DNA from: Eledone cirrhosa | Lineage: Eukaryota | Reading direction: 5' to 3' | NCBI GenBank assembly: GCA_964016885.1 | Contig: OZ024755.1 | Coordinates: 8,804,001-8,868,000 of the forward strand | Length of the DNA: 64,000 bases | Shown: positions 1 through 64,000 of the stretch, piece after piece | Layout: each line of letters starts with the position of its first letter | Position numbering within the stretch: position 1 is the stretch's first letter | The notes under the pieces: model-generated | The model's input: the letters and a program-made list of their open reading frames with translations, nothing else | What the model was told of the DNA's origin: nothing | Databases searched by the model: none | Translations under genes and position numbers: made by a program

Positions 1-49
<49 letters not shown>

Positions 50-52
50 GAT
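1..52. repeat. (AG)n microsatellite
   Basis: Directly visible dinucleotide run; representative of many (AG/TC)n, (TA)n, (CA/TG)n and (GATA)n tracts across the window. Confidence 0.98.
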
Positions 53-168
53 AGATAGAAGTAGTTCCACAACAGTTAGTTCACCATACTGAGAACAAAT
101 GTTTCACCTTATGCGCGCATTTATATATTCATATATGTATATATGTATATATGTGTATATGTATATAA

Positions 169-229
<61 letters not shown>

Positions 230-248
230 GCACATAAATAACAAAAAC

Positions 249-289
<41 letters not shown>

Positions 290-419
290 CTTGTGTATAT
301 AGGTAGCTATGGTGCTTCCATAGGCGGTATGCCAAAATTAGCACTCAATATTCATAGAGTAGAGTGTGGATAGTATAAAAAAACGAAAAATCAGTGATGC
401 ATCTGAACCCAGTTTATTG

Positions 420-459
420 CGTGTTACAATTGTTTCGCCGGCAGGTAGCTCGAGACATG
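420..459 (-). ncRNA. Hammerhead-like motif with 2-nt core deletion (mirror copy)
   Basis: Reverse complement of 609-648, with the same CUCGA core. Confidence 0.4.
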
Positions 460-608
460 ATCACTGTATGGATCTGGGTGATTCTACGGCTGCAGGTTCT
501 TTTGGACACGGGTTGTCCGTTCGGAGCAAATTTTCTCACTCGGTGAGAACATTTTCTCACTGAGTGAGAAACCTGCAGCCGTAGAGTCAGCCAGATCCAT
601 GCAATGAT

Positions 609-648
609 CATGTCTCGAGCTACCTGCCGGCGAAACAATTGTAACACG
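609..648 (+). ncRNA. Hammerhead-like motif with 2-nt core deletion
   Basis: CAUGU-CUCGA-GCU(ACCUGCC)GGC-GAAA-CAAUUG-UA-ACACG: palindromic stem III ACAAUUGU, GUA triplet, imperfect stem I. The core reads CUCGA instead of CUGAnGA. Confidence 0.4.
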
Positions 649-693
649 CAATAAACCGGATTCAGATGCATCACTGATTTTTCGTTTTTTTTA

Positions 694-800
<107 letters not shown>

Positions 801-1419
801 TGTATGTATAAACTTTCCACCGAAGTTAACAAAGGACTTAATAGATCTACATAGCAAAATAATAAAATTAAATTGTTATAGAATAACAACTACAAGTCAA
901 GTGATTCTTTTCCTTTTTTCAAATATATATATATATTTATATAATTAAATATTTGTGGTTTACCTTAAATTTCGTATGTATACCGTTTTTATCCATTATT
1001 ATGCGTTCATATCAATTTACATTATTCGGTTGAATAATTGATAAGGTCTATGAACCATTTTCATTAGGACTTATAGTTGCTTTTTTTATATTTTAAGACC
1101 TAATTAATTGATGTTAGCACTTTAACTATTTTAGTGTTAATGTGTGTGTTTTGTCTTCTGTGCGAAGATTACACTTGGAAAGGGATTAAAACAATCAAAC
1201 AAAGCTGTATTTAAATAAATTACTGACGTTCTACTTGTCTTTTCTTATACCTCTATGGTTTACTAAAACTATATGTTAACTGTCACTATATGTGTAAAAT
1301 GTTGACGTAGCATAGGCAAATAGGGAAGAAATTCACTTTGAAATTATGTTTTCCCCGGTTTGAATGTTATTTACCATAGCCTTGGGTTTATACTTAGCCT
1401 GTGGGTGAAATTCAGCAAC

Positions 1420-1630
1420 ATCAAACTGTTAGAAAGTTCGTCAGATACTCTGTATCTGTAATTCTACGGGTGAGCCCTGACATAGACTATGTCATGCTGA
1501 ATCTGCCGGGGAATTACATTAAGGACATATGTGGCTGCCGAACGCCTAACTCCTATTATGTTAATTCCATGAGCTGGTTATTCCGTTGATTGAACACTCG
1601 AAACACTCATCGTTGAAGTCGATGAAGATC
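1420..1630 (+). mobile_element. Decayed 3' part of SINE family B
   Basis: Patchy similarity to the reverse complement of 61900-62100 and 8060-8200. Confidence 0.4.
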
Positions 1631-2447
1631 CATTCCTATTCCTACACGTGTAAACAAATAACTGGGAGAAGGATGTGCACATTGTAGGGCTAGCTTAAAG
1701 AGCTAAACACTCAAGCATTGGCTCTGCATCTTCTTGGATAAGAACTCCTAAAATGTGTATTTACCCGAGTTATAGTTTTATCGAAGGTATCACAATTGTT
1801 TTCACTGTTCACATAGGCAGTATAGATATTTGAGAAGATGAAATGAAAGAAAATGTTCAGGGAATGTTGCCAACAGCCAGCAATATTTGGAAATGGTGAT
1901 GATAATTTGGGAGTGTTCTAACAACTATGAAAATAAAAATGATTTTATTTTTTGAAATTGAAAAAACACTTTCTTTCTATATCTATGTATGCATTGTTAA
2001 TTCCTTGTATATTTTCATATTTAAATCTTCCTTCTTTCATGTCAGTTTTATTCCTTTGGTTCACGTTGTTCTCAAGTATCTTGTGCCAAAGTATTATTCA
2101 TTGGGCTTTACGATTTTATTGGTATATTTTATGTAATTTGTATAAAGTTTCTCTTTATTTTAGGTTTGATGGCATCTCCGAAAGGAACTAAATATTTGGC
2201 GACTTCCTAGAAAGGAAAAATATTCCTTTTCTTCTTTCATAATAAAGATCATAGCTTCGGAAATAAACCACGTTAATAACCATACGTAGAATAAGCTTCA
2301 ATGTGAAGAAAGCGGATCTACAGCCAGAAAATATTGACAAAAGTCGTATCTTGGCACGACACGAGAATATCTCTGAAAAAGTACACGAAAAGAACATTTC
2401 AATTCGCTGGATGAAGGACTACAATCCCTGGTATTGTGAAGTCAACT

Positions 2448-2495
<48 letters not shown>

Positions 2496-2534
2496 AGAGG
2501 GAGAAAGAAAGAGAGAGGGGGGAAATGTAAATAG

Positions 2535-2584
<50 letters not shown>

Positions 2585-2699
2585 ACACACTGTCTTTCTC
2601 TATGTAAGTAGGTATATATATCTATATCTATATAAGTTTTATATATATATATATACACACACATATATATACACACATATATATATATATATATATTAT

Positions 2700-2769
<70 letters not shown>

Positions 2770-2824
2770 ACACATAAACAAAAACATTTTGTATCGATTT
2801 CGAGATATATTTGTTACTATTATA

Positions 2825-2876
<52 letters not shown>

Positions 2877-3069
2877 TTCCGACACGAACTTCTGGGTGTC
2901 TTAAGCCAATCAATGGCGGAGAAGCTAAGATTCGGACACACTTCACTTGTGTCCGTTAGCAAGTTTTATTGACAGCCGCATTGAATGATCGATGTATGGC
3001 TAACCTTATTGTTGTTGCTCTTATTGGTATTGTTGTTGCCTTTATTCACCTTTTTTTTTCTACTGCACT

Positions 3070-3520
<451 letters not shown>

Positions 3521-5396
3521 ATGTGTGTGTGCATGTATGTGTGTGTGTGTGCGTGCATGTGTGCCTGTGTGCCTGTGTGTTTGTGTGTGAGTGTAGTTAC
3601 GTATGTATTAAGATTATTTTCCTCTTTGTATAATTTATTGGTTTGATCGGAAATATTTCAACAAGACAATAACTGTTGCTATTCTGGCTGGTGGTGTAGA
3701 TGGGAGTGGTAATTGTTGTGATGATGGTGGTGGTGGTGGTGGTCGTCGTCGTCGTCGTCGTGATGGTGGTGGCAGTGCTGCTGGAATGAGGGGGCCAGTG
3801 ATGATATTAATAGGTGACATATTGATTTTGGTTTTGTTCGTGTGGTGCCTATGCTGGTCATTATGATGACAGTTTGGTAATAATCATTCTATTAGTGGCG
3901 TCGATTGTAGAGAGTATTGTAGGATGATGTGATGTTTTGGTCCTAGTTGTGTTTGTGGTCCTCATATTGATAAAGGTTTTGCTGCTACAGATGGAGATAA
4001 AAGTAAAGTCGGTGATTTCAGTTTTGATTCAGTTTCAGTTATTGTAAAACATAAAATACTTTGGTTTCATTTCGAACCACTAAACATTTAACACCACAGC
4101 AGGGTAAACGCAAAGCACTTGTCGCTCCCTATGTTTCTTATTTTTCTTTTTCTCTCTGGCATTTGACGGTCATAGTTATACATTCAAATATGTATATATG
4201 TTTGTGTCTGGATGTATGGGTATGTGTGTATATTTGGGCATGTATGTATGTATAAATGTACGTAGTTATATGCATTTATGTGAAGATACATTGCTTAGTG
4301 TTTAGAGTGTTGGGTTCACAAAGGTAAGGTTTTGTGTGTATGTGTGTTGTATGTGCGTTTATATGGTTTGTATATGTGTGTGTGTGTATCATAGAGAGAG
4401 ACAGGCACACAGAGAGAGAGAGAATATGTGTTTCGTTATTTTGTAATATTTGACGGAGCTATATTAGGAAAACGTTGTTTTTTTACTTAAAATCACATTG
4501 AATTGTAGGGAGGTCGAATTTCTGTTCAATATATTTCATCACAAAGCTTCAAAAATATCGCAAAAGCCAATTTAGAATGCGTTATATACACGTACATACA
4601 CAAAAAAACACATATAGACACACACAAACGCATACTTAAACGCAGACTGACAGAATCAGAGCTGAACAAACTCTCACAGAAGAATGCATACACACAAAGA
4701 CGTATTTGAGAGAGAGGGGTGAAGAGCTAGCTAGCTTCGTCAGGCATATATGTGAGTGAGGCAAGTGTGTGTGGCGTGTGTGTGTGCGAGGTTGTAGTTA
4801 AAATATACAACCATATGCATATATACGTATATACATACTTATAAACATTCATAATACAAACATATATAAATGCATACGCACATATATACGTACAAACATT
4901 GATACATATTATAAATATAGAAACATATATACATACATACGTACATATATACGTACAAACATAGATACATATTATACATATATACACATATATATACATA
5001 CATATTTGAATACTTTCAAGTCTTCTATTTTCCGGTAGTTTTACAATTAACATCACCAAACATTACTATTCTAAAGTGATATTTAATATATTTATTAAAT
5101 TGTTGTTATTGTTTGTATACTCGATTTTATTTTACCCGTTCTTCATTCTTTTTAAAAAGTCTGGCCATTATTTCATGTTAGCAACCATCTTGTGTATTAT
5201 ATACATTTATTAGGTGTTCATTAAAGCAATTATCATAACTGGTTGGAGGGCAACTGTTTTCTTTAGTAAATAACAAATCATTCTAAATTTAGTTAGTTCC
5301 ATTCTGAAGCACTTGAGAATAAGTTCATAGAATTATAATTATTGAAAGACTGCGAGGAATTGCGTATGCTTGTGTTTGTATATGTATATTTGTCTG

Positions 5397-5432
<36 letters not shown>

Positions 5433-5492
5433 ATGAGTTTAAAGCAAGCAAAAAGGAAGATACACACACATACACACACACACATATATATA

Positions 5493-5525
<33 letters not shown>

Positions 5526-5576
5526 GCAATGGTGCAACAACAACAAAAATCAGATCGATGAAGTAAGTACCAGATT

Positions 5577-5676
5577 TGAAAACCTTGCTCAAGGACATAA
5601 CACATCGCCCGTTCCGGGAATAGTACTCACAACCACGCGATTGTAAGCCCAACGCTCAAACTACGCAGCCATGCAC

Positions 5677-5680
<4 letters not shown>
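5577..5680 (-). mobile_element. tRNA-derived SINE family B, 5' part
   Basis: Reverse strand AAGGTGCATGGCTGCGTAGTTTGAG...GTGAGTACTATTCCCGG...TGTCCTTGAGCAAGG; matches 26959, 47866 and 60594. Confidence 0.75.
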
Positions 5681-5713
<33 letters not shown>

Positions 5714-5731
5714 GAGAGAGAGAGAGAAAGG

Positions 5732-5830
<99 letters not shown>

Positions 5831-6095
5831 TGGAAAAAGATATATCGAGAGACGCATAAATAGATGGATGGATAGATGGATGGATGGTTAGCTTGATAAA
5901 ACTATCTCTTCCATACAACTATAATTGCGGTGCATGAGTAAAGGAAAGAAAATATTATTGATTTCCGCAATGACTCTCCAACGTCTGGATTGATGCCAAT
6001 GTTTAAAAGATAACAGTGACTGGACCAGCAACATTTCTTTAAAAACCTTCTACTGCACTGCTTGGATTTTCATATAAAAACGATCCTGGTACACA

Positions 6096-6250
6096 TTAAC
6101 CCTTTCGTTACCACATTTCCAATGACAAACACTGCTTATCGGTCTTCAAACTATGATTAAAACAATCAAGAATGTGAAGCAGTTTAGTAAAATAATTCCC
6201 GTTATTATTAAACTTGGGTTTAGGACATAACTCAAAGGTTTTTAGATAAA
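6096..6250 (+). mobile_element. piggyBac-like MITE fragment
   Basis: Starts TTAA-CCCTTTCGTTAC; similar to 59580-59700 and 59743-60006. Confidence 0.45.
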
Positions 6251-6334
6251 TACAGGCACATTCTTCTATCTAGGTATATCTTTGTATATATATATATATA
6301 TATATATATAAATATATATGTATATATATATATA

Positions 6335-6423
6335 CAGGGTGTCCTACAAAATATATACACCATTCTAATAAATATTGCCTTTACAGGTAATGAAAGTGTC
6401 TATACATTTTTTGGGACACCCTA
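6335..6423. mobile_element. 89-bp Tc1/mariner-type MITE
   Basis: TA-CAGGGTGTCC...GGACACCCT(A)-TA terminal inverted repeats with TA flanks; second copy at 28663-28731. Confidence 0.75.
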
Positions 6424-6492
6424 TACACACACACATATTTATATATATATAATATATATATATATATATAATCATATATATATATATATATA

Positions 6493-6551
<59 letters not shown>

Positions 6552-6559
<8 letters not shown>

Positions 6560-6943
6560 ATGCTTTGGGAGGGTCATGTTGCCAATAGGAACCACACGAA
6601 CCAGTTGCTTTCACTTCAATTTATTATAAATTAAATTTATAAATTTCCGGTTAGCTGGTTGGTTCCACAACCAGACGATTGGTCATATATTGTCACTGAA
6701 GAGGTCACAGAATATGTGACGAAAGAACTTTGACAATATGTGAACAATCGTCTGCTTGTGGAACCAACCAGCCAACCGGAAATTTATAAATTCCTAAATT
6801 TATAAATTTAATTTATAATAAACTGAAGTGAAACAACTGGTGCGTGTGTTTCTTATTGGCAACATGACCCTCCCAAAGCATAACAATATCGGTTTCAACA
6901 CACGTTTTCAGATAAAGAATCTTGCTAAACAAATTCAGAAACG
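6552..6943. mobile_element. Fold-back insert in (TA)n with a hammerhead at the apex
   Basis: Arms 6552-6695 and 6731-6889 are reverse complements. The right side continues 54 bp to 6943. (TA)n on both sides. Confidence 0.85.
6683..6743 (+). ncRNA. Minimal type I hammerhead ribozyme
   Basis: Stem I UCAUAUAUUGUCA/UGACAAUAUGUGA; core CUGAAGA 6696-6702; extra G; stem II GUCACA(GAAUA)UGUGAC; GAAA 6721-6724; minimal stem III AG(AA)CU; predicted cleavage after CUU at 6730. Confidence 0.8.
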
Positions 6944-7436
6944 ATATATATATATATATATAACATGTATACAGGATATATATATCCATCATCAAGATTA
7001 TTAAAAACCGTTCCTAAACACACAACTGTACAGCTGTAATAACAAACAGTACACTCATTGATCTTGACATTTTCTTGAGTGCCAGCCAGACAGAGAGAAC
7101 TGAATTATATTTTTAATTAGTGCAGACGTAATTCCAAACTCCTCTTTCATCTTATTATCCGTATTTCTACTATGTTTACCCTTCGGTTATTTAACTAGAC
7201 AGAACAGTTTTAATAAACTATAATAGAATGATACAAAGAAAACAGGAATAACACCTGGGTAGTTCGATTAATAAACTCACCTCATTATCTTTGGTAATCA
7301 GTGACTAGCACTGATTTGTAGTCTTGCCAACAGATTTCATACGTGATGATTCAGTTAGCAGTAAGTCTTCTTGCCACTGAAAACCATATAAACACAGTAT
7401 AATTGTTTTTTTACATGGTGATGAGACTATCTAAAC

Positions 7437-7998
7437 CTGAGGTTCTGAAAGTCGGCGCTACCGCCTCGCTGAGGATGTTGAGGAAGTCCAAGGGGGGGAA
7501 CTGGAGCCTAATGGGGTGGTAGAGGTCATTAAAGATGATATAATAGTATGTTAAATATCAAATGATACATATTATCGTCAATCGATCGACTTTCGTCAAA
7601 TCGGACCGAGCGAACAATGTTTCCATTGGTCTTTCCAATTGCTAATACTATCTATCGGTCGCAACTCCAGGTAGAAGGAGCATCGTGAAATAAAGTTTCT
7701 TGCTCAAGGAGATAACGCATCAGCCGGTCCGGGAATCGAAATCACAACCTCACGATTGCGAATACAATTCTCTTACCACTCATCCACGCACCTTCACATA
7801 CATATTATATATAAATATATAGAAGTAAAATAAAAATATATATTTATTTATACATAATATATATTATTTTATTCATTATTTATAAATTAACGATTTATTT
7901 ATTATATATTTTATGCTTCATGTGTGGGCAGGTCTCTCTGGAAATAGGTGTAGGAGCGCTGATGGTATTATGTGACCGTAAAACTTTAAGAACCCCTG
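7437..7998. mobile_element. Decayed hAT (Charlie-like) non-autonomous element with nested SINE
   Basis: Left end CTGAGGTTCTGAAAGT; right end ACTTTAAGAACCCCTG (reverse complement CAGGGGTTCTTAAAGT). The 8-bp flanks ATCTAAAC/ACATAGAC partly match. Confidence 0.5.
7677..7796 (-). mobile_element. tRNA-derived SINE family B
   Basis: Reverse strand TGAAGGTGCGTGGATGAGTGGTAAG (A box)...GATTTCGATTCCCGG (B box)...CCTTGAGCAAGAAACTTTATTTCAC. Confidence 0.8.
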
Positions 7999-9142
7999 AC
8001 ATAGACTCTGATAGACTCAAACTGTGTAAATGAAATTGAATATGCCTATGTCAGTTTCGACGATAACTGTTACAGTTGTTCGATTAAAATAACAGCCTAC
8101 TCATGAAAGTAGTAAGTGGCTCAGCGATTCCACAGACACGTGATTTCTTGACCTAATTCTAAGGGAGATTCAACGTTACAAAACTGCTCTTTTAAGTTAC
8201 AGCTACGGATAATCCGACGCATTTCCCAACATATTCTAACTACCAAGTATTACTTTCCAGGCCAGGATCAATCCGAGGCTATGTTCAATGACAAGTTTCG
8301 AAGATGTCAAACAATGTGATCGAAATGAACTCCCTAATCATTCGCCTATGCCTGATCCATTCCATCACATTAGATATGTTATCTATCTTGTACACATTTT
8401 TCTTAGCTTTATTTTTTATAACCTGGTCGGGTCACAAGATTTTGCTTGAATTGTAGATGATTATCTCTCTTTAGAATTACATTAGACAGCAGGGCTAGCG
8501 GATTCTCATGAGATTTCGTTGTTGCAGTTGTTGTTACGACTCACCTTTGCGTAGGATTAGTCAACCAACCATTTCATCAGAGCTTTCTTTTGTATTTTTA
8601 ATAACAAGAGCCAGTCCTATCATGTTAGGAGTTTTATGTGGCTAGGTGCTTTACTTGGACTGTTACTTTATATATCCACTGCAGAAATATGAAAGTCAAA
8701 GGTTACCTTGGTGGAATTGACCTCAGATCATAGGTAACCAGAGAAAATAACATAAAGCTTTAACATGTTGTTCTAACATAAAGCTTTTACTATGTTGTTC
8801 TAACACTCTTCTACCTCACCAACAAGTATGACCTTTGGAAAATTCTGAATATTGCATTTGTAAAACAGGTTGACATATGTAACAATTGTAGGAGATTTAA
8901 AGAATATCATTTGCCTTCTAGCTAGAGTAGAATATAGAGGAATCCAAATTTTATACATTAGTTTATTTCTTTGTTCATATGTATAGATTGTGACTAGAAA
9001 GAATTAGTATTGATTAATACAGGACACGCTTCTCAGCTGCTCTCCAGAAACAATATGTAAAGAACATTGTATCGTTTAGTATATGGAAGTTAAATATATA
9101 CTGTTATATATGGTTACATTTTTTTAAATATTTATTCAAAGC

Positions 9143-9364
9143 AGGGCGGTGGATTGGCAGTATCCGTACAGCATCAGGCAACATGATTTGTGGCAAGGAG
9201 GTACAACCCTTTACGTTCTGAATTCATATCCCGCCGTGGATAGTATTGCCTTTCCTCCTTACAGAGTTGAGAAAATAAAGTACGAGTTACGCACTGGGCC
9301 TATTTAATCGTTTTTCCCCTCGCTTAAAATTGTAGTCCTTGTTCCTAAATAAGAAACCATAATT
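9143..9364 (+). mobile_element. tRNA-derived SINE family A, long (older) subfamily
   Basis: AGGGCGGTGGATTGGCAGTATC head, GCCTTTCCTCCTT...AAAATAAAGTAC body and AGAAACCATAATT tail; extra internal segment relative to the short subfamily. Confidence 0.8.
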
Positions 9365-10169
9365 TTAGTCAGGGAGGGATGTTTAACATCCATGAAGTCT
9401 TCATGTTCTTTTTAGACAGCTGTAGTTATGCTGGAGGTATATGGACGTTTAATACTGACTAAACTCAACAAAGAGCACACATATGAGAGTTGCGTGTGAT
9501 AAACCGGATGACAGGTTACAACAATCATCCAAGTAGACCACAATGAGATTTGAAATCAGAACGAACAGAACAAGCTGTAGCAAGTAACACATGATATCCG
9601 GTCGGGTATTCTAAGAATTCCATTACTGAGTAGTAATTTATTTTATCCACTGGGTACAGTGGAAAGAAGGAGTTGACAACAGCAGAATTTAAAAATAAAA
9701 CATATGGAGCCAGAGCAATTTTCTTACGACATATTCGCCTACATAAGTCCTCTTGTGTCATTTTGTACCATTGATAATATATATGGTTCGACGCTTGCTT
9801 TCGTTGATTTAACTATTTGACATTACGGATAGCAAACTTTTACGCTAAATTATTCCCCTGGATATTATTGTGGGTGCATAATTACATATCTATCATTCCT
9901 TCTCGCTAGTTCTATGTACACAATCTTATGCACATCTTATTTTCAACACCATTATAAATTATAGAAAGGATGAATGTAAACGAGAAAGATGAATGAATGG
10001 GTAAACAAAATCGATTGAAATTATTAAATATTACCCAGAAATAAATATACAGTAGTTCTATTAAAGGTATTCGATGAGATTGCTCAATATGAGAGATGTT
10101 AATCTAGATTCTTCTACAGTACTATTTGAATAGAATTCACACTATTCACATTTAAAATCTTCCTACAAA

Positions 10170-10360
10170 TAATTGTTTCTACTTTAGGCACAAGGCCAGC
10201 AATTACCCAGTACATTACTGGTACTTTATGTTATCGACTCCGTAAGGATGAAAGGCAAAGTTAACCTCGGCGGGATTTGAGCTCAGACTGTAAAGGGACG
10301 TAACTATGCTAGAAAGCATGGCGTCCAACCCTCTACCGATACTGCCAATTCACCGCCCTT
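10170..10360 (-). mobile_element. SINE family A, short young subfamily, with TSD
   Basis: Full-length reverse copy; direct repeat AATCTTCCTACAAATAAT at 10156-10173 and 10363-10380. Confidence 0.93.
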
Positions 10361-10772
10361 ACAATCTTCCTACAAATAATAATATAATAGTAGTGGCAAC
10401 GGACAGAGTGACCAAACAAAGATAATAGTCGCGGTGGTCATTGAAGATCTCCGCTTTTGTAGACTTCCTCGACCTTGCTCATGAATGAAAATAACAGTAA
10501 ATAGCTATGGCAATATAACAATAGGTAAAACACTTACAATCGCTCCACTAACCAATAATTTTTCCTCGACGCAAGATATAAGAAAAAGTTATCTAAACGT
10601 CCAGAAAAGAATGACTAAACAATCTTTACAATCGATCAGTTTACAACTTTTTTGTTTATTTATTTTCATCTATTTTTTTTATGCCATATTTCCTTCTTTC
10701 TTTCCTTCGTTCTTCATATTATTCTTGTAGTTTTCTTTCTCTTCACTTCTACTATTATTTATTCATTGCATT

Positions 10773-10964
10773 AGGGCGGTGGATTGGCAGTATCGGTAGA
10801 GGGTCGGACGCCATGCTTTCCAGCATAGTTACGTCCCTTTACAATCTGAGTTCAAATCCCGCCGAGGTTGACTTTGCCTTTCATCCTTACGGGGTCGATA
10901 AAATAAAGTACCAGTAATGCACTGGGTAATTGCTGGCCTTGTGCCTAAAGTAGAAACAATTATT
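10773..10964 (+). mobile_element. SINE family A, short young subfamily, with TSD
   Basis: A box, B box (GAGTTCAAATCCC), central CCGAGGTTGACTTTGCCTTTCATCCTT..GGGGTCGATAAAATAAAGTACCAG (Nin/Deu-like, from memory); TSD ATTATTTATTCATTGCATT at 10754-10772 and 10959-10977. Confidence 0.93.
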
Positions 10965-11102
10965 TATTCATTGCATTTTTTTTTCTGTATGTACTTAAAT
11001 ATCTTCTTTTTTCTCTACCTTTTCATTCGATTCTTATATATATTTATATATTTCTTTGCATCGTTTCTTCATCGCCTCCCTCTTCTTCTGTCTCTCCTTC
11101 AA

Positions 11103-11180
<78 letters not shown>

Positions 11181-11420
11181 AGTATACATACATATATATA
11201 TATATTTAGAGAGAGAGAGAGAGAGTGAGAGAGAGCCAGAGTGAAGAGCAGATAGTGGTGGTAAAGAGAGAATTATAGAACACACACATACACACACATA
11301 CACACACACATACACATATATATATATATATATTTATTTATTTATGTATTTACATATATATATATAACTCCATCTCTGTTTCTCTCTATTTATACTTCAC
11401 CCTAGCTCTTTTTCTTTCAT

Positions 11421-11452
<32 letters not shown>

Positions 11453-11489
11453 TTCTATTCTATTCATTTATTTTATTACAGTCCCACTA

Positions 11490-11730
11490 AACTACCTGAA
11501 TCGACTGTCCAACCGTCTAAAAGAAAAATTACGCTATGTCGGCCATGTTGATTGAAAGTTAGCAGCCGATACAATGGCTGGCGAAATAAGATTCGAATTT
11601 ATCGAATGACAACATCCAACAGAGATGAAGAACGTTCTTCATAATGAAGCTGAATTGGGAATAAGAAAGAGGGGAAGAAACGCTATGGTTAAAAGATAGA
11701 AAGAAACAGAACTACTAGACAAGGAGTTGT
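11490..11730 (+). mobile_element. Highly decayed RTE-like LINE ORF C-terminus
   Basis: Translated pieces LKEKLRYVGHV and VLHNEAELGIRKRGRN resemble the RTE C-terminal motifs KLRYFGHV and GxRxRGRP; interrupted by stops. Confidence 0.45.
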
Positions 11731-12031
11731 TTTAGAAATACGTATAAACATGTGTGTGTCTATCTGTGAAGGAAAAGGAGAGTATATATATATATATATA
11801 TGTTTGCATTTGAAGATGGAAAAGATAGACAGATAATTATGCCGGTTGATAGATAGTTAGTCATATATATATATATATATGACTAACTATCTTTATATAT
11901 ATATATATGAGAGAGCGCGGAGGAAGAGCGGGTACATAAAAGCGTGAATGATAAATAGAAAGATAGATACATAAACAGGTCGATAGACAGATAAATTGAC
12001 AGATAGTTAAATACTACATACATACATAGAT

Positions 12032-12112
<81 letters not shown>

Positions 12113-12474
12113 TTGATAGATACAGGGTGAGGCAGACAAAACAATAAATCCGATGATTCTCAAAGGTTAGGCAGAACAGAGAAGGGGCGGGGGGGCAACA
12201 AAGTATTCCCATCTGTATTGCTATAGAAGTACTTTAATATAGACTTTATTTCTTATGGTTAATGTTAGGAAACTAGTAGAGGCTATCTTTAGTTTCCATA
12301 GTTATTGAATTTCTACCTTCATTGCAATGCTTATGGTATTGCACTGATGTGCCCGAGCACATCTGCTAGACATTTCAAGTAGTTTACTTGTCTATATTGC
12401 AAACATGAACATTTTTTCACTTGAAACTATACAACCAAGCACGCACTCACACACACACACACACACATATATAT

Positions 12475-12582
<108 letters not shown>

Positions 12583-12623
12583 AGAGAGATACACGCACAT
12601 ATATATATAAATATATATATATA

Positions 12624-12700
<77 letters not shown>

Positions 12701-12716
12701 TCATATATATATATAC

Positions 12717-12753
<37 letters not shown>

Positions 12754-12755
12754 CC

Positions 12756-12928
<173 letters not shown>

Positions 12929-13023
12929 GTTTGTGAATAACGAAAATATCGACGTGAAGTAGCAGCTCTTTATATATACATTGTTAATATTTATATTATT
13001 ATAATTCATGTACTAAATATTTC

Positions 13024-13089
13024 ATGATCTGACGAAGTTTGCAGTTATTAACTCGTGATTGCAAAGGTATTAGCTTCTGTACCAATCAT
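13024..13089 (+). ncRNA. Decayed hammerhead candidate
   Basis: Stem I AUGAU/AUCAU, core CUGACGA, stem III GGUA/UACC. G12 and U16.1 are missing. Confidence 0.3.
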
Positions 13090-13097
13090 TATATATA

Positions 13098-13153
13098 TAA
13101 AGTACCAGTAATGTACTGGGTAATTGATGGTCTTGTGCCAAAAGTAGAAACAA

Positions 13154-13158
<5 letters not shown>
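13098..13158 (+). mobile_element. SINE family A 3' fragment
   Basis: AAAGTACCAGTAATGTACTGGGTAATTG..TGTGCCAAAAGTAGAAACAATTATT between TA tracts. Confidence 0.85.
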
Positions 13159-13232
<74 letters not shown>

Positions 13233-13233
13233 C

Positions 13234-13306
<73 letters not shown>

Positions 13307-13326
13307 ATTTTATAGAAGGAGCTACG

Positions 13327-13442
<116 letters not shown>

Positions 13443-14944
13443 CGTATATATATATGTACGTACGTACGTATGTATGTGTGTGTGTGTGGATATGTCTCTC
13501 TCTCTGTGTTTGGTGTGTGTGTACGTACGTATTTATTTCTGTATATAGCAGATTTTTCCTCTTAAAGTGTATGATAGTAATACTTAATATGTTATCCACA
13601 TAATGGAATCACATAGCCTAATGTATCAGCGAGTCTAAAAATATTTGCCCATGTCATTTAATGCATCGTTATCATATATTCCTACAGTTTTTTAAAAGCG
13701 AATTTTTAGTTTAATTTCCTACAATATATGTGCTTCATTTTGATGTTTTTATTCCGATTCTTTACGTTTTGAGTTCAAATTACACCCAGGCGACCTTAAC
13801 ATTCCAAACTTCCAGGATCGATAAAATATAGTACTAATCAAGTATTGGAATCTATATAATCATATTTTGCAGCCCACGCCTTCAAATTGATGGTCATGTG
13901 CGTAAATTAGATACTATGATGCCTTCCCATTGATATAGTCTTTTCTTTTTATATTACCATAGATTTAGGGTCAATCTTGGTTCAGTATATCTTACAGTAC
14001 ATTCTTTCAGTTGCCTTTGGTTCGTTTTTGATAAAACAATAAAGTAATTGAAGTTCGATATATCGAATCTTTTAGGCTCCCATATATTAATTACATATTG
14101 TAATTTTTTTCGTAGGTAATTTTCCCCATCCTTGTCATATGAGACTTCAATTGGTAAAACACTTAATGTATATTTTCGTTTAACTGACCTTTCGCTAAGT
14201 TCAAGATAAAATGGCTGTTTGAATGATTACTTTTTGGTATTATTTGATCTTTCAATAACGTTATGGATTTACCATTAACCGTGTAGAAAACAAGCTTTCG
14301 GCAGCTCTAATGCTTTTATTCAACGTTCTAATGCTTTTATGTTCTGTTCTTGTACTAAGATGAAATATATTTCGTCTATTCTCACCGCTTGTCTTCTAGT
14401 TTACATCAGAACTGGCTGGAACTCTAGGTTGTTTTGTGCTGTTATTGATTATTTCCAATAATGCATTTAGCTTGTACCTTAGTGATGATCTAAAGACATT
14501 TTGATCTCGTTTTTTTTTCAAAGACATTTGGTGTTATTCAATTATTATGAAGTTATATCCTTCTAAGAATGAAGTGCTATGTAATGATTGTACATCCATA
14601 ACTTAATCTCCTTAATAGTTTCGAGCCATCATTCAACTTGTGAAATGTTGTGTTATACCATAGAATATATCAATGGACTTTTAGACAACAGTCTATATAG
14701 TGAAATATGTAAATACCTTCTCTGAAAATACATTATATTTGTGGACAGAAGACGAAATATCCACCGTACTAGATTCAATCCAATGATCAGCTTTGATCGT
14801 AGACTGAGAATATACTTTAAATGACAACAGAAACATTGCTTTTATAACCATTATAACGAAAGATGTAAGTAAATAGGTAAATAAAGATGATATTTACCGA
14901 TGAAATCGCAACACGTGATTGAAACTTGTCCGGCTTATCACCCT

Positions 14945-15250
14945 GTTTCTTTACATCAAGATGTTGCATAACAGACTCATTAACTGCTTAATGAACACAA
15001 CCACAAGGAAATGGTCCGAACGTGGAAGAGCCGAACTCTCACTGTCATTGCCTTCATCTTTCTCGCCCTCCTCATCTCTCCGTATGGTGAGCAAATGAGG
15101 TCCCACGTGCTGGCCTCCCCACAACTCTGGCGGACAGAATGGATAAGGCGTTTCCCCGTAGGATGGTAAGGGAGATGCGCTGGAAGAGCCATTCCAACTC
15201 GTGAGGCTCACACCTGCGGCTGGCCAGCTCAGCGCCTATGGTTTAATTGT
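14945..15250 (-). mobile_element. 5'-truncated CRE-clade (restriction-like endonuclease) non-LTR retrotransposon 3' end
   Basis: Minus frame 15239..15072 reads IGAELASRRCEPHELEWLFQRISLTILRGNALSILSA...HHTER*, matching the CRE C-terminal motif FQRxSxxxxRGNAxxI. Locally GC-rich island. Confidence 0.75.
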
Positions 15251-15631
15251 GGTTTAATTGTGGTTAGAGTATTCTACTTACAATCGTGATAGATTTAATG
15301 CATCATCTGATTTAACAACTCCACCTGTCTCCAGTGGAGCTCACCTTGTTGCAAAGCTTTCTCAAAGGGCCTTTAGTCTAAGGATTGTTTTCCCACCCCA
15401 CAAGTCTCAGAGGCCCAGAAAAGTGTCAGGGACACTGCCATTCCTTCCCTGAATAAACAGTGAAAAGGTAAAAAGCTCTGATCTAAATTCTTTGACATCC
15501 TCTTTTGTTTCTATATTGGAAAAGATGTTGTTGACTCTAAACTGAACAATGCATCCTCGCCATAGATATAGTTTCATTACCGCTTCCTGAGTTCAGCTGG
15601 AGCATTATCAAAATACCGCACACAGAAAACA

Positions 15632-15670
<39 letters not shown>

Positions 15671-16234
15671 TATATATATATATGTGCGAATGTGTGTGTA
15701 GAAAGAGAGACGGTGGGAGGGAGAGAAAGAAAGACACATATTTATGTGCCTGATGACTTCTAAGTTAAAAAATAAAACGATATAAAACCAAATGTCTGTC
15801 GAGTACTTATTGCTCTGATACTGGGGAACATAAAGTCATCTAGCTACGTACTAAAAGTGACTTAGTCCAGTATCTTACCATTTCTGTCATTTCAATATTC
15901 TAAAGCAAGAGATACTGAAGTGTGAAAAGGTGAATAGTTAATGGCATATGATCTCAAATCTGCAATATTCTGATAGTTGATTTATCGATATCACTTCTTG
16001 ATCACAAGTTGATATCGGGGAAAAAAAGTGACTGGATACTGACTAAATCAATATGATACGCCTGCTCATCGGATTAAAGTTGAAAGCCACTGTATAGATA
16101 TTACTAAACAGCATCTATCGATTGTAAAACTGAACTGGCTGTCAGTTGAATCCATTATCAAGATCACCTGGCAAAGAGGTGCATTTGCAGTTGATTTTGT
16201 TCATGGCTATTGTTGTTGCTGCTTCTGTGTTTGC

Positions 16235-16265
<31 letters not shown>

Positions 16266-16905
16266 GGTAGTGGTGGTGGTGGTGGTGATGCTGGTGATGA
16301 TGATAGTGGTGGTGGCGGTGGTAGTGATGGTGGTGATGGTGGTGGTAGTGGTGGTGGGGTAGTGATGGTAGTGGTGGCAATGGTGATATTACTGCTTCTG
16401 TGCTCGCTATTGTTGTTAGGTCTCTCTTGTGGACACAGTATGGCTGAGGTGTTAAGAAGTTAGTTTCGCAAATATGAAGTACAATCCAATTGTATGGCAT
16501 CATTGGCAAAGATTAGGGTCTGAGGGATATAGAGGAGATGTAAGGATGTATTATCTCCGAAATGATTTGTTCAGGTATGAAACCCATGGTAGCCGACTTA
16601 ATACTGTCTTATATCGAACACTTCATATCGATGTTTATAATTTTACCCTTATGCTATTTTGCTTATATTTGCTCAGTTGGATAACTTGTGGATCAATTAA
16701 TTCACTGGTTTGATACCTCCCTTTATTGGATAGCTGGCCGGGACTGGCTGGCCGGGAGGGGCTGGATCACTTTGGAGGAGGGTCTTGTTAGCTGGGTGAA
16801 TGGATTGCTGGATGGAAAGCTGGATGATAAACTGGCAGACTGACAGACAGACTGAATGGGTAGTTAGCTGTGTAGCGTTTAGGACTAGCAGACAGGTTTG
16901 TAGAA

Positions 16906-17180
16906 TGGATGTATGGCTGATTGACTCCATGGAGGAGTCTGTGGCTTGTTGGATGGCTGGTTGGCCGGTTTCGTGGATGGTACTCTAGGTGGCTAGATGG
17001 TTGTATGACTGGTTGACTACATGGAACAGTGTGTGGCTTCTTTGGTGGCTGGTTGGCGGGCTGCTAATGGTACTCTAGGTGACTGGGTGGATGTATGACT
17101 GGTTGACTACATGGAAGAGTGTCTGGCTTTTTTGATGGTTTGGTGTTTGCATGGATAGTACTCTAGTTGGCTGGATGGAG
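16906..17180. repeat. Three copies of a ~90-bp tandem unit inside a (TGGC/TGGA)-rich tract (16710-17520)
   Basis: Recurring TGTATGACTGGTTGACTACATGGA...GTACTCTAG. Confidence 0.8.
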
Positions 17181-17704
17181 GGTAGAATGGGTGGACGTTA
17201 GATTAGCTGGCCAGATGGGTTCAGCTGAGTGATTAGAATAGTAGATGGTTTGCGTTGTTCGGCTGGCAGTCCATCTGATTGGTTGTTTGGATAGCTGTTT
17301 CGCTTGATTGACTCCCTGACCGTGTGAATGGTTAGGTAAGATAGTTCACATTATTGGTTGGTTGGCTGGGAAGGTTGGGTAGATATTTTGCCTGGTTGGC
17401 TGGCTGGCGGACTAATTGTTTGGGGAGATGGCTTGCATTATTGGTTTTCTGGTTGACCTAATGGTTTATAGTTTGCCTGACTGGTAATTTGGTTGATTAG
17501 CTGCTGGAGCGGAGTTCGATGCCATGGTTATTTGGTCATTGTTGCTTTTTATTTTTTTTACTATATTTAGTTGTTTTTTATTATTCGTTTGTAGAATATC
17601 ACCTTAATGTATCTCCACCCTCTACAATCCCGGGTTTATTGGACAGTAAAATAATCAAATATCATCTCATCTCTCTCTCCCTCTCTCTCTCCTTCTCTCG
17701 CTCG

Positions 17705-17749
<45 letters not shown>

Positions 17750-17828
17750 GCTTACATTGATTCTCAGTTTCCATCTCTATATATAAATGTGCGTGTGTGT
17801 GAGTCGGTGTGTGTTCAAATATATAAAC

Positions 17829-17937
<109 letters not shown>

Positions 17938-18298
17938 ATATTAATATACACACATATATAGACATATATACATATCTCTCTCTCTCTCTCGCTCTCGGTC
18001 TCTTATGTTCTCGTATACACATTTATACCCTCTTTCTGTCTATGTCTATACTGTTATTTCCAACCACCCTTCTCTCTCTCTCTTACTCTCTCAAACTCGT
18101 TCGCATCATTTCGCTGCTTCTCATTCTTCTTCTTTCTCTGTCACTCTTTCTCTTTTCCTCTCTCTCTCTCTCTCTCTCACCTTCTCTCCCTTACACACAC
18201 ACTCTTCATTACCACCTTCCTCTCTCTTTCCACCACCTTCTTTTTCTCTGCTTCTATTTCTTACAATCTGTCTCCCACAATTTCTTTTCTATAACTAT

Positions 18299-18441
<143 letters not shown>

Positions 18442-18589
18442 CTATCTCTCTTCTCCATCTCCACCATTCTCACCCTTACTCTCTACGTCTCTCTATTACT
18501 CTTGGGTTTATTTACATCTATTCAGGGCATCAATTTAAAATTCAATGTTTATTTCTTAATGCTGCACCTCCTCACACTCTTTCAGCCAA

Positions 18590-19815
18590 ACAACAACAAC
18601 AACAACAACAACAACAGCAATAACAGTGTATCTACCACTACGACCACTACCACTACCATTACAACCACGCCGCCATTATCCTCACAGCACTGCCGCTTCT
18701 ATAATTAACAGAACTTTCACCATCTTAAACAACTACGACTACAAAAGCCACCAACATCATCAACACTAACATGATCATCATCATCAACTTCTCCACAAGT
18801 ATCAACATTACCTCAACAACAACAACAGCAACAACAACATTTAACACTACCAGTTCCAACACCACCCTCATCCCAACTATCACCACCGCAATACCATTGC
18901 CACTACATCGCAACCATCACAACTAGAATCACTACCATCACCAGACACCAATTCTACCAGCGTCAACAGTATTTCTACCACTAGAACCACTACCATCACC
19001 TTCCTTACTACCACTAGTACCACCACCATTGCTACCACCGTAACACCACCACCATCATCATCCCTACTACCCCTCCAACACACTCTCTTCACAATCACAA
19101 GCATTAATACCGCCACTACACCATCACACGTATCAACACCACCACTAAACCGTCACACATATCACCAACACCACCACCATAACACCACTGCTATACCACC
19201 ACCATAACACCACTGCTATACAACCGCAAGTATTAACACCACCACTATACCACCACAGGTAACAACACCACCACTATACCACCACAGGTAACAACGCCGC
19301 CACTATACCCCACCTTTCACCACCAATACCATACCACGGGCAATGCTGTTATCATTAACATCATCATCATCACTATGATAACAATACTAACCACGACACC
19401 AACAAAACCAACACCAATACCATCACCTCCACAAACACTTTCACCAGCTTCACTATCACCATCATCAACATCATCACAACCATCATCTACCTTATCACTA
19501 TCATCTTCAACATCATCACCATCATCAACACCATCACTATCATCAACTCCATCATCACCATCATCAACACCATCAGTATCATTATCAACATCATCACCAT
19601 CATCAACACCATCATCACCATCATCAACACCATCATCATCATCATCAACACCATCAGTATCATTATCAACACCATCACCATCATCAACTCCATCATCATC
19701 ATCATCATCATCATTATCACCATCATCCACACGATCTTCACCATCATCCACACCATCATCACTACCATCACCATCATCATCAACATTATCACCATCATCC
19801 ACAAGATCTTCACCA
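18590..19815. repeat. (CAA/CAC/CAT)n-derived low-complexity minisatellite
   Basis: Recurring CCATCATCAACACCATCATCA and ACACCACTGCTATACC units. Confidence 0.9.
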
Positions 19816-19943
19816 GCGCCATCTTTTTATTCTTTCGTTCTGTTTCCCCCAGGGACACTCGCGTCATCCATATTGGTTCTTTCATTTAATTACTTACAAC
19901 TTTCACTCCCCCTCCACCTTCCCTCCACCTCTCTCTCTCTCTC

Positions 19944-19976
<33 letters not shown>

Positions 19977-19977
<1 letters not shown>

Positions 19978-20249
19978 GACTATCCGGGAGCTTCCAACAG
20001 TAATGGTTGCATTCTTTAAGGGTATGTCAATATTTATTTATAAAACTGTTCTATATTATATTTTATCTGATGAAAGCACACCATAATTTAACTTGGTGTC
20101 CTTGAAATATGTATAATGAAATAAATATGGTTTTATAAATATAGTTTCCATTTGTTAATATCGTATATTTACTCCAATTTTTGTTGAGTGCTTTATATCA
20201 GTTATAAAAATATTTGCTTGTTGCATCCCAACAATTTAAATAGAACTTT

Positions 20250-20250
<1 letters not shown>
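19977..20250 (+). mobile_element. ~275-bp non-coding insert in (TA)n carrying a hammerhead
   Basis: Unique sequence bounded by TA tracts; contains the HHR at 20059-20123. Confidence 0.6.
20059..20123 (+). ncRNA. Type I hammerhead ribozyme, intact core
   Basis: Stem I UAUUUUAU/AUGAAAUA; CUGAUGA 20067-20073; stem II AAG-C-ACACCA(10 nt)UGGUGU-C-CUU; GAAA 20104-20107; short stem III AUA(UG)UAU; predicted cleavage after AUA at 20115. Confidence 0.82.
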
Positions 20251-20297
<47 letters not shown>

Positions 20298-20307
20298 CAT
20301 ATTTATA

Positions 20308-20344
<37 letters not shown>

Positions 20345-20359
20345 ACATATATATATATT

Positions 20360-20416
<57 letters not shown>

Positions 20417-20486
20417 GTATATATGTCTTTCTCTCATTCTCATTGTCTTTTTTCTCAAACTCTTCCACACTGTCTTTCTCTATTCC

Positions 20487-20526
<40 letters not shown>

Positions 20527-21089
20527 TTGCCTCTATCTCATATGCTGTTTCTTTCAAGCTATCTCACTCTCTCTTTCTTTCCCTCTCTTTGCCACTATCT
20601 CTTCCTACTGTTTCAGACTATTTCTCTCACTTTCTTCCTCTCTCTCTCTCTCTCTCTCCCCATCTCTGTCCTTTTCTCTAACCCTATCTCTGTCTCTCTC
20701 TCTATATATATATATATTTATCTATCTATCTATATCTCCCTCTCTCTCTCTCCCGCTCTGTCTCTCCCTTTCTCTTAGTTCACTGTCACGCTGTTTCAGT
20801 CCGTCTCCCTCTCTCTCTCTCTCTCTCCCTCTCTCTCTCTCTACCTGTTTCTCTCTCTTTGCCTCAAGCTCACATAGTCTCAGACTCTCCCCCCCCCCCT
20901 CTCACTATATCCCATCTCCCTCACTCCTTTCACTATCTCCCCTGTGGCCTCTCTCTATTCCTCTATCTATCCAACTCTCAGTTGTATATCGCTCTACAGG
21001 CTGTCAATCGCCATTTTATATCAATTCCCTAGTGGTATATCTTAACCAAATACTTCCACCTCTTCTCTACATCATCCTTCGCTGCCAGA

Positions 21090-21600
21090 CACATACCTAT
21101 ACATATACACATATACACACACGCATACATATACACATATACGCACATACACAAACACATATATATATATATACACATACACGTATATAGACACATACAC
21201 ACATATACACATATACACACACATACATATATATACACATATACACATACACACACGCATACATATACACATATACGCACATACAGAAACACACATATAT
21301 ATATATATACACATACACATATATAGACACATACACACATATACACATATACGCACATATATATACACATATGCACATATACGCACATACACAAACACAT
21401 ATATATATATATATATGTACACATACACATATATAGACACATACACACATATACACCATATACACATATACGCACATATATATATATACACATATGCACA
21501 TATACGCACATACACAAGCACATATATATATATACACATACACGTATATAGACAGATACATAGACACACGCATACACACATATACATACACATACAGCCA
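21090..21600. repeat. (CA/TA)-derived higher-order minisatellite
   Basis: Recurring ATACGCACATACAC...ATATAGACACATACACAC units. Confidence 0.85.
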
Positions 21601-22015
21601 AAGACATAAACGCAAATACACATGGATGCTCACATTCATATTACACTCATAAACTCATACTTAGACGTATACATATAAATATACATTGATACATACATAC
21701 ACACTCATACGCACACTAGATGCACATACTTACATAAATACATACATACATACACAGCAACATATATACGTACACACAGACATAGAGATAACAACACATA
21801 CATATAGACAGTTTCTGTTTTCCTCTCTTCATACAACTGTATACACCCCCACCCCCCCTCACCGCAAACACACACACAGACACCCGCCAACAATGAAGCA
21901 CACACACCCATACATATACATACACATGCACTGTCTCTCTCTCTTTCATCATCTGCACACAGCAATGCATCCCTTTAACCACAATATACATATACACACA
22001 CACACAAATACACAC

Positions 22016-22071
<56 letters not shown>

Positions 22072-22391
22072 GCCCTCACTGTCTCTCACTGTCTTTCACT
22101 TTCTGTGTCTCTGTGTTTCCCCATCTCCACACGCCATTAACCCCCACCACCAAACAGAGACGCCCCCTACAGTCTCTTTCTACCAATTTATTCAAGGTAA
22201 AATTTAGATTAACTTCTCATACTCTCCTTCTTCTTCAGCCGCCATTTTCTTCATTATTTTTACGTTTTTTAAGCGTTCTTTATTTTCAGTTGTATTTTTT
22301 TTCTCTTCTTCCAAAATTATTTCATAAATCCACCATTTTTATCCTTCCAGTATCTATCCAATATCTATCTATCTATCTATTTCTCTATATA

Positions 22392-22448
<57 letters not shown>

Positions 22449-22517
22449 AACCAACACATACTCAAAATAAATAGATCGATATATATATATGTATATATGT
22501 ATATATGATATATGTTG

Positions 22518-22557
<40 letters not shown>

Positions 22558-22712
22558 CTACATATATACATATATATATATCGATCTATTTATTTATCGA
22601 TCAATCTTTCTATCTACTCATATACCTGTCCTCTCTTTCTGTTTGTCACCCATCTATCTATCTTTCTCTGTTTCTCTCCCTCTTTGTCTCACTCTCTTTC
22701 TCTGTCTCTCTT

Positions 22713-22745
<33 letters not shown>

Positions 22746-23252
22746 GTGTGTGTGTGTGCATGTATGTGTGTGTGGTGTGTGTGTGGTGTATCACTCGACG
22801 TAACTACCTAAAATACCAGCCTAATTATTCTCTTCGTCTATTGATCTAATTATGTATCTATATACCTATCGACTTGTCTATTAACCAATCTAAATATCTA
22901 TCATGCTATTTCTCTCTGACTCTCACACCCTCTCTCTCCCTCTCTCTCGCTCCCTCGCTCTCTCTACCCCCGTCTCTCGTATACATACACAAACATACAT
23001 ACATACATACATACATACCTACATACCTACATACATACATACATACATACATACATACATACATACCTACATACCTACATACATATATGTGTACGTTTAT
23101 TAAACCTTGTGGAAACCTCCCCTTATCATATCTGAACACCACCGACCAAAGAAGGAGAGAAACAGTAAAAAAAAGATAGAAATATATACTGGATTGTACA
23201 GTAATTCACGGTGCCACGTTGTCACATTGAAAACCCCTGAGAATTCCGTTAA

Positions 23253-23322
<70 letters not shown>

Positions 23323-23327
23323 GTTTT

Positions 23328-23375
23328 AAGCGCCGAAACATCTATGATCTGCGGTTTACAGCTGATGAAGGGCTT
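23328..23375 (+). ncRNA. Decayed type II (permuted) hammerhead candidate
   Basis: AAGC(G)CC-GAAA-CAU(CU)AUG-AU-CUG(CGGUUUA)CAG-CUGAUGA-A-GGGCUU; U16.1 is replaced by A. Lies in a TA-flanked insert at 23319-23447. Confidence 0.4.
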
Positions 23376-23574
23376 CTTCTCTTGTTTCGTCCATATTACT
23401 ATCTTAAACTTTGTTTACAGTAACCACACAGCTCGCCTCGTTTCTTGTATATATATATAAATATATATATATATATTGTGAGAGACAGAGACATATATAT
23501 ATATACATATATATACATGTATATATAAATATGAAATATCTCTCTCATATAATTTTGTAATATATATATATATA

Positions 23575-23715
23575 AGTCCAAGGTTAACGACGTATGTTGA
23601 TGCCCTAAGGACAGACACTGGTCTGTTGGAGACGCAGGACATGGCAGCGATAATAAGGGACAGAGACCGCTGGAGAGAAGTCGTCCATGGATCTCGGGAA
23701 TTTTACCCGCCTTAG
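23575..23715 (+). mobile_element. 5'-truncated RTE-clade LINE 3' end in (TA)n
   Basis: Open frame SPRLTTYVDALRTDTGLLETQDMAAIIRDRDRWREVVHGSREFYPP* matches the RTE C-terminal pattern TYxDxLxxDTG...DRxxWR. Confidence 0.8.
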
Positions 23716-24977
23716 ATATATATATATATATATGTCCTCATTACACTCTCTTCACCCATAACATTTTATCATTTTATCATACTTCATCATTTTTCCATTA
23801 CATTATTGTACTTTCTAATTACTCTTTCTTCTCATTCCTTCTTTACTTCTTCTGCTTTTCCTTTTCCTCCTTCTTCCTTAAACATTCTCTCCTACTGTCA
23901 TTTTTTCATTTTTTTTTCTGTTTTTCTTCATATTTTATTGCTTTCTTCCTTGTAGTTTCTCATTCGTTTATTTGAATTTTTCCTCCTTTTTCCTTCGCTT
24001 TTTGTTTTCAACTTTCTTGTTCCCCCTTTTTCTATTTCCTTTTTATCTTTTTCATTCCATCGTTCTTCCCTGCTTCCTTTTTTTCCTTCTTCCTTGTCTT
24101 CTACATCCTTTTTTCCTCTCGTTCTATTTTCATTTCATGTTTTACATCCCTTGACCTCCTTCCACACTCTCCTCCTGCTCCTCTTCTTCTCCTTCCTTTC
24201 CTTCTCATCCTCTTCATCGTCACCCTCTTGTTCTTCCAATTCCTCAAACTTTTCCATTTCCTTCTCCCACTTTTCCTTCTCGTCTTCACTCTTCTCTTTA
24301 ACTTGATCGTTCCAGTACTCAACCTCACCTTTTTCGAATGACTATATGTTCATCGTCGACACCGACGGAGAATCTGCCATCTAACTATGATTCTAAATTT
24401 TCTCTAAGTATTTTCAGTATAGTTCTGTTTACGTTCTCTCCCTTATTCCGTCTCGTTATGTCACTGTCTGTCTCGATAATACTCTAAGAATTGGTTAAAT
24501 ACACGATCGAACTAATAACAAGTCAACTATTTAGTGATCTATCGATCTATTATATTATCTCTTTATCTATCGATCAACCCCTACATTTATCTCTCCATGT
24601 ATATATATATATCTTTATATATCCATTTAAATATTCTTTATAAGCACAAACACAAACGCACTCAAATACACAAATACACACAGAAACACAGAGACAAACA
24701 CACATCCATACGAACAGTCACAGACATACACTCACGCAACCACATACATTAATATATATATATATATAGAGAGAGAGAGAGGGGGAGACAGAGAGAGATG
24801 GATGGATAGATAGATAGATAAATAGAAGTGTATATGAGTATGTATGTGTATATATGTATATAGTATGGCTATCTTTAAGTTCATTATTGATAATTCATAC
24901 TTATATTCTCTTTATATTCTATGGCACTCTGGGTCCTCTACTCCTCTCTATGAAAGTATATATATGTGTATGTGTGA

Positions 24978-25018
<41 letters not shown>

Positions 25019-25047
25019 AATGTAGTTACATACAAACACACACAAAC

Positions 25048-25126
<79 letters not shown>

Positions 25127-25178
25127 AATGTAATTACATACTAACACACACACACGCGTACAAACACACACAAACACT

Positions 25179-25269
<91 letters not shown>

Positions 25270-26204
25270 GTACATATATTCGTACATGTACAAATATATA
25301 AGCTGTGTTGGTCAGAATATTTGCTGATCTTTCAAGCAGTTAATCTATATTTGTCTATCATATTTAAATGTTTATCCATCCATCTCTGTCTATCTTCTCG
25401 CTCTTACTTCCCCTCTCCTGATTTGTTTCACTACATAAATACAGATACAGACGCTCGTATAAAACCACACATACACACACACACACACACTTATAAATAA
25501 GATGCTGAATCAGCAGAATTGTTTGTTCATCTGATTATATGCCTTTATCTTAGTTCTATTCCTCTACGTTCTAAGTTTAAATTCCAGCAGTCATTTTTAT
25601 TTTTCATTCTTTCACCATTGATAAAAAAATAAATCAGATGACATGCTTTGCAGAATCTTTCCCAAATCTGAATATTTTGAGTTCAAATCCCGTATCCTGT
25701 CAACGAATAATTAATAAGGTTACTCTTTGACACTTAAAATGTGATCTCGGATATTTTCAAATATCAACTGAAATATGATGTTTTCTATTCTGTTATATCG
25801 AAATCAGCATATGACCGTTATTTATCTTATAAATCCCAGGATGAAATGAAAGATGATCCAAGCAGATTTGAACTCAAGAACCAAAAGAACTTCAATTTAG
25901 CACAGAAAAAGAATTGAGTCAGAAACTCTTTGATTATATTGCGCATTGGGCTGAAAGTAAAATTAAAATAATAATTTATAATAACAAATACATTCCAAGC
26001 GGTTTGACAGGAAAAAATTAGATTTCTGTGAAACAGAAAATGTAAGGGGGAGAGAAAATGTGAGAGTGGAGATGAGTTAGGAGGAGAGAAGTAGGAGCAG
26101 AAATAGAGGGGGGCAATGAGGTGGAGGTTGATATAATGAGATAAAAAGGGAGAGTGTCAGACAAAGACGGAGAGATATAGAGATAGACAGAGAGATAATT
26201 ATAC

Positions 26205-26242
<38 letters not shown>

Positions 26243-26958
26243 GGAGTCTGAGTGAGAAGAACTGAAAGAGTGGGGGTGAATGAGAGATAGATATAAAGAG
26301 GTGGATATTTTAACAGATAGATAGACAGATAGAGAGGGGGTGAGAAAAACAGTTATATAGAGAAATCGATAGACAGAGAAAGAAATACGTTACTACGATA
26401 CAGGGTATAGGGTATTGGGTGAGGGAGGTGTTGTTTGTGAGCTTCAGAGAAGATTCTTGTGTTAGGTAAAACGTAGAAATAAACACATAAAAAACAAAAA
26501 AAACAACACAACAAACAAACGAACAAAAAAACTAGAATGGTTTATAATAAAAGATCTCAGAAGAAAATATCCAATTTCTAAGAGAATGCGGTGCTATAAA
26601 CTGTGGCAATAGGCGAAGCAAAGGAGGGATATATTTGTCTGTTATGGCAGATTTATTTATCACAGCAGATGTAATCAATATTGACCAGACGACAGAGGCG
26701 ATAAATCTTCTGATTTCTTTCTTCTTGCAGGAGCTGCTCTTAGTGTAAACCTCCCTATAACTGTAACAATACAAAGAGAAAGGGGAGAAGGAGAAGGAGA
26801 TGAGGAATTGGAAGAGAGGTGTTGAACTAAAGCCAGGAATATAGAAGCTACATCAGATATGCATATATGAAAATATATATATTAGCAGAAATTCTGCTCG
26901 GCGGGCGGTTTTCTGATTCTGCGAGTATGTGTAATAACGAGTGTTTATTAATGTATAG

Positions 26959-27120
26959 TGAAGGCACGTGACTGTGTGGTTAGAGGCACGTGACTTTGTC
27001 GCAATCGTCAGGTTGCGAGTTCAATTCTCAGACCGGGTGATGCGTAGTGTCCTTGAGCAAGACACTTTATTTCCTTGGTCCGATTTGATGAGGTCCACCC
27101 CACTCGGCAAGCGAATGAGT
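26959..27120 (+). mobile_element. tRNA-derived SINE family B
   Basis: TGAAGGCACGTGACTGTGTGGTTAG...GAGTTCAATTCTC...GTGTCCTTGAGCAAGACACTTTATTTC (CORE/Meta-like central box). Confidence 0.8.
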
Positions 27121-27671
27121 TCTGGGATCTTGTCGATTGATCAGAGTGATTAATAGATGCAAATGTATGAAAAAGTAAAACTATATTTTTGATAGGCAAA
27201 TAATACACACATGCAACAACATAATTCATCATGAAGTTTATATAATTTAATACATTTATTTTCTACAAACTGATGACCCAAACTTAATTAAGTAACATTG
27301 AAATTTGAAACGTCTAGCAACCGCGATGAGATTCGAAACTGAACTCAAACAGTTTTATTTATTTTTGTTATTTTTTTTATTTTTGCCGACTCTCAGATGC
27401 AACACAGTCTTTATTCTGTGAACACACAGTGTAGCTAATCGCAACAACATATTTGACTTGCAGTTTATTTAAGGACGGTGTGTATATTTGACGAAATTGG
27501 TGTCGAAAATGTTGAAAAGATTATGGACTTACGAACATTGCTTTTCCAAATAATCTGATTAGAGAAAACGAGGTGTTATTAAAAATATTAAAACTCGAAA
27601 GAAATTGAGCAATTGTGTACATATACTGTAGTACACACACACAGACACACACACACACACACACACACACA

Positions 27672-27718
<47 letters not shown>

Positions 27719-27949
27719 GGTAGTACATATATATACTGTAGTACAAGAAATATCCAAGGATGAGAGCACGCAGTCCATAGGATGTATGTAGTATAATTAG
27801 TTGCAACAATGACATATACCAACGAAACCAAAGATATACAACTATATGTTCTGGTCACATTGTTAAAACCTTTCCTAATAGGTTTATTCAAACAAGAACA
27901 ATCTGGGATTAAATAGTAACAACAACATAACATTATTAATTGACTTTAT

Positions 27950-28143
27950 AGGGCGGTGGATTGACAGTATAGGTAGAGGATCGGACGCCATGCTTTGACG
28001 CATAGAGTTACGGCCCTTGTCATTCTGAGTTCAAATGCCGCCGAGGTTAACTTTGCCTTTCATCCTTACGAGGTCGATAAAATAAAGTACCAGTAATGTA
28101 CTAGGTATTTGCTGGCCTTGTGCCAAAAGTAGAAACAATTATT
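27950..28143 (+). mobile_element. SINE family A, short young subfamily, with TSD
   Basis: Full-length; TSD ATTATTAATTGACTTTA at 27932-27948 and 28138-28154. Confidence 0.93.
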
Positions 28144-28636
28144 AATTGACTTTAATTCTTACCATCCCGCATCACATGAAACTACATTAGCAAGGCATCC
28201 CTGGAAACTAAAATGCAGCATTATGACTGCATCACATGAAAAATATAATTTTATTTTACTCTAACACTGCAAATTATTATCATCATCAGCAGCAGCAGAA
28301 GCAGCATCAAAACATCAACATAATTGAACTAGTAAATGACATATCCTCTAATAATATTCTCTATTTTCTTCTGTATGACTCTTTTTGCAGTTCAGTTAAT
28401 TTACAGTTCATTACATTTAAACTGTAATTGTTTAATCATGCAATCAGATCATTTAGGATAATTATTTTTCCTCATAGTCATTGGGCTTCTCTCATGAATA
28501 CTAATCATTTGTTGCCTCTAGTAATTTGTGTGCAGTGAATATTTCAGCTATTTATAAACATATAGTTGGCAAAATTTTCCTATACTAACACTGTGTATAT
28601 ATCCTATTTCTTTTATACATATATATATATATATAT

Positions 28637-28662
28637 ATTTATTAAAATAACAGATTAAAGTT
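28637..28662 (-). mobile_element. 26-bp post-cleavage tail of the CAGAAGA-hammerhead family
   Basis: Reverse complement AACTTTAATCTGTTATTTTAATAAAT is identical to 32065-32090. Confidence 0.6.
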
Positions 28663-28731
28663 ATACACACTTTGATTACCTGTACAGGCAATATTTTTTA
28701 AATGGTGTGTACATTTTTTGGCGACACCCTG
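28663..28731 (-). mobile_element. Truncated second copy of the 89-bp Tc1/mariner-type MITE
   Basis: Reverse complement CAGGGTGTCGCCAAAAAATGTACACACCATT...ACAGGTAATCAAAGTGTGTAT aligns to 6335-6404. Confidence 0.75.
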
Positions 28732-29372
28732 TATATATATATATATATATAAGGGACGCACCTCTATGCCATGAAGCATGTTTCCGATGCTCTACCAATT
28801 CTGCCAGTCCACTGCCCTTCTGTCAGAGAATAATATTGGCGGTACACGTGTCTGGTGAATATGTAAACCATTTACTCGTTAAGGTAATGAATATGACATT
28901 CAATTAATTGGACAACTCAATGCTCACCATTGATAAGTGTGGAGGAAAAATCGATCGATCAAATATCTGACATTCTTTGAACTGGCAACGTCAGTTTTCT
29001 TTTACAAACAAAGGAACAAATGCAGATTTTTGTTTCCGTCAACTGGTTTGATGTCAGATCTGATTATTCCTAGCAGGCTGCGAGAGACTTTTAAAGTGGA
29101 CTTGTGGTTTGCTAATAAATAATTTACATAATTCCTTTATACAGTTGACTGCAGGGGTATTTTATTTCTATTTTCATATTCCACAAGCAGGTGTTATTCT
29201 TCGTCGGGTAACTACGTTTTCTAAGATTAGCACGTTTTTTCTTATTTATCAATGTTATGTTCTAACAATGTTTTATCATTTCTTTTTGCTCAATCTTTCT
29301 ACAATCTTTCTTTATATATATATGCAACCATTTTGTTGCAGTATGTCTTTCCTCTCACTCTGTCATTCTATA

Positions 29373-29508
<136 letters not shown>

Positions 29509-29560
29509 CACACACAAATATACACATATAAATATTTATGTATACACAAACGCTCACACA

Positions 29561-29612
<52 letters not shown>

Positions 29613-29614
29613 GT

Positions 29615-29766
29615 GTTACCCATATAAACTGTCTCCCCTATTGGGGAAAATCGACTAATTTTTTAAATTGCATTTGTGATAACATTTTACACGTTTTTAT
29701 TGTATGTAAACTTCCCCCTTTGTATTTGTCCCCTTCTTGTGTGCCACTGTGGCTAATAAAGAAACA
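29615..29766 (+). mobile_element. Probable LINE 3' UTR/tail fragment
   Basis: Unique insert in (TCTA)n ending TGTGTGCCACTGTGGCTAATAAAGAAAC, with a polyA-signal-like AATAAA. Confidence 0.4.
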
Positions 29767-30153
29767 TATCTATATATCTATCTCTCTCTCTCTATATATA
29801 TATATATACATATACACACACAAATATACACATTTATAAATATTTATATATATACACACACGCTCACACACTATCTCTCTCTCTATATATATATATATTC
29901 ACATATATACACACGTGTTAACACACAAGCACACACACATTATATATATATATTCACATTATTACTTTATATATATTTTTTGCTGTCGTTTTCTCTTCTA
30001 AGGCGATTTCAGTTTACCCAAACTTCTATTAGAATATTTTTCTGATCTTTTTCTAAAGATGGATGTATACACATATTCCTTTATATATTTCTTTATATAT
30101 TTCTTTATATATTTCTTTATATATTTCTTTATATAATTATTTATCTATTTATA

Positions 30154-30189
<36 letters not shown>

Positions 30190-30324
30190 ATTTTAAGCTG
30201 ATGTTTGGTTCTCTAATGTTTGCCTGAATACTTTACATATTTAATTACGGTTTTCTCTTCAATTCCGGTTTTCTTTTGAAATAGTTTACGTTGCTCCAGT
30301 TTTGCTTTCTATATATATTATTTT

Positions 30325-30470
30325 ATTCTTTTACTGGTTTCAGTAATCAGACTATGGCCATGCTAGGGCATGAATTTCAAGAGATTTGGTGAATTATATC
30401 GACTCCAAGTTCCTTTGGTTTGTTATGGTTTTTCACATCTGGTGCCTATTTTAATGATCTCTTTTTTTTT
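30325..30470 (-). mobile_element. Decayed SINE 3' part ending in an AGTAAAAGAATAAAA-type tail
   Basis: Reverse strand GCATGGCCATAGTCTGATTACTGAAACCAGTAAAAGAATAAAA; similar tail at 52068-52130. Confidence 0.55.
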
Positions 30471-30961
30471 TCGAAACACGTAGTTACGTTGCATACAGAT
30501 ATGGAAGTGAAAATTGACACACTCACACAAACACACACACGTTACTTAACTTTGATTTCGATGTTGGAGATAGTATCGATATATTTCAAATATTACGAAG
30601 AAAGACTAGTTCACCTTGTTTCTTTTTTCTCACTCCTTCGTTGTTTAACCTGGTATGTCACATTCTATAGTTTTGAATACTCAACGACATGCAGAGATGA
30701 CATCATCTTCCGCCAAAACCTGATAACACTATGCTACGCTGGGATATTCTTCACATCAACATTACATTGAATTCTAAAATATTATGTATAGTTATTTGCA
30801 TGGTGTCGGCTTCCTAAAATGATAGGCAAACATGTTTTCAGATTTCGAATTTCCCCAATGTTTCGTAAGTTAAACAAATATATATACATATATATATATT
30901 TGTTTGCAAAATTACAAACGAATCGAATGTTATTATTAATATTCGAAAAACTCAGATTACA

Positions 30962-31030
<69 letters not shown>

Positions 31031-31153
31031 TAATATATATATATAAATATATATTATATATATATATATAATATATATATACATGTTATATATATATATA
31101 CATGTTATATATATATATATGCATATATATATATAACATGTATATATATATTA

Positions 31154-31186
<33 letters not shown>

Positions 31187-31254
31187 GTAATGTATATATA
31201 TATATAGTAATGTACTATATATATATATATAGTAATATATATATATATATATAT

Positions 31255-31739
<485 letters not shown>

Positions 31740-31989
31740 CTAGTACTTTATTTTATCGACCCCGTATGTTGGCATGCGAACATAAGACCAAGAAGGAAGT
31801 GTTCATTCTCCTGACATGGCTATAAAATTGAGGCTTGTTTGCAAAATTGCAAACGAATCGAATGTTATTATTAATATTCGAAAAACTCAGATTACATTTA
31901 TTGTATTCAGCCATGTAGAGCGAAATTTTCTTTATATATGTATATATAATATATATAAACACACATGCAAGCGTCACAGTGACATACAC

Positions 31990-32180
31990 AGAACTGCGTC
32001 AAAGGATTGATTTTTTTAGTTTCAGAAGATCCTGTTAAGGGTGGAAGCACCGATTCTTTGCTTAAACTTTAATCTGTTATTTTAATAAATATTTGCTCTA
32101 GGGTTCTTATATATTTGATATATATTTATCCTTATCGAGCCCTCTTTGGATTTTAGTTTTCATATTTATTATTATTACTA
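31990..32180 (+). mobile_element. CAGAAGA-hammerhead family element, colinear copy ending in (TA)n
   Basis: Homologous to 60772-60866(-), 60896-60930(+), 57072-57140 and 28637-28662. Confidence 0.75.
32018..32068 (+). ncRNA. Type I hammerhead variant (CAGAAGA core), decayed
   Basis: AGUUU-CAGAAGA-UCCU(GUUAA)GGGU-GGAA-GCAC(CGAUUCU)UUGC-UU-AAACU; GAAA is mutated to GGAA. Confidence 0.55.
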
Positions 32181-32775
32181 TATATATATATGGATGTATG
32201 TGTGTGTGTGTACTCCTATTTATCGATATATTTACCTAAATCGATATATTTATCTAAACCGTGTTTTGTGTGAATAGTATTTCCTCTTCTTATGTAACTA
32301 CCAGGTTTATTTTGTAATTCTTTGGAACTATTATTTCAGGAGTCTTTCACTAATACCCCCTACTCTCTCTCTCTCTCTTTCTCACACACATACACACGCA
32401 AACATATAGACAAACACATACACTTTCTTTCTCTCTTTCAAACACACAAACATTCTGTCGGTCTCCCTTTCAGATGCACTCTCTCTTTCTCTATCTCACT
32501 CAATATAGATATCTCTTACACATACACACATATGTACACACACACACACTCACTTTCTTTATCTTTCTCACACACACACACAAATTTCTCTTTTTCTATC
32601 CCACATACACTTTCTCTATCCCACACATGCTCTTTCACACTCAATATCTCTCTCTTCCACTCTCTCACCTTTCTCTCCCACTCTTTCTCTCGCACTCTTT
32701 CTTTCCCACTTTCTCTCTCTCTCTATATATATATATATATACAATTTGTTCTTCTCTTTCTCTCCTTAACCCCTT

Positions 32776-32820
<45 letters not shown>

Positions 32821-32844
32821 TTTCCAACTCACTTTGTCTCTCAC

Positions 32845-32915
<71 letters not shown>

Positions 32916-33510
32916 GCTTCGATCGATATCCATATAACATATATCCATCTCTGTCTTTAACCTGTATATCTCTATCACTTATCCACTAACCCCATCGCCA
33001 TTCACCATCTCCACGCTTTCTGTTTTTGTTTATCTTTTATTCCACGATAAATTCTTCCCTTTCTTTCCTTTGCACCGAAATCCTTCTTCGATATGGAACA
33101 ATTTGTAAAAAGGCAAACAAAGATCTTTCAAATGGAATGGAATGGAATTCCCAAAGCTACAATTTTGAAGGTGTTTGAATTCATTAAGATCGTTGATTCT
33201 TCTTGAACGATCGTTACCCGTTGCACTAAACACCCCGATATACAGTCAACAGGGAATAACTAACAGTCGACTGGAAGTGTACTAAATCACTACCATTAGT
33301 CATCCAGTAAACTGGGTGATATCCGTACACACACATACAAACATATACACATACAGACATACAGACATACACATACATATCCAGACATACACGCATGCTC
33401 TCATGCAAACATATATGTATATACATTCAGATACACACATTCACTCACACAAACATATATCACTCACGCGAACATATATCTACACGCTTTGCGTGTAGGG
33501 ATATATACTT

Positions 33511-33559
<49 letters not shown>

Positions 33560-33582
33560 TTTCTCTCTATATATATATAATA

Positions 33583-34118
<536 letters not shown>

Positions 34119-34265
34119 TATATATATATATATATATAGTATGCTAGGGAAAGGATCAGGGGTGTATAACACTCCACTTATCCAGCAGGCAGTATGAGGT
34201 TAGCTCAATGTCTGAGGACAGAGCCGTAATATAATAAATAAATAACAAAGAACGCTTATAGCATA

Positions 34266-34336
<71 letters not shown>

Positions 34337-34370
34337 ATATATAATATATACATATATATATATATATATA

Positions 34371-34527
<157 letters not shown>

Positions 34528-35233
34528 TGCATCCATAGACAATTACACACATCCATACATATATGCATACATAAAGACAGAAAGACTGACTATACTTACA
34601 TACATACATATACTTACAAACATATATACACATATATATACACAAATATACTTACATATATATACACACATACACTTACATACATATACTTACATACATA
34701 TACTTACATACATACATACATACACATATACACGTATTAAACAGATTCCATTAGTTATGTAATAACTAGTTAGCTGCGTTCTTTAGATTTTCGTATTCTC
34801 AACGATTCTTCCTGTTTCACCATCTTATGTTGGTTTTAAGACACAAATGATGGTATTGATGGTGATGATGTTGGTGATGATGTTGGTGGTGGTGGTATTG
34901 ATGATATTGGTTGTGGCGATGGTGGTGGTGGTGGTGGTGGTGATGGCATTGATGATATTGGTTGTGCTGGTGGTGGCGGTGGTTTTGGTGGTGGTGAAGG
35001 TGGTATTGATGATATTGGTTGTGATGCGGCTGGTGGTGGAGGTGGTTGTGGTGGTGGTGGTGGTATTGGCGATGTTTAGTTGCGGTGGTGGTGATGGTAT
35101 TGGTGATGTTAGTTGTGGTAGTGGTGGTATTGACGATGTTTAGTTGCGGTGGTGGTGATGGTATTGGTGATGTTAGTTGTGGTAGTGGTGGTATTGGCGA
35201 TGTTTAGTTGCGGTGGTTGTGTGGTGATACTGA

Positions 35234-35495
35234 TTGAAATCCCACCGAGGTTATCTTTGCTTTTCTTCCTTACATAGTCGCCAGAATAAAGCACCAAACT
35301 ACCAGCAATGGGTAGATTTAATCGGCTTTCCTCTTCCCTATAAATTACTAGCCTTGTGCCAAAAGTAGAAACAATCATTATTATTCCCCCCAAGATTAAC
35401 TTTGCCTTTCATCCTTACGGGGTCGATAAAATAAAGTACCAGTAATGCACTGGAAAATTGCTGGCCTTGTGCCAAAAGTAGAAACAATTATTATT
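35234..35495 (+). mobile_element. Two tandem 5'-truncated SINE A copies (long then short subfamily)
   Basis: Both end GCCTTGTGCCAAAAGTAGAAACAAT(C/T)ATTATT. Confidence 0.85.
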
Positions 35496-36793
35496 TCGAT
35501 TTCATTTTGCATCTTAGAGTTATTCTCCATTGTTTCATTTCACCAACCATTCCTTCGTTCTATTTCATGAGGGCGAGTTCAATTATGAGAAGAAAGTAAA
35601 CTACAAAACATAACAATAATTTCAAGCTACTTAGACGCTAAGTTTAAAGTTAATCATCAAAATCACGCTTCTTTCTAATTCTGCTTTTGTGCAAAGGTTT
35701 AAAGGCAGTAAACTTTAATGGGGGTGATGTTGTGCAGAGTAATGTACACTTTGTGATGTTCACGAATTGTTCAAGGGTGAAAGCGACATAAGTTAAAATG
35801 AGACGAAAATAGAAACAGAAAATGAACCGTATCACAGATTCGGTTGACCTGCTAACATAAATGTTTAAGCATGTGGCTGTTTCTGATCATGCTGATATTT
35901 ATTCTGCTGTTGCTGCTGTTCTTTAACATTAGTTCGTCCTTTATCAAGCAGGTCTCTAATCAAAGACTCTCCAGCCATTACTATCCGCTTCCATGTGTAT
36001 GTGTGTGTCTGTGTGTGTGTGTTTGTGTAATACTATTTAGGAGAATTCTGTTCATTATATCGACCAAATAGTGCTGGAATAGTTTGTTCTTTATTTTAAC
36101 GGTCCTAGCGGGGTTTGAACAGAAACGAAAATAGGCGGAATAAATACCGGTAGATATTTTGTGTCAAACACTCTCACGATTCTCCCAAACCAGAACTTTA
36201 AACAACAACAATACCAACAACAACAATAGCAGCAATAACAATAAGAACAATGACAATGACAATAACAACACTAACAACAATGACAATAACAACAATGACA
36301 ATAACAAGAATGATAATAACAATAATAACAATAATAACAATAACAATAACAACACTGACAATAACAACAACAATAAAATAACAGCAATAATAATAGATTG
36401 TAAAACACCGCTGGCAAAAGGCATGATCAGTGTGGCTCCTGGTTTCCCCGCCATCCAAACTTTAAGATTTCATGTCCGCTGTAAACAAAATCAATTTCTT
36501 TTTATTTAGATTTTATATATATTTAAAAGACAAATCCTTTGAACAATACATATTTGCTCAGTCTAGCGTATAGTAAACAGAGAGCCAAGTAAGTAAATAA
36601 AATATTATAATAGCCGAGTATAGGTAGAAAATATATAACAAAAGATGTTTATAGTCATTATTCATTTTCATATTTAAAAGGAAATAGTTGGAACGGAGCA
36701 ATTGTGTGGCATAGATATAAATATAATATACTGGAAAACATTTGTAGTAAAATTTTGATAGACGGAAATTGCGCAGATAACTGTAGGAGTCTG

Positions 36794-36920
<127 letters not shown>

Positions 36921-36948
36921 TTATGTATATATTTATGTATGTGTATAA

Positions 36949-36980
<32 letters not shown>

Positions 36981-37055
36981 ATAATATATATATATAATAT
37001 CTTTAATATAATATAATATAATATAGTATATATATAAATAAATATATATTAATAA

Positions 37056-37088
<33 letters not shown>

Positions 37089-37101
37089 ATATATATAAAT
37101 A

Positions 37102-37232
<131 letters not shown>

Positions 37233-37534
37233 GTCTGTGTACAGAACGAGAGAGGTGGGTCTGTAAGAGTCTGTGTGTGTGTTTATATGTATGTATATAC
37301 ATTAAGATTTTATCAATATATTGACTAACCGATAACATATATGTATAGATAGATGTCTGTGTGTGTCGAAATATATTTAAAAGTGAATGTACTGTTGTGA
37401 TATTCATGCTTTTCCATAAGAATTTAACATGATTAGGCTAGATATCTTATTGGTATACGGTACACCTTAACACGTGTTGAACGAATTAGTCATTACATTG
37501 AAGTACAGAGCTGATGTACACAGTACCACTAATA

Positions 37535-37721
37535 TTTGTTTCTACATTTGGCACAAGCCCAGCAATTACCCAATACATTACTGGTACTTTATTTTATCAA
37601 CCCCGTAAGGATGAAAGGCAAAGTTAACTTCGACGGGATTTGAATCAGGCCGTAAAGGGACGTAACTATGCTATAAAGCATGGCGTCCGACCCTCTACCG
37701 ATACTGCCAATTTACCGCCCT
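37535..37721 (-). mobile_element. SINE family A, short subfamily
   Basis: Full-length reverse copy closely matching 10170-10360. Confidence 0.9.
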
Positions 37722-38100
37722 CTAATACTAACTAGCAGAAGGTATTACATTGACACAAAGTCCACTCCCCTTACTAAAATATGACCGCAGACGCTACATA
37801 TGTGGCACCTTGAGATGGTACTTAACTCTAAGATTTGTAACCCCTACCAACATCGACCACCTCAGTAGGAACTTAAAACAAATTGTTGATTAAATCTACA
37901 GCAAAAAAAAAAATGTTTATAGCGGGCAGCACTGATTGTTCAGCAGGAGGAGGTAACTATAATGGATGATTAGATATTAAACATGTTTTCTTCAGTCTTC
38001 TTTTTCCCTGTTTTACTATATTTTGCTTTTTTCATTCAATTGTTTTCCTTTCCCTTCTCACTCTCCCAAACATCCCATTTTCTCTCTGTATATATATATA

Positions 38101-38162
38101 ATCCAATGAAGGACTAACGCCCGAAACGTTCCGTCGCTCATCCAGCAACATATAAACGTTAT
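38101..38162 (+). ncRNA. Decayed hammerhead candidate
   Basis: CCAAUGA-A-GGAC(UAAC)GCCC-GAAA-CGUU...AACG-UU; two core substitutions and only 2 bp of stem I. Confidence 0.4.
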
Positions 38163-38232
38163 ACTAAAATAACCTCTTATGAATAGAGTTGATATCTAGT
38201 ACCACTTGTATTATCATTGTACACACACACAT

Positions 38233-38264
<32 letters not shown>

Positions 38265-38274
38265 GGGTGTTACG

Positions 38275-38343
<69 letters not shown>

Positions 38344-38374
38344 AAAATGGAACGGGAACAAAACAGAGAGGCAG

Positions 38375-38674
<300 letters not shown>

Positions 38675-38704
38675 CTATATTAAATATTTATGTATGTTTA
38701 TATA

Positions 38705-38781
<77 letters not shown>

Positions 38782-39144
38782 CCATACGTGATTCTTCAAG
38801 CATTGACCCATGTCAAATACTGAAATATGTAAAGTGATTGAAATGAGAAAGCCGGATATGGAAGCACTTTGTATGGAATGTTGACAGTACAATATTTATC
38901 AGGTTGGTAGGTTTTTTTTCACCACCAAATACATATAAAAACAATATAATTGTCTTCTGTTTCAACCAGTGGGATTTTTACATCGAAAGCGAAATGGCGT
39001 GTCTCAAATTATATACGAATGTATGTATGTACGTGCGTGTGTATGTATATGTATATATATATATTATATAATATGTATATATATGTACATATACATATAT
39101 ATACTTATATATGCATATATATACATATATATACTTATATATGC

Positions 39145-39187
<43 letters not shown>

Positions 39188-39197
39188 CATATATATT

Positions 39198-39230
<33 letters not shown>

Positions 39231-40427
39231 ATGTGTCTTTATATGTGTATGTATGGATATATAAATATTGACTCATATCTACCTGTAATAGAATAACGTG
39301 GCATTGAGCCAGCACTAATCGACTTAGTATATCGATTAGTAACATATTTTTCTCACTTTTCCCGTTAAACAAGCTATCGTTATAACCTTAGATGTCGTCT
39401 GCAGAGTTGAAATTCCCAGGTATCATTTTCACAAAATCAAAATGTCGCCTATGATAGATTGATAGATTTGTCTATTAAAAGACAACAATAACAATAATAT
39501 CAACAATAACAACTACAGCAATGAAATTAATCGTTGCCTTTCAGACAATTTTTATTTTAATTACCAAGTATTCACCGGATGATATATAAGATTCTCAAGA
39601 TTAATTATGACAACCATTGAGTTGAAGCTAGAAATTTTTAATGGCTATGTAGTTAGCGGATGTGTTAGGGTATATATATTTCTCCTCTTACTGGGCTCTT
39701 TCATCTTTACATCAAACACGTTAGTTTATCTCTTCAATAAACGACATTTTATAGTCTTGTTTTGTGAAGATCGAATACTAAACTGCCCGTTTAATACTAA
39801 AAGATTTGATGTTTCTATCTACTAAGTTTCAGTTTTTACTATGTAAGTATGTGTGTCTATGTATGCATGTGTGTGTATGTGCGTATGTGTGTACGTGTAT
39901 ATGTGTGTATGTGTGTATTATGTATGTATTATGTATGAATAGGAGTGTGTATGTATGCATGTGTCTATATATTTCTATGTATGTAGGTAGGTGTGAATGT
40001 GTCTGTATGAATGTATGTATTTATGTAGGTTTTCTTGTAACTATATGTCTATGTACGGTTGTAATTATGTATGTATATGTGTATGCGTGTATGTATGTGC
40101 TGTTTGTATGTATATATGTATGTCTTCGTATGTGTATGTGTGCATATATGTGTGTGTTGTAGGTGAGTGGTCTGGTTTTAAATCTAGAATGAAGCAAACT
40201 ACATAATGTAATGCTGGCCTCATTTGTAGGCAATTTAACTTTATTCATTTGTTTATGTGATAGGCAAATTTCAAATTAAAATCATGACTTTATGATTTCC
40301 TTCCTTCAGTTCAGGAAATGAGAATTGTTTAGTGGCTGAGCAGAGAATTGCACAGAAGGAGAGGGAGCGAGATGAAGACATACAAGGAAGTAATAGAATA
40401 TTATGGAATTATAGCCTTTGATGAATG

Positions 40428-40580
40428 TTGTGAAGAGTAATGGAATGATATGGTTAAGTCATGTGCTGAAGAAGAAATAATATGATCGGGTGAGCAGAGT
40501 AGAGGCATTGATTTATGTTCTGAAGTGAAATGGAATGAGATAGTTAAGTCATGTGCTGAGGAAGAATTAATATGTTGGCG
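40428..40580. repeat. ~90-bp tandem duplication
   Basis: AATGGAATGA.AT.GTTAAGTCATGTGCTGA.GAAGAA.TAATATG occurs twice. Confidence 0.75.
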
Positions 40581-42549
40581 GAGGTGTTGGTGTTGGTGCT
40601 AGTCCCATTGTATCACTAAACAAACCGACCCATAATCGAAGGCGTTCCAGATGTGACCAACTTGTCTTTATTTTATATTGACCGCAGCTATTGACTACTA
40701 CTTTCTTTTATCCTCTCCAACATAATGAAGGGCATCGTTGACCTCGTCGGGATTTGAACCAAAGAAAGTAAAGGATCATATCTAAATACTAAGATGTCCT
40801 TTGCTCTTATGATCCTGCTAATCCACCGACATAATTGCTCAACTTAATTATTAAGCCAATGTGTTTCATCATGTAACACTATTTTCAAAGGATTTGGGGC
40901 AATCATAGTATAAACAGTTACACTCCATCCAGTCAACAGTTTCCTCTTCTGCACAAATCATGTTAAGTGTTGTTAAAAACGTTGTTTTGGTAAATATTTT
41001 ATTATCCTTATTATATATACTCTTTCGCCATTACGATTTTTTGTATGATTTTTTTTATTTGTTGTTTTGTTTTTGTTTTCTTTTTGTTTATCACTTGTTT
41101 CTGCCAAGACAGATTCTGTCATCGAATATACTTATCAAATTGAAACAAAATAAAGTGATACACATTGACAGCGTTAATTTATACGTATTTATCTTAGCCT
41201 GTGCCAACAAATATATGGTTTAGTGTGTTTACTCGCCAATACTTCGGCAACTTACGAAGAGAACAAAAATACACTTTACACACAAGCTTTCAAAGAATGA
41301 TAAAAGGAATCTGAAATTCTTTTCGGTACTTAACGATGAAAATATTAGTTATCAACCAACATTCTTTTATTTTTATCGGATGTGTGAAAATACTTTAGGC
41401 TTTTTGATGTTTTTAAAATTAAATGTTTTCACTAATATAACTGTCGAATGAAACATAGTTAAATCATTCTTGTGAATGGTAGATGAAAGACACTTCTCTC
41501 TCAATGGAAGGAAAAAAGAGAAATGTAGACACCGTCTTAACAGGAGGTCAAACTCTACTCTTGCTCGCTGTTATACAACATTATATAACTGCCGTGGTTT
41601 AAGTTTTACCACAAAACAGCAAATCAAAACATTATTTATGAATATATTTATGGGCCTGTAGCTCTCGATTGAATCTTAATGGCGCCGTTGGGACATGCGA
41701 CATATCTTGGGTATTCAAAATGAAGGGATCGCATCCCCGCTTCATGTCAAAACAGCCAATTTCGTCAGAGAGAGATAGAAAAAGGCTCAAATGAATTACT
41801 GAACTGGTAATTTTTCATCGACCTGGTCTGATGTAGCTAGTGTCACTGGCTGTCACTACGGCATTATTTCACCGTCTGCTACGCTTAAAATTAAATTTTA
41901 ATAATTGTTTTTAGTATATTTAAACATTTATTGTTTAATGAAAATCCACTAATCTGTATTCTTTGTCTTTTTCATCTTTATATCCACTAGTTTTTCACTA
42001 ATCTCCTACTACTCATTATACCTTCTAGTGAATCTCTTGAGTTTCACAAACCCCAACAAGTAGGGCGGTAGAGCTGTCTTTGGTAATCTATGCGCTAACA
42101 CTACAGTGCAAGTAAATTTAGTAAAAATAAAAACTAAGAAAGAGAAAGCGAATTAAAGAAAGTGCTACATAAAGTCTTATGTCTGAATTCTAATATCTCC
42201 CCATCGGGTAAAATCGATAAATCATTTTAAATAGAGATGTAAGTTTTTCTGTACATAAATCGCTTCTCTTTTTATCTTCTTTAATTCTAACTAAGAGATT
42301 GGTCTGCCAAACGAGTCTACTGTGTGTCGTACTAGCTAAAACTGTTTATTAGTTTTGAACAAATAAAATTGATTGTCCCTGGCAATGCTTAGATGGCAAT
42401 TTGGCAGTATCGTTAGATCAGCGACTAAAATTATTACTGGATATCTAAGCCCAGAGTTCAAATTTTGCCGAGAACATTTTTGCCTTTGATTAATTTGAGG
42501 TCGACAAATAAAGTAACACTACTGTAATGGAATTGATTCTCTCTCTCTC

Positions 42550-42604
<55 letters not shown>

Positions 42605-42989
42605 TTTCAGCCGACCTAGAAAGAGGTGGGCACCACCATGTTTAAATGTCCAAGACGTGAGGCATGTAATGATGGTGACTCTACAACTACTCAAGGTGTT
42701 AAAGGACTGTGGCATGACTGGGTAATGCTGAAATAATAATTCCTGATGATAGCCGCATCTTGTTGATTAATACACAAACCTGACGTATTCGCCAAATAAA
42801 CAAAGGTTGGTATCGGAAAAGCCCATGGATATATTGGCTTTCTTTTAATATTTTACTCTATTACTGGTTTTTATTATTAGAATAAGGCTACGTTGGATTT
42901 GAAGGGTTTTAATAAGAAATAATCTACTGTAGAATAATTCATCTCCTCACTACACATTAATTCAAGAGAATCTGATAGTGCCCCAGGAC

Positions 42990-43420
42990 CTATTAAGAAT
43001 TACAGGATGGATTGTAAAGCAGCGGAAAATTTCCAGCCAGTCTAATTATGTGAGATCTTGTTTGTAATTCTTCGAGTTTGGGAAATATTTCACTTTTGGG
43101 AATATTCCACTTACATAATGTATATGAGAATAATTTAGATGTCATCTGTTCAGTCTTTATGTATTTCCATAAGTCTATTCTTGGAAAATATTCAAGAGAA
43201 TTTATCAATATGATAAGGCTTCTATCGTTGAAACACGGCGTTATTTATACCTTGTAATCCTTATAAGTTTCACAATATCTGGTAACCTTTTATGGTGACC
43301 ACATATCCATGATATTGCAATATCAGAAACTTACTTTGTTTTTGAACAATTGCTTGCCTAAACCATGTCCCCTAAAAATGCTCCATTACGAGAATAAGGC
43401 TCTATTATCAAAAATGGAAA
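42990..43420 (-). pseudogene. Possible very old Tc1-like DDE transposase remnant
   Basis: Minus translation ..TPCFNDRSLIILINSLEYF..KWNIP..KLEEL..HIIRL loosely parallels LPxxSVIVMDNAxYH..WLxxxNIP..KxEL..HxVLRLPP; interrupted by stops. Confidence 0.28.
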
Positions 43421-45016
43421 AGTTTCTAGGCTCTCAAATATTCTAAACCACAGCTAAACAAAGCAGTCTAACATTTTGTGTCTATCCTTATTGAGACACC
43501 CAGTGTCCTACATTTTTTCGTTTTGTTATTATGATGCCATAAATGTTCTTACATTATATATGAGATAATGTTACCAAAGTTGACTTCGAAGGTATTTGAA
43601 CTCAAGGTGAAGTTAACCGTGAGAAATACTGAACTATTTAATTCGAGTCTCTAATGACTCCTCCATTTCACTGCCTATATATCAATAAATTCGTCTTTAA
43701 CATAGCGTCATACTTCCCATCTGATATCTCAATAATTTTTCAACCATTTGTTTTTTTATTCCTGTAATTATTATTATCGTATTTACTGTTTTTGTTTAAA
43801 ATTTAATTGATGGTGCTTTCGTAATTTTAATTTCCGTTATTTGATATTCATCAGAATTGCTCTGTTATTTCCCACCCATTATAATTGATTAACTTTCGGA
43901 TTCATGACGTAAATAGTGAAATGTTTACGTTGATATTACAAACGTGGGTGGAATGGATTCTGTAGAGCATGAGAGCAAAATGATTTGCGGTATTTGCTTC
44001 ACCTTATTATTTTCTGAGATCAAATCCCGCCGTGGTCAAATTTGCCTTTTATCTTTTCGGTATTTGATACAATGAAAGAGCCTTACCATTGTAAATGTGA
44101 GTGTCTGTGTATGGGAGTGGTGTTTGTGGGTATGTCTCTGTATATGTATGTTTGTCTCTCTGTGTTTGTCTGTGGGTGGGTATGCGTGGATGTAGATGGA
44201 TGTGTATTTGTGGATTAACATATATTTAGTCTTGATTCATCTCAACATGTTACCTCGCTGTCACCACTCTATTCGTGTACTTCAGATTCGTTCATGCTCA
44301 TCAGCAGTCGCTTTCTAACATTGTCACACTGATATATATGAAAGACTTTCAATTTAAAATTTTAAAGACTTTATCATTACAGAATTCTCTTGAAAGATTG
44401 TTTAAGTGTAGTGCAAACTTCACAAGCTAATACTAATTAACGATACCACTGTCTAGCAAAGTAATGGCATGTACTGCAAGTAATATATATTTCGGGAATT
44501 TCAAATTTCAATATGTCCCAGTAACTGTCAGTGTCGTATCTCGATACTTCAGTCTTTGATATAACTTGGAATTGTTTTGGCTATATATAGGAAATATAAT
44601 TTTCCTTGGAAAATATAGTAATTGATAATTATAATACCATTAGTGTATTTTTGACCTGAAGTGAAGGATGGTGTTGGGAGTGGGTTGTTAATTAGATGGA
44701 AGTTTATTCTTAGGGATTTCAGTAACGGAGAAAGGGTGTGGGGTGACGGTGCGTGATTGATTGTCTGGGTTCTTGGAAGGGGAGGAGCGTCGATGAGGAT
44801 GATTTGCTCATAAATGTTTTGATATGGAGGGTGGTGAACAAAGATGACGGACCTAGCCAGATAGAGGGATAGAGGGCAAAGCATTGAAGTGTAGATTATT
44901 GCGGAAGTGGAAGAGGTCGTTAGCAAGATACACATACATACATACCTCAAAAACAAACGTATACATACATATATATATATATATAATATATATAATATTA
45001 TATATACTATATATAT

Positions 45017-45068
<52 letters not shown>

Positions 45069-45904
45069 GAGAGAGAGAGAGGGTGGGAGGGGAGAAGAGA
45101 TATGAGTACACAAATAGACAAGCAAACACATCAATAAATTAACTAATTAATTCATTCTTTCATTGATTGATTGATTAATGAGTTCATAGAGGTTATTAGT
45201 ATGTTATTTAGTGCGTTGGTCAGTATAAAAAACTGAATAGTTCATTGTACTGGGGAGGACTTCAAGATGTCAGTTTAATTCCTCTGTCATAAGCTTTGAT
45301 TGTTGTATGTGTTTGTGTGTATGTATATATGTATGTGTGTGATTTATGTGTATTTTGTTTGCATATATATCTTTGTTGTATGAGTTTTTTATGTGTATAT
45401 CAATTTATCTTGTGTGTCATTAAATTTAGTACCAGTCATACGTTTGGGTCTGTTCAGTACACTGCCTTATCAAATGTGTGATTCTCTGTTAGATTATTTT
45501 GATTATATCTAACAACTATTTGATTAAGGAGACGGTTTTGTTCTTTGAAGCGGATCTAGAGTAATTATTGATATATAATTTATCTCACCAAACACAACAC
45601 TTACTACACACACACACACACACACACACCTTCTTCCGCTTACTCAGGGGGCGTCATGGGGCCAGAAACTAGTGTCTCCGATTGATTTGGCTGGGTTCCC
45701 AAACCGAGTTCATGGATATTATCCAAATACAAGTATTAAATATAAAAAATTCTAACCCTCCTAAAACTAAAAAGTCCAGCTGAGGGCACAAATAAATTGC
45801 TACGGCCGTCACTGGTGTGAGTTCCTCACTACCGATAGCCTGAGGCAATTGTCCCATTTACACACACACACACACACACACACACCCCACCCCACACCCC
45901 ATTA

Positions 45905-46084
45905 AATCCGTCCTTGTGTGACAGGCTTCCAAACAGTTTTCCATCTACCCACTGTGACTTATAAGGCAAGAGTTGACAGGAAGCTATAGTAAATGACACT
46001 TGAGAAAATGCCACCTTCAGGGATAGAACCGGGACCTAATGTTTGCGAAGCGAACCTCTTAATCATTCGGTCGTGCTGTGTCCA
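45905..46084 (-). mobile_element. tRNA-derived SINE family C (decayed)
   Basis: Reverse strand GGACACAGCACGACCGAATGATTAAGAGGTTCGCTTCGC...GGTAGATGGAAAACTG; matches 63121 and 48928. Confidence 0.7.
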
Positions 46085-46360
46085 CATAATTGCAGCAATT
46101 ATAAAGTAAAATAATTAAGAAAAAACTAACAAGCCCCAGGTTAAATGTCTGTTACTCTGATATCGATTCGATCGTCAATTTCTTATTTTGTGTTGTCTTA
46201 AATACCGCTGTTAAATATCACTTCACAATAGAGTTTACATTTATTTTTAAATATTAATGTAGTTTCCTCATACCTTTTTTTTTTTTTTCGTTTGTCGAAA
46301 TTTAGCTGCAGGAATCGAATTCAAAAAGACCAAAACTGGTAGATGATACAGAAGTGAAGT

Positions 46361-46397
<37 letters not shown>

Positions 46398-46850
46398 TAA
46401 AGAGACTAAACTAGAAGAGGTTAAAAGATAAAAAGGACAAGAACAGTAGCACAACAACAACAATAGTAACAACAACAACAACAACGACAAAAACAATATT
46501 AGACGAAATGCTAAAAGCAAAAAGATAAGAAAGAAAAAGTGAGAGAGAAAAAAAAGACGAGACAGAAAGACTGTTGCATTAAATAAACTTCTTCGAATGA
46601 TGCCATTTGAAGATAAATACAATCGATAAATTTGATCTAGTAGTAATTATTACGCTCCAGATGGAATTCAATCCACGACGGAGGGATGCAAATGAAAATA
46701 ATTAAGAGTCCTAAAACTGTCTCACCTCAAGTTAGTCTCTTCTTATAATATTTATTCACCTCATCACCTTCCTGTTGTCCCTCCTCCGCACTAATATTAC
46801 TTATATAAGACGGGAAAACAGACATACAAATGCACCAAAATAGATATAGT

Positions 46851-46958
<108 letters not shown>

Positions 46959-47002
46959 TATATCATATGTTGGCTAAATACATACACATATATATATATA
47001 TA

Positions 47003-47166
47003 TAACGAATGAAGTGTGGTAAGGAACCAGGTGGACCATAACGCACCAGAGTACTCGATACTTTGGGTAGTTGAGTGGGTAATACGAAAATGTTCATGAG
47101 CTATAATACGTCCAGAAATAGCCATCGAAACGGCTTGAGCTCTGCCGTCAGGGTCCTGAACATTTT

Positions 47167-47170
<4 letters not shown>
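47003..47170. mobile_element. Second locus of the 33645 fold-back family
   Basis: Minus arm 47003-47096 (TAACGAATGAAGTGTGGTAAGGAACCAGGTGGACC..); plus arm with GAAA-CGGC..GCCG-UC (47127-47149) ending CCTA|(TA)n. Confidence 0.85.
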
Positions 47171-47247
<77 letters not shown>

Positions 47248-47865
47248 GTATAGTATTTCAAATGTTTTCCTTGGAGATTCGTTTTATAAGACCGACTAAT
47301 CTGTTTGTCATTTTCATTGGATTTTAGTCCCTACGTCTCGACTTTTAATTTGCTTTACTTCCACTCACTGACTATCAATTTGTGTGGTGCATTTCTTCGG
47401 AGTGTATTCCTTATATATTATATACACACATAGGTAGGTGTGTTGGGTGTATATCTATGCTTACATACACACATGTATGTTTAGATGTGTTTTTCATTGA
47501 CTTGACAGCTATACTCCAGTTTTATTTGTTGACTAAGAAATAGACTTCTGTTATAATCCTTTTTGTTTTAACTATATTAATATTAAGGATTATTGTTAAC
47601 ATCATTTTTTAGGTTGTTAGTTGCCGGTAGTATGTCCTGGAGTTAGATTCCCGCATTGGATTACATGTGATCTTGAACCAGACACTTTATTTCGCGTTGC
47701 TTCAGTCCGCCCAGCTGAGATCAGTACCAGTAACAGCTGGGGGTTAACCTTGCGACATTTCTCATCACATGAGACTGGGTTATTCTTCAGCCTGACATGT
47801 CGCTGGACTCAAGAAAGACCAATATAGTATAAGTCTGGATTCGAACTAGGGACTCTTATCCCCAA

Positions 47866-48112
47866 GTGAAGGCGTATGGCTTGGTGGTTAGTGCATTGGG
47901 CTTTCAATCGAAAGGTTGTGAGTTCAGTTCTTGGACCGGGTGATGTATTGTTTCCTTGAGCAAGACACTTTATTTCACGTTGCTCCAGTTTACTCAGCTG
48001 TAGAAATGAGAAAATAGGACTGGGTTCCCTATCATTAAATTACCCAAGACACCTCCGAGATATACCTTGGAGGAGGCCAGCTAAACCTGCATAGGTGGGA
48101 GCTTTCACACAC
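47866..48112 (+). mobile_element. SINE family B, complete insertion with TSD
   Basis: A/B boxes, CCTTGAGCAAGACACTTTATTTCAC box and (CA)n tail; TSD ACTCTTATCCCCAA at 47852-47865 and 48113-48126. Confidence 0.88.
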
Positions 48113-48927
48113 ACTCTTATCCCCAACCTAATTGACAAAATTGTTTGTTAGTTGGATAAAATACAGGGAAGTCCAAAATTTGAAACTTCTGGTGTATCTC
48201 TGGGCAACAAGATGGCTATCCGGGAGTTATTTATATGCATTTCTGGTCATTATGTTACGCTGATCCTCCTTTAGATTTGTGTTAATGGTACATGTGTCTG
48301 TGGAAAATATAGCCACATGCACTATAGGGGCTGAGATTATAGTTCAAGGAGCCAGTCCTGTCACATTGAAACTACGTGATTATTAAATTAACAGTGTGTG
48401 TGGATGAATGTGTGCGTGTGTGAGCATTTTATATGTGTGTGTGGGTGCGTGTGTGAGCATTTTATAAGTGTGTGTGGGTGTGTGCGTATAGAAAAAAAGG
48501 CATATTTAAAATCGTACCGAATATAAAGTTTAAAAAATATATATGACACCTTCCAGCAGAAATTGGTGAATATCATAAAATAAATGTAGAAAAATCGCAC
48601 AAAATATTCATTGAAACAGATAAAAACAGAAATACATACAGAATGGACTAAAACACTTGTAACGAACTACTGAAAATTAGTTGTTAATAAAAAGTGCGTT
48701 TGGTACTTTATATTCCATAAATAATGTGGTTAAACGTATTGCCTTGAGTGTTACCATAGATTATGGAGTTGAAGCCACTGAACTACTGAGACGTTGTTTA
48801 ACTGTCAAGTACCATTAACCAAAAGTATTTTAATGTTCTCATGAGACTAAACTCATTAACCCAATGTAAACGGAATTAGGAAGATTTAGTAAATTGACAT
48901 TTGATGAAATAATTAATGATGCAGTCG

Positions 48928-49078
48928 AAGACATTGCTGTGCGTTTCAACAGTTCACATCACATCCGTGTGGTTTCGAGGTCATTCCAGCTGTGTGACAA
49001 TTGTCTTTTACTAAATCCTCGGGTTCAGGAATGCTCTGGGGATGATATTTGGTAGACGAGACCTTGCAGAAACCCGTC

Positions 49079-49081
<3 letters not shown>
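48928..49081 (+). mobile_element. SINE family C (decayed) with (TA)n tail
   Basis: ...ATTTGGTAGACGAGACCTTGCAGAAACCCGTCGT followed by (TA)n. Confidence 0.65.
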
Positions 49082-49139
<58 letters not shown>

Positions 49140-49164
49140 TGTAATAAACAACATAAGATAATTA

Positions 49165-49224
49165 TTTCATTTACCAGTGGTTTCTTGGAAGCAAACAAAT
49201 CTGCTTTCAGTCATCAGAATGAAA
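49165..49224 (-). ncRNA. Type I hammerhead ribozyme
   Basis: Mirror of 49295-49354 with one stem II mismatch; predicted cleavage between 49172 and 49171. Confidence 0.8.
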
Positions 49225-49294
49225 AAATCCTGGTGTTTTTATTTTATTTAAAAACCTGTTTTTAAATCCACATTCAATAAAAACACCAGGATTT

Positions 49295-49354
49295 TTTCAT
49301 TCTGATGACTGAAAGCAGATTTGTTTGCTTTCAAGAAACCACTGGTAAATGAAA
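49295..49354 (+). ncRNA. Type I hammerhead ribozyme
   Basis: UUUCAUU-CUGAUGA-C-UGAAAGCA(GAUUUGUU)UGCUUUCA-A-GAAA-CC(ACU)GG-UA-AAUGAAA; predicted GUA cleavage after 49347; positions 10.1/11.1 are C.A. Confidence 0.85.
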
Positions 49355-49694
49355 TAATAATCTTATGTTGTTTATTACATAACTATTAAGCTATGTAACC
49401 TACATAGAGCACTCTTTTTTCCTGGACCTTTCCGACAGAATTACTTCATTCATACATATATATATATATATATATAGGTTAGTTTTCAACCTATTATTTG
49501 TATTTATCGTTGTTGTGGTATAAGTATGACTACTACCTACTGTAGTTTTTTCTTGTTGTCACACTTTATCAACTTTTGTTTTTACTCTGGAGGATAATGT
49601 ATTAACTTCTCGTTCCATTGAATTATTTGTGATTATCTCAAACAGTTCGATTCATACCCAATATTATATGTGTATGTATATGTATATATATATA

Positions 49695-49944
<250 letters not shown>

Positions 49945-51228
49945 TATCTACCTTTGTGCCAGTTGCTATGTTCCATACCTTCACTGTTCGGGAAAATGTG
50001 ACCCATAAAATGAGTGCCAGAATGAATAAAGTAATCTTCCAATATTCCTTCTGAATGAGAAACCTAACACTTCGTTATTGAATCTTGCCAGAAAATCAAA
50101 TCATTTACTTGTATTCTTAGAAATGTACCTAATACTTAACCAGGCAAATTTCAGCAACATCATATAGAGGTGTGGCTTTTAATAGAACTGTGAATGTGTA
50201 TAACAATACATTGGAATCTTATGTCCTCAAGTAAGCCATTAACGATAATAGACAGAGTAAAAACAATAGAGAGAAACGGAATAGAAACATTCCCAGGTTT
50301 AATCCTCCATTTTTATTAATGTGAGTGCGAATGTAAGCTAAACTTGCCTGCAGCTCGTAGAAGTTGTTTTCTAGTAGGTTATAAGCAAAGAACGTTTTTT
50401 AAGCAATTTTTGCTTTAAATAAGCTATTTGATTTTAACAAACTTTGCTAATGCTATAACAACTATGAAAAGTAGGAAAGTTATAAGTAATAAGCGTACAG
50501 GATATGTAAGAAGACAATATACTTCTCTTCCCTTATGTGCATGTCACTTTTTAATGGATATTGCCTAAAGGAATGTGTGATATATGTAGCCACAACAGTA
50601 TCTGTTGTTAACACAAATCTAGAATAGCGATAGAGACATTTTCAATAAACAGAGATAAATTTTACAATTTGATGGCTAAATTCCTTTTAGGGGTTGTTCA
50701 AATCTTAAAACAGGGCCGAGTGTGGTAACCCTTACACTATCAACTGAATCAAATTTTTCATTCGCTTAAATTTACTAGAATTTGCTTTCTGAGTAAACAT
50801 TTGGATGTCTGTTGACTCTTATGAGTTCCTCTGCTCTTTGACCAGTTTTATTTCTCCTCCTGTAAATTGTCCAGAAAATAACCCTCCTCACCAAGCTATC
50901 TTGATGGGGTTGCCTGTTTAGTCACCGTCGATCCGACCGTACAACAGGTTGTACCAGATTACATGTCATAAGTGAGACCTGACATATATAAAAACACAAA
51001 TGCATTTATACATACAGTCGTACATATAATTCTTTATTCTATTTACTTCCCTAGTTTATCTCTTTTCTTCCTCTCTCTCCGGATGTATGCATGTCTTTCT
51101 CTCTCACTATCCCTTTTTGTATGTTTATATATGTATATACATATATAGATAGATGTATGTATATAAATAGATGTATGCATCTATACATATAGATATATGT
51201 GTATGTATATATATATGTGTGTGTGTAT

Positions 51229-51341
<113 letters not shown>

Positions 51342-51458
51342 CATACACACATATATATATATACATACACATATATCTATATGTATACATGCATACATCT
51401 ATTTATATACATACATCTATACATGCATATATATATTGTGCGTACACATACATACACA

Positions 51459-51503
<45 letters not shown>

Positions 51504-51930
51504 ATATATATATACATGTTTGTGTATTTATTTGTACGCACAATATATACAGTAGCTATAATCAAGACAAAGGTCAACTGCAACAGTTAAGAGGTTCTTC
51601 AGAAGAATATAAAGTGAAAAATAAATATCTTATTGGTTTTCGAGAATATTCTTCATGGTCTTGAGAATGTATTATTGTTCACTGCATGATTAATATCTGC
51701 TGCAGGAAACACGTGACAGTTGTGTGTGTGTGTGTGTGGTGGTGGGGGGGGGGGGGGGGGGGTACTAGTAATTGTTGTAACAGCAGCAGTGGATATTGGT
51801 GATAGTAGTGGTCGTTGTAGTACTAATACGAGTAGTAGTAGTAGCAGCGTTATTTGGGGCTTTGGTGGAGATTTACAAAAACACTTTTATATAAGGATCT
51901 TGAATATACGCGTTTTCCTTTTAATAACGC

Positions 51931-52070
<140 letters not shown>

Positions 52071-52958
52071 GGCAGTGGCCCAGTATCGCCTCAGCCGGAT
52101 GGCTTGAACAGGTAAAAGAGTAAAAGAATATATATATATAAGTCTCGGTATGGGTATCTTATACTGTGATTATGTTACAGCTCATTCAGTAGTAGTGTTT
52201 CAGATTTTTTATCCATCTAATTCATCTATTCATCCATTGGACCTTTTCTCCTAATTGAGCCGTTGGTGAAAAGTCCTAGATGCACCATCAGAGGGCCACA
52301 TTCGTAGCAGCACTGTCTAAAGGACTATGTCAAAGAAGCACACTCCTGGGAAGTTTCGCCTTAGTGATCGCATTCCTCTTTAAGTTGGAATAGAGGTGAT
52401 ATATTCTAGGCAAAGTGTATGAGAGGAAGAGAAAAGGGATATAAAAACAGAATCGAATTCTGAACATGTTTGCTATTTTAATTATTGCTCTCGAAATGAC
52501 GAATAACAAATTTAATCTTGACGTGATCTGAACTCAAAGAGCGGAAGAAAGAACCGCAAATCATTTTAGTCGACGTTCTCCTGACTCTGCCACATAACCA
52601 TCTGTTCTGTTGCCTTTTAACATCATTTAATCATTTTCTTCAATGCTGTATTATTTTTAGTTATATTCTCGACACCAACACTTACCGAGCCAAAATGTCT
52701 CTCTGATAATAACAATATTAATTAAAAAAGAACATTTTCACGACTCTTTTATTCTGCAAATACTCTGTAATTATCAAACTGTCATCAATCTTAAAACTGT
52801 TCTCACATATAAAATAGTTATTACCTTTGTCTTTATTTTGTTTTGTTTTTTCTCTCCTGATTGTTGCTTCATTTTGTTCGATATTCGATATCATTATCCT
52901 ATCTAACAGATAGCTTCAAAGTTATTTGATAACGGATGTACTAATTAAACTCATCTTA

Positions 52959-53821
52959 TTAACCCCTTTCTTCAGTTCAACATTGCTCGTAGCAATCACA
53001 ATCTTTTCTACAAAAGGATCACTTGAAGCAATAAACTGTGATACAAATCTCCCTCCTTGTATTTCATACTATAACAAATTGGCAGAGGCGTTAGAGCTTA
53101 GAGCAAAATGTCTTGTCGTATTTGTTGCAGCTCTCTGATCTCGGAGTTCAAATCCCGCCGAGCTAAATTTTGCCTTTCATTCTTTCGAGATCAATAAAAA
53201 TTAACTACCTGTTCAGAGCGATCGATTAACGATGGATTAGCGGAATTGTCAGAATGTCGAGCGAGATGCCTTGTGGTATTTGTACCAAATATCTGCGCTT
53301 CAAATCCCACCGAGATCAAATTTGCATTTCATCATTTCGAACTCGATAAAATGAAGTAGAAGTAAAGGGTGGAATTATTGAAGCATTGGATGAGATGCGA
53401 TACTGTAGTTGTTCAGGTTATTTGCGTTGTGGGTTCAAATCCCACTGTGGCTACTTGGGTGATAGATTGAATCCGTTGTCCGGTTTAACTCCCCTATGGA
53501 CCAGTGAGGAACTTTCAGCAGAATTCACTTTGTTGCAAGAATTCACACCAAGTCTCCAGTTTGAGGATATCTTCCTAAGTTCTCAACACCACCACTTCAA
53601 TCGTAGAGCCCTTGAAAAGAGTATTGGATATTGCCCTTCCCCTACCCAAACCATTGAAAGAATATGTAACAAGTTAGATGTAAAAACATTCGAGGGTTTC
53701 CAACAGCTATGGAGTTCAAATGCTTAAAATGTTGGTTTGATAATAAGCTTTACATATGGAATAGTTATATGCAGAAACCATTATAAATGCTGACGGCAGC
53801 TGTGGACTTGAAAGGGGTTAA
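52959..53821. mobile_element. Possible piggyBac-like non-autonomous element with nested SINEs
   Basis: TTAA-CCCCTTTC ... GAAAGGGG-TTAA ends. Confidence 0.4.
53075..53450 (+). mobile_element. Three tandem decayed SINE A copies
   Basis: TTCAAATCCC(G/A)C B box at ~53147, ~53299 and ~53434, each preceded by a head-like segment. Confidence 0.7.
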
Positions 53822-54148
53822 GAGCTGTGTAACCATAGCAACTAAACTAAACCGTAAGCTGCAAGTGATAGACTTGCTATAGAAAAGCATTTATTATTAT
53901 TTTTTAATAGCATTGTCAACGTTTCAAGACAGGACGTTGTTGTGGTTGTTGTTATTGTTGGTTTTGATGCTGGTAGTGGTTGTGTGGTTGCTGGTGGTGG
54001 TGGTGGTGATGGTGGTAATGGTGTTGTAGCTGTTATTGTTGTTGTAATTTTGTTTGTTGTGGATAGTAGAGATGCGGATGGTATCGATGTTGTTGATTTT
54101 GTTATTGCTGTTGTTGCTGTTAGCGGCGATGGTGGTAATGGTGGTGGT

Positions 54149-54221
<73 letters not shown>

Positions 54222-55912
54222 TTGTGCTTGTATTTATGTGTATGTGTGTGTGTATATGTTTCTCCGTGTCTGTTATTAGGTTGGTGTTTATTTATATGCT
54301 CTGTAACTGAGCGGTTCGAGATAAAGGGATCAATAAAATATGTACAATGCTTTTAAGAGTTTTGTTATGATCGACCTAAAGGCCTTGAAGTGGATACCCC
54401 AGAATGGTCTCAGACCATTGACTGAAATCTGTAAAAGAAAAAGGTAAAGAAAACAACAATCCGAAGCCAAGATGAAGGAAAACCTGTTCGATTCTTGAAA
54501 GAAAAAAAAATCAGTTGTAAACATTTCTATATTTTCCTTTTCTCTCATTATATAAATTCTTCATTACAACATAAAAAGAATTTACACTTCCAACACACAC
54601 CAGTCCCAAAATTATAATATATGATTTAGCGTCTGAAGATTTCTTGGGAAGCAAAGGTTATAAGATTCCTATAAAACCCTTTCAATATGAAATGTCTGTA
54701 AAGCGGGGAAGGGTCGCTAATGTTCAAAACCATGATGTTATAATCATATTTGATAGCAATTCCATTTACAATTTCCTCTAAGAGGATTATAGCTGTTACA
54801 AACAGTAACTTGTGTTTAACTATATTTCATTTCACTAAGCTTATCTAGAAAAGGAAAGAATATTCGGAAAGGATTATCTCACCAAACAGTCGCAATGTTT
54901 GACCGTCTTGTATAACTTGGGAATAAATGTTGAAGTTTATCTGCTTTTTATTTCATGCATCCACCATTTTTCCACCATTTTGTTTGTAATAAAACACCAA
55001 ATAAAATATAGATCACACACCCATAATCTGTAGCTTTATTTAGATTCTATAATATCAAAATTGGTTTTCCTCCTACACTCTCTCCTCTACCCTCTTATTT
55101 TCATCATAGGCTGTCCCTTCCTTTCAGCTTAGATTCTCTCTTCTACTTTTCTCTTTGTTCTTCTCTTCTCCTTTTCCTCCTAGTCTTTCCATCCCTCTTT
55201 TTCTATTTCTTTTCGTTTACGCTTTCTCTTCTTCTTTTCGACTTAGTCTCTTTCTTCTTTCCCTCAGTTTGTTTCCTGCTATTTTCCTCTAAGTCAGTCT
55301 CTTCTCCTTTCTGTTTTTAATCTTTCTCATCACCTATTTCTTCCAGTCTATCTCTATTCTATTTCTTCTTAGCATAACTCCTCTGATTTTCCTCCTAGTC
55401 TATCCTCCTCAACTTCCTTTTCTCCTGCTAATCATTGTTTAATGCTACAACGTACTATTCTTCTTGAATTCCACATCTTGAAATAAGAAATAAAATATCT
55501 TTAAAGGGATTATTCCTCAACAAGAACAACGCGTTTAAACCGAAACTATATTAAGCTGAATTATTATAATAACACAGTTATATGGAAACAATCTATAAAA
55601 TTATACTGAGCCTGTATACCATTAACAAATAATCTTAAATTTTGATCAAAGAGCAGATGACCAGTTTGAATGAAACCTTATACAAATGTCACATAAACCG
55701 CATTGCAGTGGAAGCGTCTGTCTGGAATCGGTTGTGTTGGAATCTGGTTATTGCCAGAGAGTAATTCCAACTCAATTGATTCTATCTTATGATCTTATAT
55801 ATAATCTTTGCTACAAATATACTTCAGGAATCTTGAAGTGAACACGTGTGCTGGCAACATGCTCCTCCCAATGTATATGTATATATATATATATATATAT
55901 GTGTGTATATAC

Positions 55913-56003
<91 letters not shown>

Positions 56004-56456
56004 GAGATCAATATCTCCAGAGGTACTAAGTATCCCTGGAAATATATAGGGTGTCTATGATACAGTGGTTGTTCTATAGTATTAATTTGACATACTAGAA
56101 CTCATAAAATTCTCCATTATGTAGAGAACAAATCTGTTGTTTTATATAGCTGATATTTTTAGTGGCGTGATAGACAACACGTCTATGTTTACTTCCGCTT
56201 CTACTAAGGGCTGGTTCATGTATAGGTCAAATTTACGGCCTCATTCGATCCTGTATTAGCTGGCAGGTGGCAATATATTTTGCCGTTCCTGGGACTTTTG
56301 TCCTCGGTAGGGAAAATGCTTTCTGAAGATCTAAACATTTCCAATCTTTTGTTCACTGAAACCATCGGTAAAAGCAAATGGAATAGGTAAATATTTAAAT
56401 TATATTTTTTTATTTATTTTAAAAAATTTGTTTGAATATTACTTGCTCCGCTATCT

Positions 56457-56499
<43 letters not shown>

Positions 56500-56505
<6 letters not shown>

Positions 56506-56783
56506 TACAAAGATCGGAATTAAGAGTATTCCGCAGTTCACTGTAATAATAATAATAGAATTAGCTCAAGGAAGGATAGAGAATTTCCTTCTGAGCTCAA
56601 ATTCAAGTATATATTACACAAAGAGAAGTGTGTTACACAGTGAGATGTGTGTAAAGAATTATTACGGGTGGTTTTACCGTTACTGTATAGGTAAAATATA
56701 TACAGTAACGGTAAAATCACTCGTAATAATTCTTTACACACATCTCACTGTGTAACACACTTCTCTTTGTGTAATATATACTT
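56500..56783. mobile_element. Fold-back insert in (TA)n, no recognisable hammerhead core
   Basis: 85-bp arms 56605-56689 and 56699-56783 with a 9-nt loop. The left side continues ~105 bp to (TA)n. Confidence 0.8.
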
Positions 56784-56874
<91 letters not shown>

Positions 56875-56885
56875 TATATATATAT

Positions 56886-56950
<65 letters not shown>

Positions 56951-57071
56951 TGTATATTACAGGTATGTATATGTGTGTGTAAACGTTTAATGATAAGGCT
57001 TTAAATCGAGATTGTTCTCGCTGAAATCAGCTACCGGAAGTTTACATAAGTTAATCGACTACAAACATATC

Positions 57072-57140
57072 CTTTGCTTAAACTTTAATCTCTACTAATA
57101 ATAAATATTTGATTTGCTCTTCGTATTTATTATTACCGTA
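57072..57140 (+). mobile_element. Diverged 3' fragment of the CAGAAGA-hammerhead family
   Basis: CTTTGCTTAAACTTTAATCT...AATAAATATTTG...TATTTATTATTAC followed by (TA)n. Confidence 0.55.
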
Positions 57141-57150
57141 TATATATATG

Positions 57151-57243
<93 letters not shown>

Positions 57244-57289
57244 AGAACGGATGTAGATACAACGATAGATTTATAGACAGACAGACAAA

Positions 57290-57322
<33 letters not shown>

Positions 57323-57429
57323 CATATATACAGATAGATAGATAGATAGATAGATTTCTTTATTTACCATAGATAGATAGATAGATAGATAAATATATAG
57401 ATAGAGAGATAGATAGATAGATAGATAGT

Positions 57430-57465
<36 letters not shown>

Positions 57466-58773
57466 GGGGAAGAGAGAGATTAAAAATCATTAAAAACAAC
57501 ATTAGAATTATTCAATATGAAGAAAGTAAAGGCATCTGACTAATAATCGATCTCTTCTTAGACAAATATAATCAATGAGGCAGAGAAATACATTGGACTG
57601 GATGAACGACTCCGTTCAACCTCAAACTATTAACGTAACGAGTTATGTATGCATCGATGGATTGATTTTTGTCATTCACAAGGATTAAAGACATCGTTCT
57701 TCTTCTTCTTCTTCTTCTTCTTCTTCTTCTTCTTCTTCTCTATCTTCTTCTTTTTCATCCTTTCTTTTCTTCCTATTTATTTCTTCTATATTTATTATCC
57801 CTTTCTGTTAAAAGGTATAACAAAATTAAGGGATTTTTATTAATTCGTGATATTTCTAAGTTTTTCACTTGGGTGGTTGAAACGGAGGTGGTGGTGGTGG
57901 TTGTGGTGGTGGTGGTGGTGGTGGTTTTGGTTGTAGTTGTGGTGGTGGTGGTAGCTACAAATAAATGAATTTGATTTCTAATTCCTGGAGAAAAAAGGGG
58001 AAAAACATTCAAAGAAATATTTTTAAATAATACAGATCATATAAAAATTTTTACTCAGAAATGTCTTTCAAAACATCTCATTTAAATCTCTCTGAAATAG
58101 GAAAGAATTGTTAAGTGAAAGAGGTTCGAAATATTAGCAAAACTAATGTAACGTTGGCTTTCATTTTTTTTATTCAAATTACATGCTAAATGAATTATTA
58201 TTTGTAAAGTTTGTTAAATTCTTAAATTCTGTTTCCTTTTCCATGTTTCTTGGCGGCATGTACCCTTTGATGTTTTTATGCTGATTTTTCAGTAATTTTT
58301 ATATAATTTTTTATAAAGGTTTTGTGGTGGGAAAAAATCATTATTACAATCTGGATTTCTCTGAAATAGGTTTGAAAATTTGTGAAAAATTAATCAGCAA
58401 CGGTTTATTAATTCAATTTGAAAAATAATAAGACTATAAATTTCAACAAAAATCTTTAAATTAGCAATGCAGACAGAGACGGGCGTGAATAGATAGACGA
58501 AATGCAAAAAGAGAAAATGGAGGGAAGAGAGGGAAAGAGAGGGAAGGGGGTTGTAATAGAATAATGGAATAAAAATATGGAAAAATGGAAGAGAATAATT
58601 CATAGCAGCCATCAATCGTGCATATATATATATATATATATATACCATTGGTTATATATATATATATATCCAATGGTAATAGAGGTACCACATCTGTAAA
58701 GGGAATGAGCAAGGGTGGAAAAAGTGGGCAACGTCGATAGCGTCTTTACAGCTTTAACGTATGTATGTGTTTG

Positions 58774-58804
<31 letters not shown>

Positions 58805-58823
58805 ATTGACAGCCGATGTATAA

Positions 58824-59035
58824 TGGTTTCTGATCTAGGCACAAGGCAAACAATTTTGGGGGAGAAAAAGTCAATGAAACTGACTCCAGTGCGTTACTGG
58901 TACTTTATTTATCGACCCTATAACGGTGAAAGGCAAAGCTAACCTCGGCGGAATTTGAACTCAGAACATAAGGGCTGTAACTCTATGCCTCGAAGCAGCA
59001 TGTTGTCCAATGTTCTATGGATACTAACAATCCAA
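58824..59035 (-). mobile_element. SINE family A, long subfamily
   Basis: CTGGTACTTTATTTATCGACCC..GAAAGGCAAAGCTAACCTCGGCGGAATTTGAACTCAG. Confidence 0.85.
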
Positions 59036-59065
59036 CAAACTATGCACACACACACACGCACACAC

Positions 59066-59102
<37 letters not shown>

Positions 59103-59135
59103 CATTCACACACACATACAAACACACACATATAC

Positions 59136-59213
<78 letters not shown>

Positions 59214-59742
59214 TGTGATTGTTTTGCCTGAAATCAAGAATAAATAAGGTAAAAACAGTGATAAAAGCAACACCTAACCCTAAAGCCAAGTATCTCGTTG
59301 AAAGATATTCTACTCTAATTTATATGCGTCTTTCTTTGAGAAAGATTAGGATATATATTCAAGGTTACTTTTCCAATCATTTCTAATCTTTTAGCAAATA
59401 TATGATCTCCTTCACTTTTAGCGTTTTAACCATTTTGTCAACATTTCGTCTAATGAAAGACGCATTTTTATAGTTTTCAATCATTAGACTGCGATTTCTT
59501 TGGGCCGTTGCCCTAATTAAATCATTCATATTGAGCCCAGAACTTGTTTTCTCATGCCTGATATCTATTTCATCGATCACTTTGTTGTCGAATCACCAAG
59601 TTAAAGGATATAAACGCAGATGAATAAAGTGGTATATAGTAATATAACCAACTTTCTCTTTGTTAAGCTAGTGTTTGGAGCATAACTTAACAAAGGCTCT
59701 TATATAACTTTATGATAGATGTATTTAAGATAAACATAAAAA

Positions 59743-60006
59743 TTTGACCCTTTCATTACTATAGGTCTAATGAAAGATTATGCTTATGATTTTTAAATTA
59801 TCGTGAAAATAACCAAGAATTTTTGTGTGGCAAGGGGTGGAGTTACTATCGTTTTCATTAGCCTTGTGTGTCGGAAATAGCAAAACACACATTCTTACGT
59901 AAAATTACGATGGAAAGTTTAGATAAGCATACACACTTTAAAATAAGCAACTCAATAAATTAGACCCAGGGGTGATTTCAGGCGGTTTACTATCAAAAGG
60001 TGTTAA
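59743..60006 (+). mobile_element. piggyBac-like MITE (decayed)
   Basis: TTGACCCTTTCATTAC ... TATCAAAAGGTGTTAA; related to 6096-6250. Confidence 0.45.
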
Positions 60007-60593
60007 TCGAGGTGGAATGAACGAGATAAAGTGTGTGACGAAGAACCGTCAAAAGAAGGTACATATGGAAAAGAGTAACGAAGGCTATGTCTTCTATAAG
60101 CGAGCATTGAGAGTTTACCTCAACACCAGTTGATTCTTGTTCTGTGTTTACTTTCGTGTGTGTAAGTCTATATGAGTGTGTACGTCCGCGTATGCGTGTA
60201 TCTCATATGTGTTTTGTTTATTTTGCGATCATACAGTAATGTTTATAAATGTTCTCTTTCATTTGATAATCAATGATAGATGTGAGCAAAAAACTAAAAC
60301 ATTCTACACAAACCTATTTACCCACATCGTTTGATCTGTGGTTGCTTAAATATTTATCAATCAGATAAAACACAAGACAACCAACGGTGGAGGGGTGTGT
60401 ATCGTCATGTTTTTTCATCCATAATATATGTTAATGGAAGAGAGTCTCACACACACGCATATATATACACACACACAAACACACATATACACAAACATAC
60501 ACTCACACACTCACGCACAAACAAACACAAAAAAACCCAAACACACAAAGACACATATTTATAATACTCATGATTTACATACATACTTTATAA

Positions 60594-60733
60594 TGAAGGT
60601 ACGTGGCTTAGTCGTTAGAGCGTACGGATCACGATTGTAGTGTTGTGAATTCGATTCCTGGCATCACATTGTGTCGTTGGGCAAGTCACTGTATTTCACA
60701 CTGCTCCCGGCCAATCAGATGGCAAAAATAAGT
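60594..60733 (+). mobile_element. tRNA-derived SINE family B
   Basis: TGAAGGTACGTGGCTTAGTCGTTAGAGC..GAATTCGATTCCTG..TGTGTCGTTGGGCAAGTCACT. Confidence 0.8.
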
Positions 60734-60744
60734 TCTATAATAAG

Positions 60745-60771
<27 letters not shown>

Positions 60772-60775
<4 letters not shown>

Positions 60776-60930
60776 ACAGATTAAAGTTAAAGTTTAAGCA
60801 AAGAATCGTTGCTTTCACCCTTAACGGGATCTTCTGAAACTAAAAAACATCAATCTGTGGACGCAGAAGTAAATATTTCGAAAAACGTTGCAACCGGATT
60901 TTAGTCTTCACCTTTATTATTATTACTATA
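60772..60930. mobile_element. CAGAAGA-hammerhead family, inverted two-part insertion in (TA)n
   Basis: 60772-60866 is the reverse complement of ~31994-32081; 60896-60930 is a direct copy of 32148-32182. Confidence 0.75.
60791..60841 (-). ncRNA. Type I hammerhead variant (CAGAAGA core)
   Basis: AGUUU-CAGAAGA-UCCC(GUUAA)GGGU-GAAA-GCAA(CGAUUCU)UUGC-UU-AAACU; all three stems form; predicted CUU cleavage between 60796 and 60795. Confidence 0.7.
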
Positions 60931-60937
60931 TATATGC

Positions 60938-61077
60938 ATTCATTTATTATGGCTATTGGGGAGTTTTGTTACTGAAGTTTTACCTGCGCACTCACAGGAT
61001 CACCAATCTTGTTTGATGATCCTGTGACCACGGAGGTGAGACTCCCGAGTAACAAGGCTTAGCCATAATAAATGAAT
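60938..61077. mobile_element. Older fold-back insert with a decayed hammerhead in each arm
   Basis: ATTCATTTATTATGGCTA/TAGCCATAATAAATGAAT, TTGTTACT/AGTAACAA and TCACAGGATCA/TGATCCTGTGA pairings. Confidence 0.7.
61007..61057 (+). ncRNA. Decayed type I hammerhead
   Basis: UCUUGU-UUGAUGA-UCC...GGU-GAGA-CUC(CC)GAG-UA-ACAAGG; C3U and A14G substitutions. Confidence 0.55.
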
Positions 61078-61528
61078 ATTTAAACAATACTTCGGTATTG
61101 AGTTTTCATTCTTACGTCCGTCAATAATTAACGTACTCTCAGGTTTTGAATAATCGTCCACCTTATTAATTTGTCAGATACCCACCGGCGGGGGGGGGGG
61201 TTATTTCCCAACCTCCACCCGCTTATTAAATTTTGCTAATCTATCCCCGGCTAAATTCTATCTCGATAACAATTAACACCAAACTCTCCCCCTTTCTATA
61301 TCTATATATATATCTCCCACCCATCTCTATATAACATCTACATAAATTGTAGCGCATATACACATAGATGTGTGTTTTGGTACTTGGGGAGAAAATATAA
61401 TTACTGGGGGAATGACCATTTGCTAGTGCATTGTATGGTTTTCAAAATTATTTAAATTTGTGTTTCCTATTCAACAATGCTTCACGCAAAGTACAACACT
61501 GTTATATATATATATATATCATTGAAGG

Positions 61529-61565
<37 letters not shown>

Positions 61566-61577
61566 TGCGTTCGTGCA

Positions 61578-61621
<44 letters not shown>

Positions 61622-61899
61622 CGTGTGTGTGTGATTTAACAAAATTGACATTTCATTAGGATTTGTCGAAAGAGACCATTTGATTTACTACCACAGTGAT
61701 TGTGTATAAATATTTTAACGTAAATAATAAATTATAAAATGATTAATAGCTGATGTAATAAAACATTTAACATTGCTAATTAACAAAATATTTCAAATCA
61801 GAAATGTTTGTATAAACACTAGTAAAGCATTTCGAGAATTTGAATATCTGCTTTCGTTGTTTACAAGTTGGCAGAGTCGTTACAATGTTGCCTTTAGTG

Positions 61900-62224
61900 A
61901 CACTCCGTCGGTTACGACGACGAGTGTTCCAGTTGATACGATCAACGCAAAAACCTGCTTGGCTCATAAAATTAACGTACAAGTAGCTGAGCATTCCACA
62001 AACATGCGTACCCTTAACGTAGTTCTCGGGGAAATTCAACGTGACACAGAATGTGACAATTCTGCTCCTTCGAATTACAAGTACAATTCATCTTTCTCAG
62101 CTGAGTAGACTGGAACAATGTGAAATAAAGTGTCTTGCTCAAAGACACAGTGCATTGCCGGGAATTGAACTCACTGCCATACGTGTGTGAGCCGAATAGC
62201 CCATCCACAAAGCTATGCACCTTT
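61900..62224 (-). mobile_element. SINE family B, long form
   Basis: Reverse strand tRNA head, TGTGTCTTTGAGCAAGACACTTTATTTCAC box and a ~200-bp 3' domain shared with 1420, 8060 and 48250. Confidence 0.85.
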
Positions 62225-63120
62225 AATGCCTTGCTAAATGCTCAGACTTTTGCGCTCTGTGTTCCAATACCACGAAGGTAAAATTTGTCTTTCATTCTTT
62301 AGGGATTCAAATCTGGTGGATTGGCGGAATTGTTAGCGTATCCAACTCTGTGCTTTCTTGGTTCAAATCTCGCCTCCTCTCACTGGAAAAGGAAATGCTT
62401 CTGCCAGGAGTTGCGATCGGGAAATATTGTGCATCGTTCTGAATTTACCAAATCTTTCTCTCTTTCTCCCCCTCATTAGAAATATCGTAACGTAACTAAA
62501 GTTTTAATACTTATATAAATATATTCTATCATAATTTTATATTTTTTTTTAATTTTATGTTAAGCTATGAACACCAACTTGAGGAAAACCTTTGTTATTT
62601 TACTAAATCACTCAGAATTCTTGATTATTTTCAAAATGCTTTGAAATCCATAGGCAGGCGCTTTATTTGGAAATTTTGTAATAAAATGGATAAATCAGAA
62701 GTCATGATATCGTGGGTTGTGCTTATGTTGCTCCCAATATTCCGGTACAAAATTAGTTTTAGATTGAATATTAATGTAAAACACGACACTCATTTGAATA
62801 TAATGAATAAATAAGTATAATTCGAAAGTTTCTAAGTCTAAAACCGATTTGTAATCTCCTCTCTGTATCCCAGTTGTGTTATCAGAATACTCTTCACTTG
62901 AATGACTCGAGAATTATATTCTATACAGTACAGTAAATCCTATGTATTCTAACAATCGTCACCATCAGAATCTACTATAGTTTGCATTATTCATAGTTTT
63001 CCACTGAAGTAACTATATAAGAAAAGTAAGTAGTGTATCCAGCGAGGTTTTTTTTTATCTAAAGTTGTAGTGCTGTCACATTTTTCTCCATTGTTCAACA
63101 GTAAATATTTTTTTCTGTGT

Positions 63121-63286
63121 CGACACAGCATGACTGAATGGTTAAGAGGTTCGCTTCACTAGCATAAGGTCTCAGGTTCGATACCACAGCATGGCATCTT
63201 AGACAGGTATCATTAACCATAGCCTATGGACGACTCAAGCTTTATTATGAAAACTTAGTTAAAGGAAACTGTTCAGAAAATCGTCG
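63121..63286 (+). mobile_element. tRNA-derived SINE family C
   Basis: GACACAGCATGACTGAATGGTTAAGAGGTTCGC..GGTTCGATACCAC..GGAAACTGTTCAGAAAATCGTCG. Confidence 0.72.
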
Positions 63287-64000
63287 AATTTCCTTCTATT
63301 TCAAATTTTATTTAACAAGTACCAGTCTTGTACTGGTGTCGATCCAATCGGTTAGAAACTCTTCTCTAAAATAATTGATTATGTGCCATGTATATTTTCG
63401 GAGTAGACACTTTCAACATACCTTCTACAATGATTTTAACGTACTTCAGTTACATAATCGGAGAGAAATACTACTGATAAAATATTCATCTGCAGCAATA
63501 AATCTACTGTCAGACTAAAACTTCAGATTGTTTTCATTCTACATTCATAAGTATAATGCTAAAATGCATGTAGTGCTCAGAATCCATTTAAAACTAAATA
63601 TATCCAAGATATTCGAGGGAAGAAGGAAGAGAGGGAGAGAGGGTTGCCCTCAAACCGGAGACCTACTATTTTAAACCCCCCAAAAGGCAGAAATTTTTTT
63701 ATCGTTGTTGCATGTAGATGAATGAAAAAGTATAATAGCCATTATAATAGCAATTATAATAGCCATCTTTAACCATCTCCATCAACCTATGGAGACTTAC
63801 ATAAGTAAAGGCTATGACAACCCATCAAATACATCAACAACAGCAAACTGTGTCTACCAATTTACATATTATTTGTGCTTACCGTGATAGTTAATTTAAT
63901 TATATATTAAACAGTGCACAATGGGATGAAGTATATTACAAATTTGTATATCTACAGAATGCTAAAGTATTTAACTCAAGCCTCGAGAAATAAGTATATA

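Follow-up and report, generated by a model that had tools for sequence, protein, structure and literature searches.

The hammerhead ribozymes of metazoan Penelope-like elements (PLEs), as described in the available part of PMC4209133, are minimal or short-helix-III type I motifs with CUGANGA and GAAA boxes, a 4-bp helix I, a 6-bp helix II, an extra base between positions 9 and 10.1 and a G10.1-C11.1 pair. According to the same text, such hammerheads are inefficient at cutting in vitro, and the function of PLE hammerheads is called unclear in the accessible sections of PMC8557442. For the Poseidon element PAc of Anolis carolinensis, the available text of PMC11167929 reports that ribozyme mutants insert normally in vitro and that zero RNA-seq reads begin at the cut; both target strands are extended, there is in that text no sign of cut RNA as template, and two fixed internal RT start sites bound a tail, with a pLTR hammerhead upstream. 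The endonuclease-bearing elements Pen2, Pen2a and Pen3a of Adineta vaga (PMC3846280 and PMC8557442, both in part) have pLTRs in direct as well as inverted orientation and an optional tail; they show a head-to-head inverted 5'-truncated pLTR, the tail on one arm, the ORF start in the pLTR, microhomology or a palindrome at the junction and an AT-rich or microsatellite target. Self-priming fold-back has been proposed for palindromic PLE junctions (PMC3846280, available text), and the Neptune clade is distinguished by a C-terminal GIY-YIG domain after a cysteine linker and by microsatellite targets (PMC8557442, likewise in part).

The window analyzed here (the whole 64,000-nt stretch of Eledone cirrhosa DNA) contains an inverted repeat composed of a left arm of 144 nt (6552-6695) and a right arm of 159 nt (6731-6889). 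Of the 143 aligned bases, 135 are identical and 8 mismatched; the alignment has two gaps, one of 16 nt, which follows the first 49 bp, and one of 1 nt. The palindrome is a non-chance feature. The 35-nt loop between them (6696-6730) extends exactly from CTGAAGA to CTT, as an earlier, sequence-only reading had claimed for the unpaired centre (CUGAAGA to CUU); its fold is that of a hammerhead core, in which helix II has 6 bp. In the family coordinates used below, 0 is window position 6731, the base right after CUU. The parts of the insertion are:

6440-6551, no strand: (TA)n-rich target, left flank (from the sequence; TA runs follow the tail in 30 of 30 loci)
6552-6695, minus strand: inverted 5'-truncated pLTR arm without a tail, from element position +159, a fixed outer end, to 0..+4
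6692-6695, no strand: junction microhomology GTCA (4 nt), which is the native 5' strand of helix I and the inverted copy of 6731-6734 (from native context and junction mapping)
6696-6730, plus strand: predicted type I hammerhead core (from sequence, fold and features as in the available part of PMC4209133)
6697, plus strand: core position -34 (U4), the sharpest 5' end of the family by inner-end counts; the window copy ends elsewhere
6731-6889, plus strand: forward pLTR arm from 0 (predicted cut) to +159, containing the ORF start ATG at 6864 (from the arm alignment)
6890-6943, plus strand: 54-nt tail to about +214, on the right arm only (its 28-nt tail motif has 5,954 exact matches in the 3.0-Gb genome)
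6944-6961, no strand: (TA)n target, right flank (from the sequence)

Other repeats were also observed in the window. Another palindrome, about 170 nt long and unrelated to the first (49176-49344), has CTGATGACTGAAAG on both arms and may be a MITE or a further fold-back stub. A 107-nt sequence occurs in two direct copies with 76% identity, one on each side of the hammerhead palindrome (5584-5690 and 7699-7805); both are probably fragments of another short interspersed repeat.

Judged by its sequence features, the family to which the window copy belongs is an EN+ PLE of the published architecture (RT, C-terminal GIY-YIG and inverted 5'-truncated pLTR). One copy (L019) carries a GIY-YIG domain (PF01541; 22.8 bits, Pfam cutoff 22.6) just before the pLTR, preceded by a C-X4-C-X2-C linker, and another (L293) contains an RT-like PF00078 stretch (E 7e-4, below cutoff), the RT and GIY-YIG evidence being read from different, decayed copies. 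Sequence extends beyond the tail at 470 places, and in the 23 examined it is an ORF whose ATG corresponds to window position 6864, 133 nt after the cut. Longer copies keep this frame open for more than 500 codons, and L265, L269 and L282 are partial tandems in which the ORF begins within the pLTR. The linker, which fits CX2-5CxxC, and the targeting of microsatellites would place the family in the Neptune clade, a motif-based assignment.

Two fixed outer ends were identified, one near +159 (shared by 25 of the 78 arms mapped) and one at +211 to +214, with the tail of 54-55 nt between them. Among 183 head-to-head pairs, 126 combine a tailed arm with an arm that stops near +159, the tail being carried by either arm (65 vs 61), and arms on both strands are present in 25 of 47 loci picked regardless of their junction. 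These features are those of the Adineta vaga elements, although the tail is longer here (54-55 vs 30-40 nt), the junction here makes use of hammerhead helix I, and the inner-end distribution mapped below has no counterpart in the available text of PMC3846280 and PMC8557442. The two outer ends bounding the tail and the hammerhead upstream of them likewise resemble PAc; the ORF starts at helix II in PAc vs 133 nt after the cut here, and the available text of PMC11167929 reports for PAc no 5'-end peak inside the core such as that seen here. The window copy is a head-to-head pair of 5'-truncated pLTRs and represents a real, ordinary PLE stub.

Further features were noted at other loci of the family. 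A 986-codon open frame (L292:1696-4653) lies directly upstream of a long truncated family copy, and we take its start to resemble a LINE endonuclease. A tandem array with a 46-nt period (G000:C1:132947043-132947570; L284-L291) is built from the junction between the element's tail and ORF start. In ORF-bearing copies (among them L277:2137-3021 and L268:2344-3021), the N-terminal region of the ORF contains in-frame low-complexity stretches rich in Asn and Gln, which resemble the N-rich inserts of Adineta vaga Penelope elements described in the available part of PMC3846280.

The predicted core of the window copy consists of CUGAAGA (6696-6702), an extra G, helix II (GUCACA/UGUGAC), GAAA, a 2-bp helix III and the CUU triplet (6728-6730). 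By sequence and fold, the following parts of the PLE variant of the type I hammerhead are present (CUGANGA, GAAA, NUH, helices I and II, the extra base after A9 and G10.1-C11.1), and the core positions are nearly invariant among the arms compared. It differs from the hammerheads in the available part of PMC4209133 in its helix III loop, which is AA and non-palindromic, and in being a purely predicted motif. The palindromic helix III loop of the dimeric fold is absent: AGAACU is complementary to itself at only 4 of its 6 positions, the remaining two being A-A mismatches. An Rfam scan of the window gave no hammerhead among the 150 matches listed of 223 at E<=1, and the hammerhead copies of the family are too uniform for covariation analysis.

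The native helix I of the family is 4 bp long, GTCA (-39 to -36) being paired with TGAC (0 to +3). The native sequence leading into the core reads ...ATCCCCA-GTCA-CTGAAGA, and of the 30 best loci, 27 have ...CCCA-GTCA at this place; the same upstream context was also found in four contig-only runs, which cannot reveal RNA ends. The stem I of about 145 bp proposed earlier is a property of this rearranged copy, where it includes a 16-nt bulge, and not of the native motif. The GTCA/TGAC word is a general slippage point of the family, and deletions or duplications of 12-14 nt between its repeats recur within the ribozyme (L154, L161, L164, L168, L169 and L191; L167, L189, L196, L221 and L250; L307, L311, L316 and L320).

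The four bases at 6692-6695 (GTCA) belong equally to both arms, forming a 4-nt microhomology with five possible breakpoint registers (6731-6735). Since the native stem I pair GTCA/TGAC is itself the junction's microhomology, the breakpoint is unplaceable within this interval. The left arm is indeed an inverted copy (135 matches), as had been stated, but its supposed exact start at 6731 dissolves in these four bases. Once a join is made at stem I, the loop automatically equals the core and the arm automatically seems to start at the cut. An untailed cDNA that ran off a hammerhead-cut RNA after CUU and then annealed at helix I, leaving a footprint of in vivo cleavage, would produce the same sequence, so the window copy taken by itself is compatible with a cut template. 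The near invariance of the core in the arms compared fits this alternative, whereas the unplaceable breakpoint and the 2-bp helix III with its non-palindromic AA loop count against it, as do the poor in vitro cutting of similar PLE hammerheads (PMC4209133) and the dispensability of cutting for insertion (PMC11167929), each in the available text. On the whole, we consider a cut template unlikely.

A genomic footprint of cleavage, modelled on the 5' ends of R2, would be an excess of copies beginning right after the cut, irrespective of the partner joined there. Among 3,340 arms anchored at +11 to +26, 2,903 read through the whole ribozyme and 437 are without native bases at -44 to -41. The inner-end map covers 146 of these 437, namely those at the head of the list by genome order, minus two near-identical duplicates and the 52 entries at its end; subtraction of 41 internal indels and 4 duplicates left 101 ends, located between -40 and +11. 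Three of the 101 are at 0 (1.9 expected, P 0.31; 1.4 expected when the peak is left out, P 0.17) and 9 are in -1 to +4 (8.4-11.7 expected), so the peak after CUU that the sequence-only reading had anticipated in the truncation and inversion points did not appear. The position with 17 of the 101 ends is -34 (corrected P 2e-9), and the interval -38 to -32 contains 38 ends against 13.6 expected.

Genome-wide, the pattern for an end at 0 gave 26 matches, of which 15 are internal indels and 9-10 are true ends. A control site at -14, with the same four terminal bases, gave 21 matches, 17 of them true and 8 with the same anchor (10-12 after correction). Raw anchor recovery by pattern was 10, 30 and 25 of 59 arms, and the cut was therefore compared with the control on the shared anchor, yielding 9-10 vs 10-12 ends (P 0.64). 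The pattern at 0 omits stem-I joins; when the 5 with that anchor are added, the counts become 14-15 at the cut vs 11-15 at the control. Arms ending at the cut constitute about 0.3% of the anchored arms, near background, and these counts would accommodate a modest excess at the cut, up to about 1.5-2 fold, or a minor share of cut templates.

Because the ends of the family peak 34 bases upstream of the cut and are at background level at the cut itself, the palindrome is no evidence of RNA cutting and is not a cleavage footprint. The run-off of a cDNA at a ribozyme-made 5' end, and with it the proposed record of self-cleavage in vivo, finds no support in the distribution of ends (3 of 101 at 0 vs 17 at -34), in the similar genome-wide counts at the cut and the control, or in the 2,903 of 3,340 anchored arms that read through. 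The slight surplus at 0 (3 ends vs a background of 1.4) leans toward cut templates but is not significant.

In the genome as a whole, 91 pattern matches to an end at -34 were obtained by raw count, about 4 of which resemble 1-nt indels by eye. Of the mapped ends at this position, 8 have TA flanks and 10 have diverse inverted partners, and they are shared by the two subfamilies and found on arms with as well as without a tail. Scaled up, they correspond to about 54 of the 3,340 anchored arms (about 1.6%), roughly 12 times background. We suggest tentatively, and with more doubt than confidence, that the copied RNA has a defined 5' end, or the RT a hard stop, between C3 and U4 (-34) and not at the canonical cut. 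Candidate sources are (i) a transcription start in the core, (ii) non-canonical scission and (iii) an RT block by the folded or dimeric (paired) ribozyme. Zinc-dependent cleavage in the hammerhead core has reportedly been published, with C3/U4 as the site. A transcription start at -34 would give transcripts without C3 and helix I, which would therefore be unable to cut.

Other sources of the -34 peak were rejected. Microhomology to (TA)n does not account for it: 10 of 18 ends are joined to diverse inverted partners, and a TA-like 6-nt word at +5 to +10 has no peak. A single master copy is unlikely, both subfamily variants and both outer ends being represented. Inspection of 105 ends by eye gave no repeated same-strand join to a GT donor of the kind expected from splicing at the AG that precedes -38. 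None of 23 ORF-continuing copies ends at -34, a sample too small for a rate of 1-2%.

A broad cluster of 5' ends was also observed at -112 to -90 (e.g. L024, about 1430-1450), comprising 11 of 78 arms and 11 of 66 partner arms. It is located just upstream of and across AAGATGGCG, presumably a YY1-type site, with an ETS-like CCGGATGT further upstream, and it is a candidate for the main transcription start region. The literature searched, which lies outside supplements (among them Fig. S2 of PMC11167929, which may bear on this point) and subscription papers, contained no earlier map of junctions or 5' ends relative to PLE hammerheads.

The stem-I join of the window copy recurs in the genome. An exact 22-mer for this join was found at 6 places, of which 5 are true and one is a look-alike, and the addition of L071 and L331 brings the known copies to 7. 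Look-alike joins to the tail (L031/L324 and L323) were removed from the set. The sequence shared by the stem-I copies ends at the element edges, and their outer ends and subfamily alleles differ; four of them (L032, L034, L071 and L331) carry the tail on the arm with the core, whereas L033 has it on the opposite arm. Since the alleles and the tailed arm differ, at least several of these joins are independent, while the like-shaped L032, L034, L071 and L331 may possibly reflect re-mobilization of one stub.

A set of 41 head-to-head junctions with short loops (30-90 nt between two anchors) was mapped on a reference copy whose minor allele at -17 makes ends at -16 appear too numerous; later maps were made on L024. 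The junctions fall into 36 different classes, and 17 have inserted bases. The stem-I class (0|-39) is the commonest, with 4 of the 41, and three other classes occur twice each. Microhomology is favoured at the junctions in general: 4-5 nt are present in 9 of the 24 insertion-free junctions, although only 9 of 1,393 possible classes have at least 4 nt. Of the 8 junctions sharing at least 4 nt, 4 belong to the stem-I class; with 9 such classes possible, this gives P 0.007, or about 0.07 when corrected for their number. Both microhomology classes that involve -39 were seen: (0|-39) occurs 4 times and (-15|-39) once, with two near-variants from one 21-kb region. In one pattern search (14 matches), the cut-side arm was joined to the GTCA of helix II (0|-27) 3 times, vs 6 times for (0|-39); the cut-side word therefore also pairs with partners outside the hot zone.

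The concentration of junctions in the stem-I class (commonest among short loops, 7 copies overall) and the 3 additional joins that end at 0 through helix II GTCA are the best support for the cleavage reading. The recurrence of the stem-I join is nevertheless best explained by microhomology beside the -32 to -39 hot zone.

In our view the palindrome was probably made from two cDNAs, started on opposite (TA)n strands and then annealed to each other through the 4-nt helix I complement GTCA/TGAC, with no need for cut RNA. The joining of two cDNAs through stem I complementarity, already proposed from the sequence, gains support from the 4-nt microhomology and from the occurrence of the same join in 7 copies. 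The element protein would nick both strands of the TA run and prime two cDNAs, at +214 and +159. The tailed cDNA would halt in the -35 to -39 shoulder, and the last four bases at its 3' end would pair with positions 0 to +3 of the other cDNA; overhanging bases, if any, would be trimmed and the gaps filled, both cDNAs having been copied, in this scheme, from the same source RNA or locus. For two-strand priming and two internal start sites there is an analogy in vitro in another PLE (PMC11167929, available text), and we infer the cDNA stop, the annealing, the trimming and filling, and the common source. The arms of a pair are discordant at 9% of subfamily-diagnostic sites, vs 44% for random pairs, and so both cDNAs would usually come from one source. 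LINE-1 twin priming also involves two cDNAs from opposite target strands and a microhomology join. The twin-primed pieces of LINE-1 5' inversions are adjacent, non-overlapping parts of one RNA, whereas in the present copy the two arms begin within one and the same pLTR segment and overlap, which yields a palindrome.

The high concordance of the arms (91% at subfamily-diagnostic sites) would also follow if a single cDNA had stopped at -36 to -39, folded via the helix I complement and copied itself back. Such self-priming leads directly to a loop that equals the core, and the core-bearing arm does end in the hot zone of the family. However, in L033 the cut-end arm is tailed and the core-bearing arm untailed, an arrangement impossible by fold-back copying, and the stronger 6-bp fold-back at helix II was seen in 0 of 41 junctions. 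L035 (G000:C15 near 10,578,762) is a four-piece insertion in which a stem-I join links two subfamilies, the joined arms differing at 4 of 6 diagnostic sites; this suggests two template RNAs in one event. Two cDNAs are favoured over fold-back because of this discordance in L035 and the tail on the short arm in L033, and we regard self-priming as a decidedly improbable origin.

An origin at the DNA level, by replication template switch at a short inverted repeat, as a MITE-like foldback transposon or as an assembly artefact, receives almost no credence from us. Replication template switch could start a palindrome from a 4-bp inverted repeat with 35 nt between its halves. Yet the left arm stops at the fixed +159 with neither tail nor flank copied, the arms differ by 8 substitutions and two gaps, the palindromic form is represented by 7 known copies amid thousands, and long members carry RT and GIY-YIG. 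A MITE or foldback DNA transposon was rejected in particular: the inner junctions vary (36 classes among 41) and long copies encode RT. Formation from two cDNAs joined at the helix I complement is the reading that we retain.

A true genomic footprint would have been the first in vivo sign of cutting by PLE hammerheads; the window copy is unsuitable for that role, and the counts for the family limit cut templates to a small share. The -34 end at U4 provides a precise, single-base target for 5' RACE and in vitro extension assays. If the tentative reading of this end is true, the hammerhead would set the 5' boundary of the pLTR by a route other than canonical self-cleavage.

Follow-up and report, generated by a model that had tools for sequence, protein, structure and literature searches.

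According to the accessible parts of the papers cited here, insertions of Penelope-like elements (PLEs) contain an inverted 5'-truncated copy, carry a tail of 30-40 bp at one end, and show a bias for (TA)n (PMC8557442). PLE copies are mostly arranged head-to-head with palindromes at the junction, an arrangement that the authors read as self-priming (PMC3846280). In vitro, the Poseidon protein of Anolis cuts and extends both target strands, and its reverse transcription starts at two internal sites that bound the tail (PMC11167929). The Poseidon hammerhead cleaves only in the presence of the protein and is dispensable for insertion (PMC11167929). Dual minimal hammerheads, located on opposite strands and 100-700 bp apart, were reported in Schistosoma in 2014 (PMC4209133). 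A tiny helix III of the dimer type has also been described for PLE hammerheads (PMC4209133, PMC6765202, PMC7761336). Our literature search, which was thin on subscription journals and excluded supplements, found no paper on the family described below or on octopus-repeat hammerheads; the supplements of PMC4209133 or PMC8557442 may list the family.

The window, a stretch of 64 kb, has a GC content of 32% and is rich in microsatellites. It looks like animal DNA, and its repeats have a cephalopod-like appearance. It contains a real palindrome with a hammerhead motif on each strand. The features of the locus are listed in Table 1. Sequence comparison gives two inverted-repeat arms of 111 bp each with two mismatches, at 49160/49359 and 49188/49331. 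The symmetry goes on inward via a predicted 9-bp hairpin (49246-49254/49259-49267), and the axis of the palindrome is the 4-nt loop of this hairpin at 49255-49258. The left arm is short of about 6 nt near the centre, a short indel relative to the right arm. The minimum free energy (MFE) of the palindrome region is -180.5 kcal/mol (z -26), and none of 100 shuffles is equally good. The whole insert comprises 323 bp and has a TA run on either side. The flanks beyond both TA runs are unlike each other, and a target-site duplication, if any, would hide inside (TA)n.

Table 1. Features of the palindromic insert and its surroundings (window positions; + and - denote the strand, a dot no strand).
Feature	Position	Strand	Basis or detail
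Old SINE-like head/body, left of the target microsatellite	48950..49081	+	nhmmer E 1.2e-4
Left (TA)n run, target site	49082..49135	.	Sequence; left arm begins at most 1 nt from the run
Short arm (element end copied in inverse orientation, truncated at its 5' side)	49133..49243	-	Ends where the family has its first end point
Minimal type I hammerhead motif	49165..49224	-	C3 at 49217, GUA at 49174-49172
Junction with 9-bp hairpin and 4-nt loop	49244..49275	.	Fold; 49259-49275 is family sequence in + orientation
Long arm, repeated part (pLTR-like element end)	49276..49386	+	Depth above 1000 reads over 49290-49379 in both raw-read runs
Minimal type I hammerhead motif	49295..49354	+	MFE structure of 49290-49362 gives the hammerhead fold
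Plus motif, helix I	49295-49301/49348-49354	+	
Plus motif, core	from 49302	+	G12 at 49335
Plus motif, helix II	49310-49316/49327-49333	+	
Plus motif, helix III	49338-49340/49344-49346	+	
Plus motif, GUA	49345-49347	+	
One-sided extension (tail), 69 nt	49387..49455	+	Opens with a 7-bp stem-loop at 49391-49407 (fold)
Right (TA)n run, remaining half of the target site	49456..49476	.	Sequence
Distinct repeat of lower copy number within this microsatellite region, outside the palindromic element	49477..49655	.	Depth about 6-40 reads
SINE-like 3' body after a (TG)n run	49933..50030	+	E 3.4e-4, three-copy profile

The initial annotation, made from the sequence alone, had placed a young palindrome at 49133..49455 with arms that differ at about two positions. 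The location is correct, but the extent is not, as the symmetry ends at 49386 and the remaining 69 nt are one-sided. The arm difference is exactly 2 of 111 in this analysis, and the described youth agrees with this value (1.8%, 95% interval 0.2-6.5%). The insert is probably young.

Three sites came through a structure-aware hammerhead scan that covered the two strands of the whole window: 49302 on the plus strand, 49217 on the minus strand, and an unrelated site at 20067. On either strand of the palindrome, the core reads CUGAUGA...GAAA, helices I and II are both 7 bp long, helix III has 3 bp, and the site is GUA. The earlier description of a full type I hammerhead on each strand therefore stands for the core and the GUA site, but not for completeness, given the 3-bp helix III, the C·A at position 10.1:11.1, and the lack of an Rfam hammerhead match. 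The motifs are minimal rather than complete. Rfam gave no match at the gathering score in the whole window, and no hammerhead family was present among the 40 matches obtained for 48800-50200 to an E value of 10. These matches are to generic hairpin models, mostly miRNA, fall under the cut-offs of their models, and were rejected.

Position 10.1:11.1, which closes helix II, is a C·A non-pair in both copies in place of the conserved G-C. The minus copy has an additional A·C mismatch in helix II that comes from the change at 49188. Since no variant is found at the mirror site 49331 among the family variants listed, the left-arm base at 49188 is taken as private. The plus copy alone folds as a type I hammerhead, but 8 of 200 shuffles fold equally well, so that fold energy by itself is weak evidence. 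Helix III is predicted to have an energy of +0.4 kcal/mol as a monomer hairpin versus -8.2 kcal/mol as a two-copy self-duplex. These predicted energies would constitute the dimer signature described for PLE hammerheads. As a separate observation, a splice-donor-like sequence lies over the GUA triplet of the plus strand, and a pyrimidine tract with AG is present near the end of the tail. The putative intron, 49345-49438 (+), would be 94 nt long; it is speculative, and no spliced form was seen. PLEs are known for retaining introns.

The palindrome belongs to a dispersed repeat family of high copy number. Four sequencing runs from two studies, namely two sets of contigs and two RAD-seq runs of raw reads (X21 and X22, both from one study), were compared with 49230-49655. 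The runs listed as containing the sequence include no RNA run, and 17 with a small share, X4 aside, do not enter the results. Matches were found in 2386 and 148 contigs and in 4161 and 3603 raw reads. Of the matching raw reads, 80-82% leave the family sequence for something unlike it, a pattern that copies would give if they were dispersed, truncated, or diverged. The depth exceeds 1000 reads on the arm versus about 6-40 on downstream 49485-49649. The family sequence begins near 49259, where contigs start, and reaches at least 49439 at arm-level depth in a profile that leaves out 49438-49486, including the far end of the tail. The family has a second 3' extent at 49386, where reads turn into (AT)n (263 in X21 and 236 in X22) and 28 contigs of run X1 do likewise. 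The short arm of the present locus stops exactly at the mirror position of this recurrent (AT)n junction.

The family depth at 49309 shows U in 62-84%, which would give a U-A pair at 10.1:11.1. The listed variants at 49332 and 49352 retain helix pairing as G·U, and none of the listed variants alters the hammerhead core; position 7 varies in loose-end consensuses. The hammerhead fold is conserved in the family, with the present locus being a minority form in both arms, to judge from these variants. The right-arm base at 49359 is also a minority allele (T in 77-100% of the depth). Minority alleles at 49309, 49318, and 49332 are common to both arms, indicating that the arms likely derive from one template.

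Thirteen of the 15 joints listed connect opposite strands. In nine of these 13, both ends fall within 49259-49297, upstream of the core, at nine positions, and six of the nine recur in both raw-read runs. One of the 15 listed joints, found in a single X1 contig, is a head-to-tail step back of 110 nt. The fold-back joints rest on 1-4 reads each per run and can be mimicked by library fold-back chimeras; they are evidence, though not proof, of fold-back at other positions in other copies. In run X4, contigs that belong to related subfamilies extend upstream of 49257, and past 49423 they carry a median of 178 nt of other sequence downstream. This loose-end sequence may lead into the ORF of the parent element.

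A masked self-comparison of the window for short-loop palindromes reveals five more, of other sequences, at 373-696, 6555-6886, 33727-33836, 56606-56782, and 60938-61077. All six palindromes, including the present one, have one arm 0-3 nt from a TA run and the other arm 57-225 nt from the next TA run. Of 134529 random TA-free segments of the same lengths drawn as a control, 1662 adjoin a TA run. The tail is 57-104 nt long in five of the six palindromes. The tails are mostly unrelated to each other, with 3 of 15 pairs scoring above nearly all shuffles; a weak likeness links those of 373-696 and 33727-33836 (2 of 500 shuffles). Because the same build occurs six times in 64 kb in sequences that are otherwise unlike, the lopsided palindrome is a general trait of the elements that target TA in this DNA.

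Additional hammerhead-like motifs are scattered over the window. A decayed type I motif is located at the centre of the 6555-6886 palindrome (6685-6745, plus strand, at 6696). A single type I motif of another family is found at 20055-20130 (+). Another single motif at 56317-56372 (+), the one at 56323, resembles the 49302 and 49217 motifs in helix III and the GUA site. A decayed motif was read by eye at 47095-47150 (+). The regions 33646-34116 and 47004-47157 hold three related copies of another element, one of them palindromic, one single, and one inverted next to the palindromic copy on the far side of a TA run. The axis of the palindromic copy falls in the would-be hammerhead helix II. The window also contains closely spaced inverted SINE-like pairs at 10167-10359/10773-10965 (95% identical) and 31255-31330/31664-31739 (100% identical), which are a different route to long dsRNA.

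The insertion had been assigned to the (TA)n tail of a SINE. The TA run is instead likely an internal microsatellite, as SINE-like sequence is found past the (TG)n run as well as on the left, in weak matches (E 3.4e-4 and 1.2e-4, respectively). Three tRNA-head-like repeats from elsewhere in the window served to build the nhmmer profile, and its seeds were chosen partly by likeness to 48950-49081, which makes the support weak. In a local alignment of 49933-50030 with 54270-54450, none of 1000 shuffles is as good. The head at 48950-49079 and the body at 49933-50030 are presumably parts of one SINE with an internal microsatellite, an assumption that draws in part on the general build of such elements; no intact copy in the window shows the head and the 3' body together. 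An earlier profile for the SINE 3' part was dropped, since it proved to be the head of another repeat and had no match at the locus. In the separate repeat at 49477-49655, the reads carry many other letters compared with the window sequence. By eye, another decayed hammerhead may be present near 49587-49650.

We consider it about 85% probable that the insert is a heavily 5'-truncated PLE insertion whose mirror arm was made during integration. The data show how the insert is built, that it belongs to a family with two 3' extents, and that fold-back joints lie at different positions among the family's other copies. The steps of integration are modelled on PLE biochemistry. The GIY-YIG endonuclease of the PLE would nick both strands of (TA)n. 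Each target end would then prime reverse transcription at one of two internal RNA sites, 49386 and about 49455. Both cDNAs would stop after 110-200 nt, and their inner ends would be joined through a short hairpin. Priming from both ends is somewhat favoured as the origin of the mirror arm. The main alternative, though a doubtful one, is that a single cDNA folded back and was copied, and the minority alleles shared by the arms fit both routes alike. The second hammerhead is a passive copy under either route.

The locus matches PLEs in having a hammerhead in a terminal repeat, a head-to-head inverted truncated copy, a junction palindrome, a tail on one end only with two 3' end points, and a TA run as the target. 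Several features speak against the PLE assignment. No RT or GIY-YIG ORF is tied to the family within the 109 window frames scanned or the metagenome scans. The 69-nt tail exceeds the published 30-40 bp, and position 10.1:11.1 is mostly U-A in the family rather than the G-C conserved in PLE hammerheads. In the accessible part of PMC11167929, priming takes place without target homology, yet both ends here finish in AT-like letters. Pfam yielded no RT or GIY-YIG hit among 109 of the 378 window frames (at least 60 aa, low-complexity frames dropped); the search gave three sub-threshold matches in two frames, none to RT or endonuclease. Truncated PLE stumps are not expected to contain an ORF. A metagenome motif scan for the full-length parent with a 25-nt pattern returned no match. 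Six metagenome matches to a 19-mer have unlike flanks and were rejected as chance.

The behaviour of the RNA was assessed by fold prediction. In a single arm, the hammerhead fold is predicted to cost 1.1-2.7 kcal/mol and to account for 1-17% of the ensemble; with the whole palindrome present, the cost would rise to 82 kcal/mol on either strand. The pairing is predicted to zip up during synthesis of the second arm, and a second fold of comparable stability is predicted to be absent (P about 1e-58). The initial annotation had stated that the sense hammerhead sits in the second-transcribed arm, which is true for transcription in either direction, and that the hairpin would compete with it and probably silence it, which the predictions bear out (82 versus 1-3 kcal/mol, with the long hairpin forming first). 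It had concluded that the palindrome is a built-in antisense switch. This conclusion is not upheld, because the hairpin is predicted to silence the ribozyme without an accessible second state, and the ribozyme is of a dimer-dependent kind, whereas each transcript contains a single sense copy. The two ribozymes are predicted to be buried in the hairpin and inactive in read-through RNA.

An evolved switch, in which the hairpin keeps the ribozyme off until it is opened and the locus is retained as a regulated dsRNA source, is hardly credible and the least probable reading considered. The strongly predicted off state and the low cost of the hammerhead fold in a single arm fit such a device, but a second state is out of reach, and helix III is of the dimer type in a transcript that holds one sense copy. 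According to the accessible part of PMC4209133, similar ribozymes show no activity in vitro as monomers and weak activity as dimers. The minority C at 10.1 is present in both copies, the minus copy has the further helix II mismatch, and the palindrome build is common in this DNA. It is very unlikely that the palindrome is a non-autonomous unit that moves whole, in the manner of a MITE or a retrozyme, with hammerheads that excise it from transcripts of either strand. Nine different upstream axes among the 13 listed opposite-strand joints argue against a fixed unit, even though the 49259 axis recurs (each of the two raw runs contains the joints 49259/49259 and 49259/49267). The copy number is high, as such a unit would predict, and the X1 contig with the 110-nt head-to-tail step back is in its favour, but the ends are asymmetric, with a tail at one side, and lack the symmetric termini of MITEs. 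The hammerhead fold is predicted to be 82 kcal/mol unfavourable in the entire unit, and window palindromes of unrelated sequence have the same build.

An assembly or library artefact, in which a single-arm insertion was turned into a fold-back chimera, is slightly less probable than a unit that moves whole. No contig or read crosses the centre of the locus in any of the four runs (depth over 49230-49244 of 0, 0, 0.33, and 0), but the runs also lack the exact flank of the window; at 49636, all X1 depth carries another base. The missing flank indicates that the locus was probably unsampled, so the runs neither confirm nor refute it. A chimera accords poorly with arms that differ at two sites and a short indel, with one private change per arm among the listed variants, and with a short arm that stops exactly at the recurrent (AT)n junction of the family. 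Older and more diverged palindromes of the same build also lie nearby.

The locus is most likely an ordinary mirror-image PLE stump in a TA repeat and not an evolved RNA switch. The six occurrences of the build in 64 kb and the fold-back joints at many axes are what an insertion by-product would give. As a single locus, it is of little consequence, being a predicted-inactive transposon stump of a described kind. Caution is warranted with such structures: hammerheads on opposite strands of a palindrome seem designed, yet they follow from the PLE insertion mode. The family could aid studies of the PLE mechanism, as it is abundant and apparently young, has a tail longer than published, and displays many fold-back positions.

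The palindrome would be dsRNA if transcribed, which would make the locus at most an incidental dsRNA source. Output of dsRNA, small RNA, or editing from the locus is plausible. A precedent in the accessible part of PMC3846280 is the occurrence of antisense small RNAs on rotifer Penelope copies. A broader proposal, which we regard as rather unlikely, is that TA-targeting PLE families of this genome leave near-perfect hairpins of 100-160 bp at about one per 10 kb (six in 64 kb). If many of these were intronic, they would be a major source of long dsRNA, one that renews itself and feeds both A-to-I editing and silencing by small RNAs, including that of the parent elements. Their paired ends, with a fixed short end, a long tail, shared alleles, and a variable centre, would also preserve, across the genome, the information needed to choose between priming from both ends and copying by fold-back.

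The locus can be compared with several known systems, as these are described in the accessible parts of the sources. It resembles PLE insertions with an inverted pLTR and a tail in its head-to-head inverted 5'-truncated copy, small junction palindrome, one-end extension, AT-rich or (TA)n target, and many truncated copies (PMC3846280, PMC8557442). Those PLEs are canonical and endonuclease-positive, whereas the present locus has no ORF, a tail of 69 nt, and no visible target-site duplication. Like the hammerheads of metazoan PLE pLTRs (PMC4209133), the motifs have type I topology, a 7-bp helix II, and a near-palindromic tiny helix III, and they occur as dispersed singles plus opposite-strand pairs 100-700 bp apart. 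The PMC4209133 hammerheads contain an extra nucleotide plus G10.1-C11.1, whereas this position is mostly U-A in the present family and C·A at the locus. Helix I is 7 bp long here and 4-5 bp long in those hammerheads.

Like Poseidon PAc of Anolis (PMC11167929), the family has two end points shortly downstream of the hammerhead with a stem-loop tail between them. The targets are AT-rich in both cases, and PAc extends both strands in vitro. The PAc tail is shorter, and the PAc mechanism comes from purified protein, whereas the mechanism proposed here is derived from anatomy. The locus is also similar to animal non-LTR retrozymes (PMC7761336; bioRxiv 10.64898/2026.07.22.740005), as both are short non-coding repeats with type I hammerheads and a link to PLE ends. 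A direct repeat of the arm, as in retrozyme tandems, is absent from the window. Retrozymes are head-to-tail tandems of about 150-300 bp, whereas the present locus is arranged head-to-head and has one sense ribozyme per strand.
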